64,000 nucleotides of DNA, taken from the NCBI GenBank assembly GCA_963813715.1, contig CAWFAK010000005.1, positions 192,001 to 256,000 of the forward strand, in the 5' to 3' direction. Shown here piece by piece: positions 1 through 64,000 of this stretch (position 1 is the stretch's first letter; each line of letters starts with the position of its first letter). The notes beneath the pieces were generated by a model that had not been told where the DNA came from, ran no database searches, and saw only the letters and a program-made list of their open reading frames with translations. Made by a program: the position numbers and the translations under genes. The stretch is from an uncultured Planctomycetaceae bacterium. Lineage in GTDB: Bacteria; Planctomycetota; Planctomycetia; Planctomycetales; Planctomycetaceae.

Positions 1-1
1 G

Positions 2-543
2 CTGCGGTTCGAGGATTACATCTACCGCCTGTGGGTGCAGCAGGAGGGAATCGCGGCCGCCCACGTCGACGCGGCGCAGAATCACATCAAGAGCAACTAC
101 ATGCGGAACCCGCCGGCGGCGGAGGTCTTCAACGAGGAAGTCTCCAACCTGCTCAAGCGGAAGATCAAGTCGACGGTGACCCGGCTGGACGAGCTGTCGA
201 TCTCGTTCGATTACGACGGGGAAGTGACGGCACAGGACGCGCAGGAAATCCTCGACAAGATCGGCGCGCTCCACAGCCGCGCCTTGGAAGCCGCGCAGAC
301 CACGAAGGGCGCGGAGCGGCGCAGGCCCTCCGCGTCTTCGCCGCCAACTTGAACAAGGCCTTTTACGGCTTTGAACCCGATTTTTTCCAGCAGAACCTGC
401 TGCGGATCGTGGACGACGTGATCAGCGTCATCAAAGGCTCGATCGAGCTCTGGCCGACGCTCGTCGAGATCGCCTACTTCCAGAAAAACCGGATCGGCCT
501 GCCGCAAATCCGCGTGCAGAACGAAAAACTTGGAGTCGGTTGA
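2..543 (+). CDS. C-terminal part of an unknown protein, 5' end outside the window, apparent frameshift near 320
   Basis: The frame from base 2 reads LRFEDYIYRLWVQQEG...KGAER. Protein-like sequence continues in the 31..543 frame (AQALRVFAANLNKAFYGFEPDFFQQNLL...). No family recognised. Confidence 0.55.
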   Translation, partial: AVRGLHLPPVGAAGGNRGRPRRRGAESHQEQLHAEPAGGGGLQRGSLQPAQAEDQVDGDPAGRAVDLVRLRRGSDGTGRAGNPRQDRRAPQPRLGSRADHEGRGAAQALRVFAANLNKAFYGFEPDFFQQNLLRIVDDVISVIKGSIELWPTLVEIAYFQKNRIGLPQIRVQNEKLGVG

Positions 544-629
544 AGTCGCCAAACGAAGGACAGACTGGAACGCGTGGGCCGCCGGCCGACGCCATTGTCG
601 ATAAACGGAATTTTACAGAAGGAACTATC

Positions 630-1851
630 ATGCGCATCGCACAAGTCGCGCCGCTTTGCGAGAGCGTGCCTCCCCTGCGTTACGGGGGGACCGAACGCGT
701 CGTTTCGTACCTGACCGAGGAGCTGGTCCGGCTGGGCCACGAAGTGACCCTGTTTGCCAGCGGCGATTCGGTGACGAGCGCCAAGCTCGTGCCCGGATGT
801 CCGCGGGCCCTCTGGCACGAGCCCTCCTGCCGCGAAGAGCTGCCGCACCACGTGCGGCTGATGGAGCTGGTATTCGCGGACGCCTCGCGGTTCGACCTGA
901 TCCATTTTCACGTCGACTCGGTGCAGTTTCCGCTTTTGCGGCGCGTCGCTTGTCGGAGCGTGACCACCCTGCACGGGCGGCTCGACCTGCCCGATCTGCA
1001 GCCCCTCTTCGAGGAGTTCTCGGAAATTCCCGTCGTCTCGATTTCGGACAACCAGCGGCTGCCGATCCCCGGAGCCAACTGGCAGGGGACCGTGCTGCAC
1101 GGCCTGCCGCGGGACGTGCACACGTTTCGCGAGCAGCCGGGGAGTTATCTCGCCTTCCTGGGCCGCATCTCCCCGGAAAAACGGCTCGACCGCGCGATTG
1201 AAATCGCCCGCTTGTCCGGCCGCAAGCTGAAGGTCGCCGCCCGCATCTATAAAGGCGAGCGCGACTACGTCAAAGAGACAATCGAGCCGCTGCTCGAAAA
1301 GTACGCCTCGTTCGTCGAGTTCATCGGCGAAGTGGGCGGCCGCGACAAGGACGAGTTCTTGGGCAATGCGGAGGCCCTGCTCTTTCCCATCGACTGGCCC
1401 GAACCCTTTGGGCTGGTGATGATCGAGGCCCTGGCCTGCGGCACGCCGGTGATCGCTTGGCCCTGCGGCTCGGTGCCCGAGGTGATTGAAGACGGAGTGT
1501 CGGGCTACATCGTGGACAGCATCGACGATGCGGTCGACGCGGTCCGCCGCGTCCAATGGCTTGATCGCCGCGCCTGCCGCCGGGCGTTCGAGTCGCGGTT
1601 CGACGCCACGCGGATGGCCAACGATTACCTCCGCATTTATCGCCGCCAGCTCCAGTCGGGTCCGCACGAAGCGGCCAAAGGACTGCGCCACGCCGGCCCG
1701 AGTAGAACTCCCGTGCATCCACACGAGAGGCTGCGGACTGTGCGGCCGCACAGTCAACTGTTGGGCACTATGCCTGCAAGCGTGCCCCGCGGGATTGCGC
1801 AGCGAGGCCGAGTCGGGCGAGATCGCGCCCAACGAGGTCGAGCCCGTGTAG
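630..1851 (+). CDS. Glycosyltransferase family 4 (GT-B)
   Basis: MRIAQVAPL..PPLRYGGTERVV N-terminus and EPFGLVMIEALACGTPV motif, with an AGGAA RBS. The called ORF runs on to 2360 over the next gene, so a tail frameshift near 1787 with the true stop at 1851 is inferred. Confidence 0.85.
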
Positions 1852-1890
1852 AATTCCTCCGTAGAGAATTCCGCCGTGTAAAAATTTCTC
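1844..1890. repeat. About 3 degenerate 15-bp tandem units
   Basis: ccgtgtagaattcct / ccgtagagaattccg / ccgtgtaaaaatttc. Confidence 0.5.
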
Positions 1891-1936
1891 GGGCAAGATT
1901 CCCGGAGTCGATCCGGCGCAAAATCGGAGCAGGGCG

Positions 1937-4189
1937 ATGGACCGTTCCCAGTCAGTGTCCCGACCCGAGGAACAAGCGACCGGGAGCCGCGCGACCAACG
2001 GCGGCTCGACTCCGGGAGAGGCAGTCCCGATCGCCCCGGCCGACGGCAGCGCGTTCCGCATCCTGGCGGCGTCGAGCCTCGCCGACGAACGAACGCGCGT
2101 GCTCAAGCACGGCGACACGTTCGGCGTCTTCGATCACTACGGCGACATCAAGCCGGGCGGCCTCGGCGAAGAAGGCCTCTATCACGACGGCACGCGATTT
2201 CTCTCGGGCCTCTTGCTCGACCTGGAAGGCGGCCGCCCGTTCTTCCTCAGCTCGACGGTGCGCGACGAAAACGATCAGCTCCGCGTCTCCCTCACCAATC
2301 CCGACTTTCTCGACGAACGCCTGGTGCGGCTTCCGTTGGGCACGCTCGAGGTTTCGCTGACGCGTTTTCTCTGGAATGGCGTCTGTTATCAGCAATTGCA
2401 GATTCGCAACTACGGTCTGCAGACCGTCGAGACGTCGATGGGTCTGCACTTCACCGCCGACTTCGCCGACATCTTCGAAGTGCGCGGCATGCGCCGCAAA
2501 GCGCGGGGCGAGGATTTGCCGCCGGTCGTCGACGGGCAGACGGTGGTGCTGGCGTATCGCGGGCTCGACGGCGTCGTGCGGAAAAGCCGGCTGCATTTCG
2601 ACGTCGCGCCGACACGGCTCACCGCATCGTCGGCCCATCTGGAGCTGACGCTGAAGCCCCAGCAGGAGCGGACGCTGTCGCTCTCGGTCGCCTGCGAGAT
2701 TGAAGGCCGCCCGCCCCGCGTGCTGCGGTTCGAGGAAGCCCGCGGCGAGGTCGAAGCCGATCTCGAACGGTTCTCCGCCTGGTCGTGCCACCTGGGAACG
2801 TCGAACAGTCAGGTCAACGCCTGGATCAACCGGGCGGTGGCCGACCTGCACATGCTGACGACCGAGTTGCCGAGCGGACCCTATCCGTATGCCGGCATTC
2901 CCTGGTTCAACACGCCCTTCGGCCGCGACGGAATCATCACCGCGCTCGAGTGCCTGTGGATGCGGCCCGAGCTCTCGCAGGGCGTGCTCGCGTATCTGGC
3001 ATCGTCCCAGGCCACCGAAGTGCTCCCGCAACAGGATGCCGAGCCCGGCAAGATTCTGCACGAAACGCGGCGCGGTGAAATGGCAACTCTTCGCGAGATG
3101 CCTTTCGGCAAATACTACGGCAGCGTCGACGCGACGCCGCTCTTCGTGCTCTTGGCCGGCGCCTACTACGAGCGGACGGCAGATCGCGCGTTCATCGAGA
3201 AGCTGTGGCCGCACATCGAGGCGGCCCTGGGCTGGATCGAGCAGTACGGCGATCCCGACGGCGACGGGTTCATCGAATATCACCGGCAAGCGACCGACGG
3301 CCTGGTCCATCAGGGCTGGAAAGATTCGGACGACGCCGTGTTTCACGCCGACGGCACACTCGCCGAGGGGCCGATCGCACTCTGCGAAGTGCAGGGCTAC
3401 GTCTATGCCGCGTGGCGGGCCGGCTCCGCGCTGGCGGCCCTGTTGGGCCAGCCGCACCGAGCGGCCGAACTCGCCCATCGGGCGGAGAAATTGCGCGAGC
3501 AGTTCAACCGGGCCTTCTGGTGCGAAGACATCGGGACCTACGCGATCGCGCTCGACGGCCGCAAACAGCCGTGCAAAGTCCGCACGTCGAACGCCGGCCA
3601 GTGTCTCTTTACGGGCATTGCCGACCCGCAACATGCCCAGCATCTGGCGCGGACGCTGCTCGCGCCGGAATCGTTCTCCGGCTGGGGTGTGCGGACCGTC
3701 GCTTCCACCGAGCGGCGCTATAACCCGATGAGCTATCACAACGGCTCGATCTGGCCGCACGACAACGCACTCATCGCCTACGGTCTGTCCCGCTACGGGC
3801 ACCAGGAGCGGGCGCTGCGGATTCTGGCGGGGCTGTTTCAGAGCGGACGTTATTTCGAGCTGCAGCGAATGCCCGAGCTGTTTTGCGGCTTCGTCAGAGA
3901 CCCGGGCGCCGGGCCCGTGCTCTATCCGGTCGCCTGCTCGCCGCAAGCCTGGTCGGCCGCGTCGGTCTTTCTGCTGCTGCAAGCCGCGCTCGGCCTGGAG
4001 ATCAACGGCCCCGAAGGGCAGCTCAGCCTCACCCGGCCGACGCTACCGACGTTCCTCGAGGAGCTGCGGATCCACAACCTGCAAGTGGCCGGCGGCAGCG
4101 TCGATCTGCTGGTCGTCCGTCACGATCAGGACGTCGGCGTGAACGTGCTCCGTCGCGAAGGCAACGTGCAGATCCTCGTGGTGAAGTAA
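1937..4189 (+). CDS. Amylo-alpha-1,6-glucosidase / glycogen debranching enzyme family
   Basis: PYAGIPWFNTPFGRDG, EPGKILHE, YYGSVDATPLF, QGWKDS and YHNGSIWPHDN motifs; 750 aa. Confidence 0.9.
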   Translation: MDRSQSVSRPEEQATGSRATNGGSTPGEAVPIAPADGSAFRILAASSLADERTRVLKHGDTFGVFDHYGDIKPGGLGEEGLYHDGTRFLSGLLLDLEGGRPFFLSSTVRDENDQLRVSLTNPDFLDERLVRLPLGTLEVSLTRFLWNGVCYQQLQIRNYGLQTVETSMGLHFTADFADIFEVRGMRRKARGEDLPPVVDGQTVVLAYRGLDGVVRKSRLHFDVAPTRLTASSAHLELTLKPQQERTLSLSVACEIEGRPPRVLRFEEARGEVEADLERFSAWSCHLGTSNSQVNAWINRAVADLHMLTTELPSGPYPYAGIPWFNTPFGRDGIITALECLWMRPELSQGVLAYLASSQATEVLPQQDAEPGKILHETRRGEMATLREMPFGKYYGSVDATPLFVLLAGAYYERTADRAFIEKLWPHIEAALGWIEQYGDPDGDGFIEYHRQATDGLVHQGWKDSDDAVFHADGTLAEGPIALCEVQGYVYAAWRAGSALAALLGQPHRAAELAHRAEKLREQFNRAFWCEDIGTYAIALDGRKQPCKVRTSNAGQCLFTGIADPQHAQHLARTLLAPESFSGWGVRTVASTERRYNPMSYHNGSIWPHDNALIAYGLSRYGHQERALRILAGLFQSGRYFELQRMPELFCGFVRDPGAGPVLYPVACSPQAWSAASVFLLLQAALGLEINGPEGQLSLTRPTLPTFLEELRIHNLQVAGGSVDLLVVRHDQDVGVNVLRREGNVQILVVK

Positions 4190-4193
4190 TTCG

Positions 4194-4305
4194 AGAGCCG
4201 CGCACGCAGTAAGCGGTGTCTTTTTTTGTTTCGCCTTCTGTCTTTCCGGTGCATCGCCCGAGCGCTTAGAAAGACAAAGGCACCGCTTACTGCGTGCGCG
4301 GCTCT
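4194..4305. repeat. REPIN-like inverted repeat (30-bp arms), may act as a bidirectional terminator
   Basis: agagccgcgcacgcagtaagcggtgtcttt (4194-4223) matches the reverse complement of 4276-4305 with one mismatch. It lies between convergent genes. Confidence 0.85.
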
Positions 4306-4517
4306 TTTGGGGCAATCCACCAGCGTCGCACGGCGACGATCGACCAGACGCCCTCCACCAGTCCAAACGGCCACGCGCCTTGGAGGAATCCGTAAATGGA
4401 CCCCAACACGCAGGATCCGGCAAAGGCCAGAATGAACCAGCGGCTTCGTGCCTCTAACGCATAGCAGGTCATCATGGCCGTGACGGCGAAGAGGCCGAAG
4501 ATCGTGAGTGGCTCCAC
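4287..4517 (-). CDS. Small membrane protein (76 aa)
   Basis: Three hydrophobic segments and a YGFLQGAWPFGLVEGVW motif; directly downstream of the response regulator. Confidence 0.7.
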   Translation of the reverse strand: MEPLTIFGLFAVTAMMTCYALEARSRWFILAFAGSCVLGSIYGFLQGAWPFGLVEGVWSIVAVRRWWIAPKEPRTQ

Positions 4518-4574
4518 TGACGAGGGCTCTCCCGTGGGTGAACGCGGAGCGACGGCCGGCTCCGATTCGCTCGC

Positions 4575-5924
4575 TCAGAGGCCGTAGCGTTTGCGCTTGC
4601 GATACAGCGTGCTGGGGTCGATGCCCAGGACCGTCGCCGCTTCCTCCATCGTCGGCGTTTGGGCCAGCACGCGGCGAATGTGTTCGGCCTCGAGCTGCTC
4701 GAGCGTCACCGCGCTGCCGAGGGCGAGCGTGCTCTCGGGACCGCGGGCGCCGATCTGGGCCGGCAGATCGGCGAGTCCCACTTCGCGATCGCGGGCGAGA
4801 ATGACACCGCGTTCGACGGCATTTCGCAGCTCGCGGACGTTGCCGGGCCACGGGTGCTTGAGCAGGGCGGCCCGCGCTTCTTCGGTGAACTGCAAGATGG
4901 GCTTGCCCGACTGCCGGGCGAAAAACTGCAACAGGTGCGTGGCCAGCGGCAGGATGTCGTCCGGGCGCTGCCGCAACGACGGCAGCGTGACGTCGATGAC
5001 GTTGAGCCGATAGAACAGATCTTCGCGAAACGTGCCGGCGGCCACTGCCTCTTCGAGCTTGTGGTTGGTGGCGGCGATGATCCGCACGTCGCTCGAGCGC
5101 GTCGACGGTTCGCCCACCCGCTCGTAGCGTTTTTCCTGCAACAGCCGCAACAGCTTGGGTTGCAGGGTGAGCGGGAGGTCGCCCACTTCGTCGAGGAAGA
5201 GCGTGCCCCCCTCGGCCGCCGCCACTTTGCCGACCGCGTCCTGCACAGCGCCGGTGAAGGCGCCGCGGACGTGGCCGAAGAGTTCGGTTTCCAAGAGTTC
5301 CGTCGACAGGCTCGGACAGTGCACGGTGACGAAGGCCGCGGCCGAACGGGAGCTGCGGGCATGAATGGCCCGCGCGACGACGCCTTTGCCCGTGCCGCTT
5401 TCGCCGCGGAGGAGGATCGTGGCCTCGGTGGCCGCCGCGCGGAAGGCCATGTCGAGACACTGCTGCATGGCGGGCTGGCGGGTCTGCAAGTCGGCCTCGG
5501 GCACGACCGACCGGACCTGTTCCTCCAACTCTTCGACGTGCGACTGCAGCTGGTGCAGACGCCGCACGCGATCGAGCACGGCCCGCACCTGTCCGGGCGT
5601 GAACGGCTTGGGCAGGTAATCGGCGGCGCCCAACCGCATGGCTTCGACGGCCGTCTCGATCGTGGCGTACGCCGTGATCACGATGACGGCCAGCCCGGGC
5701 GCCAGCTGCAGAAGCGCGGGCAGCAGATCGAGCCCTTGTTCGCGCCCCAACCTCAGGTCGAGAAACGCGACGTCGAATTGATGATGGGCCAGGAGATCGC
5801 GGCCCTGCGTGGCCGTGCCCGCTTCGAGTACGCGATGGTCCATCGTCTCCAGGGCCATCCGCAACGATTTGCGCAGGCTCTGTTCGTCGTCAATCAGCAG
5901 AATGTTCACGAATCGCGGCTCCAA
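4575..5924 (-). CDS. Sigma54-dependent response regulator (NtrC/AlgB type; REC-AAA+-Fis HTH)
   Basis: LLIDDE receiver domain, GESGTGKG, ELFGHVRGAFTGA, WPGNVRELRN, and a C-terminal LGIDPSTLYRK HTH. Confidence 0.93.
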   Translation of the reverse strand: MEPRFVNILLIDDEQSLRKSLRMALETMDHRVLEAGTATQGRDLLAHHQFDVAFLDLRLGREQGLDLLPALLQLAPGLAVIVITAYATIETAVEAMRLGAADYLPKPFTPGQVRAVLDRVRRLHQLQSHVEELEEQVRSVVPEADLQTRQPAMQQCLDMAFRAAATEATILLRGESGTGKGVVARAIHARSSRSAAAFVTVHCPSLSTELLETELFGHVRGAFTGAVQDAVGKVAAAEGGTLFLDEVGDLPLTLQPKLLRLLQEKRYERVGEPSTRSSDVRIIAATNHKLEEAVAAGTFREDLFYRLNVIDVTLPSLRQRPDDILPLATHLLQFFARQSGKPILQFTEEARAALLKHPWPGNVRELRNAVERGVILARDREVGLADLPAQIGARGPESTLALGSAVTLEQLEAEHIRRVLAQTPTMEEAATVLGIDPSTLYRKRKRYGL

Positions 5925-6339
5925 GCCTGCAACGTCTTCCCAGCCATCATAGAGCGCAAGGTCGCAGGAGTCGCATTCCTCGTACCTGTCGGCATAACGC
6001 CGACAAAGCGAACCAGAAGTGATTCAGCTTCAATCACTTGGATCAAAGCGCGCGTCGGGCTCCAAACGGCTCATCGCCGTGCAGTTCGCCCGGCTGCCGT
6101 GCGAAATGCAAGACCAGCGCTGCTCTGGAGTTAGCGCGGGACGAACGCGTCGACGACGACGAAACTTTGCGGCGTGCGGCGGACGATACTACTGCCGTCG
6201 GATTGCTCCCAGGGATGCGAGCAGCCGGCAATGCTTCGCGCCACCGGGCATTTGGTCTCGGTCTCTGCAGGCAATTTAGCGGAATCGATTTGCCGCTCCC
6301 TTCGGGAGACGCGGCAAACGCAGCAAGGATGCGACTCTT

Positions 6340-8031
6340 ATGATCACGGGTTTTGTCCTGGGACTTGCGCTGGGCGCAACCGGCCAGGTGCCGCTGAATC
6401 AATTGCAAGTTTTAGGTGCGCCGAGCCCGGTGCAAACCGCGCCGGCTTTGCCCGCGAACGCCTACGCGAGCTTCGACGCGGGCCTCGGCTATCAGCCCGT
6501 GCCTCCGCCTCCGAATCCCGCTTCGCAGGGACCGCTACCGGGCTCGCCCCCGGGCACTCCCGGAGGGCCGCCCGCACCAGCACCGGCCGCGGCTCCGTGT
6601 GCCCCCGGCGATACGAGCGTCCGGCCCGATTGGATGCAGCCCGGTTGTTGCGGGGCGTGCTGGCTCGACGGCGATTGTTGGTGCACGCGCTTCTTCAAGC
6701 AGTACTACGACGCGTTTAATCCCTCGGGTGACACGCCCGACGAACCGCCGGCCCCGCGCCGCGCCCTTCCTGAATCGTGGCCGTCGCCCCCGTTCCCCGG
6801 GCACGAATTCCAGGGCTATCCCCTGGTTGGCGTGCCGGTCTCGCCCCACAGCGGGGATCCGTTGATGGCCTCACTCAAGGGCACGTGGCTGGGCAACTGG
6901 CTCAACGACAACAAGATCGACATCTACGGCTGGGTGACCGGCGAATACAACTACAGCACGTCGCAACACAGCAACCAGCCCGACTCTTACTGGATCGTTC
7001 CCAATCGGGCTGAGGTCGACCAGGCCGTGCTGCGTTTCGAGCGGCAGGCCGATATGGTCCAGACCGACCACATCGACTGGGGTTTCCGCTTCACAAACCT
7101 CTACGGCATCGACTACCGCTACTTGACGGCCGGCGGCTACTTCAGCCAGCAATCGCTGCAGGAGAACTATCTGTACGGCTACGATCCGACCGAAATCTAC
7201 GGCGAGATGTACATTCCGTGGGTTGCGCAGGGCATGGTGATTCGAGTCGGCCGCTGGATCGCCTGCCCCGACATCGAAACGCAGTTTGCGCCCGACAACT
7301 ACATGGGCAGCCACTCGCTGTTGTTCACTTACGACACGTACACGCAGTCCGGCATCATGCTCACGTTCTGCTTGAGCGAGCAATGGATGTTCCAGTGCGC
7401 GATCACGGCCGGCACCGACATGGCCCCTTGGTATCCCGGGGCGACTCCGACCGGCTTCTTCGGCCTGCGCTGGGTGTCGAAAGACAACCGCGACTCGATC
7501 TACACGTGCCTCAACAACATCAATAACGCCAAGTTCCGGACCTTCGAGGAGTACGGCGAACTGGTCGGGCACGACAACTTCAACTACGTCGTCAGCACGT
7601 GGACCCACAAGTTCACCGACAGCGGCAGCATCCACACCAACACCGAAGCCTATTACATGTGGCAGTTCGACGCGCATGTGGGCGGCACCTCGAGCGTCGC
7701 TCCGGTCGACAGCTTCGGCGGCGGCGGACTCGGCGCGCTCATTCCAGGCGATGCCGCAGCTTACGGCGTGCTCAACTACACCGAGTTCCAGCTCTCGAAG
7801 AAAAGCTTTCTCTCGGTCCGCAACGAGGTCTGGGAAGATCAGAAGGGCGAACGAACGGGCTTCGCGAACCTCTACTCCAGCCACGCGATCGGCATCAGCT
7901 ACAACGTCAATCCCTTGTGGCAGATCCGCCCTGAGTTCGGCTATTACCGAGGCTATTACCAACGGGCCTTCGACGACGGCAACGCCATGGGCGAGTGGAT
8001 CGTCGGATTGGATACGACGTTGCGATTCTAA
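6340..8031 (+). CDS. Outer-membrane beta-barrel porin (BBP2/DUF1597-like)
   Basis: Signal-like N-terminus, Pro-rich linker, alternating aromatic beta strands (IDWGFRFTNLYGIDYRY), C-terminal Phe. Confidence 0.75.
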   Translation: MITGFVLGLALGATGQVPLNQLQVLGAPSPVQTAPALPANAYASFDAGLGYQPVPPPPNPASQGPLPGSPPGTPGGPPAPAPAAAPCAPGDTSVRPDWMQPGCCGACWLDGDCWCTRFFKQYYDAFNPSGDTPDEPPAPRRALPESWPSPPFPGHEFQGYPLVGVPVSPHSGDPLMASLKGTWLGNWLNDNKIDIYGWVTGEYNYSTSQHSNQPDSYWIVPNRAEVDQAVLRFERQADMVQTDHIDWGFRFTNLYGIDYRYLTAGGYFSQQSLQENYLYGYDPTEIYGEMYIPWVAQGMVIRVGRWIACPDIETQFAPDNYMGSHSLLFTYDTYTQSGIMLTFCLSEQWMFQCAITAGTDMAPWYPGATPTGFFGLRWVSKDNRDSIYTCLNNINNAKFRTFEEYGELVGHDNFNYVVSTWTHKFTDSGSIHTNTEAYYMWQFDAHVGGTSSVAPVDSFGGGGLGALIPGDAAAYGVLNYTEFQLSKKSFLSVRNEVWEDQKGERTGFANLYSSHAIGISYNVNPLWQIRPEFGYYRGYYQRAFDDGNAMGEWIVGLDTTLRF

Positions 8032-8062
8032 ACCCGACGGGGAAACCTGCGCGACCGTCGGC

Positions 8063-8111
8063 AGCTTTCGGTCGGAAGGGGCACTCCCCCACTTCGGCCG
8101 AAAGCCTTTTT
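8063..8111 (+). terminator. Intrinsic terminator after the porin
   Basis: gctttcggtcgga...tcggccgaaagc stem followed by a T run. Confidence 0.6.
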
Positions 8112-8783
8112 CATTCGAACCCGCTGCGTCGGTCGCAATGCAAATTGCCTGGATCGGCCGGGCGATCTCATGCAAAATCACCTGTCCGCAACTGGGCGCA
8201 TGCTTCTTGAATGCGCTGGCGGTGGTCGCCCGTGAGAACGAAAGTGTCTCACGCATCATTGCTTAGGTCACGCGTCGGACACGCCGCCGCTCGCTCGGAA
8301 TGGCGTTTGCCTTTCTGGACGCCGGACCGGTGGTGAAGGTTCTGGCGTCGAGCCGAACGGGTCAGGTCCCTGGTCTGGATTGAAACCGCTATCGGCCGCG
8401 CGCGAAATCTGACTCGCGAGAAGCGCGGCGCCGAACTGAGACGACGACACAAATGATCTCGCGCCTGCACGATGCGAGGCTGGCTGGGGCTGGCATCAAT
8501 GCTCTCGTTTCCGGAATGCTCGAGAAGACCGGCGACACCTGCGCGCTTGACGATCCTTCTTCCCAGCATTCCGGCGATGAGCCGACTTACAAGGCTCCCG
8601 TGAGCGCGAACGACGCCCGCCGCCATTCCGAGCGACTCGCGTCGTACATCGCGGTGTTTTTCGGATGGCGCCAAGCGGCCGGGTCTTGAGGTCGCCGCTT
8701 CTTTCCATGGGTCTCATGTCGAGGCGATTGAGGTCACGGACCAGTGCCGCGGGGCTCCCGCCCGCAGAGTGGTGAGGATTTCG

Positions 8784-9134
8784 ATGAAGCTCTACAGCGT
8801 GCACTTTTCCTCATGGCACGATTTGTACTACGTCATTGAGACGCAGTCCGATCGCGGGCGCGTCGTCTATGCGAATGCCTGGCGAATGTGCGCCCAGTAC
8901 GTGGCCGAGCGCCTTCAGTGCGAGCAATCTCTGGGGGACGCGGCGGGAACATGCCCTGACATCCAAGAACATGCTCGCGACGACTCAGCCCAATGCCCTC
9001 TATCGGTGCTCGGCGACGGACGCTATCCGTCCACGCCCGTTTGGAAGGGTTGGGCGAGTTTTACAGAGTCGCTTTCTCCGGCGCTTTCGCCGGCGCGTGA
9101 CTCGCCTGCTGCCGCGCTCTCTGCGAGGAGGTGA
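8784..9134 (+). CDS. Hypothetical protein
   Basis: GAGGA RBS before ATG 8784. The N-terminal half looks protein-like (MKLYSVHFSSWHDLYYVIE). No family recognised. Confidence 0.3.
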   Translation: MKLYSVHFSSWHDLYYVIETQSDRGRVVYANAWRMCAQYVAERLQCEQSLGDAAGTCPDIQEHARDDSAQCPLSVLGDGRYPSTPVWKGWASFTESLSPALSPARDSPAAALSARR

Positions 9135-9594
9135 TGTTCGCACAGCACGCGAAGTGCGCCCGCTCATCGAGTCGCGGTGCTAATTGATCAGCGGCGGCCT
9201 GGCGCAAAGAGACGCCGCCGAGACGCGCTGCTCCCGCTGAAGTTCGCGGGCGAAGTCCGTGACTCCGCCAAGTCCGCTGGTAATGACGCTCCTCCCGACG
9301 GGGGCGCCTTCCCCGAGCACCAATTGGAATCCTGGCCCGACGACTCGACCTAAGCCGAGGACGACAACCCATTCACCAGATCCAAAGTGTCGAGCAGAAT
9401 CATTGAGCAGCAGGCTTCCTCAATGAGTCTAGCGAATTTCGCGGATTCGTGAGCCCGCCGTTCGCAGCGTGAAAGGAACACGCACCCGGGAAATCTTGTC
9501 GCTCGAGGCCCTGGGGCGTACCGTTGAGACTGTGACTGTGGGCCGCGCCGCGTGACTTCCGGGGATCTCGAGCCCGATTTAGAGGAGCCGGTCG

Positions 9595-10287
9595 ATGCCG
9601 CATCAAGCACTCTCAACCCAGGAGATCCACACACTCTTCATTGAGGAGATCTCGGACGCGGGCGGTGTCGGTTCGGACACCTTTGACGACGGCCAGTGGC
9701 TCTTTTGTCGTTCCATCCTGCCCTGGCTTGCCGATGTGCGACCTCACGACGAAATGAAAGGCGGCGTGGCGCTGAGGGCAACGGACTGCGAGATCGCGAT
9801 TCATCCCTACTTGTTCCGCACGGTTTGTCGGAACGGCGCAATCATGGCGCACGCGATCGAGACGCGACGGGTCGAGAACTCCGACTTTCGATTGCGCGAA
9901 GAGGTGACCGGAGAGCTGCGAGAAGCCCTGCGCACCTGCTGCGGGGAAGAGGTGTTTACGGACGCTGCCCAAGAAGTTCGGTTGACGGTTCACCGTGAGG
10001 CTGACTTGGCCCTCATGATGTTGCCCTTCATCTCGCGTCTGCCGTCCCCGGCGGGACTCGAAATCTTGAGGCAAATCGCCTCGCGATTCTTCGAGGATCC
10101 GGCACGCTCACAATTCGCCCTGGCGAATGCCGTGACGTCGGTGGCGCGAGATACCCGCGATCCGGAACTGCGTTGGCGGTTGGAGGAGTTCGGCGGAGGC
10201 CTGCTGACAGCCCGCACGCCCTCGCCGTCGTTTGATCCCAGTCAGGCGCACGCCGCGTTGTCTGACGAGTGCGTGATCAGCACCTGA
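9595..10287 (+). CDS. DUF932/DUF945-like protein
   Basis: GAGGAG RBS; PYLFRTVCRNGAI resembles the RxxCxNG motif; C-terminal LANAVT...LEEFGG. Confidence 0.55.
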   Translation: MPHQALSTQEIHTLFIEEISDAGGVGSDTFDDGQWLFCRSILPWLADVRPHDEMKGGVALRATDCEIAIHPYLFRTVCRNGAIMAHAIETRRVENSDFRLREEVTGELREALRTCCGEEVFTDAAQEVRLTVHREADLALMMLPFISRLPSPAGLEILRQIASRFFEDPARSQFALANAVTSVARDTRDPELRWRLEEFGGGLLTARTPSPSFDPSQAHAALSDECVIST

Positions 10288-10305
10288 GCTGCGCCAGCGC
10301 GGATC

Positions 10306-11247
10306 TCATTCGGCCACGAGCGCGTCGACGAATGTGTCGGCATCGAAAATTTCGATGTCGTCAATCTTTTCGCCGACGCCCACGTACTTGACCGGAATGC
10401 CCATCTGCTGGCGAATGGGAACGACGACGCCTCCCTTAGCCGTGCCGTCGAGCTTGGCTAGCACGATGCCCGTGCAGCCGGCCGCTTCGGCGAAGCTTTT
10501 CGCCTGGCTCAGGCCGTTCTGGCCGGTGGTGGCGTCGATCACCAGCAGGCACTCGTGCGGCGCGTCGGGGATTTTTTTGGAAACCACGCGGCGAATCTTG
10601 GCCAGCTCGTCCATCAAGTTTTTTTGCGTCTGCAGTCGGCCCGCCGTGTCGATGATCAGCACGTCGCAGCCTGACGTGAGCGCCCGCTCGCAGCCGATGT
10701 GCGCCACGCTGGCCGGATCCGATCCGGCGGGCTGCGTGACGATTTCGCAGCCCAGCCGCTGGCTCCACATGGTGAGCTGCTCGACGGCCGCCGCGCGGAA
10801 CGTATCGCCGGCCGCCAACAGCACCTTTTTGCCCCCCGTCTGCAGCAGCTTGGCGAGCTTCGAGATGGAGGTCGTTTTTCCCGAGCCGTTGACGCCGGCC
10901 ACGAGGATCACCGTGGGTCCGCTCGCCGACTGCTTGATGGGCGAGAGCGGATCGTTCGGATTCCAGGCGGTTTGCTGCGTCCCCTTGAGGATGCCCTTGA
11001 GCTTGTCTTTGACGATGCCCCAGACGGCGTCGTTGACGACCGTGCGGCCCATATATTGTTTGCGCAGCTCGGTGACGATTTCGTCGGCCGCCTTGACCCC
11101 CAGGTCGGCCTGCACGAGCCGCGACTCGAACCGCTCGAGCTTGGCCTCATCGAGGATTTCGCCCACCTTGAAGATGTCGCGGACGTCGGTCTTCAGGAGC
11201 TGATGAGTTTTTTTCAGCCCCTGCTTGAGCTTGTCGAACAACCCCAT
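10306..11247 (-). CDS. ftsY: Signal recognition particle receptor FtsY
   Basis: GVNGSGKTT, DTFRAAA, DTAGRL, KLDGTAKGG. Confidence 0.97.
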   Translation of the reverse strand: MGLFDKLKQGLKKTHQLLKTDVRDIFKVGEILDEAKLERFESRLVQADLGVKAADEIVTELRKQYMGRTVVNDAVWGIVKDKLKGILKGTQQTAWNPNDPLSPIKQSASGPTVILVAGVNGSGKTTSISKLAKLLQTGGKKVLLAAGDTFRAAAVEQLTMWSQRLGCEIVTQPAGSDPASVAHIGCERALTSGCDVLIIDTAGRLQTQKNLMDELAKIRRVVSKKIPDAPHECLLVIDATTGQNGLSQAKSFAEAAGCTGIVLAKLDGTAKGGVVVPIRQQMGIPVKYVGVGEKIDDIEIFDADTFVDALVAE

Positions 11248-11368
11248 CGCCGCACGTCCTCGTCAGCCTGCCCGGTCTTCGTTGCGCATCACATGTCTCG
11301 CGCGAGAATCATACGGGCAGGGAGAAGGGGGCTCAACTAACGGGCGAACGGCCGGGCACCAAATGTGG

Positions 11369-11489
11369 GAATGACGAAGCACGAATGACGAAAGAATGAT
11401 CGAATGACTAAAGCCCGAATAAGTGCCCATTCCCGAAGAATTCGTGCTTCGGGCTTCGTGCTTCTTTCGTCATTCGTGCTTCGTGCTTT
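11369..11489. repeat. Inverted-repeat element built from heptamers (cgaatga/cgaagca), empty form
   Basis: Left arm gaatgacgaagcacgaatgacgaaagaatg...; right arm ...cttctttcgtcattcgtgcttcgtgcttt; arms about 20 bp apart. Confidence 0.85.
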
Positions 11490-12307
11490 TACTCAGGTGG
11501 GTGCCAGTCGCCCCAGTGGTCGAGGTAGTGGCGATACGCCGGGCTGGTGGGGGCTTGCTCTTCGAGCCAGCGCTTCGTTTCGGCGACGATCGCGTGTTCC
11601 TCGTCGAGCGACAGTTTGCCCAGGAGCACGCGGCTGCGGAGAAAGACGAAGTAGGTGTCGAGCACGTCGCAGCGGCAATAGTCGTTGAGTTCCTCCGCCT
11701 GGCCCGCGTCGTACATGTCCTGCACCTTCGAGCCGTCGATTTTGTTCTTGCCGGGCTTGCCGATCAGGTTGGCCAACAGGTTGAGGCCGCCGACCACGTA
11801 GGAGGCGCCGAAGTTGGAGAACAAGTCGCACAGATCGAGATGCGCGTCGAAGTTGTAGCGGTGGCGGGCCTGCTCGAAGCTCCTGGCTTCGAGGTTGAAC
11901 CAGGCGGGCAGGCTGATGCCGTAGCGATAGGCCGCCAGCTCGAGCACGGGAATGTCGTAGCCGCGGCCGTTGAAAGTCACCAGGATCGGCCGGCCGTAAT
12001 GCTGCCAACCCTGCCAGAACCGCTTGGTGATTTCGTGCGGACGGTAGTGGGGCGGGTCGAGGACCGAGAGATCGATCAGCCGATAGCTGGCGTCGACCTT
12101 GGCGATCGCCAGCGCGATCGGCAGGGTGAAGGTGGTAGGGAGAATGTCTTTCCCCTTTTCCTCCATCAGCTGCGCGCGAAAGCGGGCTAGCGCCTCCGCC
12201 GCGGAGAGCTTTTCGCTGGGATACTTCACGCGCGCGATCAGATCGCCGTCGCCGACCGCTTCGACGTCGAAGACCAGATAGGTGGGTTTGCGGCGGTTGT
12301 CGTCCAT
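11489..12307 (-). CDS. PolB-type 3'-5' exonuclease-like protein
   Basis: VFDVE (ExoI), [12 protein letters not shown] (ExoII), YCRCDV (ExoIII). Confidence 0.85.
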
Positions 12308-12352
12308 GCGCCGGCGCCCCTCCATGCGCCCGTGCCCGTTGTCGGGCGTCCG

Positions 12353-14115
12353 TCACGTGAGAGGGTCGTTGCTGCCCGTCGCGCCGTGCAGCTTCATTTC
12401 TCGCTCGATGTTGTGGCTCATCGTGCTGTGCCACATGCCGTAGGCAAAGTAAATGAACAACCCAGCCACAAGCCAAACCACAAGGCGGATCCACGTATCG
12501 AGAGGCAGAAACATCATCATGGCGAGGTTGACGAGAATTCCGAGCGGCGCCACGACGAAGAGTGCCGGACAGCGGAACGGCCGCTCGGCGTTGGGTCGGC
12601 TGACGCGAAGGATCATCACCGACGCGCAAACGAACACAAAGGCCAAGAGAGTCCCGATGTTGACCATCTCTTCGAGCGTTTTGACGGGGAAGAACCCGGC
12701 CGCCAGTGCGACCAGCACGCCGGTCAACATGGTCGAGCGGTGCGGCGTGCGAAACTTTTCGTGCACGACGCCGAAGATGCTGTGCGGCAGCAAGCCGTCG
12801 CGGGCCATCGCCAGGAAGACACGCGCCTGGCTCAAAAAGATCACGAGCAGCACGCTCGTCATTCCCGCTAGCGCGCCGACGGAAATCAGCCAGGCGGAGC
12901 CCCGCAACAACGAGCTATTGGTCGCTTCCGCTTTGTGCCGGAATGCGGCCGCGACGGGTGCGCCCGTATCGATCTGGTAGTAAGGCTCCATCCCCGTGAT
13001 CACGGCCGTCATCAGGATGTACAACACCGTGCACAAGATCAGCGAGGCGAGGATGCCGAACGGCACGTCGCGCTTGGGTCGGATCGCCTCCTCGGAGTGG
13101 GTGGAAATCGAGTCGAAGCCGATGTAGGCGAAGAACACCAGGGCCGCCCCTGCCATCAGTCCGGTCAAACCATAGGGGCAAAAGGGGCCGCGCACGGAGT
13201 CGTCGAACGGCGTGAGCATTTCCTTCAGACCGAGCCAACCGAGCAAACCCCACTTCTTGACTTCGGCCGGCAGCGCTTTGACCTCGGCAACCTGCTCGGA
13301 GTTCAGCTCCTTGGCCAGTTCCGGGTGCTTTTCGAGCAGTTGTTCGCCCGTTGTGTGCACGGTGACCGCACCGGGGGGAGTTGCTCCTTGATCTTGGGAT
13401 TTCGCTCGATAAAGTCGCCGACGTCGGTCATGTGGCGCTTCTCGACGGGGATTTTCGTCCAGTTATCGCGATTGATGTAACCCCATCCGAGCACGATCAC
13501 GAAGATCACGACGGCGACTTTCACCACCACGAGCACGGCGTTGGTCGTCGCGCTTTCCCGGATTCCCAACACCAGGATCACCGTGATCAGACCCATGATG
13601 AGGATGGCCGGCAGGTTCATCACGCCGCCGGAAAACGGGTCGTTCAAGAGTTGCGCAGGGATCACCCATTCATGTCCCTCGCCGACAAAGACCCTCGAGG
13701 TCGCGCGGACGAACTCGTTGAGATAGCTCGACCAGTGGGCCGCCACGACCGAACACGACATGGCGTATTCGAGCACCAGGTCCCAGCCGATGATCCAAGC
13801 CCAGATTTCGCCGAGCGTGGCGTAGGTGTAGGTGTAGGCGCTGCCGGCGACGGGCGCCATCGAAGCAAACTCGGCGTAGCAGAGCGCGGCGAACGTGCAG
13901 GCGAGCCCCGCCACGATGAAAGAAATCATGATGCCGGGCCCCGCGTCTTGCGCGGCCACGCGCCCGGTAATCGAAAAGATGCCGGCGCCGATGATCGCGC
14001 CGACGCCCAGCGACGTGAGTGAGATGGGACCCAGGACGCGGCGGAGCCGGTTCTCCCCGGCCATCTCTTCCAGCAGCGTTTCCAGCGTTTTACGCTGGAA
14101 CATCCGCTTCAACAT
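12353..14115 (-). CDS. APC-family amino acid permease (frameshift near 13370)
   Basis: LGVGAIIGAGIF and CYAEFASMAPVAGSAY in the 5' ORF; FFAYIGFD and MARDGLLP in the 3' ORF. Confidence 0.9.
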
Positions 14116-14342
14116 GGACACGACTCCCCAGGGCAGATTTGCCGTCGCGTCCCCGCGGTGCCGAGCGGCACTCATCACGGGACGTTTGATGCCAGGTTTG
14201 CGGCACTGCGAACCCCGGGAAGGCGAAACAATCGCCAAGCGCGCTCTCGGGGCGTTCGGCCGGACTGATCAGTCTAACCGAGCCCGCCCCCGAATTAAAA
14301 GCGCCGTGCGCGCGGCCGCCAGAGAGTCGTCCAGCGAGTCGT

Positions 14343-15566
14343 CTACTGGCAGATGAATTCGACCTCGAAGACGATTTGCTTGAGCTTCGGGTGATTCGTG
14401 TCGAGCGTGACGTGAACGCTATCGGGGCTCACCCGCGTGACCGCCGGCGATCCGGGGGGCAGCTCGAAGATGAAATTGGCCCCCTGCTGCTCGCCCGAGG
14501 TGATTTCCTTGTTCGGCACGACCGTGACCTTCAAGTACTCCGCGTCGTTCGTCGTCTTGAGAACTTTGAAGTTGTCCTTCATGCCGTAAATGATGGCCGG
14601 CAGCGTGACCTTCGAGCCGACGTCGCGGCGGACCTGACCCAGGTTGAGCCGCTGCTTCTCGTTCTGCCACAAGCCACGGCCTTCCGGCGGCAGGAACAGG
14701 ATCGGTCCCGATCGCGTGCCGGTGACGTCGATCTCGATCGTCTTGCCCCCCTCGAGGGTGGTATGGATTCGCAGCGGCACGCGGAACGTCCCCACGGGCA
14801 TATCGCGATCGACCTTGACGGTGAATTCATAGCCCGCTTTGCCGCGTAAGCTCATGAGTGCCATGACGTCGAGGGGCGCGAAGGTCACTTTGACGTGCGG
14901 GTTGGCCGAATCGATCGACGTGACCTTGAACGCGTCGATCATCGAGGCCACCTGGCCGGTCGTCACCCCTTCTTGAACGTCGGTCACGTGGCCGGCGTGC
15001 CAATCCTTTTGGGGAATCACCACGTACTTCTCGACGACCTTGCCATAGACCTTGAACTGGATGTCCGGCGCGTCGGGATCGCTGGTCCAAATCGTCGCGT
15101 ACTGGGCGAAGTTCGTCTGCAGTTCCTTGCCCCGCCAGGTCAGCTCGACGTCGACCGATTCGCCCGGCATGACCTTCTTCTTGGAGAGGGTGCCGACGGT
15201 GCATTTGCAGCTCGACGGGCCAACTTCGAGATCCAGCGGGCCCTGGCCAGCGTTCTTGATGGAGAAGGTGTGCTTCTTCTCTTCGTTCAGCGCCATCGAG
15301 CCGAATTCGTAGACGCGAGGCCCCGTGGCCGCCTTGGGGAAGGGGGCCTTATCGGCCAGGGGCGGCCGCTTCGGCTTCTTGGCATCGTCTTCCTTCGGCG
15401 GCGGAGGAGGCAAAGGCTGGACGGGGCCCTTGCTCCCGCGCGGGTCAATCAGGGCTCTATTGCCTTCGGTCTTCGGCACCCATGGGGCGTAACGGGCGCA
15501 CCAAATGGTACCCGCCAGCGCTCCCGTTCCGAGGACGACTCCCAGAATCGCGCCTAGAGCTCGCAT
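14343..15566 (-). CDS. DUF1573-domain (Ig-like) membrane-anchored protein
   Basis: N-terminal hydrophobic anchor; YEFGSM...F.IKN.G..PL...SSCKCT...PGES...TSDP motif. Confidence 0.75.
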   Translation of the reverse strand: MRALGAILGVVLGTGALAGTIWCARYAPWVPKTEGNRALIDPRGSKGPVQPLPPPPPKEDDAKKPKRPPLADKAPFPKAATGPRVYEFGSMALNEEKKHTFSIKNAGQGPLDLEVGPSSCKCTVGTLSKKKVMPGESVDVELTWRGKELQTNFAQYATIWTSDPDAPDIQFKVYGKVVEKYVVIPQKDWHAGHVTDVQEGVTTGQVASMIDAFKVTSIDSANPHVKVTFAPLDVMALMSLRGKAGYEFTVKVDRDMPVGTFRVPLRIHTTLEGGKTIEIDVTGTRSGPILFLPPEGRGLWQNEKQRLNLGQVRRDVGSKVTLPAIIYGMKDNFKVLKTTNDAEYLKVTVVPNKEITSGEQQGANFIFELPPGSPAVTRVSPDSVHVTLDTNHPKLKQIVFEVEFICQ

Positions 15567-16044
15567 GGCCTCGCACTCCGCCAAAAAGCAACGAACAGGG
15601 CAGGCTCGCACGAGCCCGCCCTGGTCGATTTTCAGACCTTCATTCTAAACGTGCCCACAGCGCGTTCAATCACGGCAAACCGCATCGCGGCGAAGATCCT
15701 TAAGGAGGGGTCGAAGAGAACGCCTGCGCCTGACGGGAAGAATTCGCCGCCAACACTACGACCAACCCGGCGTCCGCGTTGGGGAAAGAGCCGAATGTCC
15801 AGGTTTTTTGGCGACCCGACCCAGTTTATGTTGCCGAAAGGCATCAAGCCGCGTTGATAGACGGAAACCATGATGGCAAAAGGCCACACGCCGCCCGGCC
15901 GGGCAGGGTTGGGCCCAAACCGGCGGCCTGGGACCGGCAACCGTTCGTTGATCCGCAGCAAGTCGGACCTAGAATTGCTCCAGAAGTGAACCGAGCCTGC
16001 CACACCCGTGGGGGCGATCGGAAAGCAATCAGTAAGGTGAAAAA

Positions 16045-16335
16045 ATGGCCATTACGAAAGATAAAGTGCTGTCGCTGGTCGTCTTCGCCGCGGTTGCCGT
16101 GGCCCTGGTCACCATCCTGAGCGCGGCCGCCGTTCCCGGCATCGGCCTGTTCGTCGCCCTGATGGTCTCGCTGGGCGGACTGGCGCTGATTTGGTTCGCC
16201 GAACCGCTGGGCGAGACCGCCTGCTTCTCGCGTGGCGTGCCCCGCCCGTCGCCGGCCCCGCTGATCAGCCTGATTGGCTGGATTTTCTTGGTCGGCTATC
16301 CGCTCTTGATGACCGTGGTCACCCGGGCGATTTAA
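16045..16335 (+). CDS. Small membrane protein (96 aa)
   Basis: AAGGTG RBS; three hydrophobic helices. Confidence 0.65.
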   Translation: MAITKDKVLSLVVFAAVAVALVTILSAAAVPGIGLFVALMVSLGGLALIWFAEPLGETACFSRGVPRPSPAPLISLIGWIFLVGYPLLMTVVTRAI

Positions 16336-16341
16336 AGGCCC

Positions 16342-16514
16342 AGTCCCAAGGTCCAACGTCCAAGGTCCAAAGTCGCGAACGGCCGGATCCGGCTCACCGG
16401 GTTCGGCCGCGCGGCTTTGGGCCTTTTTTTGTTCCACCACAAAGCCGACCCAGCCGGCTACAGCGGTCCAAAGTCGCCTTCGACCTTGGGACTTTGGACT
16501 CAGGATCCTGGACT
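16342..16514. repeat. Heptamer (gtccaag) tandem arms in inverted orientation, copy 1
   Basis: gtcccaaggtccaacgtccaaggtccaaagtc ... gaccttgggactttggactc. Confidence 0.7.
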
Positions 16515-16734
16515 TCCTCGGGGGGGACCCCCTAGGAAAACTCCCTATTGCCGAACTCGCGGCGAAGTGATCTATTAACTGAACAATTCTCTCTGCGCGG
16601 GGGGAGTCAATCGTCTGGGTGTGCGGCCCACCCCGGCCGCCGATGCCCATGTTGCGGATGGGATTAGAGATTGGCGTCCGCCGAGCGAGACGAGGCGGTC
16701 GGACGGCGCGACTGAACGCACGAACGGGTCGCCG

Positions 16735-18393
16735 ATGAGCGTCTCGACCAAGGGCGAGTTTTTCCGCCTCCTCAAACGCAGTGGTCTGCTCTCGCCCGAA
16801 AAACGGGTCGAGGCGAAGCACCTGTGCCAGGGCGTCACCGACGCCACCCAGGCCAGCAACGTGCTGGTTCAGCACAACCTGCTCACCGAATGGCAGGCTG
16901 CGCAACTGCTCTTGGGTCGCACGCAGTTCTTTCTGGGCAAATACAAGCTGCTCAAGTTCCGCGGCCGCGGCGCGATGGGCATCGTCTTCAAGGCCCAGCA
17001 CCCCGATTTCGATCGCAGCGTCGCCATCAAGGTGCTGCCCAAGTCGATCGTCGATCGCCCCCGCTCGGTCGCCCGCTTCTTGCGCGAGATCCGCTCGACG
17101 GCCGCCCTCAACCATCCGAACCTGGTCGTCGCCTACGACGCCGACGAAATCGACGGCACCTACTGTCTCGTGATGGAGTACGTCACCGGCCGCAGCTTGA
17201 AGATGCTGCTGCAACAATTCGGACGTCTGCCGCCGGTCTGGTCCTGCGAGTGCATGTATCAGGCGGCCCTCGCCCTGCAGCACATCCACGACTGCGACCT
17301 GGTCCACCGCGACGTCAAACCGTCGAACGTGCTGGTGACGACCAACCCGCCCGATCCGCGCCCCGTGGTCAAACTGCTCGACATTGGACTGGCTCGTTTC
17401 GTCAGCGAAGTCGAAGAGGAGGGCGGCCTCACCCGCGACGGCCAGATCGTCGGCACCGGCAACTACATGTCACCCGAGCAAGTGGCCAACGCCCGCAAGG
17501 CCGACATCCGCGCCGATATTTACGGCCTCGGCGTAACCTTCTTCGAGCTGCTGACCGGGACCTGCCCGCTCGCCGGTCAAACGCTCGTGCAGACCTACAT
17601 GAATCGGCTCCGCAACGAGCCGCCCCGCGTTTCGACGTTGTGCCCCAACGCGCCCCGCGGGCTCGACGCGGTCATCGACAAAATGCTCAAGCGCGACGTC
17701 AACGAGCGCTATCAAACGCCCGCCGCGCTCGCCGCCGATCTGTCCGCCATCCTCGAGGGACGCGGCGAAGAGGAAGACGCCCCGTTCTTTGCCGAAATTC
17801 CGCCCGACCAGTTTCGGGGCGACGAGCCGAATTGCGATGCGAGCGTGGGAGCCAATTGGCGCGACCCTCGCGTCAACCTCTCGCTTCCCTCCGACCCCAC
17901 GCTGTCGGCAGACGCGACGGTGCCCACGGATAACGCGTCCGCAGGCGGGCCCGTCCCGTTCGCGATCGAGGCCCCGTGGCCGCCGACTCAGTTCGATTCC
18001 AGCGGCGAGATGTCGGTCGTGGGCTCGGCCGACGGTTCGACGGCCCAACCCTCCGGCGATCCGGCCGCCGATTCGTCGGTCGTCGAGTTTCTGCAGCTCT
18101 TGGACACTCAGTCGGACGACGTGTTTCGCCAAATCGGCCAGCGTTATGCCGGCGGTACGTCACGCGGCAAAATCCCGGAACTGGCCGCGCAGTCCTCGCA
18201 GTTTCTCCGGCAACTGGTCAAAGGACTCGCCGGCAAAGCCCGCTCGAAGGGCAAGAAGCGTGTCGCTCCGAAGAGCGGCGCCACGCCCAAGCCGCGGGCC
18301 AAATCGAAGACCGAGCCGGCGCCGGCCACTCCGAAAGCCCGCCGTCGCAAGGCCGGCCCCCACCCGAAGACGCGCAAGCCGGGAGATGACTGA
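16735..18393 (+). CDS. Ser/Thr protein kinase with an acidic then basic disordered tail
   Basis: GRGAMGIV, VAIK, HRDVKPSN, DIGLA, GTGNYMSPEQ. Confidence 0.92.
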   Translation: MSVSTKGEFFRLLKRSGLLSPEKRVEAKHLCQGVTDATQASNVLVQHNLLTEWQAAQLLLGRTQFFLGKYKLLKFRGRGAMGIVFKAQHPDFDRSVAIKVLPKSIVDRPRSVARFLREIRSTAALNHPNLVVAYDADEIDGTYCLVMEYVTGRSLKMLLQQFGRLPPVWSCECMYQAALALQHIHDCDLVHRDVKPSNVLVTTNPPDPRPVVKLLDIGLARFVSEVEEEGGLTRDGQIVGTGNYMSPEQVANARKADIRADIYGLGVTFFELLTGTCPLAGQTLVQTYMNRLRNEPPRVSTLCPNAPRGLDAVIDKMLKRDVNERYQTPAALAADLSAILEGRGEEEDAPFFAEIPPDQFRGDEPNCDASVGANWRDPRVNLSLPSDPTLSADATVPTDNASAGGPVPFAIEAPWPPTQFDSSGEMSVVGSADGSTAQPSGDPAADSSVVEFLQLLDTQSDDVFRQIGQRYAGGTSRGKIPELAAQSSQFLRQLVKGLAGKARSKGKKRVAPKSGATPKPRAKSKTEPAPATPKARRRKAGPHPKTRKPGDD

Positions 18394-18645
18394 CCGTCCC
18401 TCCCGATCGGTTAGTACGCCAAGAACCGCCGAGCCGCGTCGCGGCTAGCCGACGGCCGCTGCCTTCTCCTTTTCCGACCGTCGAAGCGCGCGTAATTCGT
18501 TCGCATCGGCGTGGTCGATAGGTTAAGGTGGAGACGAAGCATTTCCGTCTCCGACTCTCCGCTTTTTGCTGGTCATCCGCCCGCTGCTGCTCCTGCCGCG
18601 TCCCGCCTCGCCGCGTTCTCGCGCGGTCCGAAGGACTCCCGCCAT

Positions 18646-20608
18646 GTCTGTCCCATTCGCTCGTCGCTGCCCCCTCGCGCCTCGTGAGTTGCGTCACCTC
18701 TGGGCTTGTCTCGCTGCGCTGACTTTGACGTTTGTTACGTTAGCGCGGCCATGCGCTCGAGCCGGCGCGGATTCAGCAGGCGGTCGCACTGCCTCGTCTC
18801 ACTCCGGGTCCTCCGCGTCAGCCGTGCCCGGCACCGAAGTCATGATCTCCACGCCGATGGCGCCGACGGCCTGGGCGGTGCTCGAGCGCGAGTTGTTGCG
18901 GGCCAATGCCATCGCCTGTCGCGAGTTCTTTCACAAGTACTTCGACGAGCGCGGCTACTTGAAGTGCGTCGAGCGGTGGGGCGGAGACGACGGGCCCGAC
19001 GACGCCATCGAAAACCTGAGCGATTGGCCCATCCTGCACGCGCTCGGCGCGCCGGCCGTCGTGCTCGACATGTACAAGCAGGGCTGGGAAGGACACCTGC
19101 GGCAATACACGCAGGCCAAAACCAAGCAGGTCCCCTTCGCCCGCGCCGGGATGTACTACAAAGAATTTCCGGTGATGTTCGACTGGCTGCACAACGGCGA
19201 AGGGCTCACGCCGTTCGACCTGCAGGGGCTCGCCGATCCGAACGACGCCAAATTCCAGTCCCGCGTCCGCCGCTTCGCCGGCTTCTACACCAACGAAGAT
19301 GCCGGATGCTCCCAACTACGACGCAGCCCACAAGATCATCCGCAGCATGTTCAACGGCAGCCGCGGTCCGCTGTTGCGCAAGGCGACGGCCTCGACTGGG
19401 CCGGCGATCCGATCGACGTCGGCAATCGCTTCAAGCCGCTGCACGGCGAACACAACTACGCCCAGATGCTCGCCCACTTCGAGAAGTACAACGACATCGT
19501 GGGTGACAATCCCATGAACCTGGAGGCGACGTCGCTCGCCTTCAACGCCTACGCCCTCGCCCAGGATCCCAAGTACAAGCGCTGGCTGCTGGAGTACGTC
19601 GACGCCTGGGTCGATCGCACGCGGGCCAACCACGACATCATTCCCAGCAACGTCGGCTTGGACGGCGTGATCGGCAGCGGAGCCGGCGGCAAATGGTACG
19701 GCGGCGTCTACGGCTGGGGCTTCACGGTTCGCGACCCGGCGACCGGCCGCATGTCCAACCGCAATCAAACGGGGCTCGCGGTCACCGGCTTCGGCAACGC
19801 GCTCTTGCTCACGGGAAACCGCAAGTACGTCGACGTCTGGCGGAAGATGATCGACGCGGTCAACGCCAACGGCCGCCGCATCGACGGCCAGATGATGTAT
19901 CCCACGATGTACGGCGATCAAGGCTGGTATGCCTTCACGCCGAGGAAGTACGCGTTCGCCGCGCTCAAGGTCTGGTACTGGTCGATGGATCCGGCCGATC
20001 GCGAACGCGTGGGCGATAACGGCTGGCTCAATTACCTCGACGGCAAAGATCCCGAATACCCCGACCGCACGCTTGCCCAGGAATTTCTCGCCATCCGCAG
20101 CCACATCGACGGCCTCCGCGCGGACCGCACCACGCCGCAAACCCGTTTGGCCGACGATCCGCTGGCCTACAATCCGGCCACGGTCTACGCGCTCATCAAC
20201 CTGATGCTGGGCGGCCTCTACCCCGGCCACGTCGGCTCGCCCTTACATTGCCGCGTGCGTTACTTCGATCCCGAGAAACGCCGCGCGGGCGTGCCCGACG
20301 ACGTCGCCGCGCTCGTCGACCACCTGACCGACACGCAAACTGGCATCACGCTGATCAACCTCAACCCCGTCGCCGGCCACTCGGTGATCGTGCAAGGTGG
20401 AGCCTACGCCGAACACCAATTCGCGGACGTCACGATCGACGGCCACAAACGCGCGGTCGACGCCCCGTCATTCACCGTGCAACTCGCCCCCGGCAGCGGC
20501 GCGCACCTGGTGCTGACGACCCATCGCTACGCCAATCCGCCGAGCCTGAAGTTCCCCTGGGAGCAGGCGCGTGCGGCGCAGGTCGTCGCGACTCGGCACG
20601 GGAAATGA
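18646..20608 (+). CDS. Conserved exported hypothetical protein (start uncertain; two compensating frameshifts about 19300-19390)
   Basis: Long ORF with RWGGDDGPDD and WYGGVYGW motifs. An alternative frame supplies PDAPNYDAAHKIIRSMFNGSRGPLLRKAT for the garbled stretch. Confidence 0.7.
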
Positions 20609-20631
20609 AAGCTACGGCCGTGACGCAATGT

Positions 20632-21466
20632 TCAGCGTCGGTGCGGATCGCGTGTCACGGCTGGCCGATCAACTTTGCCGTCCATCAGAACGAACAGTCG
20701 CAAATCTGCCCAGTCGTCTGTTCTCTGATCGGGCCGTTTATAGCTCCAAAAGGTCGCTTCCCAACACCACCGGCCTAAGGAATCGTTGGGGACCAAGTCC
20801 AACGCCACAAATTCCCATTTATGGTCCGTCGAGTCCTTCACTAGTGTGTTCTTCATCGCAGTCGCGAGATTAATTGCCCTGCGCGCTGAGCGGCGGATTT
20901 TCGGCGGCGGGGTTCCACACCGGCGATGTGCCGAGGCCTTCTCCAGGTATGGACATGAAGAATTTGCCTTCGGCGTGACTGTTCGAGCCTGGCCCTGCGA
21001 CTTCCGGCGACTGTGGATAATCGTCACTGTTTTTGCGGACCGGCTGGACGATTGCGCCATCCATCAGCACGACGACAAAACAATAAGGGACCCCGCCCCC
21101 AATGCCCCCATTGATCGGATCCGCTTCGTAATAGGCGACCCAGTACCACTTCTCGCGCCGGTGATGTCGCAGGCTGAGCGACTGAAACTGCCATTTCCAA
21201 CCATTCGCGTCCTTAAAGAAAACGGACCGAAATTCGTTTGCTGCCTTAAGTGCTTTGCGGGCCGACAGCGGAGGGTCGCTTGCCTCTTTTTGCCATGAGG
21301 GCGTCAGCTTGAGCTTGGCATCCGTCACAGTGACCACGTAGAGCGTGTAGCGGGGGTTGGCGTCGCACCCGAGACTGACGAATTCTGTCTCTTCGGCGAG
21401 TGCACTCGTTGCGAGCATGGCGCTGAAGACGCCCACGGCTGCGAGTCGTCGGCCTGCCTTGTTCAT
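20632..21466 (-). CDS. Secreted protein with two tandem copies of a ~110-aa domain (frameshift near 20885)
   Basis: Signal peptide ending ALA. Both halves carry PxW...PPLSAR.A...KD....W.F..L.L.....W.W.A....VLMDG....P. Confidence 0.65.
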
Positions 21467-21690
21467 TTGATGCGACCCTTCGATTCCGGCCTAGGCTACG
21501 TCGACGCGCGCTTGGCAGTGCCTTCTTCAAGGAGTCCGGCCGCGGTCCACATCATACCGCGCGGAACGCCTATTTGGCCCCGATCGAACAGGTCGACGGG
21601 GCCCGCCTTTTCCCGATAGAGCCACGCCCCCACTAGTGTCGCCAGGGTGCGCGTCCGGCAATTCGCAGTTAAAATGCGAGGTACGCCAAT

Positions 21691-21727
21691 AAAAAAAGGC
21701 TCTCGCCCAACAAAGCCGGCGAGAGCC
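21691..21727 (-). terminator. Intrinsic terminator (minus strand)
   Basis: ggctctcgcc...ggcgagagcc stem with A7 on the plus strand. Confidence 0.6.
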
Positions 21728-22282
21728 TCGCAAAGAGGGAGGAGCCGAGCCGCGCATCGACCAATTGCACCGACCCGTGCGTGCAGTGCCCTTCTCGGGC
21801 ATTCCTCGCACCGCGACAGCACTCGAATGACACACCGCCCGGGCAAGACGCCGCGGGGATGAGACAACGCGACTGACGCGGAATCGAGTTACGGGAAACG
21901 CAGGACGAGCCGAATGCTCAGACGTGCGGACCTCGCCGCCGAAAATCGGGGGCGGGCTCCTCTCACACAAACCTGTCCGGCGGATCTTGCATGCATGCCC
22001 TCCAAAAAAGGAAAAGCACGACACATCACGCAAACCGGTGGCATACCACGGGAGGCAGGCCACAGGCGGGAAACGCGGCGGCTTACGCGCCCGCTCCCCA
22101 CTGCCAATCCTACTCCGATCGCGGTGACTTTCAAGAAGAATTTGCGAACGACTTTTAACCAAATCACGGTTTAATCAAAGTTGAGCAAAAGCGGCCGGAG
22201 CCGCAACGCGGCTACACGTCCGCGCCAGACGAGAATTCAGCACGAAATCAGCAAACCAGCGCAGCAACAACGGAAGGCTCCC

Positions 22283-22633
22283 ATGAAGATCAAGACCGGC
22301 GCCGGCGAAACCTACTTCAATCCGCATCTGATCTCGCACGTGTACCTCAACGCCGACAGCTCGCTGCTGACGGTGCACTTCGTGGAGGGGTCGCATTCCG
22401 GGTTTCCGGTCGAGACCGAGGAAGAGCGGGCCTCGGCGGCCGAGTTTCTCAAGCAGCTCACCGTCGAACCGGGCGGCTTTGCGACCATCGGCAGCGAAGT
22501 GCTCAACCTCAAGGCGGCCTTGTGGATTTCGGTACCCGACGACGGTCCCATCCAAATTCGTCTCGGGGACACCCGCACCCGCACGGTCGACGAGGCCGAT
22601 CGCGAACTCGTGCTCAAACTGCTCGCGCAATGA
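22283..22633 (+). CDS. Hypothetical protein (116 aa)
   Basis: GGAAGG RBS, strong GC3 codon bias, possible internal two-fold repeat. Confidence 0.7.
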   Translation: MKIKTGAGETYFNPHLISHVYLNADSSLLTVHFVEGSHSGFPVETEEERASAAEFLKQLTVEPGGFATIGSEVLNLKAALWISVPDDGPIQIRLGDTRTRTVDEADRELVLKLLAQ

Positions 22634-22732
22634 TTCCGCACAGCCGCGCTCTTGGGCGGTTGACCGGCCCGGAATCCTGTGCAAAGCTTTGTGAGTGAGT
22701 CGTGCGGGCAGCCCTCTGGAAGCCACCCAGCC

Positions 22733-24457
22733 ATGGCCCATTCAGTTTCGCGTCGCTGCTTTTTGACCGGCGCACTGACCGGCCCGGTGGCCGCTAACGT
22801 CGCCGCTGCCTACGGACAAGTTGGCGGGCCCCGCGCGAAGAATCGCCCCGCGGCCGGACCGCGTCGGCCGCCCGGTCCGGCCGAACAGGATCCCAAGCTC
22901 TGGCTGCCGACTCATCGCGATGAGACGAGCGTCAAGTTCGCCGATTCGCCCGCCTGGCTGCGAAACACGCCCGGCTGGTACGTCCCGTCGACCGTCAGTG
23001 CCGGCGCCTGCCTGCTGCAGTTCCCGCTGATCACGTTTCTCTCGGGCCTGATCCGCAACTTTCACGAGTTGCCGTCGCTGCTCGACCAGGCGAAATCGCT
23101 CGGCACGAGCACCGTTTACCTGGTCGACTGGTTCCAGGGGAAGCCCGGAGCGCCCCCGTTCAATTTCTGGATGAATAAAGGGGATTACCTGCCGCGGGCC
23201 GACATGGGGGGCGAGGCCGCGCTCAAGGCGGGCATTGCCGCGGTGCACGCTCAGGGCGGCCGGGTCATCCTGTACGTCGAAGGCTTCATCATCAGCTTCG
23301 ATTCGGAGGTTGGCGCCAATCGCGCCGGTCAATGGTCGCTCATCGGTCCCAAAGGGCAGGCGCCCGCGCAGCCTTATCCGGGCAACTGGAAACTGTGCCC
23401 GGGCATGGAAGGCTGGCTGGCGCACATCGAAGGAGTCGCTCGCCGCATCGGCACCTACGGAGCCGACGGGATCTTTCTCGACTCGCAGGGCTTTCAGAAG
23501 GACTGGAAGTGCCTGTCGACGAAACACGGGCACAAGCCGGGACGCCCAGAGGTCTTCAACAATGGCTGCACGAATCTGATCCGCCGTGTCCGCGCCGCGC
23601 TCCGCCAGGGAAACCCGGAGGCGATCGTCTTCATCGAGGGCCCGACGATGCCGCGGCTCTTCCACTATGCCGACGGATCGCTCGATTGGGGGATCGACAC
23701 GCTGTCGAAGCGCTGGCTGTGGCAACACCAGGGCCGCACCGACACCTTGACCACCGGCTACTCGCTCGACGATTGGAATCAGATCGTGGCGATCGGTGCA
23801 AAACTAGCCTGCGGATCGCAGTTCTTAAAGGAGCCGCCCGGCACTTCCGCGAAGGCCTTTCTCGAGCAGTTTTTCGCGAAGGAGCTGCCGGAACCGGCGG
23901 GCGAGCTGCTGCACGTGGCGCACCACGCGTTCTGGGGACTGCACGCCTGGCGCAACGCCGGCCTGATCCTGGGGATCAACATGCCGGGACTCGAAGACAT
24001 CAACCCGCGGTTCGGCGAGACGGCCGAACACGCCCCCAATCCGTTCACGCGGCTGTACGCCAACCGCGAAACGTTCCGCGGCGTGCTCCAAGGCTTACGC
24101 CCGCGGGCAGCGGCGATCGACGAAGCGCTCGGCGGCAAGAAACCGCCGTCGCCCGCCGAGTATGTGAAGGCCCTGCTCACAGCCCGAGCCCAACTGGCCC
24201 CCTTCATCGATCACGGCAGCGTGATCGAACAGATTCGCACGCCCTTCCCCAAAGTCGTCGGCTGGCGTTTCACGGCCAGTCGGGGCGCCGCGTTGACGGC
24301 CGTGAGCGTGGCCGACGCGCCTCGCGAAATCGTCTTTCCCGACGCGGCGGGAACGTGGAAAGACGCCGTCAGCGGAGAGACTCTCAGCGGGCGGGGCGGC
24401 CAGCTCACCGTCCGCGTGCCGCCCCACCGCACGCGATTGCTGCACGCGACGGTGTGA
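22733..24457 (+). CDS. Tat-exported glycoside-hydrolase-like (TIM-barrel) protein
   Basis: SRRCFL Tat motif; GGEAALKAGIAAVHAQGGRVILY and YGADGIFLDS resemble GH13/GH36-like barrels. Confidence 0.6.
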   Translation: MAHSVSRRCFLTGALTGPVAANVAAAYGQVGGPRAKNRPAAGPRRPPGPAEQDPKLWLPTHRDETSVKFADSPAWLRNTPGWYVPSTVSAGACLLQFPLITFLSGLIRNFHELPSLLDQAKSLGTSTVYLVDWFQGKPGAPPFNFWMNKGDYLPRADMGGEAALKAGIAAVHAQGGRVILYVEGFIISFDSEVGANRAGQWSLIGPKGQAPAQPYPGNWKLCPGMEGWLAHIEGVARRIGTYGADGIFLDSQGFQKDWKCLSTKHGHKPGRPEVFNNGCTNLIRRVRAALRQGNPEAIVFIEGPTMPRLFHYADGSLDWGIDTLSKRWLWQHQGRTDTLTTGYSLDDWNQIVAIGAKLACGSQFLKEPPGTSAKAFLEQFFAKELPEPAGELLHVAHHAFWGLHAWRNAGLILGINMPGLEDINPRFGETAEHAPNPFTRLYANRETFRGVLQGLRPRAAAIDEALGGKKPPSPAEYVKALLTARAQLAPFIDHGSVIEQIRTPFPKVVGWRFTASRGAALTAVSVADAPREIVFPDAAGTWKDAVSGETLSGRGGQLTVRVPPHRTRLLHATV

Positions 24458-24542
24458 TATCGAACGCGGGTGATCTCCAAGACGTCCGCCTGTAGATCGC
24501 GTCGCGGCCGCGGTAACATGGGGCTTCCTCGGGAGGCCCGCC

Positions 24543-25644
24543 ATGAATTCAGCACGTCGATTGCTCCGCGTCCGAACTCTTTGCTGCGTCGCACTGGCCT
24601 GCTCCGTCCACCTCGCCGTCGTCCGGGCGGATGGCGAATATCCGCCCGCCGCCGAGGTGAAGGCCGCGTTCCTTAAGCAGTTGGATCGTCCGAAGGTGCC
24701 GCTCGATCCGAAGACTCGCACGCGCGACACCAATTCCGACGGTCGCGTCGTCGAAGCCGTCAGCATTGCCAGCGAACGCAAATCCGACGGCTCCGTCGAA
24801 CGGGTTCCGCTGCTGATCGTGCGGCCGGCAAACGCCAAGGGACGCTTGCCGGCGGTCATCGTCCTGCACGGGACCGGCGGCAACAAAAAGCAGATGCGAC
24901 CACTGCTGGACGAACTGGCCCAGCGGGGCATGATCGGCGTGGCACTCGACGCGCGTTATCATGGAGAGCGTTCGGGTGGCTCGGCGGGCGCGAAGGCATA
25001 CGTCGCCGCGGTCACTCGCGCCTGGAGAACGCCGGCCGGTCAACCGCAGGAACATCCCTTTTATTACGACACGTGCTGGGACATCTGGCGAACGATCGAC
25101 TACCTGCAAACGCGAGACGACGTCGACGGCAACCGCCTGGGAATGATCGGTTTCAGCATGGGCGGCATCGAGACTTGGCTGGCGGCCGCCGTGGACGAGC
25201 GCATCAAAGTGGCCGTGCCGGCCATCGGCGTGCAAAGCTTTCGCTGGAGTCTCGAGCACGAGGCCTGGCAGGGCCGGGCACGCACCATTCAGGAAGCCCA
25301 TCTGGCCGCGGCGGAGGATCTCAAGGAGCCCCAGGTGAACGCCCGCGTGTGCCGCGAGCTGTGGAATAAGGTGATCCCGGGGATGCTCGATCAATTCGAT
25401 TGCCCGAGCATGCTGCGACTGTTCGCGGGCCGCCCGCTGCTGATCCTGAACGGCGATCTCGATCCGAATTGCCCGTTGGGCGGAGCGCAAGATCGCATTT
25501 GCGTCGGCAGAATCGGCCTACCGCGACGCGGGAACGCCGGACAAGTTAAAGATCATGGTCGCGTCAAAAACCGGGCATCGCGTCACGCCCGAACAACGCC
25601 AGGCGGCGTTCGACTGGCTATCGAAGTGGCTCGGAGCGGAATAG
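24543..25644 (+). CDS. Secreted alpha/beta hydrolase (frameshift near 25490)
   Basis: VLHGTGG, GFSMGG nucleophile, NGDLDP. The catalytic His region (KTGHRVT...AFDWLSKWL) is in another frame ending at TAG 25644. Confidence 0.85.
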
Positions 25645-25733
25645 GGCGAAATCCACGCCGATTCTGCGCTCACTGCTCGATCGTGTGCCGAGTCTCGGGA
25701 TCAAACGGGCCACCGGCCCCGTCGTACAACGGA

Positions 25734-26473
25734 TCACTCGAGGTACACCTGCCCCACGCCCATCCATTCGACAATCGCACCGAAGACCGCCAGTCCGGCG
25801 AGGCACAAGAACATCGTCCAGGCGATGAGAAACAGCCTCGCCTGGCGGTTCAGCACGCCTTCGCCGGATGCGCCGCGCATGGCGCGGTCTTCGTTCACCG
25901 GTTGGGCTCGCAATACCGCGGCTTGTCGACGGCGGTCACATGCGCGTCGAAGCCGTTCACGTTGCCGGGGCTCACAATCATCATGTTTCCCGGCTTGAGC
26001 TGGATGCTGAATACGACTTCGCCTTGAGGTCGACTCACGCGCACGCGGTAGTATTTCCCGGTGAGGTCGCGCCAGGAGGGCGGCTCGTTGCCCCACGTCG
26101 CGTCGCGGCACGTGCGGCTGAGCCGAATGGCGACGCTGCCGTTCGCATCGGTCACGCCGGTCGCCAACTCGGCGGGCACTTGGGAATCGGTGACGCTCGC
26201 GCCGGGTTCCCAAAACGAGTTGAGCGGACCGCTCTGTTCCAGCGGGTCGCAATCGTATTCGAGGGAAACCGTCGCACCGGCCAGGGAACTTCCCGGAACG
26301 TTACTGGTCTGCCAGAAGTCCGTTAACCGCAGCCGAATCTCCTGCGATGTCGTGCGGCTCCGCTCGCCGAGGGAAAAGTAGAGCAGACCGGGCGTGAATA
26401 AGAGGGCCGCCGACACGACCGGCAACCGCCAGTTCTTCCGCGCGGCGTGAGCGACCATCGGCAACTCCGCCAT
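25734..26473 (-). CDS. Hypothetical membrane protein (possible frameshift near 25910)
   Basis: N-terminal TM plus a beta-rich domain (GATVSL...GVTDANG); a C-terminal TM lies in the adjacent frame ending at 25734. Confidence 0.45.
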
Positions 26474-26616
26474 CGACAACTCCGACCGTGCCCCGACCTA
26501 TCCACGACGCAAAGCGTGCTCGTCAACAGCGTCCGGGTCCGACTCAATCAGAGAGCGCGGTGAGCGCGCTTTTTGTCTGGCCGAGGACGAACTTTTTCAC
26601 TCGTGTAATCGGCGGC

Positions 26617-26988
26617 CTACTCGCGTGCGAGCTGTACTGGGCAAGCCGTCATGCAGAAATACGCGATGCCGAGCACTGCACAGAAGGCAAACAACACGCG
26701 CCAGCGCCGGCCCTGACAGAGATAGCTTGCCAGAATGCAGAGAACGGTCATGACAAAGTTGAAGAGGCGCAGTGATGCGGCGAGGTCCTCGTAGATCCGC
26801 GAGAAGGAAAACCCGTTCGAGTACGGGATGGTCCGGGAACACATCCACGTTCCCAGCAACAATGCGGACGTCGTCAGGCTGGTCGTGGCCAGCGCGAGGG
26901 CCACGCAGCGATCCTTGGTCGTGAGAATCGGCAACGTGGCGTAAGCGGAGACCGGCTGCTTTCGCGCGGTCTGTTGGACGTCGATCAT
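26617..26988 (-). CDS. Hypothetical membrane protein
   Basis: ATGA overlap with the stop of the GMC gene; three hydrophobic segments. Confidence 0.55.
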   Translation of the reverse strand: MIDVQQTARKQPVSAYATLPILTTKDRCVALALATTSLTTSALLLGTWMCSRTIPYSNGFSFSRIYEDLAASLRLFNFVMTVLCILASYLCQGRRWRVLFAFCAVLGIAYFCMTACPVQLARE

Positions 26989-28850
26989 GGGGCACTTCCA
27001 CCGACGAACTCAGCCAGCCGCACGCCGTGGTCGGTGGCCAGCATCTCGGCCGCTTTTTCTCCGATCATGATCGTGGGGGCGTTCGTGTTGCCGCTGATCA
27101 CGTTGGGCATGACGCTGGCATCGGCGACGCGGAGCCGCTCGACGCCGACCACCCGCAGCTGCGGATCGACGACGTTGCCGATGCGGCAGGTCGACGTCAG
27201 GTGGTACACGGTGAGTGCGTAGTGACGGGCGAAGTCCGCCAGGAGCGCGTCGCTCGGCCGGTCCCCCGCGACGTGCCCGTGCTCGCGGGCCAGGAACGGC
27301 GGGATTAGCAGCGGGCCGATTTTGCGATTTCCCGGCCAATGGGCCGCGATGTCGAGCGCCCGCCGCGCGACGGCGACCATCACCGGCAAGTCGTGCGGGT
27401 CGGTGAAGTAGTTCGCGCGGATCACGGGATGCGCGACCGGATCGCGACTGGCGAGCACAATTTCGCCTTCGCTGTGCGGCTGCACCGGGTTGGCCAGCAG
27501 GATCAGGCTCTCGGCGTCGGGGGCGAGGCGTTTGGCGTCGTCGTCGAAATAGCGGCTCGTGTCGCTACGGAGACATTTGAGCCAGATGTCGCTGCTGTAG
27601 CCGCAGAGGAAGCAGGCGATCTGCGCGTCCTGCGTGTGTGCATCGCCCAGCCCCGTCGAGAACCAGGCCGACGCGTCGTAGAGCGAGGAAGAAATCAGGC
27701 CGCGGCCCGTGGTTGCCCACTCGTAAAACCTGCGATCCGCCTCCTGCTTGAGCGCCAACAGCTCCGGCGGCAAATGCGCGTCGTCGTCCGGATTGGCGGG
27801 CAGGGGGCCGGCCGGCGCACGCAGAGCGGCCGACCCGAACGAAAGCCCCATTTCGATCATCGAAACACCGACGCCCGGCGCGGGAAAGAACAGGCCCAGC
27901 TCCAGATGATCTTTGAGGTGTTTGCCGACGTGCGGCGAATCGACCTGGCAGGCCACGCCCAGCGATTCCAACTCTTCCCGCGGTCCAATGCCCGACAGGA
28001 GCAACAACTGCGGCGATCCGACGGCGCCCCCGCAGAGCACAACTTCCTTGGCGGCCCGCGCGGTATGCGTTGCGCCGTCGTTGGTGCGATACTCGACGCC
28101 CGTCGCCGTCTTCTGGCCGTCGGGGCCTTCGAGGAGCACGCGCGCCGCGTGCGCACCGGTGATGATCGTGAGATTGGGCCGCTGTTCGGCCGCCCCTTCG
28201 AGAAATGCGTGATAGGTGCTCGAGCGTTTGCCGGTGCGCGTCGTCGTTTGAAACAGCGATGAGACGCCGCGCGGATTCACCCGGTCGCGGCCGTTGTAGT
28301 CGCCGCGGGGAATGCCCGAGGCCACAGCCGCCTCGACAAATTGTCGCGCTCCCTTTAACACCGGTGCGCGGACGGAGACACCGAGCGGACCGGCCGTGTT
28401 GTGCGCGTCGGCATCGAGATCGATGTCGTCGCTGTTCGTTTCGTCGCTGCGGACGAGGCCTTCGCTCTTCTTGAAGTAGGGCAAGAGCTCGCGATAGCTC
28501 CACCCGGCCGCGCCGGCTTTCGCCCACGCGTCGTAGTCGCCCGGATGGCCCCGGACGTACGCCATATAGTTGAGAGCCGACGAGCCGCCCAGCATCTTGC
28601 CGCGGGGCACCATCATCCGCCCCTCGATCAGCCCGCGGCCCCCTTGGCCGGCCTCGGCCGTATAGGCCCAATCGGTGAGCGGATTCTTCTGCAGGGCGGG
28701 ACAGGCCGCGGGGATCAGCTCTTCCGCAGGCGGCCGCTCGCCCGCTTCGAGCAGCGCGACACGGCAGCTGGGGTCTTCGGAGAGCCGGGCGGCGATCACC
28801 GCGCCTGCGGAACCGCCCCCGACGACGACAAAATCGAAGGTCTCCGGCAT
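26985..28850 (-). CDS. GMC-family FAD oxidoreductase (choline dehydrogenase-like)
   Basis: VVVGGGSAG, PRGKMLGGSSALN, VGKHLKDH, YHLTSTCRIG, GNTNAPTIMIGEKAA. Confidence 0.92.
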   Translation of the reverse strand: MPETFDFVVVGGGSAGAVIAARLSEDPSCRVALLEAGERPPAEELIPAACPALQKNPLTDWAYTAEAGQGGRGLIEGRMMVPRGKMLGGSSALNYMAYVRGHPGDYDAWAKAGAAGWSYRELLPYFKKSEGLVRSDETNSDDIDLDADAHNTAGPLGVSVRAPVLKGARQFVEAAVASGIPRGDYNGRDRVNPRGVSSLFQTTTRTGKRSSTYHAFLEGAAEQRPNLTIITGAHAARVLLEGPDGQKTATGVEYRTNDGATHTARAAKEVVLCGGAVGSPQLLLLSGIGPREELESLGVACQVDSPHVGKHLKDHLELGLFFPAPGVGVSMIEMGLSFGSAALRAPAGPLPANPDDDAHLPPELLALKQEADRRFYEWATTGRGLISSSLYDASAWFSTGLGDAHTQDAQIACFLCGYSSDIWLKCLRSDTSRYFDDDAKRLAPDAESLILLANPVQPHSEGEIVLASRDPVAHPVIRANYFTDPHDLPVMVAVARRALDIAAHWPGNRKIGPLLIPPFLAREHGHVAGDRPSDALLADFARHYALTVYHLTSTCRIGNVVDPQLRVVGVERLRVADASVMPNVISGNTNAPTIMIGEKAAEMLATDHGVRLAEFVGGSAP

Positions 28851-29007
28851 GTGGAAGCGCTCCACCGTATTATGTGCAGAGACAGTTGCCTGCACCGTTC
28901 CGATCTTTATGAGAGTATGGCGGTGCGTCCTGTTAGGGACGCACGAACCACGTCGGGTTTAGATCGTACCAATTCCCCGCGTCGTCTGCGGACAAGATCT
29001 TCGCCGG

Positions 29008-29586
29008 TCAAATCTCCGCGAGGATAGCGTAGAGCTTGCGCTTGGTTTCGTTGAGCACCTCGACGGCGCGGGTCCATTGCTTGGGATCGCGGCCCGAACG
29101 GATTTGCCGGACCGCATTCATCACGCTGGCGATCGCTTCGCGCGTGTCGTGTCCGCTGGAGACGGTGTCTTCGCTGAACTCCTTCCAAGGAGCGTGCTCG
29201 GCGGCCTTGGTGGCTTCCTCGCGGCCGGTGTCGGTGAGCGAGTAGGCCTTGCGTCCGCCGCTCTCCTGGCTGGCGATCACGCCTTCGTCCTCCAGCAATT
29301 GGAGCGTGGGGTAAACGGAGCCTGGGCTTGGCCGCCAGGCGCCGCCCGTCCGCTGGTCGAGTTCTTGAATCATCTCGTAGCCGTGCATGGGCCGCTCGTT
29401 GAGCAGCGAGAGAATCGCGGCCCGGACGTTGACGCGACGGCCACCCGCACGTCGGCCCCTGCGGCCGCCGAAGCCGAATCCTCCAAAGGCGTGAAAGCCG
29501 GGGACTGCGTCGGGAAGGCCGCCTGGGCGACCGTGTTGCTCCCGTTCCTCGCGGCGACGACCGCGGCGTTCGTGACGGTGATTCAT
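29008..29586 (-). CDS. PadR-family transcriptional regulator
   Basis: PMHGYEMIQEL...WRPSPGSVYPTLQLLEDEG...YSLTDTG. Confidence 0.92.
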   Translation of the reverse strand: MNHRHERRGRRREEREQHGRPGGLPDAVPGFHAFGGFGFGGRRGRRAGGRRVNVRAAILSLLNERPMHGYEMIQELDQRTGGAWRPSPGSVYPTLQLLEDEGVIASQESGGRKAYSLTDTGREEATKAAEHAPWKEFSEDTVSSGHDTREAIASVMNAVRQIRSGRDPKQWTRAVEVLNETKRKLYAILAEI

Positions 29587-29948
29587 GTGATTGCTCCTTG
29601 TCGATTGTTCGGTGTGAACGTCGGGGAATTAGCCGGTCTGGCCCGCTTTGCACAATAAGCTGGGCCAGGCTGTTCGCCGATTTTCGACCGGCAGGCCGAC
29701 TGTTCTTATTTGTATCGACGATATATCGGAAATAGATCACTGTCAATCTCGAAAAACCAAAAAATTGCCGCTCATTCCAGCCACGCCGACCGTCCGACGC
29801 TGCCGCCCGCAGCCGGGCCCACCCGCTCGAATTCGAGAATTCACGCACGCTTTTGCTTGCGTCTGGCCGTCGCACCGGGCATTGTGTCCCAGAGCGCTGG
29901 CACATTGCGGTTCCTTCATTCACTCAATTTCTTGCGGGAGACGTCATC

Positions 29949-30423
29949 GTGAAAACTATTGCTGTCTTATGCGTGGTGGCAGTCGGTTCGGTCGCTTGGG
30001 GTGCGGACACCAAGGCTCCGACAAAAGGGGTGCTCGACGGGATCTGGACGCTCAGCTCGGGCACGATGGCCGGCGAAAAGATGGACGAGGAAATGTCCAA
30101 GAACATCAAACTGACGCTGGCGGGCGGAAAATACACGGTCAACATCGGCGAGCAGAAGGACGAAGGAACCTACAAGACCGACGACAGCAAAACGCCGCAC
30201 ACGCTGACGATCGTCAGCACGGATGGGCCCGAACAAGGGGAAGACCATCCTCGCGATCTACGAGCTCAGCAAAGGATCGCTGAAGGTCTGCTACGACATG
30301 AGCGGCAAAGCGTTCCCGAAGAAATTCGAATCCGAGGCGAACACTCAGTCGTTTCTCGGCACGTACGAACGGCAAAAGAGCACGAAGCGCCCTTTCAAAT
30401 TCAATACCGGCGCCGCCAAGTGA
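29949..30423 (+). CDS. TIGR03067-domain secreted protein (frameshift near 30232)
   Basis: Signal peptide; LDGIW...G; EGTYK.DDSKTP; GPNKGKTILAIYEL..G.LKVCY. Confidence 0.8.
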
Positions 30424-30621
30424 TAGCGCTCGTCGACTCGATGCGCTCTCGCGACAGTCGTTGAGGCCGTTCGCGAGGACCGAACAAATCGGTTGATTCG
30501 CACGCGGCTGAGACGTTGGTCTCAGCCGTGTGTCATTTCCGGGACCGCGAATTCGGCGCGCTGCTCGCGTCTGCCGACGCCGGGCAAAAGCGCGATCACG
30601 GCCGCGACGACTTCCCCGCAC

Positions 30622-30837
30622 TTAGCCGGCGCTCAATTGGACCAGGTCGACGACGGCCCGCACGCCGGTCACTCGGCGGCAGCATTCCCAGCACATGTGT
30701 TTGGCGAACGCCGTGGCCGCCCAGCCGCGAATTGTGGCGATGCCGTCATCGGCGTGAACTTCGCTGAGCGTCAGTCCGGCGATGTGCCGGGCTTTCACGA
30801 ATTCGAGAATCCCGCGTTCGATGCGTTCGTCGGACAT
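30622..30837 (-). CDS. Single BON-domain protein
   Basis: VHADDGIATIRG...K......RRVTGVRAVVDLVQL pattern; GGAG RBS. Confidence 0.65.
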   Translation of the reverse strand: MSDERIERGILEFVKARHIAGLTLSEVHADDGIATIRGWAATAFAKHMCWECCRRVTGVRAVVDLVQLSAG

Positions 30838-30974
30838 GGCTCATTCTCCACCCGCGTCCTGTTGTACGTCTCTGGTTGTCTAAACGTGGGTTCGCCCGCC
30901 TTGTGACAGTCTTTTTGCGATTCCGGCCCGCGATTTCAAAATGGGCAGAGCGAGCGCCCCGGACGGACAGGCGC

Positions 30975-31009
30975 AAAAAGAAACCACGGCCAGGTCGACC
31001 GTGGTTTCT
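30975..31009 (-). terminator. Intrinsic terminator
   Basis: agaaaccacgg...ccgtggtttct stem with an adjacent A run. Confidence 0.65.
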
Positions 31010-31329
31010 ATCGGAAACGATGGCGAACCATCGGTTGTCGTTTCAGGCGACGGACGTTCCCAGCAGCCGGCGGGAGAATCGCAGGGCCCGATGCTGGGCG
31101 TACCATTGCTGCTTCACGCGGTTGGCCGAGTGCCGTCGTTTTCTGCTTCCGTCCGGCATGGCTTTCCCTTTCTGTGTCACGTTGTTCAGGGTCACGATGT
31201 TTCTGGGTCCGTCGATCTCACTGACTTCTTCAGCGTGGGCTCGGTCGATCTGTTACAGGCCCGTCAAAGAATTTGGCCGAAAAACTCGGGCGAACGCCGA
31301 CCGGGTTGAGGCCGGTTTGGCGGGGCGAC

Positions 31330-31372
31330 AAAAAAAGGAGGGCGATCCGCTCCGTGCGGACCGCCCTCCCTT
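31330..31372 (-). terminator. Intrinsic terminator
   Basis: ggagggcg...cgccctcc stem with A7, downstream of the low-complexity gene. Confidence 0.7.
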
Positions 31373-31399
31373 GAAGCTGGTTAGCAGAACCGAGGCAAA

Positions 31400-31859
31400 T
31401 TACTTCTTGCCGTGGCCCGAGTCGGCCCATCTTGCCGCCGTCGAGCGGTCGCTCGCGGTGACGGTCCCCTCGGAACCGCCAGTCACGGTAGTAGCCGCCG
31501 CCGAAGCCGTAGACCGGCTCGCACGTCGGACAGACCTGAGCCGTCACGACCGGTGCCTCGACGACCGGAGCCGGCTGCACGACGGGCGCCGGCGCCTCAC
31601 AGGCACAGCACGGGAAGGTCGCGTAGCAGGAGGGGTAACCCCAGCTGTAACTGCCGTAGCCGTAACGGTCGAAGCGGTAACGATCGAAGCGGAAACGGTC
31701 GAAGCCGCGATCGCGGTGCCCGTTGCGCTCCACCGGTCCGTGGCCCCCATGGCCTCCCATACCCGCCCCGCCCTTGGCGAAGCTCGAATCGACATTGGCA
31801 AACAGCGTCACGGCGATGGCCACCGCGGGAATAGCAAGCAAGGTGATTTTGCGAAACAT
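31400..31859 (-). CDS. Secreted low-complexity protein (G/H, FDRYR, C/P/V-rich); stop inferred through a tail frameshift
   Basis: GAGGAG RBS and signal peptide (MFRKITLLAIP...SSFA). GHGKK* in the adjacent frame lies just before a terminator. Confidence 0.6.
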
Positions 31860-32101
31860 GGCGAGGCTCCTCATTTATTCGGCAGATTGATTGTCGGTAA
31901 ACCCGGCCTGCCCTTTGTCCGGGTTCCCGTTTGTCTTCCACAATCTGCCAAGCGAAGGAGCGGCCGTTTTGTTACAGGCACGACCGCCGATTTTTTTCGG
32001 GGGAAGCCGGGGGAAGAAGGGTGACGCCAGCGGCGTTTCCGGTGCGTGGCAGTGGTGGCTTGTCCGAGACTGTCCGAGAATTCGGAGGGAAGATCTGCAT
32101 T

Positions 32102-32250
32102 GGGTGCCACGGTTTGAGCTTGCTCAACTGTGCTCTTAACGGGTCAGAAACCGTCATCAGCAGCCGGAAAGAGCACGGCTGAGCCGAAGCGTCTCAGCCG
32201 TGGCACCCGAATTTCCGGACGCCCTCGGGCGAGCCGCCAGTGCCACCCAA
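32102..32250. repeat. REPIN-like dispersed repeat (gtgccacgg...ccgtggcac), copy 1
   Basis: About 110 bp closely similar to the reverse complement of 40829-40940; internal palindrome cacggctgag...ctcagccgtg. Confidence 0.8.
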
Positions 32251-32292
32251 GAGCCGCGATTCGGCGCCCACGATTCAGCCCGGGGCAGTCCG

Positions 32293-34533
32293 CTATTCCT
32301 CCGCGACCACGATGCCGCTCAGCGTCGTCACATCCTGCCGGATCAAGTGCGAGAGCCAGAACAGACACGGCAGTCCCAGCAGGCCGACGATGCTGAAGAT
32401 GGCCATCGACTTTTCTGCGCTGGCTGGCAGCACGTCGTCGTTGATCAGGCTGTCGGCCACCAGTGCGGCGATCGCCAAGAGCGGCCCCAAGGCGGCCACC
32501 ACGAGGTAGACGGAATTGCGGCGTTGCGTTTTCCGCAAGAGGGGCGCGTCGGCCGCGGCCTGGTCGAAGTCGGCCAACAGGAAGACCGGGTACAGCGAGC
32601 GCAGCGAGAACAGCGTCACCACGAAAAACGGATAGGACGCCGCCACCAGTCCGCACAACAGCAGCGAAAAGAAGAAGCGGAGCATCGCCGAGGTGGGCAG
32701 TTGGGCGTTGACCAGTCGCAGGCTGATCGGATACGCGCAGGCGGCGATCCCCCATTCCACGAGGCTCACGAGCGCCACCAGCCAACCCAGCTCTAAACAG
32801 CGGCGGCGCAGCCGGCGGCTGCGCTCGGGATCCAATTGCCCCGCTTGGCACTGTTTCAAACCGCGGTAGACCGAGAAGCCCAGAAACCAGAACAGCATGG
32901 CTCCGACAGGATAGGCCACACCGTTGATCGCAGTCTGAGTGCGCTCGAAGAGGGGCCACATCGGTCCGAGTTTCGACACGATTTCGGACGAATTGTGAAC
33001 ATAATTAAACACGCCGGCAAGCACGTTCGGCAGGCCGGCCGCCACGAACACGATCAGCACGGCGTATTTTCGCAGCCGGACGCGCAGGCCTTTGCGCGGC
33101 GGGAACAACAGCTCGCACGCCTTGGGGTTGGTGCACAGATCGAGGCGACGGGCCATCTCGAGGCCGCTCGACCAGCGCTGGTTGCGATCGAAGGCCAGCG
33201 TCGTTTCCAAGAGCGGCGGCAAACCTTCGGGACATCCGGGCAACTCGGCGAGCGGGCCCGTGTCGAGCGGCCCGCGGCGCCGCTCCACCATTTGGTCCAA
33301 CGTGGCCGACCAATCTCCCTCGACGGCTTCGTCGCGGAACGGCCGAAATCCCGTCAACAGCTCCCACAACACGATGCCCAGCGAATACAAATCGCTGCGT
33401 CGATCGAGCTCCTGGGCCCGGTGCGCGCCGCTCGGCTTGCAGGCTTCGAGCTGCTCGGGCGACATGTAAGCCAGGCTGCCGCCGAAATACGCTTCGGGAG
33501 TGGCGCCGGTGACCGCGCCGCTATAACTCACGTTGAAGTCGGCCAGCTTGGGGGAGCCTTCGGGCGTGACCAGAATGTTGGCCGGCTTGATGTCGCGATG
33601 CAGCACGTCGAGCCGATGGGCATAGTCGAGCGCACGGGCGATCTTCGCCCCCAGTCGGCAGACCGCTTCGGGCCAGGTCGCGGCCCCCATCCAAGTCCGC
33701 AGCGACGATTCGCTCGGCCGCGATTCGCCCCGCCGCGCGAGCGCTTCGTCGATCGCCTGCAAGAGGAGTCCGCCCGTCCGCTTTTCGGGGGGCGTCTGCC
33801 GGACGCGCTGGACCACCGCCTGCAGCGTGCCGCCGGCGATGTACTCCATGTAGAGCAGTCGCAGCTTGCGGTCGGCGACCGCCCGCTGGTCGAACACGCG
33901 GACGATGTGATCGTGATCGAGCTGGGCCAGCGTTTGCGGCTCGGTGCTGGTGTCGGTCGCCACCTTGAGGGCGACGAGCCGCTGCATCGACCGCTGCCGG
34001 GCGAGAAAGACCTTGGCGAAGGCCCCGCTGCCCAACTCGACGAGCAGGTCGAAGTCGTCGATCGTGTCGCCCGGTTGGACGCCGGCCAGTTTTCGCGCGT
34101 GGTTGTTCTTGTGGAACGACGTGGTTTCGTACGGCTTGAGCCCCAGGATCGAAGCCAGCTCAACCGTTTGCCCGGGGAATTCGCGCAGGTAGTCCTCGGC
34201 CGAAACGTTCTGGCCGCTCTGTTTGCGGATGTGGAACTCTTCGTAGATCAGGTCGCAGGGAACGTGGCCGGCCTGCAGCTCGGCAAATTCCGCGACGTAT
34301 TCGGGGAGCCGTTTCGGGCAGCCGCGGCTGAGCCAGCGGTACTCGAGGTCGACCTTGATCAGCTCGATCAGCGTGAGCCGACGAATCTCACCCGCCTGCG
34401 GGAGATGGGGATTGAGGTCGGGCGGCGTGGGCGAGGCTTCCCAGGCGGCGACGAACGCGTCGAGAAAGCTGGCGAGCACGTCCATCGACTGGCGCGCCTG
34501 ATCCAGCGCCATGCTGCCATCTGTTTTCGACAC
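32293..34533 (-). CDS. Ser/Thr protein kinase with a C-terminal multi-TM domain
   Basis: LGSGAFAKV, VALK, HRDIKPAN, LADFN, YMSPEQ; several hydrophobic helices at the C-terminus. Confidence 0.92.
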   Translation of the reverse strand: MSKTDGSMALDQARQSMDVLASFLDAFVAAWEASPTPPDLNPHLPQAGEIRRLTLIELIKVDLEYRWLSRGCPKRLPEYVAEFAELQAGHVPCDLIYEEFHIRKQSGQNVSAEDYLREFPGQTVELASILGLKPYETTSFHKNNHARKLAGVQPGDTIDDFDLLVELGSGAFAKVFLARQRSMQRLVALKVATDTSTEPQTLAQLDHDHIVRVFDQRAVADRKLRLLYMEYIAGGTLQAVVQRVRQTPPEKRTGGLLLQAIDEALARRGESRPSESSLRTWMGAATWPEAVCRLGAKIARALDYAHRLDVLHRDIKPANILVTPEGSPKLADFNVSYSGAVTGATPEAYFGGSLAYMSPEQLEACKPSGAHRAQELDRRSDLYSLGIVLWELLTGFRPFRDEAVEGDWSATLDQMVERRRGPLDTGPLAELPGCPEGLPPLLETTLAFDRNQRWSSGLEMARRLDLCTNPKACELLFPPRKGLRVRLRKYAVLIVFVAAGLPNVLAGVFNYVHNSSEIVSKLGPMWPLFERTQTAINGVAYPVGAMLFWFLGFSVYRGLKQCQAGQLDPERSRRLRRRCLELGWLVALVSLVEWGIAACAYPISLRLVNAQLPTSAMLRFFFSLLLCGLVAASYPFFVVTLFSLRSLYPVFLLADFDQAAADAPLLRKTQRRNSVYLVVAALGPLLAIAALVADSLINDDVLPASAEKSMAIFSIVGLLGLPCLFWLSHLIRQDVTTLSGIVVAEE

Positions 34534-34565
34534 GCCAGCCTCGGTCGTGTATCACGCTGCCCGCA

Positions 34566-34640
34566 GTAGGAATCTCAACCGTATGAATCTCAACTGTATG
34601 AATCTCAACTGCGGGAATCTCGACGGTGTGCATCTCGAAC
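34566..34640. repeat. Five 15-bp tandem units
   Basis: gtaggaatctcaacc / gtatgaatctcaact x2 / gcgggaatctcgacg / gtgtgcatctcgaac. Confidence 0.85.
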
Positions 34641-34716
34641 GCGGTGTGAATCGTTCGGGGCGTTTATTCTAGCAACGTCCGTCGGGGCGAGAGAATGCGG
34701 GCCAATTTCCTGGAAG

Positions 34717-34779
34717 ATCCCGCGCTCACGCTTCGGGTTAGTAAATTCTCCGGACCAACCCGAAGCGTCAGGGAGGGAT
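34717..34779. repeat. Inverted REP pair (aacccgaagcgt[c/g]ag..[a/c]ggga family)
   Basis: atcccgcgctcacgcttcgggtt and aacccgaagcgtcagggagggat; relatives at about 55285 and 57257. Confidence 0.75.
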
Positions 34780-34908
34780 CCGCGATCGCGCCGGAAATTC
34801 CCGGACGCTTTTTGGACAGCTCTCGCCGCGTAATCTTCTCGACCCAGCGGGACGTTGCCACTATGCTGGGGCAGCTTCCGAGACTTTGGTCGAACCCAAG
34901 AGGTCGTG

Positions 34909-35589
34909 ATGGACGAGGTTGCCGCCCAGTTCGCCGCGAGGATCCGCGACAAGGATCCGCAGGCCCTCGTGGAGTTCATCGAGCTGCGCAAGCCGCAGTT
35001 GCTGGCGTTCATCGAACGCAATCTGAGCGCATCGCTCGGGCGCAAGCTCGAAGGGACCGACATCCTACAGGAAGTGAGCCTGAGCGCCGTCGGCTCGTTG
35101 CCCACGTTCGAGCTGGGCGATCGCGATCCCTTTTCGTGGCTCTGCCAGCTGGCCGAGCACAAGATCATCGACGCGCATCGCAAGCTGGTCGCCGCCCAGA
35201 AGCGCTCCGCCGATCGCGAGCAGCAGTCGCCGGCCTCCAGCACGGAAACTCAGCGGGGCGGCTTCATCGACATGCTCGTGGTCAGCATGACGACGCCCAG
35301 CGGGGCTCTTTCACGCGACCAACGGGAGTTCCGCCTGCAGGAGGCGCTCAAGAACCTGCCGCAGGAATCGCAAGACGCACTGCGGCTGCGTTATGTCGAA
35401 GGGCTGCCGTCGAAGGAGATCGCCAGCCGCCTCAACAAGACCGACGGCGCCACGCGCGTGCTTCTAACGCGGTCGCTGGCCCGGCTGCAGGAACTGCTGC
35501 GGCACGACAGCGAGTTTGCCAGCTTCATCAATCCGCCCCGCATGCCGTCTGGGTTCGATTCGCCGAGCGGGCCCGACGACGCGGACTAA
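34909..35589 (+). CDS. ECF sigma-70 factor
   Basis: DILQEV...FSWLCQLAEHKIID (sigma2) and LP...LRLRYVEGLPSKEIA.RL (sigma4). Confidence 0.9.
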   Translation: MDEVAAQFAARIRDKDPQALVEFIELRKPQLLAFIERNLSASLGRKLEGTDILQEVSLSAVGSLPTFELGDRDPFSWLCQLAEHKIIDAHRKLVAAQKRSADREQQSPASSTETQRGGFIDMLVVSMTTPSGALSRDQREFRLQEALKNLPQESQDALRLRYVEGLPSKEIASRLNKTDGATRVLLTRSLARLQELLRHDSEFASFINPPRMPSGFDSPSGPDDAD

Positions 35590-35989
35590 AAAAGCGGAAT
35601 AAAAAACAACGGCCGGGAGATCAATGATCCCCCGGCCGCGTTCGGCCGGCTGCCCCTCCGGCCAACCCACTTGTTAACGAGCGGCGACAGCTCGCGGGCC
35701 ATTCCCTGGGCCACGCTCGGAGCTCTGTTTTGTTCGCGTCGTCCATTTCTCTCAGCGAGGAACCCGCGGACTTGTTACAGGGGAGAAATCTGCCGCTAGG
35801 GCCAAACGAGTCGAAGAGGAATGACCCGGGCGAGCGTAACTCGTGAAGCCGCCAGACCATGGGAACAGCCGAACAATGGAAGCCGTGCGCCCGAATTGGT
35901 ACCCTCAGCGATCGAATGAGCCCGGTGCCGGAAGATTGTCGTTCCGGCGGGGCTCACTTTGCGGACGGTTGCCTACTTTGAGGTGCTGC

Positions 35990-37275
35990 ATGAAAGTCGC
36001 GCGGTTTCTGGCGGCGGCAAGCGGTCTGGTGCTCTCGTTGCCGGCAGTGCAGGCGGCCGATTGGCCGCAATGGCGCGGCCCGGAACGCAACGGCATTTCG
36101 CAGGAGAAAGGCTTGCTGTCCGAATGGCCCAAAGAGGGACCGCGGCTCAACTGGCAGGTGAAAGATCTGGGCGACGGCTACTCGACTCCGTCGATCGTCG
36201 GCGACCACATCTACCTGATCGCCAACAAGGGGATTCAAGACGAAAATGCCCTCGCGCTGAGCGCGAATGACGGCCGCGTGATCTGGACGCAGCGGCTGGG
36301 CAAAGTCGGCCCCAACACGAAACAAATGCCCTACCCCGGCGCCCGCTCCACGCCGACTGCCGACGGTGACCGGCTCTATGCCCTGGGATCCGATGGTGAC
36401 CTGGTTTGCCTCGATGCAAAGACCGGCCAGATCCACTGGCAGAAGAGTCTCCGCAAAGACTTTGGCGGCGCGCCCGGCATGTGGGCCTACTCCGAGTCTC
36501 CGCTGATCGACGGCGACGTGCTCGTCTGCACTCCCGGCGGCAAGACGGCCACGATCGTGGCGCTCGACAAGACTTCGGGAAAGACGATCTGGAAGTCGCC
36601 GTTGCCGGAGGCCGATCAGGCGGCCTACGCGTCGGTCATCGTGGTCACGGTCGGGGGCATCAAGCAGTACGTGCAGTTCCTGCAGAAGGGACTGGCCGGC
36701 GTCGACGCGTCGACCGGCAAATTGCTGTGGCGCTACGACAAGACGTCGAAAAGCCCGGCCAACATTCCGACCGCAGTCGCCTATCAGAACTACATCTATA
36801 GCGCCTCCGGCCGCGGCGGTTGCGGCGTGGTCGAGCTCAAGGCCAAGGATCACGAGGTCGAAGCCGAGCCGGTCTACTTCAACATGAAGCTTCCCAATGC
36901 CATCGGCGGCTCGGTCGAAGTCGGCGGCTTTCTGTACGGAACGTCCACGGGCGGCCTGCAGTGCGTGGACTTCATCACGGGCACGCAGAAATGGCAAAAC
37001 CACGGGATCGGCGTTGGCTCGGTCTGCTACGCCGACGGTCGGCTCTACTTGCACGGCGAAGAAAGGGAGACGTCGCGCTCGTCGAATGCTCGTCGGACGG
37101 TTACCACGAGAAGGGACGCTTCTCACCGCCGAACCCGCCGGAGAAGCGCAAGGGGAAGGCCTGGGCTTATCCCTCGATCGCCAACGGCACGCTCTACATC
37201 TACGACTTCGGCACGCTCTGGTCGTACAACGTGAAGAACAGCGCGGCCGCGGTCGAGACACGGGTGCTGCGCTAA
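35990..37275 (+). CDS. PQQ-like beta-propeller (BamB-like) protein (frameshift near 37068)
   Basis: ADWPQWRGPERNG start, repeated LD..TG...W blades, WAYPSIANGTLY in the next frame. Confidence 0.88.
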
Positions 37276-37340
37276 GCGAGCTCCAGTACTGCGCGGTCGC
37301 GCAGTGAGCGCTCACGTGCAGCGTGTCGAATTGAAGCACC

Positions 37341-37410
37341 CGCCGGCTCACACCGGCGGCTCGCCAATGTCATCCGCCCGGCGAGCGTCGGGCGTGAGCC
37401 CGATGGTGCT
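37341..37410. repeat. Inverted REP-like pair (ggcgagc..cgg..t[g/c]agcc family)
   Basis: cccggcgagcgtcgggcgtgagcccgatggtgct recurs almost exactly at about 57216-57249. Confidence 0.65.
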
Positions 37411-37446
37411 TGATCCCTGTCATCTTTTGCGCGGTCGATAAAAGCG

Positions 37447-38085
37447 ATGGCCCGAGTAACGCGGATCCTCCTCGCAAAACTGCTGCTGCTCGCGGCGTTC
37501 ACGTCAGCCGTCCGCGCGGACGATGCCGCCGACCTGGTCTCCAAGGGCATGCAGAAGTTCCGCGACAATGACGTCGCCGGGGCGCTAACCGACTTCGATC
37601 GCGCGGCAAAGGTCGACCCGCAGTCGGCGCCGCAGCTTTGGCAGCGGGGCATTGCCGACTATTACGCGGGAAAATTCCGCGACGGTCGTAAGCAGTTCGA
37701 GCTGCACCAGACGGTCAATCCGCACGACGTCGAGAACGCGGCCTGGCATTTTCTCTGCGTGGCCCGCACGGACGGCCTGGCGGCGGCCAAGAAATCGCTG
37801 CTGAAAATCGACACGACCCGCGATACCCGGCCGCCCATGGCCGAAATTTACGAACTGTATGCCGGCCGCGGTTCGCCCGAAGCCGTGCTCCGCGCCGCCG
37901 CGCAGGCCGCCACGCCGCAAGCGTCGATGTACGCGAACCTCTACTTGGGCCTGTATTACGAAGCGGCCGGCGACGCGGATCGGGCGCGAGCCTGCCTGCG
38001 CAAGGCGGCCGCCGCCGACACTCCCGACAACTTCATGCAGGACGTGGCGAAGGTTCATCTGCGCCAGCGTCATTGGGACCGTTGA
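37447..38085 (+). CDS. Exported TPR protein (NlpI-like)
   Basis: Signal peptide; LWQRGIADYYAG, NPHDVENAAW, YANLYLGLYYE. Confidence 0.8.
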   Translation: MARVTRILLAKLLLLAAFTSAVRADDAADLVSKGMQKFRDNDVAGALTDFDRAAKVDPQSAPQLWQRGIADYYAGKFRDGRKQFELHQTVNPHDVENAAWHFLCVARTDGLAAAKKSLLKIDTTRDTRPPMAEIYELYAGRGSPEAVLRAAAQAATPQASMYANLYLGLYYEAAGDADRARACLRKAAAADTPDNFMQDVAKVHLRQRHWDR

Positions 38086-38204
38086 CTCCCGCCGCGCCGC
38101 ATCGCGCGCCACGAGCGGGGGTCGAATTCCCGCCTTGCCGCTGGTAAAGTCTCAAGCAGCGAAGCGATGCGCCACTCGACTCTGGAGGAGAGCGCGAACT
38201 CGCC

Positions 38205-38862
38205 ATGAGCCGATCGTTCTTTCTGGTTCGCTGGGGCTTGCTGCTGGTGCTGGCGGCGACGGCTGTCGGACTCCGCGCAGCCGCCGCGAGCGGACGCGCT
38301 CGGTCCGCTGCGCGCCCAGTTGCTGGTCGAGCTGCAATTCGTGCGGAAAATCTGTGCCCCGTCGAAGCCGCAGATGCAGGCGATCACGAAAGATCTGGAG
38401 AAATGCCTCGCGGACGCCGCCAAGAGGACGGGGCCGTCTTCGTGCGACTTGCTTCCGCCGGCACTGGCCGACAGCGTGGCGAATCATTTGTCGAAATCAG
38501 ACGCCGCCCGCTATCGCGCCGAGGTGCTCAAACGCGATGCGCAGGAGCGCGAGGCCTGCGTCTACACCTTCGTCACACTGGTCGATCCGGACTTGGGCTT
38601 ATCCGACCACCAGCGGAAGGCGCTGGTGGCCGCGCTGCTCCCCGTGTGGAAGCCCGTCTGGTCCCAGATGATCGAAATGGACGTTCGCTGGGCAACCCGC
38701 CGCGTTCCGCCGATTCCCGACGACTTTATCCTGCCGCTCTTGAATGCTGACCAGGCCCAGGCGTGGAAACGATTGCCCAAGAACCTCGAGACTCGGCAGG
38801 CTTTCGACGCCCAACGGATCGGCGCGATCGGCACGCCTAATCCGCTACCCGACGACGAATAG
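38205..38862 (+). CDS. Hypothetical exported helical protein (frameshift near 38300)
   Basis: Signal peptide in the 38205 frame, body in the 38320 frame (LGLSDHQRKAL, LLNADQAQAW). Confidence 0.55.
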
Positions 38863-38869
38863 GAACGAC

Positions 38870-39820
38870 ATGCTCTGGTCGATCGGACGATTCGGTTTGC
38901 GGGCTGTCGCCGCGGCGATCGTCGGGTTCTCCCTCGCAGGCGCGGCCCCTCCGCCCGCGGACGACGATTTAGTGGACGAGTCAGCGAAAAAGGCCGCGGT
39001 AGAAGAACTCGTCATCAATCCGAATGGCATTAATGGGATTGTCGACGTCGCCGCCAGCATCGATCAGGCGGTGTTTGGAACTGAGGGGGCCCAGAACCAT
39101 TCGCCGCAAGAGCGGCTGGAGCTGCGGCTGCAAAAGAGAGTCGACCTCCTGGCCCGCGATGCCGTACTTTCGGAGGATCAAAAGCAGAAGCTGCTGTTCG
39201 CCGGAAAGGGGGACATCGGGCGATTCGTCGAGCGAGTCGAACATTTCAAAACTCGCCGTCAAACCGCCAAGGCCGACGTCAACCGCTTCGATTGGGATCA
39301 GCTCTTCAAAGAGACTCAGCCCTTGGTCGCCGCGCGGGTCAGCCTCTTCGCGAACGAGTCGCTGTTCGCCAAGACGCTGGCGAAAGTGCTGACCGCCGAG
39401 CAACTGGCCCGCTATGAGAAAATCGAGCGCGAGCGTGCCGAGTTTCAGCACCGCACCGGCGTGCAGCTCACCGTTTTGCGGATGTCGACCGCCCTCGGGC
39501 TGAGCGGTGATCAGCGGCAACGATTGGAGCAACTCTTGCTCACAGAGACGCGCCCGGGCCGCGGTGCCAATCGAATTTATCCAACGACCAGTTTCAATAT
39601 CGTTTATGTCCAAATGGCTCACCTGCCCGCCGAGCGGCTGAGACCGCTGTTCGAGCCTTGGCAGTGGCGGGCCCTCAAACGCAAACTCGAAAACGCTGTG
39701 CGGTTTGAGGAGGGCCTGGTGCGCAACGGAGTCGTACTCGACGGCGGAAAAGGCCCGCAGTTCGGCCGGCGTGGCCAAAAACAAGAGCCCGCCTCCGGTC
39801 TCGGAGCGACCACCAAATAG
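38870..39820 (+). CDS. Hypothetical exported helical protein
   Basis: AGGA RBS, signal peptide, repeated LS.DQ...L and LTAEQ motifs. Confidence 0.7.
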   Translation: MLWSIGRFGLRAVAAAIVGFSLAGAAPPPADDDLVDESAKKAAVEELVINPNGINGIVDVAASIDQAVFGTEGAQNHSPQERLELRLQKRVDLLARDAVLSEDQKQKLLFAGKGDIGRFVERVEHFKTRRQTAKADVNRFDWDQLFKETQPLVAARVSLFANESLFAKTLAKVLTAEQLARYEKIERERAEFQHRTGVQLTVLRMSTALGLSGDQRQRLEQLLLTETRPGRGANRIYPTTSFNIVYVQMAHLPAERLRPLFEPWQWRALKRKLENAVRFEEGLVRNGVVLDGGKGPQFGRRGQKQEPASGLGATTK

Positions 39821-39975
39821 CCATTCCGCCGCGCTCGTCGGATCACCGCGGCGTCTGGCTTCTCTCGTTCTGCACGGCTTGGTAAAACCGCCGATATGTC
39901 CGGCGAGGTTTTTTACCGCGACCGCCCGTGATTCGCCGTGAGGATGGAACCGTTGACGTCTGAGGCAAGCCCCCG

Positions 39976-40782
39976 GTGAATGAGACGCCGGCTGAACCAT
40001 TCCCCGGGCCGTTGACCGAGCTGCCCCTGCAGCGGGTCGACGTTTGGATCGTTTCGCTGGGCGAGACGGGGCTGTCGCCCGATCCGGCCGATTGGCTCTC
40101 GGCCGACGAACGCGCCCGGGCCGCGCGATATGCCTTCGAGCGCGATCGGCGGCGTTACAGTCTGGGTCGCGGCGCGTTGCGGGGCATCCTCGCCACGTAT
40201 TTACGCTGCGACCGGAACGAGATCGTGTTTGCCTACGGCGAAACGGGCAAGCCGCGCTTGGCCGGAGCGGACGCGGCGTCCGGTTTGCAATTCAACGCCT
40301 CCGGATCGGCCGACACGGCCGTGTGCGCGGTGACTTATGGCCGCCGCGTCGGCATCGACATCGAACAGCTGCGCGTCGAATGCGATCCGGACCTCGTGCA
40401 ATACGCGCTGACCGATGGCGAGCGTGCCGAGTTCCGCCGCATTCCGCTCGACCAGCAGGCGACGACCTTTTATCGCGTGTGGACCCGCAAAGAAGCCTTT
40501 CTCAAGGCGACCGGCTGCGGACTGTCGCGGCCGCTGACCTCGTTCGCGGTCAGCGTTGCGCCCGACAAACCCCCGCGCCTTGTGCACGACGAGTGGGCCA
40601 GTGAGTCGCGAACCGACGAACGGACTCCCCGCTCCAGCAACAGCGAGCGTGTGACCTGGTCGACTTATGACGAGCAGGCGACGTGGTCGTTTGCCGACTT
40701 CGATCCCGCAGCCGGCCTCGTGGGGACGCTCGTCCACTCGGGCGAACCGCGGCCTGTGCGAACGCTCGAGTGGCACGGCTGA
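39976..40782 (+). CDS. Sfp-type 4'-phosphopantetheinyl transferase
   Basis: LSADERARA, GKP, FNAS, VGIDIE, FYRVWTRKEAFLKATG.GL. Confidence 0.9.
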   Translation: MNETPAEPFPGPLTELPLQRVDVWIVSLGETGLSPDPADWLSADERARAARYAFERDRRRYSLGRGALRGILATYLRCDRNEIVFAYGETGKPRLAGADAASGLQFNASGSADTAVCAVTYGRRVGIDIEQLRVECDPDLVQYALTDGERAEFRRIPLDQQATTFYRVWTRKEAFLKATGCGLSRPLTSFAVSVAPDKPPRLVHDEWASESRTDERTPRSSNSERVTWSTYDEQATWSFADFDPAAGLVGTLVHSGEPRPVRTLEWHG

Positions 40783-40828
40783 GCGGGGCACGCAGCGCTC
40801 CGGCCGTCCGGACACTTCGTCAGACTGT

Positions 40829-40940
40829 CCGGCAATTCGGGTGCCACGGCTGAGACGCTTCGGCTCAGCCGTGCGCTTTCCAGCGGCTGATGAAGGTTGC
40901 TGAACCGTCAAGAGCACGGTGTTGAGCAAGCTCAACCGTG
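40829..40940. repeat. REPIN-like dispersed repeat, copy 2 (inverted relative to 32102)
   Basis: gggtgccacggctgagacgcttcggctcagccgtg...gttgagcaagctcaaccgtg, between convergent genes. Confidence 0.8.
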
Positions 40941-40949
40941 AGGCGCGCG

Positions 40950-43754
40950 TCAGCTCGACTTCTTCGCCTTCTTGGTCGCGGCGGCTTTCGGCTTCGCGCT
41001 CGCTTTTGCCGGCTTGACTGGCACGCGGGGCAGATCCCACAACATTCGCGAGACGAGCGCCGTCCAGCCGGTCTGATGACTGGCGCCGCAGCCGCGGCCG
41101 TTGTCGCCGTGGAAATATTCGTAGAAAAGGACGTGCTCGCGCCAGTGCGGATCTTCGAATTGCTTTACCGATCCGTTGCACGGCCGCCGCCCCTTCGAGT
41201 CGGCCAGGAAGATCTGAGCGACGCGGGCCTCGATCTCGCGGGCGCACTCCTTCAGCGTCAGTTTTTGCCCGGAGCCGACCGGGCACTCCACTTTGAAGTC
41301 GTCGCCGTAGAAGTGGTGATAGCGCTCGAGCGCCTCGACCAGCAAAAAGTTGATCGGCATCCAGATCGGGCCGCGCCAGTTGGAGTTGCCGCCGAAGATG
41401 CCCGTCGTCGATTCGCCCGGCTCATAGTCGACGCGGTAGTCCTGCCCGTCCGACCGGAACACGAACGGGTGGTCCTTGTGAATCCGCGAGACCGAGCGGA
41501 TGCCGTAGTCCGAGAGAAATTCTTTCTCGTCGAGCGCGTAGTGCAGCACCCGCTCCAGCCGCTCCTTCGAGGGGATGGCCAAGAGTCGCCGGCCGCGCGG
41601 CGTCGTGTCGTCGGCCTGTCCGTCGCGTGCCTGTCCGTCTCCGCCCTTTCCGTCTGCGGGCTGCCCATCTCCAGCCGGCGGGTCACTGTCGGACTCGCAG
41701 TAGGAGATGTAAGCGGCCAGATCCTTTCGATGGTCGAGGAACCACTGCATCCGTTTCTTGAAACCGGGCAAGTGGTCGATCTGGTCGTCGTCGAGCACCT
41801 CCACCGCAAACAGCGGGATCAGCCCGACGATCGAGCGAATCTTGAGCCGCGTGCTCTGGCCCTGCACGTGCAGCTGGTCGTAATAGAAGCCGTCCTCTTC
41901 GTCCCACAGGCCCGAGCCGCCGAGCGAATTCATCGCGTCGACGATGGCGACGAAGTGCTCGAAGAACTTGGAGGCGATGTCCTCATACTCGGGACTCTCG
42001 GCCGCCAGCTCGAGCGCCATCGCCAGCATGGTCGAGCAATAAAAGGCCATCCAAGCGGTGCCGTCGGCCTGCTCGAGAACTCCGCCGCCGGGCAACGGCT
42101 TCGAGCGATCGAAGACGCCGATGTTGTCGAGGCCGAGGAAGCCGCCGGAGAAGAGATTGTTGCCCTCGATATCCTTGCGATTCACCCACCAGGTGAAATT
42201 GATCAACAGCTTCTGAAACGTGCGGGCCAGAAACATGCGGTCGCGCTGGCCGCGCGGCGCCGTCATTTTGTAAACGCGCCAGCAGGCCCACGCGTGCACG
42301 GGCGGATTGACGTCCGAGAAGGCGAACTCGTAGGCGGGGATCTGCCCGTTGGGATGCATGTACCATTCGCGCAAGAACAGGATCAGCTGGCTCTTGGCGT
42401 ACTCGGGATCGATCCGGGCAAGCGGCAGCATGTGGAACGACAGGTCCCACGCCGCGTACCACGGATACTCCCACTTGTCGGGCATCGAGATCACGTCGCG
42501 GTTGAACAGGTGCTGCCAATCGACGTTGCGGGTGTGCTGATGGCCGGGGGGCGGCGGGGGCTGGTCGGGATCGCCCTCGAGCCAGTTCTTCACCGAATAG
42601 AAATAAAACTGCTTGCTCCACAACAGGCCGGCGGACGATTGCCGCGAAATGCTGCGGGCCTGCGGCGTCAGGTCTTTTGACAGGAGCGCGTCGTAAAACT
42701 CGTCGGTGTCGGCGATCCGCTGGGCGAAGACGCGATCGAACTCGGCCCCGAACGGCGCGGCCGGCGCCTGGTCGGCGGCATAGAGTCGCATCCGCACCGT
42801 GATTTCCTGTCCGGCCGGAATGTTGAGCCGATAGTAAGGGGCCGCCTTCGTGCCGGCGGTCCGCGCGTTGACCGCGTCCTTGTTGCCGTCGATCACGAAG
42901 TCGTTGAAGCCGTCCTTGAACCGGAGCGTGGGATCCTCGGGGAACTTGAAGACCCGCACGAAATTCGTCTCGTTCTCCGTGAACAGAAACTCGGGCTTCG
43001 TCCCGTCGGTGGCCGCGTCGGCGAAAAACCGGAAGCTGCCCAGCGTCGCGTGCGTGGTCTTGAGGCCGCCGTCGGCGTCGAGATCGATGTGCGGCTTGAG
43101 CTCGCAACCCTCGTGTCCGCAGCCCCACGACCACGAGTTGCGAAACCACAGCGTCGGCAACAAATGCAGCTCGGCCGCGTCGGGCCCGCGGTTGGCCGCC
43201 GTGATGCGGATCAAAATGTCGTCGGTGTTGGCCTTGGCGTACTCGACCTGCACGTCGAAGTAGCGGCCCTCGTCGAAGACGTTCGTGTCGGTGATCTCGA
43301 ACTCGGGATCGCTTCGCGAGCGGCGGCGGTTTTCCGCGACGAGCAAATCGTAGGGGTACTCGGCCTGCGGATATTTGTAGAGCGCCTTGAGGTACGAGTG
43401 CGTGGGGGACGAATCGAGATAGAAATAAATCTCCTTCACGTCCTCCGCGTGGTTCCCCTCGTTGCCGTTGAGGCCAAACAGCCGCTCCTTGAGGATCGGG
43501 TCCTTGCCGTTCCACATCGCGAGCGCAAAGCACAGCCGGCATTCGCGATCGCAGATGCCCAAGAGGCCGTCCTCGCCCCAGCGATAGGCGCGGCTGCGGG
43601 CGTGATCGTGCGGGAAATAATCCCAACACTCGCCAGTGGCCGAGTAATCCTCGCGGACCGTCCCCCATTGCCGCTCGGAAAGATACGGACCCCACCGCTG
43701 CCAATTGGCCTTGCGGCTCTGAGACTCTTGCAAGCGCTGCTCTTCAGCCGTCAT
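40950..43754 (-). CDS. MGH1-like glycoside hydrolase (GH63)
   Basis: WGPYLSERQWGTVREDYS, SMPDKWEYPWYAAWD, FLGLDNIG, EYFHGDNGRG.GASHQTGWT. Confidence 0.9.
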   Translation of the reverse strand: MTAEEQRLQESQSRKANWQRWGPYLSERQWGTVREDYSATGECWDYFPHDHARSRAYRWGEDGLLGICDRECRLCFALAMWNGKDPILKERLFGLNGNEGNHAEDVKEIYFYLDSSPTHSYLKALYKYPQAEYPYDLLVAENRRRSRSDPEFEITDTNVFDEGRYFDVQVEYAKANTDDILIRITAANRGPDAAELHLLPTLWFRNSWSWGCGHEGCELKPHIDLDADGGLKTTHATLGSFRFFADAATDGTKPEFLFTENETNFVRVFKFPEDPTLRFKDGFNDFVIDGNKDAVNARTAGTKAAPYYRLNIPAGQEITVRMRLYAADQAPAAPFGAEFDRVFAQRIADTDEFYDALLSKDLTPQARSISRQSSAGLLWSKQFYFYSVKNWLEGDPDQPPPPPGHQHTRNVDWQHLFNRDVISMPDKWEYPWYAAWDLSFHMLPLARIDPEYAKSQLILFLREWYMHPNGQIPAYEFAFSDVNPPVHAWACWRVYKMTAPRGQRDRMFLARTFQKLLINFTWWVNRKDIEGNNLFSGGFLGLDNIGVFDRSKPLPGGGVLEQADGTAWMAFYCSTMLAMALELAAESPEYEDIASKFFEHFVAIVDAMNSLGGSGLWDEEDGFYYDQLHVQGQSTRLKIRSIVGLIPLFAVEVLDDDQIDHLPGFKKRMQWFLDHRKDLAAYISYCESDSDPPAGDGQPADGKGGDGQARDGQADDTTPRGRRLLAIPSKERLERVLHYALDEKEFLSDYGIRSVSRIHKDHPFVFRSDGQDYRVDYEPGESTTGIFGGNSNWRGPIWMPINFLLVEALERYHHFYGDDFKVECPVGSGQKLTLKECAREIEARVAQIFLADSKGRRPCNGSVKQFEDPHWREHVLFYEYFHGDNGRGCGASHQTGWTALVSRMLWDLPRVPVKPAKASAKPKAAATKKAKKSS

Positions 43755-43830
43755 GCGGACCAGTATAAGTTGGGGAGGGCCGGATTAGCAGCACTAATGA
43801 CGAGGCACGGAGGCCGAAGCATCGGACCTC

Positions 43831-43938
43831 CCGGAGATGGTGTGCCTGCGGCCGTAAGACGCCTGGTCACACCCTACGCCGCGTCGCTGCTCGTTTTGTA
43901 GAGTGTGACCAGTCCGCCGCAGGCGGCGCAGGCACACC
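43831..43938. repeat. GTAG-type REPIN, copy 1
   Basis: ggtgtgcctgcg...ctggtcacaccctac ... gtagagtgtgaccag...cgcaggcacacc. Confidence 0.85.
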
Positions 43939-43984
43939 ATCTGGAATTCCACTCGCGGCCCTCAGTTGCAGAGGCACGAATCAG

Positions 43985-44531
43985 TCAATCACCAAAAACG
44001 ACGAGATCCGTCCCGTGGTCTCGGGCGGTTTCCAACCAGACGCGCAAATCGTCGCGCGCGTCGGCCACCCAGTTGTCCATGTCCGGGTCTTCTTTGTCGG
44101 GGCGGGCCAGCCCTTCTTCGATCTCCTCGAGGGTCAGGTAGCTGATCCAGGGCTGCCCGCCGCCATCCGGCCGCGACGGCAGCGGGACCGGGAGACGCGG
44201 CTCCTTGAGCTGTTCGCACACGCCACCCCCCATCCCGGCCTCCAACGCCTCGTAGAGGCCGAGGAGATGCACGTCCTCGAAAAATACGGACTCGATCGGC
44301 ACTCCCCGGAGCATGCAAATTATTTCCAGCAGTGTTCCTTCGGTGTCGGACTTGAGAAACTCGATCAACTGCTCCCTTGTCGACGGGCCCGAAGCCTTAG
44401 CCTTCGGGTCGAATACTTGCCCTGCGTGTCAAGCGTTCGCGGATCTCGTCATGCAAGTTCGCCGGCGGATTGGTCAGCATCGATCGAAGATCGCTGAGCT
44501 TGATGCAGTAGCCACGGAATGATCGGCTCAC
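43985..44531 (-). CDS. Hypothetical acidic protein (frameshift near 44425)
   Basis: GAGGAGG RBS before GTG 44531 (MSRSFRGYCIKLSDL); C-terminus WLETARDHGTDLVVFGD recalls DUF1877/DUF7691-type proteins. Confidence 0.5.
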
Positions 44532-44601
44532 GTGCGCCTCCTCTTGAAGGACTTTTTTTCGAGGTTCTGGCCTTTTCTCGACGGCGACCGGGTCGTCGCT
44601 G

Positions 44602-45433
44602 CTACGGCCGGGCGATCATGAGCATTTCGTCCGCCGAAAGCGGAATCTCGCCGAGCCCGCGCCGCCGAGCCAGGTGCCAAAGAACCGTTCCATCCAGGGA
44701 AATTCCCTCCCGAACCGGACGCCCATATGGCTTTGGCGCAGGTCAATCTCCCGCTTGCGGTAGTATTTCAGGTAGTCCGACAGCGTCTTAACGAATAGGT
44801 CGGGCTCGGCGGCGAACAAGGCGTCTGCCGCGACGGCCAGCAACTTGGGTCGCTGCCGGGAACGCCGCGCCATCAAATCCCGCCGAGCGTCGACTTCGGA
44901 ACCCGATTCGCCGCGGAGCCGCATCGCCAGCCAGATCTGGTAGGCATTGTCCTCGGCGGTGTGGTCATCGAACCCTTCGTCGTCGTTCAAGTCCGGGCCC
45001 GGCCATTCGAGCAGGCGGTCCGCAGAGCTCCAGTCACTTGACGACAACGCGATCATCAACGCATTGCGGTAATAGCAGATCCACGGCAGCTTGGCCCGCG
45101 CCTGCTCGCGATCGATCAGTTTGCCGCCCCAAAGAAATTTTTCCCTCCAGGGACCGAAAAAAAAGTGCACGGTGGCAGTGACGAGCTGCCGACCTGCCTC
45201 GCGCCAATCCCGCAGGACCGGGTGTTCGATCGTGTAACCTAAAACTCCCATTGCGAAAGTACGCGATGCAACAGAGTAGACGTTAAATAGCCAGTGCCAC
45301 ACATCTTCAGGCACCTGGGGCGGACCGTTCCAGCCTTGAAAGATCACGATCGCTCGCTCTTCGCTTTCGTCGAGATCCCGCTTTTCAAATCCCAGCGCCT
45401 CCAGGGCGCAGTTTGAGGGGTCTGTTCAGCCAT
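44602..45433 (-). CDS. Imm49-like putative immunity protein (frameshifts near both ends)
   Basis: Helical protein. Reconstructed C-terminus is GISLDGTVLWHLARRRGLGEIPLSADEMLMIARP* (TAG at 44602); GGAG RBS before ATG 45433. Family assigned by eye only. Confidence 0.5.
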
Positions 45434-45479
45434 CAAAATGTCACTCCCGCTGAAGACTTCCGGTGCCGCGACGGCACCA

Positions 45480-45570
45480 CTACGGTCGGGCGATCATGAG
45501 CATATCGTCCGCCTGGAGCGGAATCTCACCCATTCCGCGCCGCCGATCCGGATGCCAAAGAGCCGTCGCA
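45480..45570 (-). pseudogene. 3' remnant of a paralogue of the Imm49-like gene
   Basis: Encodes ATALWHPDRRRGMGEIPLQADDMLMIARP*; DNA aligns with 44602-44690. Confidence 0.75.
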
Positions 45571-45574
45571 TTTT

Positions 45575-45684
45575 CCGGTGATGGTGTGCCTGCGGCCGCA
45601 AGGCGGCCTGGTCACACCCTACGCCGCGGCGCCGCTCGTTTTGTAGGGTGTGACCAGTCCGCCGCAGGCGGGCGCAGGCACACC
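45575..45684. repeat. GTAG-type REPIN, copy 2 (direct repeat of 43831-43938)
   Basis: ggtgtgcctgcggccgcaaggcggcctggtcacaccctac...gtagggtgtgaccagtccgccgcaggcgggcgcaggcacacc. Confidence 0.85.
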
Positions 45685-45786
45685 GCGACGACCCGCAAGA
45701 CCCACGGCGGCGATCTTTCCTTGGCCCGTTCGCTCGGGCTGTCCTTCTCGTGAGTGCCACCACGAGTTTGCAGTCGCTCGCCTCGT

Positions 45787-46134
45787 TTATCCGCCTGGGT
45801 TCGTGCCCTCTAGGGCATAGGCAAGGAACCACATGACAGCGTTGTATGCGTTGAGGAGAATCCCAAACAATGCGCCGGGGATGATCAGCAGGGCGCTCTG
45901 CCGAGAGCGAATGCCGAAGAGACTGACTGCCGCCGCCAAGCCTGCCGCCACGCTTGCCGAAAAGAGCAGGAGGCTAAAAAACAAAACGCCGCGTGGCCGT
46001 TCGCCCCGCATTCCGACGTGGTTTGCAATCCAGATCCAAAAGACGACGGAAATCACAACTGCGACGAGCGAACTCGCCCATGCCATCAGGACGTACGTGG
46101 TCCGGCCAGCGGGGGTGTTTGAAAGGTCGCTCAT
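45787..46134 (-). CDS. Small membrane protein (115 aa)
   Basis: Three clear TM helices. Confidence 0.6.
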   Translation of the reverse strand: MSDLSNTPAGRTTYVLMAWASSLVAVVISVVFWIWIANHVGMRGERPRGVLFFSLLLFSASVAAGLAAAVSLFGIRSRQSALLIIPGALFGILLNAYNAVMWFLAYALEGTNPGG

Positions 46135-46175
46135 GTGTCATTCTAGCGGCAGCGCGACCGGCGGGACGCAGTAAA

Positions 46176-46879
46176 TTAAGGTGTCTCCAGCATTTCGAGC
46201 AGCTCGGCCAGCGGTAGCCCCACCACGTTGCTCAGGCTGCCTTCGACTTTCGAGATGAAGACGCTGCCTGCACCTTGCAGGGCGTAGCCGCCGGCTTTCC
46301 CGCGCGGTTCGCCGGTGGCGAGGTACCAGTCGAGCCAACGGTCGACATCGGCGACGAAGGTGACTCGCGACGTGACGACGCGGGAGGCACGCTTGCCGCT
46401 GGCGACCTGTTCGAGAATGAGCGCGGTCGCGACGAGATGCGTCTTGCCGGCGAAGTCTTCGCGGAACCAGCGGCGGACGGTGTCCTGCCATGAGTCGTCG
46501 GCAGGCGGCTGGCCCAGCACGTGCAAGTCTTCGCCGCGCTCGACGATGACGACCGTGTCGGCGGCCATGACGATTGGCGGCGTGGCGTCGGCGAGCGATG
46601 TCGAGTGAGCGTCCGCCCCCTCACCCCCAGCCCCTCTCCCGCGAGGGGAGAGGGGGGAAAGAGCACTGCGCACTTGGCCCACCACGTCGTCGCACTTCGT
46701 GGCGGCGATCTCGAGCAAGCGGGCCTCGATTGACGGCCAGTCGTGCAGCCCCGCGAAACCCGCCTCGGCGGTCGACGTCGGCGGCACGACTTCGATCAAA
46801 TCGGCGGGATGAACTTGTCGCAGCAGTTCCAGCCGACGCGGCGAGCGCGAGCCGAGCACCAAGTGCGTGGCGGCGGGGT

Positions 46880-46883
<4 letters not shown>
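46176..46883 (-). CDS. maf: Maf-family nucleotide pyrophosphatase
   Basis: [43 protein letters not shown] overlap with the carB stop. Confidence 0.88.
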
Positions 46884-50162
<3,279 letters not shown>

Positions 50163-50367
50163 GGCGGCTAATTCCTCGCTTTTCGGTCCGCGCGAATGCG
50201 CGCAGGGCTTCCTTTCAGTCTAACCGTATCAGGTGTCCGGCGTTTATCAACTTAACTCGCCGCCGACCGGCTCCCAAAGACGAACGCGGCCGCGAAAGTC
50301 AAGCGACAGTTGAGTTTCCGTTGTTCGGGAGCGAAGTTGCAAAGGGGCCGCTGCCACATCAAGGGAA

Positions 50368-51002
50368 AATGACGAAGCACGAATGACGAAGGAATGACCG
50401 AATGACCTAAGCACGAAATGGAACGCTTGGTGTTCTCCAAGAAGGGCGATCATCCAGGGATCGAATTCGTAATCCAGTGAAGCGACAGACGCCGTTAGAA
50501 TGACGGCATGAGCGAATCCGCAGCGGCATGGGTAATTCTGACGAGCAGATATGGAGGGGACACACGCCAGCCATCGGAGGGCGATCTGGCCCAAGCAATT
50601 GATGAGCTTCTCAATGAGAACATCGCAGGAACGACCGAAGCCGCCTATGCCGAGCACCCGAATGCTTGGTTGAGATATGGCTTTAGTGAAGGGCCGGTGC
50701 TTTTGCTCGAGGCGAATCGAAAACGCACGGTCACATTCTCAAAACTCTCCGACCAAGATGCCCCCGACGCGCTGACCGCGTACACCGTGCGGAACATGGA
50801 GAGAGACGCGATGCTTTCGTTGTGGAAGCGCCTTGCCAAAGGCGAAATCGAGAAGATTGTCGCCGACTACCCCGCTTGTGGCTGGTGAACTCCCGTGCCA
50901 ACTGCCAAAAACCGTGTTTCAACCGCCCCACTTCCGGAACGCTTCATTCGGGTTTCGAGCTTCGTGCTTCTTTCGTCATTCGTGCTTCGTCATTCGAGCT
51001 TT
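50368..51002. mobile_element. Heptamer inverted-repeat element carrying one cargo gene
   Basis: Arms at 50368-50419 and 50946-51002 match those at 11369-11489 but enclose ORF 50508-50888. Mobility is inferred. Confidence 0.55.
50508..50888 (+). CDS. Hypothetical protein, possibly immunity-type (126 aa)
   Basis: EHPNAWL and LWKRLAKGEI motifs; more AT-rich codons than its neighbours. Confidence 0.6.
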   Translation: MSESAAAWVILTSRYGGDTRQPSEGDLAQAIDELLNENIAGTTEAAYAEHPNAWLRYGFSEGPVLLLEANRKRTVTFSKLSDQDAPDALTAYTVRNMERDAMLSLWKRLAKGEIEKIVADYPACGW

Positions 51003-51615
51003 ACGCTCCGCTGGCTGGGCCGAGGCGGGCGATTTGCTGCCAGACGTCGCCGGAGAAGAGGTCGATGGGCCGGGCCAGGCCGGCTTCGACCATTTCGGCT
51101 CCGCTGACGAAGCGGCCGGGCCGCGTCCATTGGGTCAGCGTTTCGAGGGGGCAGTCGAACATTTTGGCGAGCAGTTGGTCCAGCTCGGCCTCCAGTTGTT
51201 TGAAGTGCCGGGCCCATTCCGACGCCTCCTCCAACCGAACATTCTCTTCGCTCTGCCAGCGGATGGGGTGAAAGAGCAGCGTCGACTGCATGGTGACGAA
51301 CCTGCGGGCGCAGGCGGCAAACGGCATCAGCGCGGCCGACGAGCATTCCCCGGCGACGACGGCGTCGGCCTGCAAGCCGCGGAGGCGGATCAGGCTCGCC
51401 AGTGCCAGGCCGACGTACGCGCTGCCGCCGCACGAGTCGAAATAGATCGTCCCCCGGCTCTTGCGGGGAACTTCGAGCAGCCGGCTCACCAGGTCCGACT
51501 GCTTGTCGGTGAGATCGCCATGAATCGCCAGCTCCCAATCGCGCTCGGAGCGGTCCGATCGCGGCCGGGGCACGCCCTCGGCCGCCGGATAGGGTCTCAC
51601 ACGTGGCACGTTCAT
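51001..51615 (-). CDS. ClpP-like serine protease
   Basis: [17 protein letters not shown] (catalytic Ser), LLFHP (His), [12 protein letters not shown]. Confidence 0.8.
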
Positions 51616-51621
51616 CGGTTG

Positions 51622-51712
51622 AGTCCAAAGTCCAAGGTCCAAGGTTGAAGAGGCGAGACGCAGCCGCGCGCCCGTTGTTCGACTTTGGACCTTGGACGTT
51701 GGACTTTGGACT
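51622..51712. repeat. Heptamer (gtccaag) inverted arms, copy 2
   Basis: agtccaaagtccaaggtccaagg ... gactttggaccttggacgttggactttggact. Confidence 0.8.
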
Positions 51713-51817
51713 AATACAGACGTTTTGACTCGACTGCAAGCAGGGCGGCTTGCACAATGAATCGGCCGTGAACGGCACACTCAATTCGCGAGACATTCTC
51801 GACGAGGAGACCTTGAA

Positions 51818-52777
51818 GTGCGTGTTTTGCCCGTGGTCCTGCTGGCGTTGGCAGTTTCATTCCTCTCAACGCCTGCCGGCGAGCGCCTGCGTGCCGCCGA
51901 CAAAGACGTCAGCCTGAGCCTCAAGGCCGACACGTTGGAAGTGGCCGTCGGCGGCGAGCCGTTCACGACCTACCACTTCGGCAAGGAGCAGAAGAAGCCC
52001 TACTTCTGGCCGATCCGCGATGGCGCAGGGCAGATCATCACGCGGGCGCTCGTCAAACCGACCGATCGTCCGAAGCCCGATCATCCGCACCACCGGGGCT
52101 TGTGGTTCTCGGTCGACGAGGTCGACAGGAGCGATGCACCGCCGCCGCACATCAAGTTCTGGGCGGAAGGCGGCCGGATTATCAATGTGTCGGTCGATCC
52201 GCTCGTGCCCAAGGGGAACCCCGCGCGGTTCAAAGTCGTCAACCACTGGCTCGACCGTCAACGACAGCCGCTGTTAATCGAAACGACGACGATCAGCATC
52301 TACGACAATCGCCTGATCGCTTATGACGCCACGCTGGCGGCCGCCAAGGACCCGGTGACGTTTGGCGACACCAAAGAGGGGCTGTTCGGCTTCCGCATGG
52401 TGAACTCGATGCGCGGCTCTGCCGGCAAGATCGTGAGCGCCGACGGCCACCACGGCGAGACCGAGTGCTGGGGCAAGCCCTTCGAGTGGATCGACTACGA
52501 TGGGCCGGTCGACGGCAAGCTGGTCGGCGTGGCCATCTTCGACAACCCGCACAACTTTCGGCCGTCGCGGTATCACGTCCGCAGTTATGGGCTGTTTTCG
52601 ATCAGCCCCTTCGGCGAGCACGAGTACACGAACAAACAGAATCCGGCCAAGCCCGTGAACCTGGCCCCCGGCGCGAACCTGCGGCTGCGGTACGCCATCT
52701 ATATTCACGACGGCGACACCAAGGCGGCCGACGTGGCCGGCGTCTATCACAAGTACGTCGCCGAATCGGGGGGTTGA
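51818..52777 (+). CDS. Exported DUF6807 ('PmoA-like') protein
   Basis: KPYFWP, DHPHHRGLWF, FGDTKEG, WIDYDG, LRLRYAIYIHDG. Confidence 0.75.
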   Translation: MRVLPVVLLALAVSFLSTPAGERLRAADKDVSLSLKADTLEVAVGGEPFTTYHFGKEQKKPYFWPIRDGAGQIITRALVKPTDRPKPDHPHHRGLWFSVDEVDRSDAPPPHIKFWAEGGRIINVSVDPLVPKGNPARFKVVNHWLDRQRQPLLIETTTISIYDNRLIAYDATLAAAKDPVTFGDTKEGLFGFRMVNSMRGSAGKIVSADGHHGETECWGKPFEWIDYDGPVDGKLVGVAIFDNPHNFRPSRYHVRSYGLFSISPFGEHEYTNKQNPAKPVNLAPGANLRLRYAIYIHDGDTKAADVAGVYHKYVAESGG

Positions 52778-52799
52778 TTCACCAGCAGGAGCCTGACCC

Positions 52800-53270
52800 A
52801 TGAATCGCGAGCTGATCGAGCGCTATGCGGCCGGAGCCGACGTCCTGGGCAAGGCCATTCAAGGCCTCGACCGCGCGGAGCTCTTGGCCTTTCCCGTGCC
52901 GGGAACCTGGAGCATCCAGCAGATCGTCCTGCACATGATGGACAGCGACCTGATCGCCTCCGACCGCATGAAACGCGTGGCCGCCGAAGACCACCCCACG
53001 CTCATCGGCTACAACGAAACGGCCTTCGCCAAAACCCTGGCCTACGACCACATCCCGGCGCAAGACGCGTGCGAAGTCTTTCGGCTCAATCGGCGAATCA
53101 CGGCCGAACTCCTGCGACGCCTGCCCGACGCCGCGTTTTCGCGCACGGGCCACCACAACGAACGCGGCGAGGTCTCGCTCGAACACTTCGTGGTCGACTA
53201 CACGGGGCACCTCGACCACCACATGAAGTTTTTGCGCGAAAAGCGCAAACTCCTCGGCAAGCCGCTGTGA
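52800..53270 (+). CDS. DinB-family protein
   Basis: PGTWSIQQIVLHMMDSD...RMKR...GHLDHH. Confidence 0.85.
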   Translation: MNRELIERYAAGADVLGKAIQGLDRAELLAFPVPGTWSIQQIVLHMMDSDLIASDRMKRVAAEDHPTLIGYNETAFAKTLAYDHIPAQDACEVFRLNRRITAELLRRLPDAAFSRTGHHNERGEVSLEHFVVDYTGHLDHHMKFLREKRKLLGKPL

Positions 53271-53317
53271 GCGGAGACCGACACCGCGCCTCTTTTGTCG
53301 ATCTCGATTGTCGTGGC

Positions 53318-53524
53318 CGAGCCCCGTGAGGGGCGACACTCCTCTAGCCACGGGTGCGAACCCGTGGATCTCGCGATCTCCGTGAATGACCCAAGCCCCC
53401 GAATGGGGGTGACACTCTTCCACGAACGGAGTGTCGCCCCCGTCCGGGGGCTGAAACGTGAGGGAGTATCCGCATTCCACCCGCTCGCGCGGGTGGCAAG
53501 CGGAGTGCCACCCCTTCGGGGTTA
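53318..53524. repeat. Multi-hairpin MITE/REP-like element
   Basis: agccccgtgaggggcgaca, ccacgggtgcgaacccgtgg, tgtcgccccc..gggggct and ccacccg..cgggtgg hairpins between convergent genes. Confidence 0.65.
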
Positions 53525-53568
53525 AGAGTCGGAAAACGAACAACCAGTTTCGCAGACCACGAGCGATG

Positions 53569-54342
53569 TCACCCCCCTGAATCACGAATCACTGCGGGTG
53601 GCTTGACCGCTGGTTGAGGCGGCCGAGCGGGTTCTTCAATTGCCTTCGTCCCCTGCTGCAGCTTCTGCAACTCGTCCCGTCTTTCTTGCGGGTCGAGGTT
53701 CGATTCCTCGAGGCAGCCTTGTCGCAGCGCGCCGCGTCCCTCAACGCCAGGGCTGCCAATCCCTGCCTCGCGTGCGGCTTTGCGGTTCACGCGGTAGATG
53801 CCGTCGCCGCAGGGCGGCAAGATGGTCTCCGCGGGAAAACAGATCAACTGGATGTTCCCGACAATCTCCTGGTGATCGCCAGGTTTTTCGAGGTCGTTGA
53901 TGTCGGTCACTCCGACCAGCCCGTCGTTTGTGATTTCGATCAGCGCCGATTCGTGTCGCACCTGGAGCGACGGGGTCAGGATCCAATCGCGCTTCGCCGC
54001 GTGCAACACGATGTGGCCTTGATTGTCCAACTGAAATCGTCCGCGGCGCGTGACATACATTCCGAGATCCTGCGGGTCGTCGGCCCGCATTAGCTGGAAA
54101 TAGCCTTCGCCATCAATGGCGAGATCAAGCGCGCGGCCCGTCTTGCGGATTTTTGTTGGTCGAGCGACAGGTCTGGGTGGAACCGCTTGTACTGCTTTAG
54201 CGACGACGGCTGCAGATTTGGGAGTAACGGAAGGGGACGCGTCCCTCTTTTGTGTGGAGTCAGAGCCGTCGGAGCCGAGAGCGGCTCTTGTAGCGAGCAA
54301 ACTCGCCGCCATAATTCCGACAACACGCGTTCGCCGCGCCAT
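53569..54342 (-). CDS. Atypical FlgG/FlgE/FlgF-like rod-domain protein
   Basis: TGRALDLAIDGEGYFQ, TRRGRFQLDNQG, LRQGCLEESNLD; lacks the canonical ANNLAN N-terminus. Confidence 0.7.
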   Translation of the reverse strand: MARRTRVVGIMAASLLATRAALGSDGSDSTQKRDASPSVTPKSAAVVAKAVQAVPPRPVARPTKIRKTGRALDLAIDGEGYFQLMRADDPQDLGMYVTRRGRFQLDNQGHIVLHAAKRDWILTPSLQVRHESALIEITNDGLVGVTDINDLEKPGDHQEIVGNIQLICFPAETILPPCGDGIYRVNRKAAREAGIGSPGVEGRGALRQGCLEESNLDPQERRDELQKLQQGTKAIEEPARPPQPAVKPPAVIRDSGG

Positions 54343-54410
54343 CGAGCGACTCCGGAAAGTTCAAAGCGGTGAGGCGTCCCCGCGAACTGCCAGACGGGCT
54401 CGCTCGCGAT

Positions 54411-54977
54411 TCACGGTTCGCCGCCGTCTTCCGGGAAGTATCTCCGCATCGTCTTCGCGCCGGAAGAGTCGTTGCGGATCGGGCGGACGCGGCCGTCGCG
54501 GAGTGTGAACATCTGGTCGTATTGGACGGCCGCTCCGACCTGGTTGCGAGCGCGGTACTTGAGTCGGCAGACCCGCTGCGGTCCTTCGTGTTCCAGATCC
54601 TCGACGTAGTCGAAGAATTCCGGATCGTCCTCGGCCGCCTCCTTGGCCGACATCAGCTGCTGACGATAAAACTCGTCGAGCGTGCGGGCCGGCCACCAGC
54701 GGATTTCGCGGGGGTGCGGATCGCGGCAGTTGGCCTGCACCCACGCGCGGACCGCGTCGCGATCGGGATCGGGCTTGATGTCGCCGCTGATCTCGACCCG
54801 GCGGCCCTCCGGGGGCAGGTCGTGCTTGAGGTAGGGAAGGCCGACCAGCACGAAGACGATCACGCCGATCACCGTGGCGATGATCACGACACGGTCGCGG
54901 AGCGAAGAGCCGTCGCTGCCGCGTCGACGGCGCGTGACGGGCCGCTCTGCCTCATTGAGTGTTTCGATCGTCCTCAT
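54411..54977 (-). CDS. Hypothetical single-pass membrane protein
   Basis: One TM helix; RLKYRARNQVGA motif. Confidence 0.7.
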   Translation of the reverse strand: MRTIETLNEAERPVTRRRRGSDGSSLRDRVVIIATVIGVIVFVLVGLPYLKHDLPPEGRRVEISGDIKPDPDRDAVRAWVQANCRDPHPREIRWWPARTLDEFYRQQLMSAKEAAEDDPEFFDYVEDLEHEGPQRVCRLKYRARNQVGAAVQYDQMFTLRDGRVRPIRNDSSGAKTMRRYFPEDGGEP

Positions 54978-55192
54978 CGGTCTTCCCTAACCAGCTTCCG
55001 CGCGAGAATCGGGCGAATTCTGCCGAGAAAGGGCCTCTGCGCCAAGATGTTTCGCCGCGGGGCGCGTTCCGGCGCGAACCTCGGCCGCCGCGCGCGTCTC
55101 GCCCTTGAACGCGGATTGTGGGGGTTCCGGGCCGGTCCTATAATCCCCGGCGACTGCGAAGGCCGCGTCGCGTGGATGGCGCGATGACTGGT

Positions 55193-55396
55193 GGGTGGCA
55201 CTGGCGGCTTGCCCGCCAGTGTCCGGGATTCAGCGTCTTAGCTCCGCCAGGCCCTCGCGATGCGTCGGGTTGAGACTTCCGACCAACCCGAAGCGTGAGG
55301 GACGGAAGCAACACGAATTCTCGGCCATTGGCTTAGCTGCCAGCGCCGAGCGTAACGACTAAAAACCACTGGCGGACAAGCCGCCAGTGCCACCCC
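55193..55396. repeat. REP cluster upstream of aspS
   Basis: Outer inverted pair ggtggcactggcggcttgcccgccagtg / cactggcggacaagccgccagtgccacc encloses an aacccga.gc-family pair. Confidence 0.8.
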
Positions 55397-55435
55397 GGAT
55401 GGAAGAACACTTCCGGGTTGATTAAGGATTGTCCT

Positions 55436-57210
<1,775 letters not shown>

Positions 57211-57270
57211 CTGCGCCCGGCGAGCGTCGGGCGTCAGCCCGATGGTGCTCGATACCAACCCGAAGCGTGA

Positions 57271-58253
57271 CAGCTTTTTGCGCGAGGAGTCATAAAGACT
57301 TGCGCAATAAAAAGTTGGTGCTACACATAGTCTCAATCGTAACCACACGAAAGGAGACGGATGTGGAACACCAACTCTGGAAGGCGATTTTGATCCTTCT
57401 CAAACAGGCGAGCAAGCGTCGTCGGCGCACGCGAGAACGATACGGGGCAGACGACATTGTGCAGGTTTGGCTGTGGGCCGTTCTGCACGGTCGGCCTGTG
57501 TCCTGGGCGTGCGATCTTCGGAACTGGCCGCTGCATGAGCGTCGCCGCAAATTGCCATCGTCGAGCACCATGTCGAGACGACTGCGGAGTGCCGAGGTCC
57601 AGCAAATGCTGCAAGAGATCGAACGTTCTGAACTGGCTCCTCGTGGGAACAAACCCCTGTATTGGATGATCGATGGCAAGCCTCTGCCGATCGGCGGTTG
57701 CTCGAAAGACCGGCAAGCTGGGTACGGCCGCGCCGCGGGCTGCAAAGCCAAAGGGTACAAGCTACACGCGGTGGTCGGCAGCGATGGCTCGATCGCTGCC
57801 TGGCGCGTGGCTCCCATGCAAAAGGATGAGCGGGCGATGGGGCGGCGGATGTTGAAGCAAGCGGCTGTGCAAGGGTACTTGCTCGCCGATGCAAATTTCG
57901 ACTCGAACCAGTTACACGACGTCTGCCTCGAACGCGGCGTGCAACTGGTGGCACCTCCGCGTTACGGATTTGGCCGTCGCCGTGGCCATCGGCGTCAGAG
58001 TCCCGCTCGGCTGCGATCTCTTGAACTGCTCTCGAATCCGCAAAGCTCGTTCGGCCGTGCCCTCCATCAAGAACGTAACGCGATCGAACGCTACTTCGGA
58101 TACTTGAGCACTTGGAGCGCCGGATTGCAGGCACTGCCCGCTTGGGTTCGCGGCCACCGACGCGTCCACCGCTGGGTGCAAGGCAAGCTCATCTTTACCG
58201 CCTTGCGACGGCGATGCCAAAAAACGACTTACGTCACGAGATGAAAAAAGTTG
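57271..58253 (+). mobile_element. IS element A (about 0.98 kb) inserted in an aacccgaagcgt(c/g)agcgaggga REP
   Basis: Ends cagcttttt / aaaaaagttg form an imperfect IR; flanks gtga / gtca; joining the flanks rebuilds the REP. Confidence 0.8.
57363..58244 (+). CDS. DDE transposase (DDE_Tnp_1-like; IS982/IS4/IS5-like)
   Basis: IDGKPL, GYKLH, LADANFD, RNAIERYF; AAGGAG RBS; frame intact. Confidence 0.88.
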   Translation: MEHQLWKAILILLKQASKRRRRTRERYGADDIVQVWLWAVLHGRPVSWACDLRNWPLHERRRKLPSSSTMSRRLRSAEVQQMLQEIERSELAPRGNKPLYWMIDGKPLPIGGCSKDRQAGYGRAAGCKAKGYKLHAVVGSDGSIAAWRVAPMQKDERAMGRRMLKQAAVQGYLLADANFDSNQLHDVCLERGVQLVAPPRYGFGRRRGHRRQSPARLRSLELLSNPQSSFGRALHQERNAIERYFGYLSTWSAGLQALPAWVRGHRRVHRWVQGKLIFTALRRRCQKTTYVTR

Positions 58254-58294
58254 GTCAGCGAGGGATCTTCGTATTTCCTCGGTCCCAAGCTCCC

Positions 58295-59276
58295 GAGCAT
58301 TTTTCATGAATTGACGTAAGTTCGTGTCGAGGCCCGCTTGATTGCGTTGAGAATCAGCTTCGCCTGCACCCAACGGTGAACTCTTCGGTGAGTGCGGACC
58401 CAAGGCGGCAGGTGCGTGAGTCCGCCTCCCCAATTGGTCAGATTCGCGAGGGATCGTTCGATGGTGTTCCGGAGCAGCATCAGGTCTCTCGCGAATTGCG
58501 GGTTCGGATTGTCAAACAGTTCGGCGGCCCGTCTTCGTCCGAGGCTCATTTTGGGTCGTCGGGACTCACACTTGCGGCCACCACGCAAGGGCGCCACGAG
58601 TTGAAGATCACCGCGCCGGCACAAACCTCGTGAAGTGGATTGGAGTCGTAGTTGGCATCGGCCAAGAGGTAGCCCTGGATGTCGGCTGTTCGCACCATGC
58701 GACGAGCCATCACCCGCTCGTCTTTGTTCATGGGCGCGATCCGCCAGGCGGCGACAAGCCCGTCAATTCCCTGGATTAAGTGCAGTTTATAACCCCGAGC
58801 GTTGCCGCGCTGGGCACGGCCAAATCCCGCCTGACGATCGCCGCTTGCGCCGCTCACTATCAGAGGTTTTCCGTCGATGACCCAAACCAGCGGCTTGTTG
58901 TCGGAAGGCTCGAAGACTGTCTGCTCCAAGACCGTGATCAAGCCCTGAACCTCCGGGTCGCGAAGTCTTCGACTCATCGTGCTGGAGGATGGAAGCGTTC
59001 GTCGCCTTTCGTGGATCGGCCAATTCGCTTTCAAAGTCGCCCAGAAGACCGGACGGTCGTGCACAACCGCCCAAAACCAGACCGCCGATGTCCTCGACGC
59101 TGAATTTCTCCCTCGCCCGACGCCTCGGCTTGTGCATCTCCTTCAACAGTCGCCAAATCGCCTTCCAGAGTTGGTCTTCCATGACCCCCCTCCTGCTTGT
59201 ATGGAAACAACAAAGGGCATCATCGAAGCCAACTCGTTTTTACGCAAGGCCTAACGTCGGTTCATGCAAAATCCTC
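58295..59276 (-). mobile_element. IS element B (paralogue of A) inserted in the left arm of a REPIN
   Basis: 26-bp IRs with 21/26 matches; 4-bp direct repeat tccc at 58291-58294 and 59277-59280. Confidence 0.85.
58304..59182 (-). CDS. DDE transposase, split over three frames
   Basis: MEDQLWKAI, IDGKPL, GYKLH, LADANYDSN, RNTIER, LPPWVRTHRRVHRWVQAKLI; collinear with transposase A. Confidence 0.8.
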
Positions 59277-59381
59277 TCCCGCTTGGGACCGCAGTCAACC
59301 GAAGCTCCGCTTCGGCCAGTCCGCGTTGGAGCCGACGATCGAAGCAGGAGCTTCGAGGGGATGCGTTCCCAAGCGGAGCTT

Positions 59382-60565
59382 GAGGGTGTCCGGGAATTGA
59401 ATTGAGCTAAACCCAAGGGCCTCCGGGCGTTTATGTTTTTTCTGCCAAGAAGAAACTAAACGCCGCAGGAGGGCCCAAGGATGGGAACTCGTGCCAAGGC
59501 CGGCACGTCGTTGGAAGCGTTGGTCAAGCTGGCGATGCCGCTTTTGAGGGAAGCCGAGCGGCAATGTCCGAGAACAGGGCCGGGAGCAAAGCCGATCATT
59601 CCGGACTGGTTCGTCGGAGTGTTGATTATGGTGGCTGTGCTGAAACGAAAGAAGACCAAGTCCGCCCAATTTCGTTTCGTAACCGACAGCGCGAACCGGC
59701 ACAGATTCGAGACCTCACCGGAGAAAAGCAGTTTCCCTCGCGAAGCACGTTTTTCAGTCGGTATCGACGCTGTCATCGGCTCTTTACGGAGGCCATCAAG
59801 CGGCAAGGGCAGCAAGCGATCGCGGAGCAGATCGTCGACGCCAGCCAGGTCGCGGTGGACAAGAGCCTGGTTCCCGCCCGAGGTCGTCCGTGGCACAAGC
59901 ACGAAAAGGAACAGGGGAAGATTCCCCGGGGTGTGGATCGCGAGGCGGCGTGGGGCTACTCCGAACATCACGGCTGGGTCTACGGCTACAGCTTCGAGGT
60001 GGTGGTCTCTTGCAAGCGGAAAAACACGGTGTTTCCGCTGCTGGCTTCGGTGGGAACCGGGAGCGCCGCGGAGGTGCGAACGTTCGCGGAAAAAATTGAC
60101 CATTTACCGCGTGAAGTGAAATGCGTCTCAGTGGATGCGCCTACGACGCAGGTTACCTCGGTGAGCGCATCGAATTTGATCAGGCAGGGCGGCGGACCGG
60201 CCGTCGCTTCTTGTGTCCCGAAAATCCCCGCTACCCTCGCAAAAAGACCAAGCGCTGCGGGGCCGACGCGGCGCAGGCCCACGGCCGCGAGCTGCGACGA
60301 GCCAGAAAGAAGTACTTCGAGAGCGCCGCCGGGCGACGCCTCTATCGACGGCGCAGCCGCACGGTCGAGCCCTTCAACAGCTGGTTGAAGTCACTCTTCG
60401 AACTGGACACGCGTGCGTGGCATCGCGGACTCGTCAACAACCAAACTCAGATCCTTGCCGCCATCTTCGTGTATCAATTGCTTGTGCGATACAACCACCG
60501 CTGCGGAAACAACAACGGACGACTTCGTTGGCTCACCGATGCCCTCTGAATTCCCGGACACCCTC
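59382..60565 (+). mobile_element. IS element C (about 1.18 kb) inserted in the right arm of the same REPIN
   Basis: Perfect 17-bp IR gagggtgtccgggaatt; 11-bp direct repeat aagcggagctt on both sides. The TIR/TSD boundary is ambiguous because the target ends are palindromic. Confidence 0.9.
59481..60549 (+). CDS. DDE transposase, frameshifted twice
   Basis: VAVDKSL, AAWGYS..HGWVYGY, D.AYDA, LYRRRSRTVEPFNSWLK; AGGAGG RBS. Confidence 0.8.
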
Positions 60566-60614
60566 AAGCGGAGCTTGGGAACGAGGAAAGTGCGACCTGC
60601 ATCCCCGCGAGGGA

Positions 60615-61136
60615 TCACTGCGGTCGGTCTGTCCGCGCCAACTGCTCGACTGCATTCTTGCGCAGAATTGGGTCATCGGACTGTGTCAGCCGCTCCAGCT
60701 TCGCGTTGGTCAGACTGCACGGCAGGTTTCCAAGCCCCCAGATTGCCTTTACCGCCAGCGCCCTCGCCTCGTCATAGTCAAGGTACTCGGGAATCCACTG
60801 AGTCGCGAGAAACAGAGCATCAACTGCGGCGGGGGTCCGCAAGTCGTCTAACGCACTAACCACGTCTTCATGAGACGCATGCCAATCTTCGTCGACCAAT
60901 GGGCAGAGAGTCTGAACTTGTTCGGGACGAAAGCCAAACACAAAACCAACGATCAGCGCGCATAACAAATCATCAGCGTCCCGCGCCGCGCACGCTTGTT
61001 CGAGGAGGTGCGAAGCGACTTTGCCCTGCTCCACAGCAGATGGAAAGCGCTGGAGAAAATCTTCGCTGGAAATCCTGCAAGTGCCGTCGGGCTGGGTAAC
61101 GAGGCCCCAACAAAGCTCTCGTTCCTCGTCAGTCAT
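60615..61136 (-). CDS. HEAT-repeat-like hypothetical protein
   Basis: EDWHASHEDVVSAL...AVDAL...ALAVKAIWGLG; more AT-rich codons. Confidence 0.6.
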   Translation of the reverse strand: MTDEERELCWGLVTQPDGTCRISSEDFLQRFPSAVEQGKVASHLLEQACAARDADDLLCALIVGFVFGFRPEQVQTLCPLVDEDWHASHEDVVSALDDLRTPAAVDALFLATQWIPEYLDYDEARALAVKAIWGLGNLPCSLTNAKLERLTQSDDPILRKNAVEQLARTDRPQ

Positions 61137-61296
61137 TCGCGGCTTCCTATCGTCGCTCGGCATCGTCGAAGCCGCGTAGCTCCAGATCCTGAGCACTGCC
61201 ATCAAGCCAACACAGCCCAAATCCACAACGAGTCTCGAACAAAGCTGCGGGGGAGCCATAAAGCGGCCCGGCCGAGCCGTCTGACGCCCGCCCTAG

Positions 61297-62136
61297 TCAG
61301 TTCCAGCGGCAGATTTGCGTGCTGGCTTCCTGCAGGTGGTGCTCGAGGCTCGCCTTTTCGTCGTTGGGGCAGTTGCGCAGGCAGGAGCGCAACAGGTCGA
61401 GGGCGTGCCCCGGACGGTTGGCGTGGAGCGAGATCAGGGCCAGGTCGCGGCGTTCCTGGTAGGAGGCCGGCTGGAGGGCCGTCAGGCGATGCTGCACCAT
61501 CCAGGCGGCCGTCCAGTTCGACTGCCGGGCGTAGAGCACCTTCAAGTTATTGAGCATGCGGATCACGATGGCCCGCGGGCCGACCGGCTTGAGGGCCACC
61601 CGCAGATCCGAGCGTTTGAGCCCGACGCTTTGGCTCAGCCACCGCGAGCATTCGTTCCGCGAGAGGACGCGGCCGCGGGAAAAAGCGTCGACGAACAGCG
61701 TGCCGCCGACCGATTCGTAGCGAGTCAAAAAATGTTTGGGTGCCGAGACGCCGCGGAGATCGATTCCCACCCGCTGGGCGACGGCCATATACAGCACCGA
61801 GAGCGTGATCGGCAGTCCGCGGCCGGTTTCGATCACGCGGTGCAGGTAACTGCTGTCGGCCCGCTCAAAACACTCATCGTCGCCGAAAATCTTGTGCCGT
61901 TCGGCCAGGCACTCGGATAGGAGTTGCAGGCTCTCGGGCTCGCCGTGCGAGCGGACGATCGAGCTGGAAAGCTGGCTGGCGCAGCAGTCGAGCCAATCGA
62001 GCACGGGGCGAAAATCGAGTCCCGGATAGGCGTCGCGCGCAAGCTCCAGCGCCAAAATCGTCAGATCGACGTCGCCCCGCCGCGTGAGCAGCTTCAAAAA
62101 TTCCGAGTCGCACGCGTAAGCGGGTTCGGCAGCCAT
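61297..62136 (-). CDS. SirB1-family transglutaminase-like plus TPR protein
   Basis: SYLHRVIETGRGLPITLSVLY, GVSAPKHFL, RMLNNLK, ERRDLA. Confidence 0.88.
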   Translation of the reverse strand: MAAEPAYACDSEFLKLLTRRGDVDLTILALELARDAYPGLDFRPVLDWLDCCASQLSSSIVRSHGEPESLQLLSECLAERHKIFGDDECFERADSSYLHRVIETGRGLPITLSVLYMAVAQRVGIDLRGVSAPKHFLTRYESVGGTLFVDAFSRGRVLSRNECSRWLSQSVGLKRSDLRVALKPVGPRAIVIRMLNNLKVLYARQSNWTAAWMVQHRLTALQPASYQERRDLALISLHANRPGHALDLLRSCLRNCPNDEKASLEHHLQEASTQICRWN

Positions 62137-62344
62137 CGGCCCTTCTCAAACGGGGCAAGTTGTCATCGAGATGCTGGGAACGAACGCACTCGGAAGCCGG
62201 CAGAAATCGTCGATGGGCCGGCGACGAACGTCAGCGCCCGGTTATAACTTGTCGGCGTCGCTCGGGCAATGCGTTCTCGCGCGGAGAAACTGAGGCGACT
62301 GCATCGCGCGGAGTTTTTCTAGCGCGCGAATGATACAATCACTA

Positions 62345-62404
62345 TTGACGTGCGGGCACTCTTGACGTCAGGGCACTCTTGACGTCAGAGCAATCTTGAC
62401 GTAC
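62345..62404 (+). promoter_or_regulatory. 17-bp tandem repeat (3.5 copies) with TTGACG boxes and a partial CIRCE-like motif
   Basis: ttgacgtgcgggcactc / ttgacgtcagggcactc / ttgacgtcagagcaatc / ttgacgtac, upstream of Hsp20-lon. Confidence 0.6.
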
Positions 62405-62526
62405 GGCAACGTGTCGTGATCGGGCGTTGCGGCGCAGGCGCCGCGATCGGGCATGGCGGTCGCAAGGCGGCGCGATCGGACACAGGTCGAAAATTTCGGG
62501 GCGAAGCGAAATCTCGGAGCGAAGCG

Positions 62527-62893
62527 ATGGCCAGGTCCTCGCATCACACGTATCTCAAACATCTGTTGTGGAATTCGCCGGACGTCGGGCGACACGGCTG
62601 GGTGCCGGCCGCCGACGTCTACGAACTGCACGCACGGTTGGATGATCAAAGTCGAACTGGCCGGCATCCGGCCGCAAGACGTGAGCGTGACGCTCGACGG
62701 CGACGTGCTGCGGATCGTCGGCCGTCGCCGCGACTGGGTCGCGCACGAAACGCGCGGCTGCCGCTCGCTCGAAATCTCCTACGAGCGGTTCGAGCGGAAC
62801 TTCGATCTGGCGAGCGTGCCCGACGGTTCGCGGATCACCACCGAATATCGGGACGGTATGCTGCTCATCAAGGTGATCCCGCAAGTGAAATGA
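62527..62893 (+). CDS. Hsp20/alpha-crystallin protein (frameshift near 62630)
   Basis: WVPAADVYE, then IKVELAG...LRIVGRR...EISYERFER...YRDGMLLI. Confidence 0.85.
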
Positions 62894-63045
62894 TCCCGCA
62901 GTGAAATGACCCACAATGAGCGGGGCCTGCTCGCGACAGCAGCTGCCCGCTCTCACGATGACTTCAGCTCGCTCACGACGACAACGCCTCGCGACACCCG
63001 CACACCACCGAGAATCTCACTCCGACGAATCGGGGAATCGACGAC

Positions 63046-64000
63046 ATGGCCGACATCGCCTTGCCCCTCTTGCCGCTGAAGAACTCGGTCCTCTTTCCCT
63101 TCGCACTGATGCCGCTGGCCGTCGGGCGACCGCAATCGCTGGCGTCGCTGGAGGCGGCCTCCAAGGGCGAGGAGAAGCTGGTCGCCGTCTTCACGCAGCG
63201 GAATGCCGAGATCGACGATCCCAAGCTCGAGGATCTGTCGCACTTCGGCACCAAGGCCGTCATCCGCCGAATGGGCCGCACCGACGGCGTCGTGCAGGCG
63301 CTGGTCCAGGGCCTCGAGCGGATCGAATTGGTCGGGCTCGACCTGTCGGCCACGCATCCCACCGCCACCGTCCGCTCGTCTCCGCTGCCGGCCGACACCA
63401 GTCCCGAGGCCGAAGGGCTCGAGCGCGAACTGATCGAGCTGGCCGCCGGCATTCAGGACCTCGTTGGGGCCGAGCCGCGGATCGACTTCGCCGAGCTGGC
63501 CTCGCAGCTCGATGAGCCGGGCCAGATCGTCTACCTGTTGGCGTCGATGATCGGCGTCGAGGCGACCAAGGCGCTCGCCATTCTCGAAGCGCCGACGCGG
63601 CTCGAAGCCATGCGGCTGTTGCACGAGGAACTGCTTCGCGAAAAACAGGTGGCCGAGGTTCGCCAGAAGATCAACAAGCAGGCCTCCAGCGAAATGAGCA
63701 AGGAGCAGCGCGAATACCTGCTCCGCCAGCAGCTCCGCGCCATCAACGAAGAGCTGGGCGAAAAAAGCCCCGAGCAGGCCGAAGTCGTCCAGCTCCGCCA
63801 GCGGCTCGACGAGATCAAGCTGCCCGACGAAGTGCGGCAAGAAGCCGAGCGCGAGCTGAAGCGGCTCGAGTCGACGCCCGCGGCAGCTCCCGATTTCCAG
63901 GTGACGCGGGGACATTTGGAACTGTTGATCGAGCTGCCTTGGTCGGAAATGACGATCGACAACCTCGACCTGGTCGCCGCCCGCCGCGTGCTCGACGAAG
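63046..64000 (+). CDS. lon: Lon protease (N-terminal part; runs off the window)
   Basis: LPLLPLKNSVLFP...VGR; QREYLLRQQLRAINEELGE; ELPW...DNLDL..ARRVLDE. Confidence 0.92.
   Translation, partial: MADIALPLLPLKNSVLFPFALMPLAVGRPQSLASLEAASKGEEKLVAVFTQRNAEIDDPKLEDLSHFGTKAVIRRMGRTDGVVQALVQGLERIELVGLDLSATHPTATVRSSPLPADTSPEAEGLERELIELAAGIQDLVGAEPRIDFAELASQLDEPGQIVYLLASMIGVEATKALAILEAPTRLEAMRLLHEELLREKQVAEVRQKINKQASSEMSKEQREYLLRQQLRAINEELGEKSPEQAEVVQLRQRLDEIKLPDEVRQEAERELKRLESTPAAAPDFQVTRGHLELLIELPWSEMTIDNLDLVAARRVLDE

Follow-up and report, generated by a model that had tools for sequence, protein, structure and literature searches.

Three PF01609 insertion sequences in a planctomycetal repeat cluster and the probable sequence-specific choice of their target repeats

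Three insertion sequences with inverted ends, each encoding a DDE_Tnp_1 (PF01609) transposase, were identified side by side in the window (the whole analysed stretch of 64,000 nucleotides), at 57271-58253 (IS-A), 58295-59276 (IS-B) and 59381-60566 (IS-C). The original prediction of three DDE insertion sequences at this place was thereby confirmed, and excising each element along with a single duplication copy rebuilt the uninterrupted sequences that had been proposed. It is probable that each of the three elements targets its own repeat by sequence-specific recognition of a dyad-symmetric site. They would have entered the cluster independently, each transposase choosing its own repeat as target, and would now be piled up side by side after aspS because each homes on a particular short repeat.

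Three elements in one repeat cluster

The host site of IS-A, IS-B and IS-C is an intergenic repeat cluster of ~250 bp after aspS, with convergent genes on either side. In its empty form the cluster combines a single REP1 unit with a module of ~130 bp that ends in two REP2 hairpins. This module was rebuilt in silico and is present in the genome in ~3 full and ~5 half copies. The features of the occupied cluster are as follows.

57257..57270, + strand: long arm of REP1 (57257-57266) and left duplication copy GTGA (57267-57270); the same half is found at this side in 5/9 IS-A copies
57271..58253, + strand: IS-A, 983 bp, imperfect inverted ends CAGC...GTTG; nine copies have exactly this span
57363..58244, + strand: intact IS-A transposase gene, GTG start, 293 aa; Pfam DDE_Tnp_1 1.4e-12, DDE_Tnp_1_3 6.3e-7
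58254..58264, + strand: right duplication copy GTCA, with one mismatch (58254-58257), and short arm of REP1 (58258-58264)
58281..58294, + strand: REP2 hairpin 1, left arm (58281-58290) and loop/duplication copy TCCC (58291-58294); direct repeat 4/4, arms 7/7
58295..59276, - strand: IS-B, 982 bp, a paralogue of IS-A with its transposase gene in at least three frames
59277..59290, + strand: TCCC again (59277-59280), followed by the right arm of REP2 hairpin 1 (59281-59290)
59299..59356, no strand: two smaller CGAAGC-stem hairpins (59299-59315 and 59339-59356) in the interior of the ~130-bp module
59365..59380, + strand: left arm of REP2 hairpin 2, including the left 9-bp duplication copy AGCGGAGCT (59372-59380)
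59381..60566, + strand: IS-C, 1186 bp, ends TGAGGG...CCCTCA; the window transposase gene is frameshifted
60567..60582, + strand: right 9-bp duplication copy (60567-60575) and remainder of the right arm of REP2 hairpin 2

Contigs from four soil metagenomes stop exactly at 57271/58253 and at 58295/59276, which supports the boundaries of IS-A and IS-B. One contig of 983 nt spans IS-A end to end (57271-58253), and another of 986 nt covers 58295-59276 with single-base insertions at 58617, 59082 and 59085. None of the metagenome contigs at the window locus joins across any of the three elements; a contig that skips from 59276 to 60570 represents a junction belonging to another IS-B copy, and 60652-60900 is without contig cover. 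The ends of IS-C, which are uncertain by at most 3 nt because the flank is palindromic, were fixed from relatives inserted at non-palindromic sites.

In the region after aspS, which is not syntenic among 11 genomes of the genus, no orthologous empty site for the window copies was found, and G007 is the only one of these genomes with an intact REP1 pair there. The flanks of five copies from a second genome, G002, map to this genome, and the intergenic repeats at these positions are of other types. Therefore, no direct before/after pair is available.

Target sites of the elements and of their relatives

IS-A is present in nine genome copies of 97.8-100% identity, all of which split a 21-bp REP1 unit at the identical 4 bp. 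Relative to the asymmetric REP1, the copies lie in both orientations (5 vs 4), the DNA outside the repeat is unrelated between copies, and the 4-bp duplications are perfect in five of them. Among the three elements, exceptions to a clean split at the same position are a truncated IS-A copy (C8:42864), one junction on C7 with a 1-nt deletion and the IS-B copy on C7 described below. In the 7.49-Mb genome 59 intact, unoccupied REP1 units could be identified, corresponding to ~0.02% of the genome; three shuffled patterns, used as a control, gave 0 matches each. Three intact units lie in the window, at 34719-34739 (-), 34757-34777 (+) and 55285-55305 (+), compared to 0.01 expected, in agreement with the intact relatives predicted at 34717-34779 and ~55285. 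The transposase has D104, D176 and R238 invariant and E242 nearly so in an alignment of 20 sequences, and would recognise the REP1 unit and cut it with a 4-bp stagger at its middle (GTSA), which would result in the 4-bp duplication.

REP1 units form 15 inverted pairs with a spacer of ~17 nt, and such a pair has a DNA fold of -21.8 kcal/mol (z -5.76). A single unit folds no better than shuffled sequences (z -0.46 and +0.28), and the insertion point shows weak local dyad symmetry only (GC-N4-GC). Since REP1 occurs as inverted pairs, IS-A sits in the middle of an arm of the pair and not at a hairpin centre; within the fold of the pair, its 4 nt fall inside the long stem, not in the loop. Eight PF01797 matches were found in the genome (82.6% complete), and none of them, as a possible RAYT adjoining REP1, has a REP1 unit within 1.5 kb.

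IS-B and IS-A are 61-62% paralogues. The transposase gene of the window copy of IS-B is frameshifted, and its translated match to the IS-A protein falls into pieces of 61% and 47% identity. IS-B is inserted in the 4-nt loop of a hairpin with a CCCAAGC stem (REP2). CCCAAGC/GCTTGGG arms flank both IS-B copies of this genome (2/2), the second of which (C7:471825-472804) has flanks of the 'inverted' type described below, and all related copies in G002 (5/5). The loops at these sites vary and read TCCC, GGGA or, with a 5-nt repeat, the 5-nt CGACG. The IS-B transposase would cut at both stem-loop junctions of the CCCAAGC hairpin, and it is proposed that the duplication equals the loop for this reason.

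IS-C lies at the apex of the second REP2 hairpin, bounded by two identical 9-mers that form its 9-bp duplication. An intact form of 356 aa is encoded at G000 C14:31924-32991 (Pfam DDE_Tnp_1 1.4e-9, and DDE_Tnp_1_6), and the transposase shows no relationship to the IS-A protein (BLASTP E 1.2). REP2 arms were read at 4/4 left and 5/5 right IS-C junctions in this genome, and across three genomes of the genus 4/4 left and 10/10 right junctions share the arms while the loops vary. The transposase would in this case cut 3 bp into each arm of a CCCAAGC-type hairpin, so that a duplication of 3 + loop + 3 = 9 bp would be formed.

The REP2 hairpins at the IS-B and IS-C sites have DNA folds of -9.8 and -14.7 kcal/mol (z -5.5 and -7.1, respectively). 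REP2 is a low-copy repeat, with 5 exact CCCAAGC-loop-GCTTGGG sites in the genome and, in another count, 4 with a loop of 3-5 nt; 10 free exact sites are present in G002 and 3 in G007. The original prediction had placed all three insertions at the centre of a REP hairpin. This holds for IS-B and IS-C, which occupy true hairpins, and not for IS-A, as the REP1 unit forms none; REP1, with its many units, folds as an inverted pair and not as a single unit, and REP2 folds well but has only five exact free copies, so that both are candidate REPs.

For the IS-A/B family, 40 junction pairs from 9 Planctomycetota genomes or MAGs were compared with 200,000 random positions. At least 2 closing pairs beside the 4 nt were found in 37/40 junction pairs (7% of random positions) and at least 5/7 paired arm positions in 27/40 (1.9%), counts that do not represent independent events because copies within one genome share REP families. 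A direct duplication is present in 25 junction pairs, with closing pairs in 24/25. Relatives of IS-A in other genomes, with transposases 45-60% identical, have their 4-nt duplication between complementary arms; an exception is L066, a relative whose clean 4-bp duplication has no palindrome around it. The element of G019 occupies four sites with four differing arm sequences, in which pairing is kept through changes on both sides. Together with the nine IS-A copies in REP1, the relatives with 45-60% identical transposases support the suggestion that such elements form REP- or hairpin-targeting groups.

For the IS-C family this could be extended only in part. At 49 metagenome loci with both flanks, manual reading identified CCCAnGC arms on both sides in 13/49 and on one side in 3/49, and 33/49 lie at AT-rich sites without a hairpin; hairpin targeting is therefore not a trait of the whole family. 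By automatic scoring, a stem of 6 or more at the detected duplication was obtained in 5/49 only (control 1.2%); many hairpin sites are without a clean direct repeat, and the counts given here are therefore those of the manual reading. The arms are of the types CCCAAGC, CCCAGGC, CCCACGC and CCCATGC, each with its matching partner arm. Loops of 3 nt (L128, L129, L189) go with a 9-bp duplication, and a loop of 4 nt (L134) with one of 10 bp. Relatives at non-palindromic sites have the ends TGAGGG/CCCTCA and their own duplications of 6-10 bp. Among the at most six candidates scored per genome in those searched of 300 other genomes of the phylum, no IS-C was found at E 1e-40. In 72,556 plasmid records, a translated search with the IS-A protein gave no match at 1e-8, and for IS-C one Spirosoma record with a 30%-identical 'transposase' was identified.

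Sequence and structure in target choice

The insertion positions and duplications, the statistics over copies and the conservation among relatives being established, the recognition mode and the oligomeric state of the transposases may be inferred. A two-fold symmetric transposase complex would read the duplex arm sequences on both sides and cut at fixed distances; palindromy would then belong to the REP itself, and hairpin extrusion would not be required. Target choice looks sequence-specific: 977 perfect hairpins with a 7-bp stem and a 4-nt loop, a 123-copy CTGGCGG hairpin and 12,674 other GC-N4-GC sites with at least 5/7 paired arm positions are all left unused by IS-A. The original prediction had favoured recognition of structure rather than sequence, which is not supported in view of these unused sites and of the constant arms and varying loops at IS-B and IS-C sites. 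Structure recognition, in which the transposase binds an extruded hairpin or cruciform, or a single-stranded fork hairpin, and inserts at its tip largely regardless of sequence, is considered unlikely. It would agree with a duplication that equals the loop and follows its length (5 nt in L008; L134 vs L128/L129/L189), and such tracking (4 vs 5 nt; 9 vs 10 bp) comes more naturally to a hairpin-reading enzyme than to a rigid duplex-reading dimer. The differing arm sequences at the four G019 sites count against a reading of arm sequence, and with their preserved pairing they speak for structure, as do the four arm types of the IS-C relatives and the sharing of one hairpin by two unrelated transposases, those of IS-C and of the IS-A-type IS-B. 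IS1272 targets also differ in sequence, and recognition of structure is proposed in the accessible part of the report on this element (PMC5678879). However, paired arm changes are expected from the evolution of the REPs themselves and so cannot separate the two models, and structure recognition does not account for the exclusive use by IS-A of REP1, a unit that by itself folds no better than shuffles and whose cut 4 nt lie in the stem of the pair.

Sequence-specific targeting also has to be weighed against two readings without any targeting. If the repeat halves were part of the elements, as long terminal inverted repeats carried by each copy, the same arms on every IS-B-type and IS-C copy, the low number of free REP2 sites and, in the 'inverted' class, flanks that perfectly extend the terminal repeat would follow. 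This is very improbable and, for IS-A, already contradicted: because the element lies in both orientations on the asymmetric REP1, either end can carry either half. Half-REP flanks thus do not travel with IS-A, as is also seen from the unrelated outer DNA and the 59 free REP1 units. Moreover, copies of 99% identity have dissimilar loops and outer stem bases, the sequence beyond the arms shows no duplication, and the IS-C relatives at non-palindromic sites end at TGAGGG/CCCTCA, inside duplications of their own. Random insertion with copies persisting only in neutral repeat DNA, hence selection and not targeting, would fit the intergenic position of REP clusters, where insertions are harmless, and of the window cluster between convergent genes. 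Selection cannot produce the single-nucleotide precision with which 9/9 IS-A copies occupy one and the same 4-bp site of so rare a repeat, and intergenic DNA outside the repeats is unused; this reading is held to be extremely improbable.

Targeting of a single repeat unit by simple insertion does not predict the inverted flanks seen in about a third of the copies. By a 4-nt rule, 13/40 junction pairs of the IS-A/B family were classed as 'inverted', the right 4 nt being the reverse complement of the left. Among these, L008 proves to be a direct repeat of 5 nt; two further pairs fall in neither class. Similar flanks occur among IS-C relatives (L122, L142, L164, L175). A long perfect palindrome as the target of these copies was rejected, as the 8-nt loop it needs is absent from 18 free CCCAAGC...GCTTGGG sites (loops of 2-14 nt, three genomes). 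A second insertion mode, as opposed to later recombination, is doubtful: the two ends of the element would attack both units of a REP pair, or both hairpins at the ends of the ~130-bp module, with the element taking the place of the intervening DNA, so that the same repeat half (e.g. long arm and loop) would bound both sides. If true, the 'inverted-repeat-replacing' transposition suggested for IS1272 would here have a counterpart defined by sequence, and these elements would erase and remodel REP pairs. A pair of direct copies, as at C8:42367-43846, would instead speak for two insertions followed by a deletion.

Family placement and comparison with known systems

With a gathering cut-off of 23 bits, PF01609 scores were 48.2 for IS-A, 38.4 for the intact copy of IS-C and 23.3 for the IS-B fragment, all above the cut-off, and the predicted DDE_Tnp_1-type classification was thereby upheld. 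We take Transposase_11 to be the older name of this family. All scores against curated insertion sequence models were below the cut-offs: 52.2 (IS-A) and 31.2 bits (IS-C) for IS982 (NCBIfam NF033520, cut-off 130), and 37.1, 29.7 and 16.4 bits (IS-A) for IS5 (NF033580, NF033579 and NF033581, cut-offs 110-140). For IS1182 (NF033551, cut-off 270 bits, protein of ~490 aa), IS-C (356 aa) scored 54.1 bits in the C-terminal part only and IS-A 36.4; with 54 bits against 270, IS-C is therefore not a member of IS1182 by NCBI's model.

IS-A resembles IS982 and IS5 elements in its length of ~1 kb, its single ORF of ~290 aa and its DDE_Tnp_1/DDE_Tnp_1_3 domains, and these are the best curated matches of its protein, but its 52 and 37 bits compare with cut-offs of 130 and 110. 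A literature search that combined IS982 with target site duplications and palindromes returned no pertinent account. For the IS-C protein, the best curated match is the model of IS1182, the family of IS1272, and its C-terminal domain is DDE_Tnp_1_6. As far as the accessible part of the IS1272 report goes, this staphylococcal IS1182-family element enters inverted-repeat/stem-loop structures, with flanks that are not simple direct duplications; its targets, of 21-85 bp, are heterogeneous in sequence as well as size, it makes no duplication, and replacement of the target repeat was proposed (PMC5678879). IS-C, in contrast, has one arm sequence and a 9-bp duplication.

The elements described here have all copies in the repeat, broken at the same position, with repeat flanks outside their own inverted repeats, which corresponds to the 'type 1 association' of insertion sequences with REPs (Tobes and Pareja, 2006; PMC1525189). 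The original prediction had named some IS110 and IS3 elements as known REP-targeting insertion sequences. This list was too short, since the accessible part of the same paper also lists IS4-, IS5- and IS256-family elements, including ISRm22 with a Transposase_11 domain. ISRm22 of Sinorhizobium meliloti 1021, a DDE element listed under IS4, inserts at the REP palindromy axis and makes a 6-bp repeat (PMC1525189). Every copy lies in a REP at one axis position, the direct repeat is formed by the palindrome centre, and several copies have imperfect repeats, ascribed by the authors to recombination between copies (PMC1525189). Its repeat of 6 bp differs from the 4 bp of IS-A and IS-B and the 9 bp of IS-C, and its host belongs to a different phylum. 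No sequence relationship to ISRm22 was detected via the 72,556 plasmid records, a collection that may lack an ISRm22 copy. For IS1397, ISKpn1 and ISPsy8 (IS3) and for ISPpu9, ISPpu10, ISPa11 and IS621 (IS110), every copy is likewise described as lying within a REP and always at one fixed point; ISPsy8 makes a 3-bp repeat and enters a predicted hairpin on its axis of symmetry (PMC1525189). However, according to the accessible parts of the sources, IS3 elements encode two-ORF DDE enzymes and IS110 elements DEDD recombinases guided by bridge/seek RNA (PMC11208160, PMC11187229), whereas IS-A, IS-B and IS-C each have one PF01609 ORF, preceded by a leader of 92-100 nt, and no long non-coding region.

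REP-axis targeting by PF01609 elements is thus already published (ISRm22; IS1272), and no new mechanism is shown here. New is the extension of this behaviour to two as yet unclassified transposase lineages (PF01609) of soil Planctomycetota, both common in soil metagenomes (3410 homologues of the IS-A protein, most of 292-294 aa, and 1618 of the second, IS-C lineage) and both under every curated IS-family cut-off tried. It explains differences in repeat clusters between close relatives in the genus. The sites form a natural series, in which the loops measure 3, 4 or 5 nt and the arms change in step, and so offer a test set for deciding whether such transposases read sequence or shape.

The aspS locus and its three elements

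The window corresponds to C5:192001-256000 of the source genome. The aspS ORF ends at position 57210 and the next gene in the ORF listing lies on the opposite strand at 60615-61259. The space between them is filled by three elements with inverted ends:

57271-58253: IS-A, ends CAGC...GTTG, intact gene of 293 aa with a GTG start at 57363
58295-59276, minus strand: IS-B, paralogous gene in pieces over three frames
59381-60566: IS-C, gene split over three frames

The IS-A protein matched Pfam DDE_Tnp_1 (1.4e-12) and DDE_Tnp_1_3 (6.3e-7), and IS-B could be aligned to it piecewise with 61% and 47% identity. An IS-C copy on contig C14 of the source genome (G000) carries an intact gene of 356 aa with matches to DDE_Tnp_1 (1.4e-9) and DDE_Tnp_1_6 (3.5e-6, Pfam); similarity between the IS-C and IS-A proteins was not detectable by BLASTP (E 1.2). 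Neither protein reached a curated IS-family cut-off in NCBIfam: IS-A scored 52 bits for IS982 (cut-off 130), 37 for IS5 (110) and 36 for IS1182 (270), and IS-C 54 bits for IS1182 (270) and 31 for IS982 (130). Both belong to large, unnamed families, with 3410 (IS-A) and 1618 (IS-C) metagenome homologues at E up to 0.001. The listed aspS ORF (55429-57210) begins at TTG, but the ~130 residues that follow are rich in arginine and proline and not synthetase-like; the true start is probably located further downstream.

Matches to this stretch, mainly to its three elements, were found in soil metagenome runs from 14 studies, and contigs of four of these runs (X1-X4), each from a different study, were aligned to the window; such contigs report presence only. 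One contig spans exactly 57271-58253 (IS-A), another 58295-59276 (IS-B), and two span 59378-60568 or 60569 (IS-C). Single-base insertions relative to the window were observed in all four runs at 58617, 59082 and 59085 in IS-B, at 60136 in IS-C and at 59700 or 59701, so that the window copies of IS-B and IS-C are either decayed or affected by assembly errors. Contigs of X2 and X3 skip the interior of IS-B (58342-59212; 869 nt missing, with two other letters between) and of IS-C (59400-60548; 1147 nt missing), and short, gene-less (MITE-like) derivatives of both seem to exist in soils.

Insertion sites in the source genome

G000 contains nine full-length IS-A copies and one partial copy, which are 97.8-100% identical. 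In eight of the nine, both junctions lie inside one unit of the 21-bp repeat REP1; the ninth (C8:42864) is truncated on its left side by the partial copy and has a REP1 half on the right. The long arm is on the left in five copies and the short arm in four, and beyond the unit the flanking DNA is unrelated from one copy to another. The 4-bp flanking repeats are perfect in five cases, carry one mismatch in two (including the window copy, GTGA vs GTCA) and a 1-nt deletion in one. REP1 occurs in 10 exact copies and in 59 at ≤3 mismatches, compared with 0 for each of three shuffled patterns at ≤3 mismatches, and the three intact copies originally noted in the window were recovered at their places. 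REP1 is a real repeat with a fixed insertion point.

Fifteen inverted REP1 pairs were identified, all with the short arms outward, separated by 13-18 nt in 13 pairs and by ~50 nt in two. When folded as DNA, a pair reached -21.8 kcal/mol (z -5.76), whereas single units did not fold (z -0.46 and +0.28). Therefore, the IS-A site lies mid-arm in a larger palindrome. The original prediction had placed all three elements at REP hairpin centres; for IS-A the repeat and the fixed point hold, and the hairpin tip is contradicted by the folding. Loose metagenome contig ends show the opposite half of REP1 beside IS-A in X1 and an unbroken unit in X4. At C8:42367-43846 a partial IS-A is followed, in direct orientation, by a near-full copy that is missing its initial 17 nt; just 17 nt from a REP1 half separate the two. 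Such an arrangement may represent an intermediate step in double insertion into adjacent repeat units. No REP1 unit lies within 1.5 kb of any of the eight Y1 (HUH) transposase genes of G000 (L114-L121).

IS-B is flanked, in window order, by a 10-bp arm and TCCC on one side and by TCCC and the complementary arm on the other, and IS-C by a similar hairpin (REP2, with a CCCAAGC stem). With the IS-C ends set to TGAGGG/CCCTCA from relatives at non-palindromic sites, its duplication is the 9-mer AGCGGAGCT, consisting of 3 bp from each arm and a 3-nt loop. Free REP2 hairpins folded as DNA at -9.8 and -14.7 kcal/mol. Free exact sites are few (five in G000, and ten and three in the congeneric genomes G002 and G007), and REP2 accounts for only 4 of 2980 perfect 7-bp-stem hairpins in G000. 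The commonest stem there, CTGGCGG (123 perfect copies with a 5-nt loop; in the window at 55200-55221 and 55368-55390), is used by none of these elements. Excision of IS-B and IS-C in silico yields a ~130-bp module of a REP2 hairpin, two CGAAGC hairpins and a second REP2 hairpin, present in G000 in ~3 full and ~5 half copies. The window contains one module with an element in each of its terminal hairpins.

The end of contig C7 (C7:1115819-1117125) and the start of C12 (C12:1-1314) have flank and repeat module in common, with IS-C copies 99% and 86% identical, respectively, to the window copy, explained either by duplication of the region or by the merging of two strains during assembly. G000 also holds four copies of a second IS-C-like element (~1.3 kb, 51% identical protein), flanked by another palindromic repeat. 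An additional repeat of the GGGTGCCATGCCCACGGC type lies close by. The four copies are:

C5:639883-640950: second IS-C-like element
C8:598193-599260: second IS-C-like element
C18:63237-64112: second IS-C-like element
C8:41405-42294: second IS-C-like element

Related elements and their flanks

Homologues of IS-A/B were present in 5 of 40 relatives' genomes searched, and a scan of species genomes yielded 26 loci, of which 25 are from Planctomycetota MAGs according to their titles. Element ends were defined by a short shared end motif and flanks were read at the stored loci, resulting in 40 junction pairs. One locus without ends, the truncated or contig-cut A_C8b, L054 and L055, and L006 stand outside this set; four of the 26 loci (L049, L059, L060, L063) were dropped because their sequences are identical to those of tabulated loci of G002 or G015, and L065 and L068 because they seem, from MAG and contig titles alone, to be further copies of L016 and L011.

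Pairing beside the 4 nt at IS-A/B-family junctions and at 200,000 random positions. Many junction pairs share one repeat family and are not independent; by our own reading they represent about a dozen element/repeat combinations.
Feature; junction pairs; random positions
At least 2 closing base pairs; 37/40; 7.0%
At least 5 of 7 arm positions paired; 27/40; 1.9%

By a 4-nt rule, 25 pairs were direct duplications, 13 'inverted' (left 4 nt reverse-complemented equal to the right 4 nt) and two neither, where L008, classed as inverted, in fact has all 5 nt of a 5-nt loop repeated directly and A_C7, classed as neither, is direct except for a 1-nt deletion. Direct sites include perfect 7-bp arms (e.g., L005, L014, L016, L044, L064), and L066 has a clean 4-bp duplication with no palindrome.

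In the inverted class, asymmetric repeats show the long arm on both flanks (L043, L046, L052, L057). At L046 and L052 the two sides differ beyond the repeat core, so each involves two different repeat units, which argues against a flank having been copied from one side to the other. The MAG that contains these two loci also has inverted unit pairs, seen in the flanks of L048 and L062, whose long arms face outward and whose spacer is ~6-7 nt; putting the element in place of the interior of such a pair gives the inverted form. Three routes could account for this class: recombination between copies that sit in units of different orientation, the route proposed for ISRm22; insertion into each of the two units with later deletion between the direct copies, of which C8:42367-43846 looks like an intermediate; or a single event in which the two element ends attack two units. 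These repeat sites are unstable, since an IS-B copy (C7:471825-472804) is flipped at its common locus in G002 (L002), and the REP2 at C7:1108416 holds IS-C in G000 and an IS-B-like element (L019) in G002, with a differing far flank. L019 itself is a 779-bp deleted copy.

For IS-C, five more right junctions in G007 and G010 showed the same arm with differing loops. The metagenome scan gave 80 family loci, 49 with both ends and flanks; by our own reading of the printed flanks, CCCAnGC-type arms occur on both sides in 13, on one side in three and on neither in 33. Where a duplication at a hairpin is clean, its length is 9 bp (L128, L129 and, with one mismatch, L189) or, at the 4-nt loop of L134, 10 bp. 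Non-hairpin relatives have 6-bp duplications at AT-rich sites (six loci), and one 85%-identical copy, L126, carries a duplication of 10 bp where the site is not palindromic. On these flanks, hairpin targeting is a property of only part of the IS-C family.

Target recognition and comparison with known elements

The original prediction favoured recognition of structure rather than sequence. Three observations speak for such a reading: the tracking of duplication length with loop length, an element in G019 found at four different arm sequences with pairing preserved, and the sharing of REP2 by two unrelated transposases. However, G000 offers 977 perfect hairpins with 7-bp stem and 4-nt loop and 12,674 GC-N4-GC sites whose arms pair at 5 or more of 7 positions, and IS-A is nonetheless found in REP1 in 9/9 copies, although REP1 pairs at only 4/7 arm positions and does not fold alone. 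In IS-B-type and IS-C copies, the arm sequence is constant while the loop varies. This confinement and the constant arms favour transposases that read the sequence of a dyad-symmetric site in duplex DNA, which is considered somewhat more likely than not; recognition of structure is considered unlikely.

REPs have been noted in Planctomycetes (Di Nocera et al., 2013, PMC3733652). A limited search of open-access literature found no account of IS982-like elements that target REPs, nor of REP targeting within Planctomycetota, which does not prove that there is none. REP targeting is described for the IS3, IS110, IS4, IS256 and IS5 families (Tobes and Pareja, 2006, PMC1525189), and IS1272 of the IS1182 family enters stem-loop targets (Wan et al., 2017, PMC5678879). 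All copies of ISRm22 lie in REPs, inserted on the axis of palindromy, with three of the repeats imperfect (PMC1525189); the 6-bp repeat described there as its feature differs from the 4 bp of IS-A and IS-B and the 9 bp of IS-C. The targeted insertion found here is real and well supported, and behaviour of this kind is already known.
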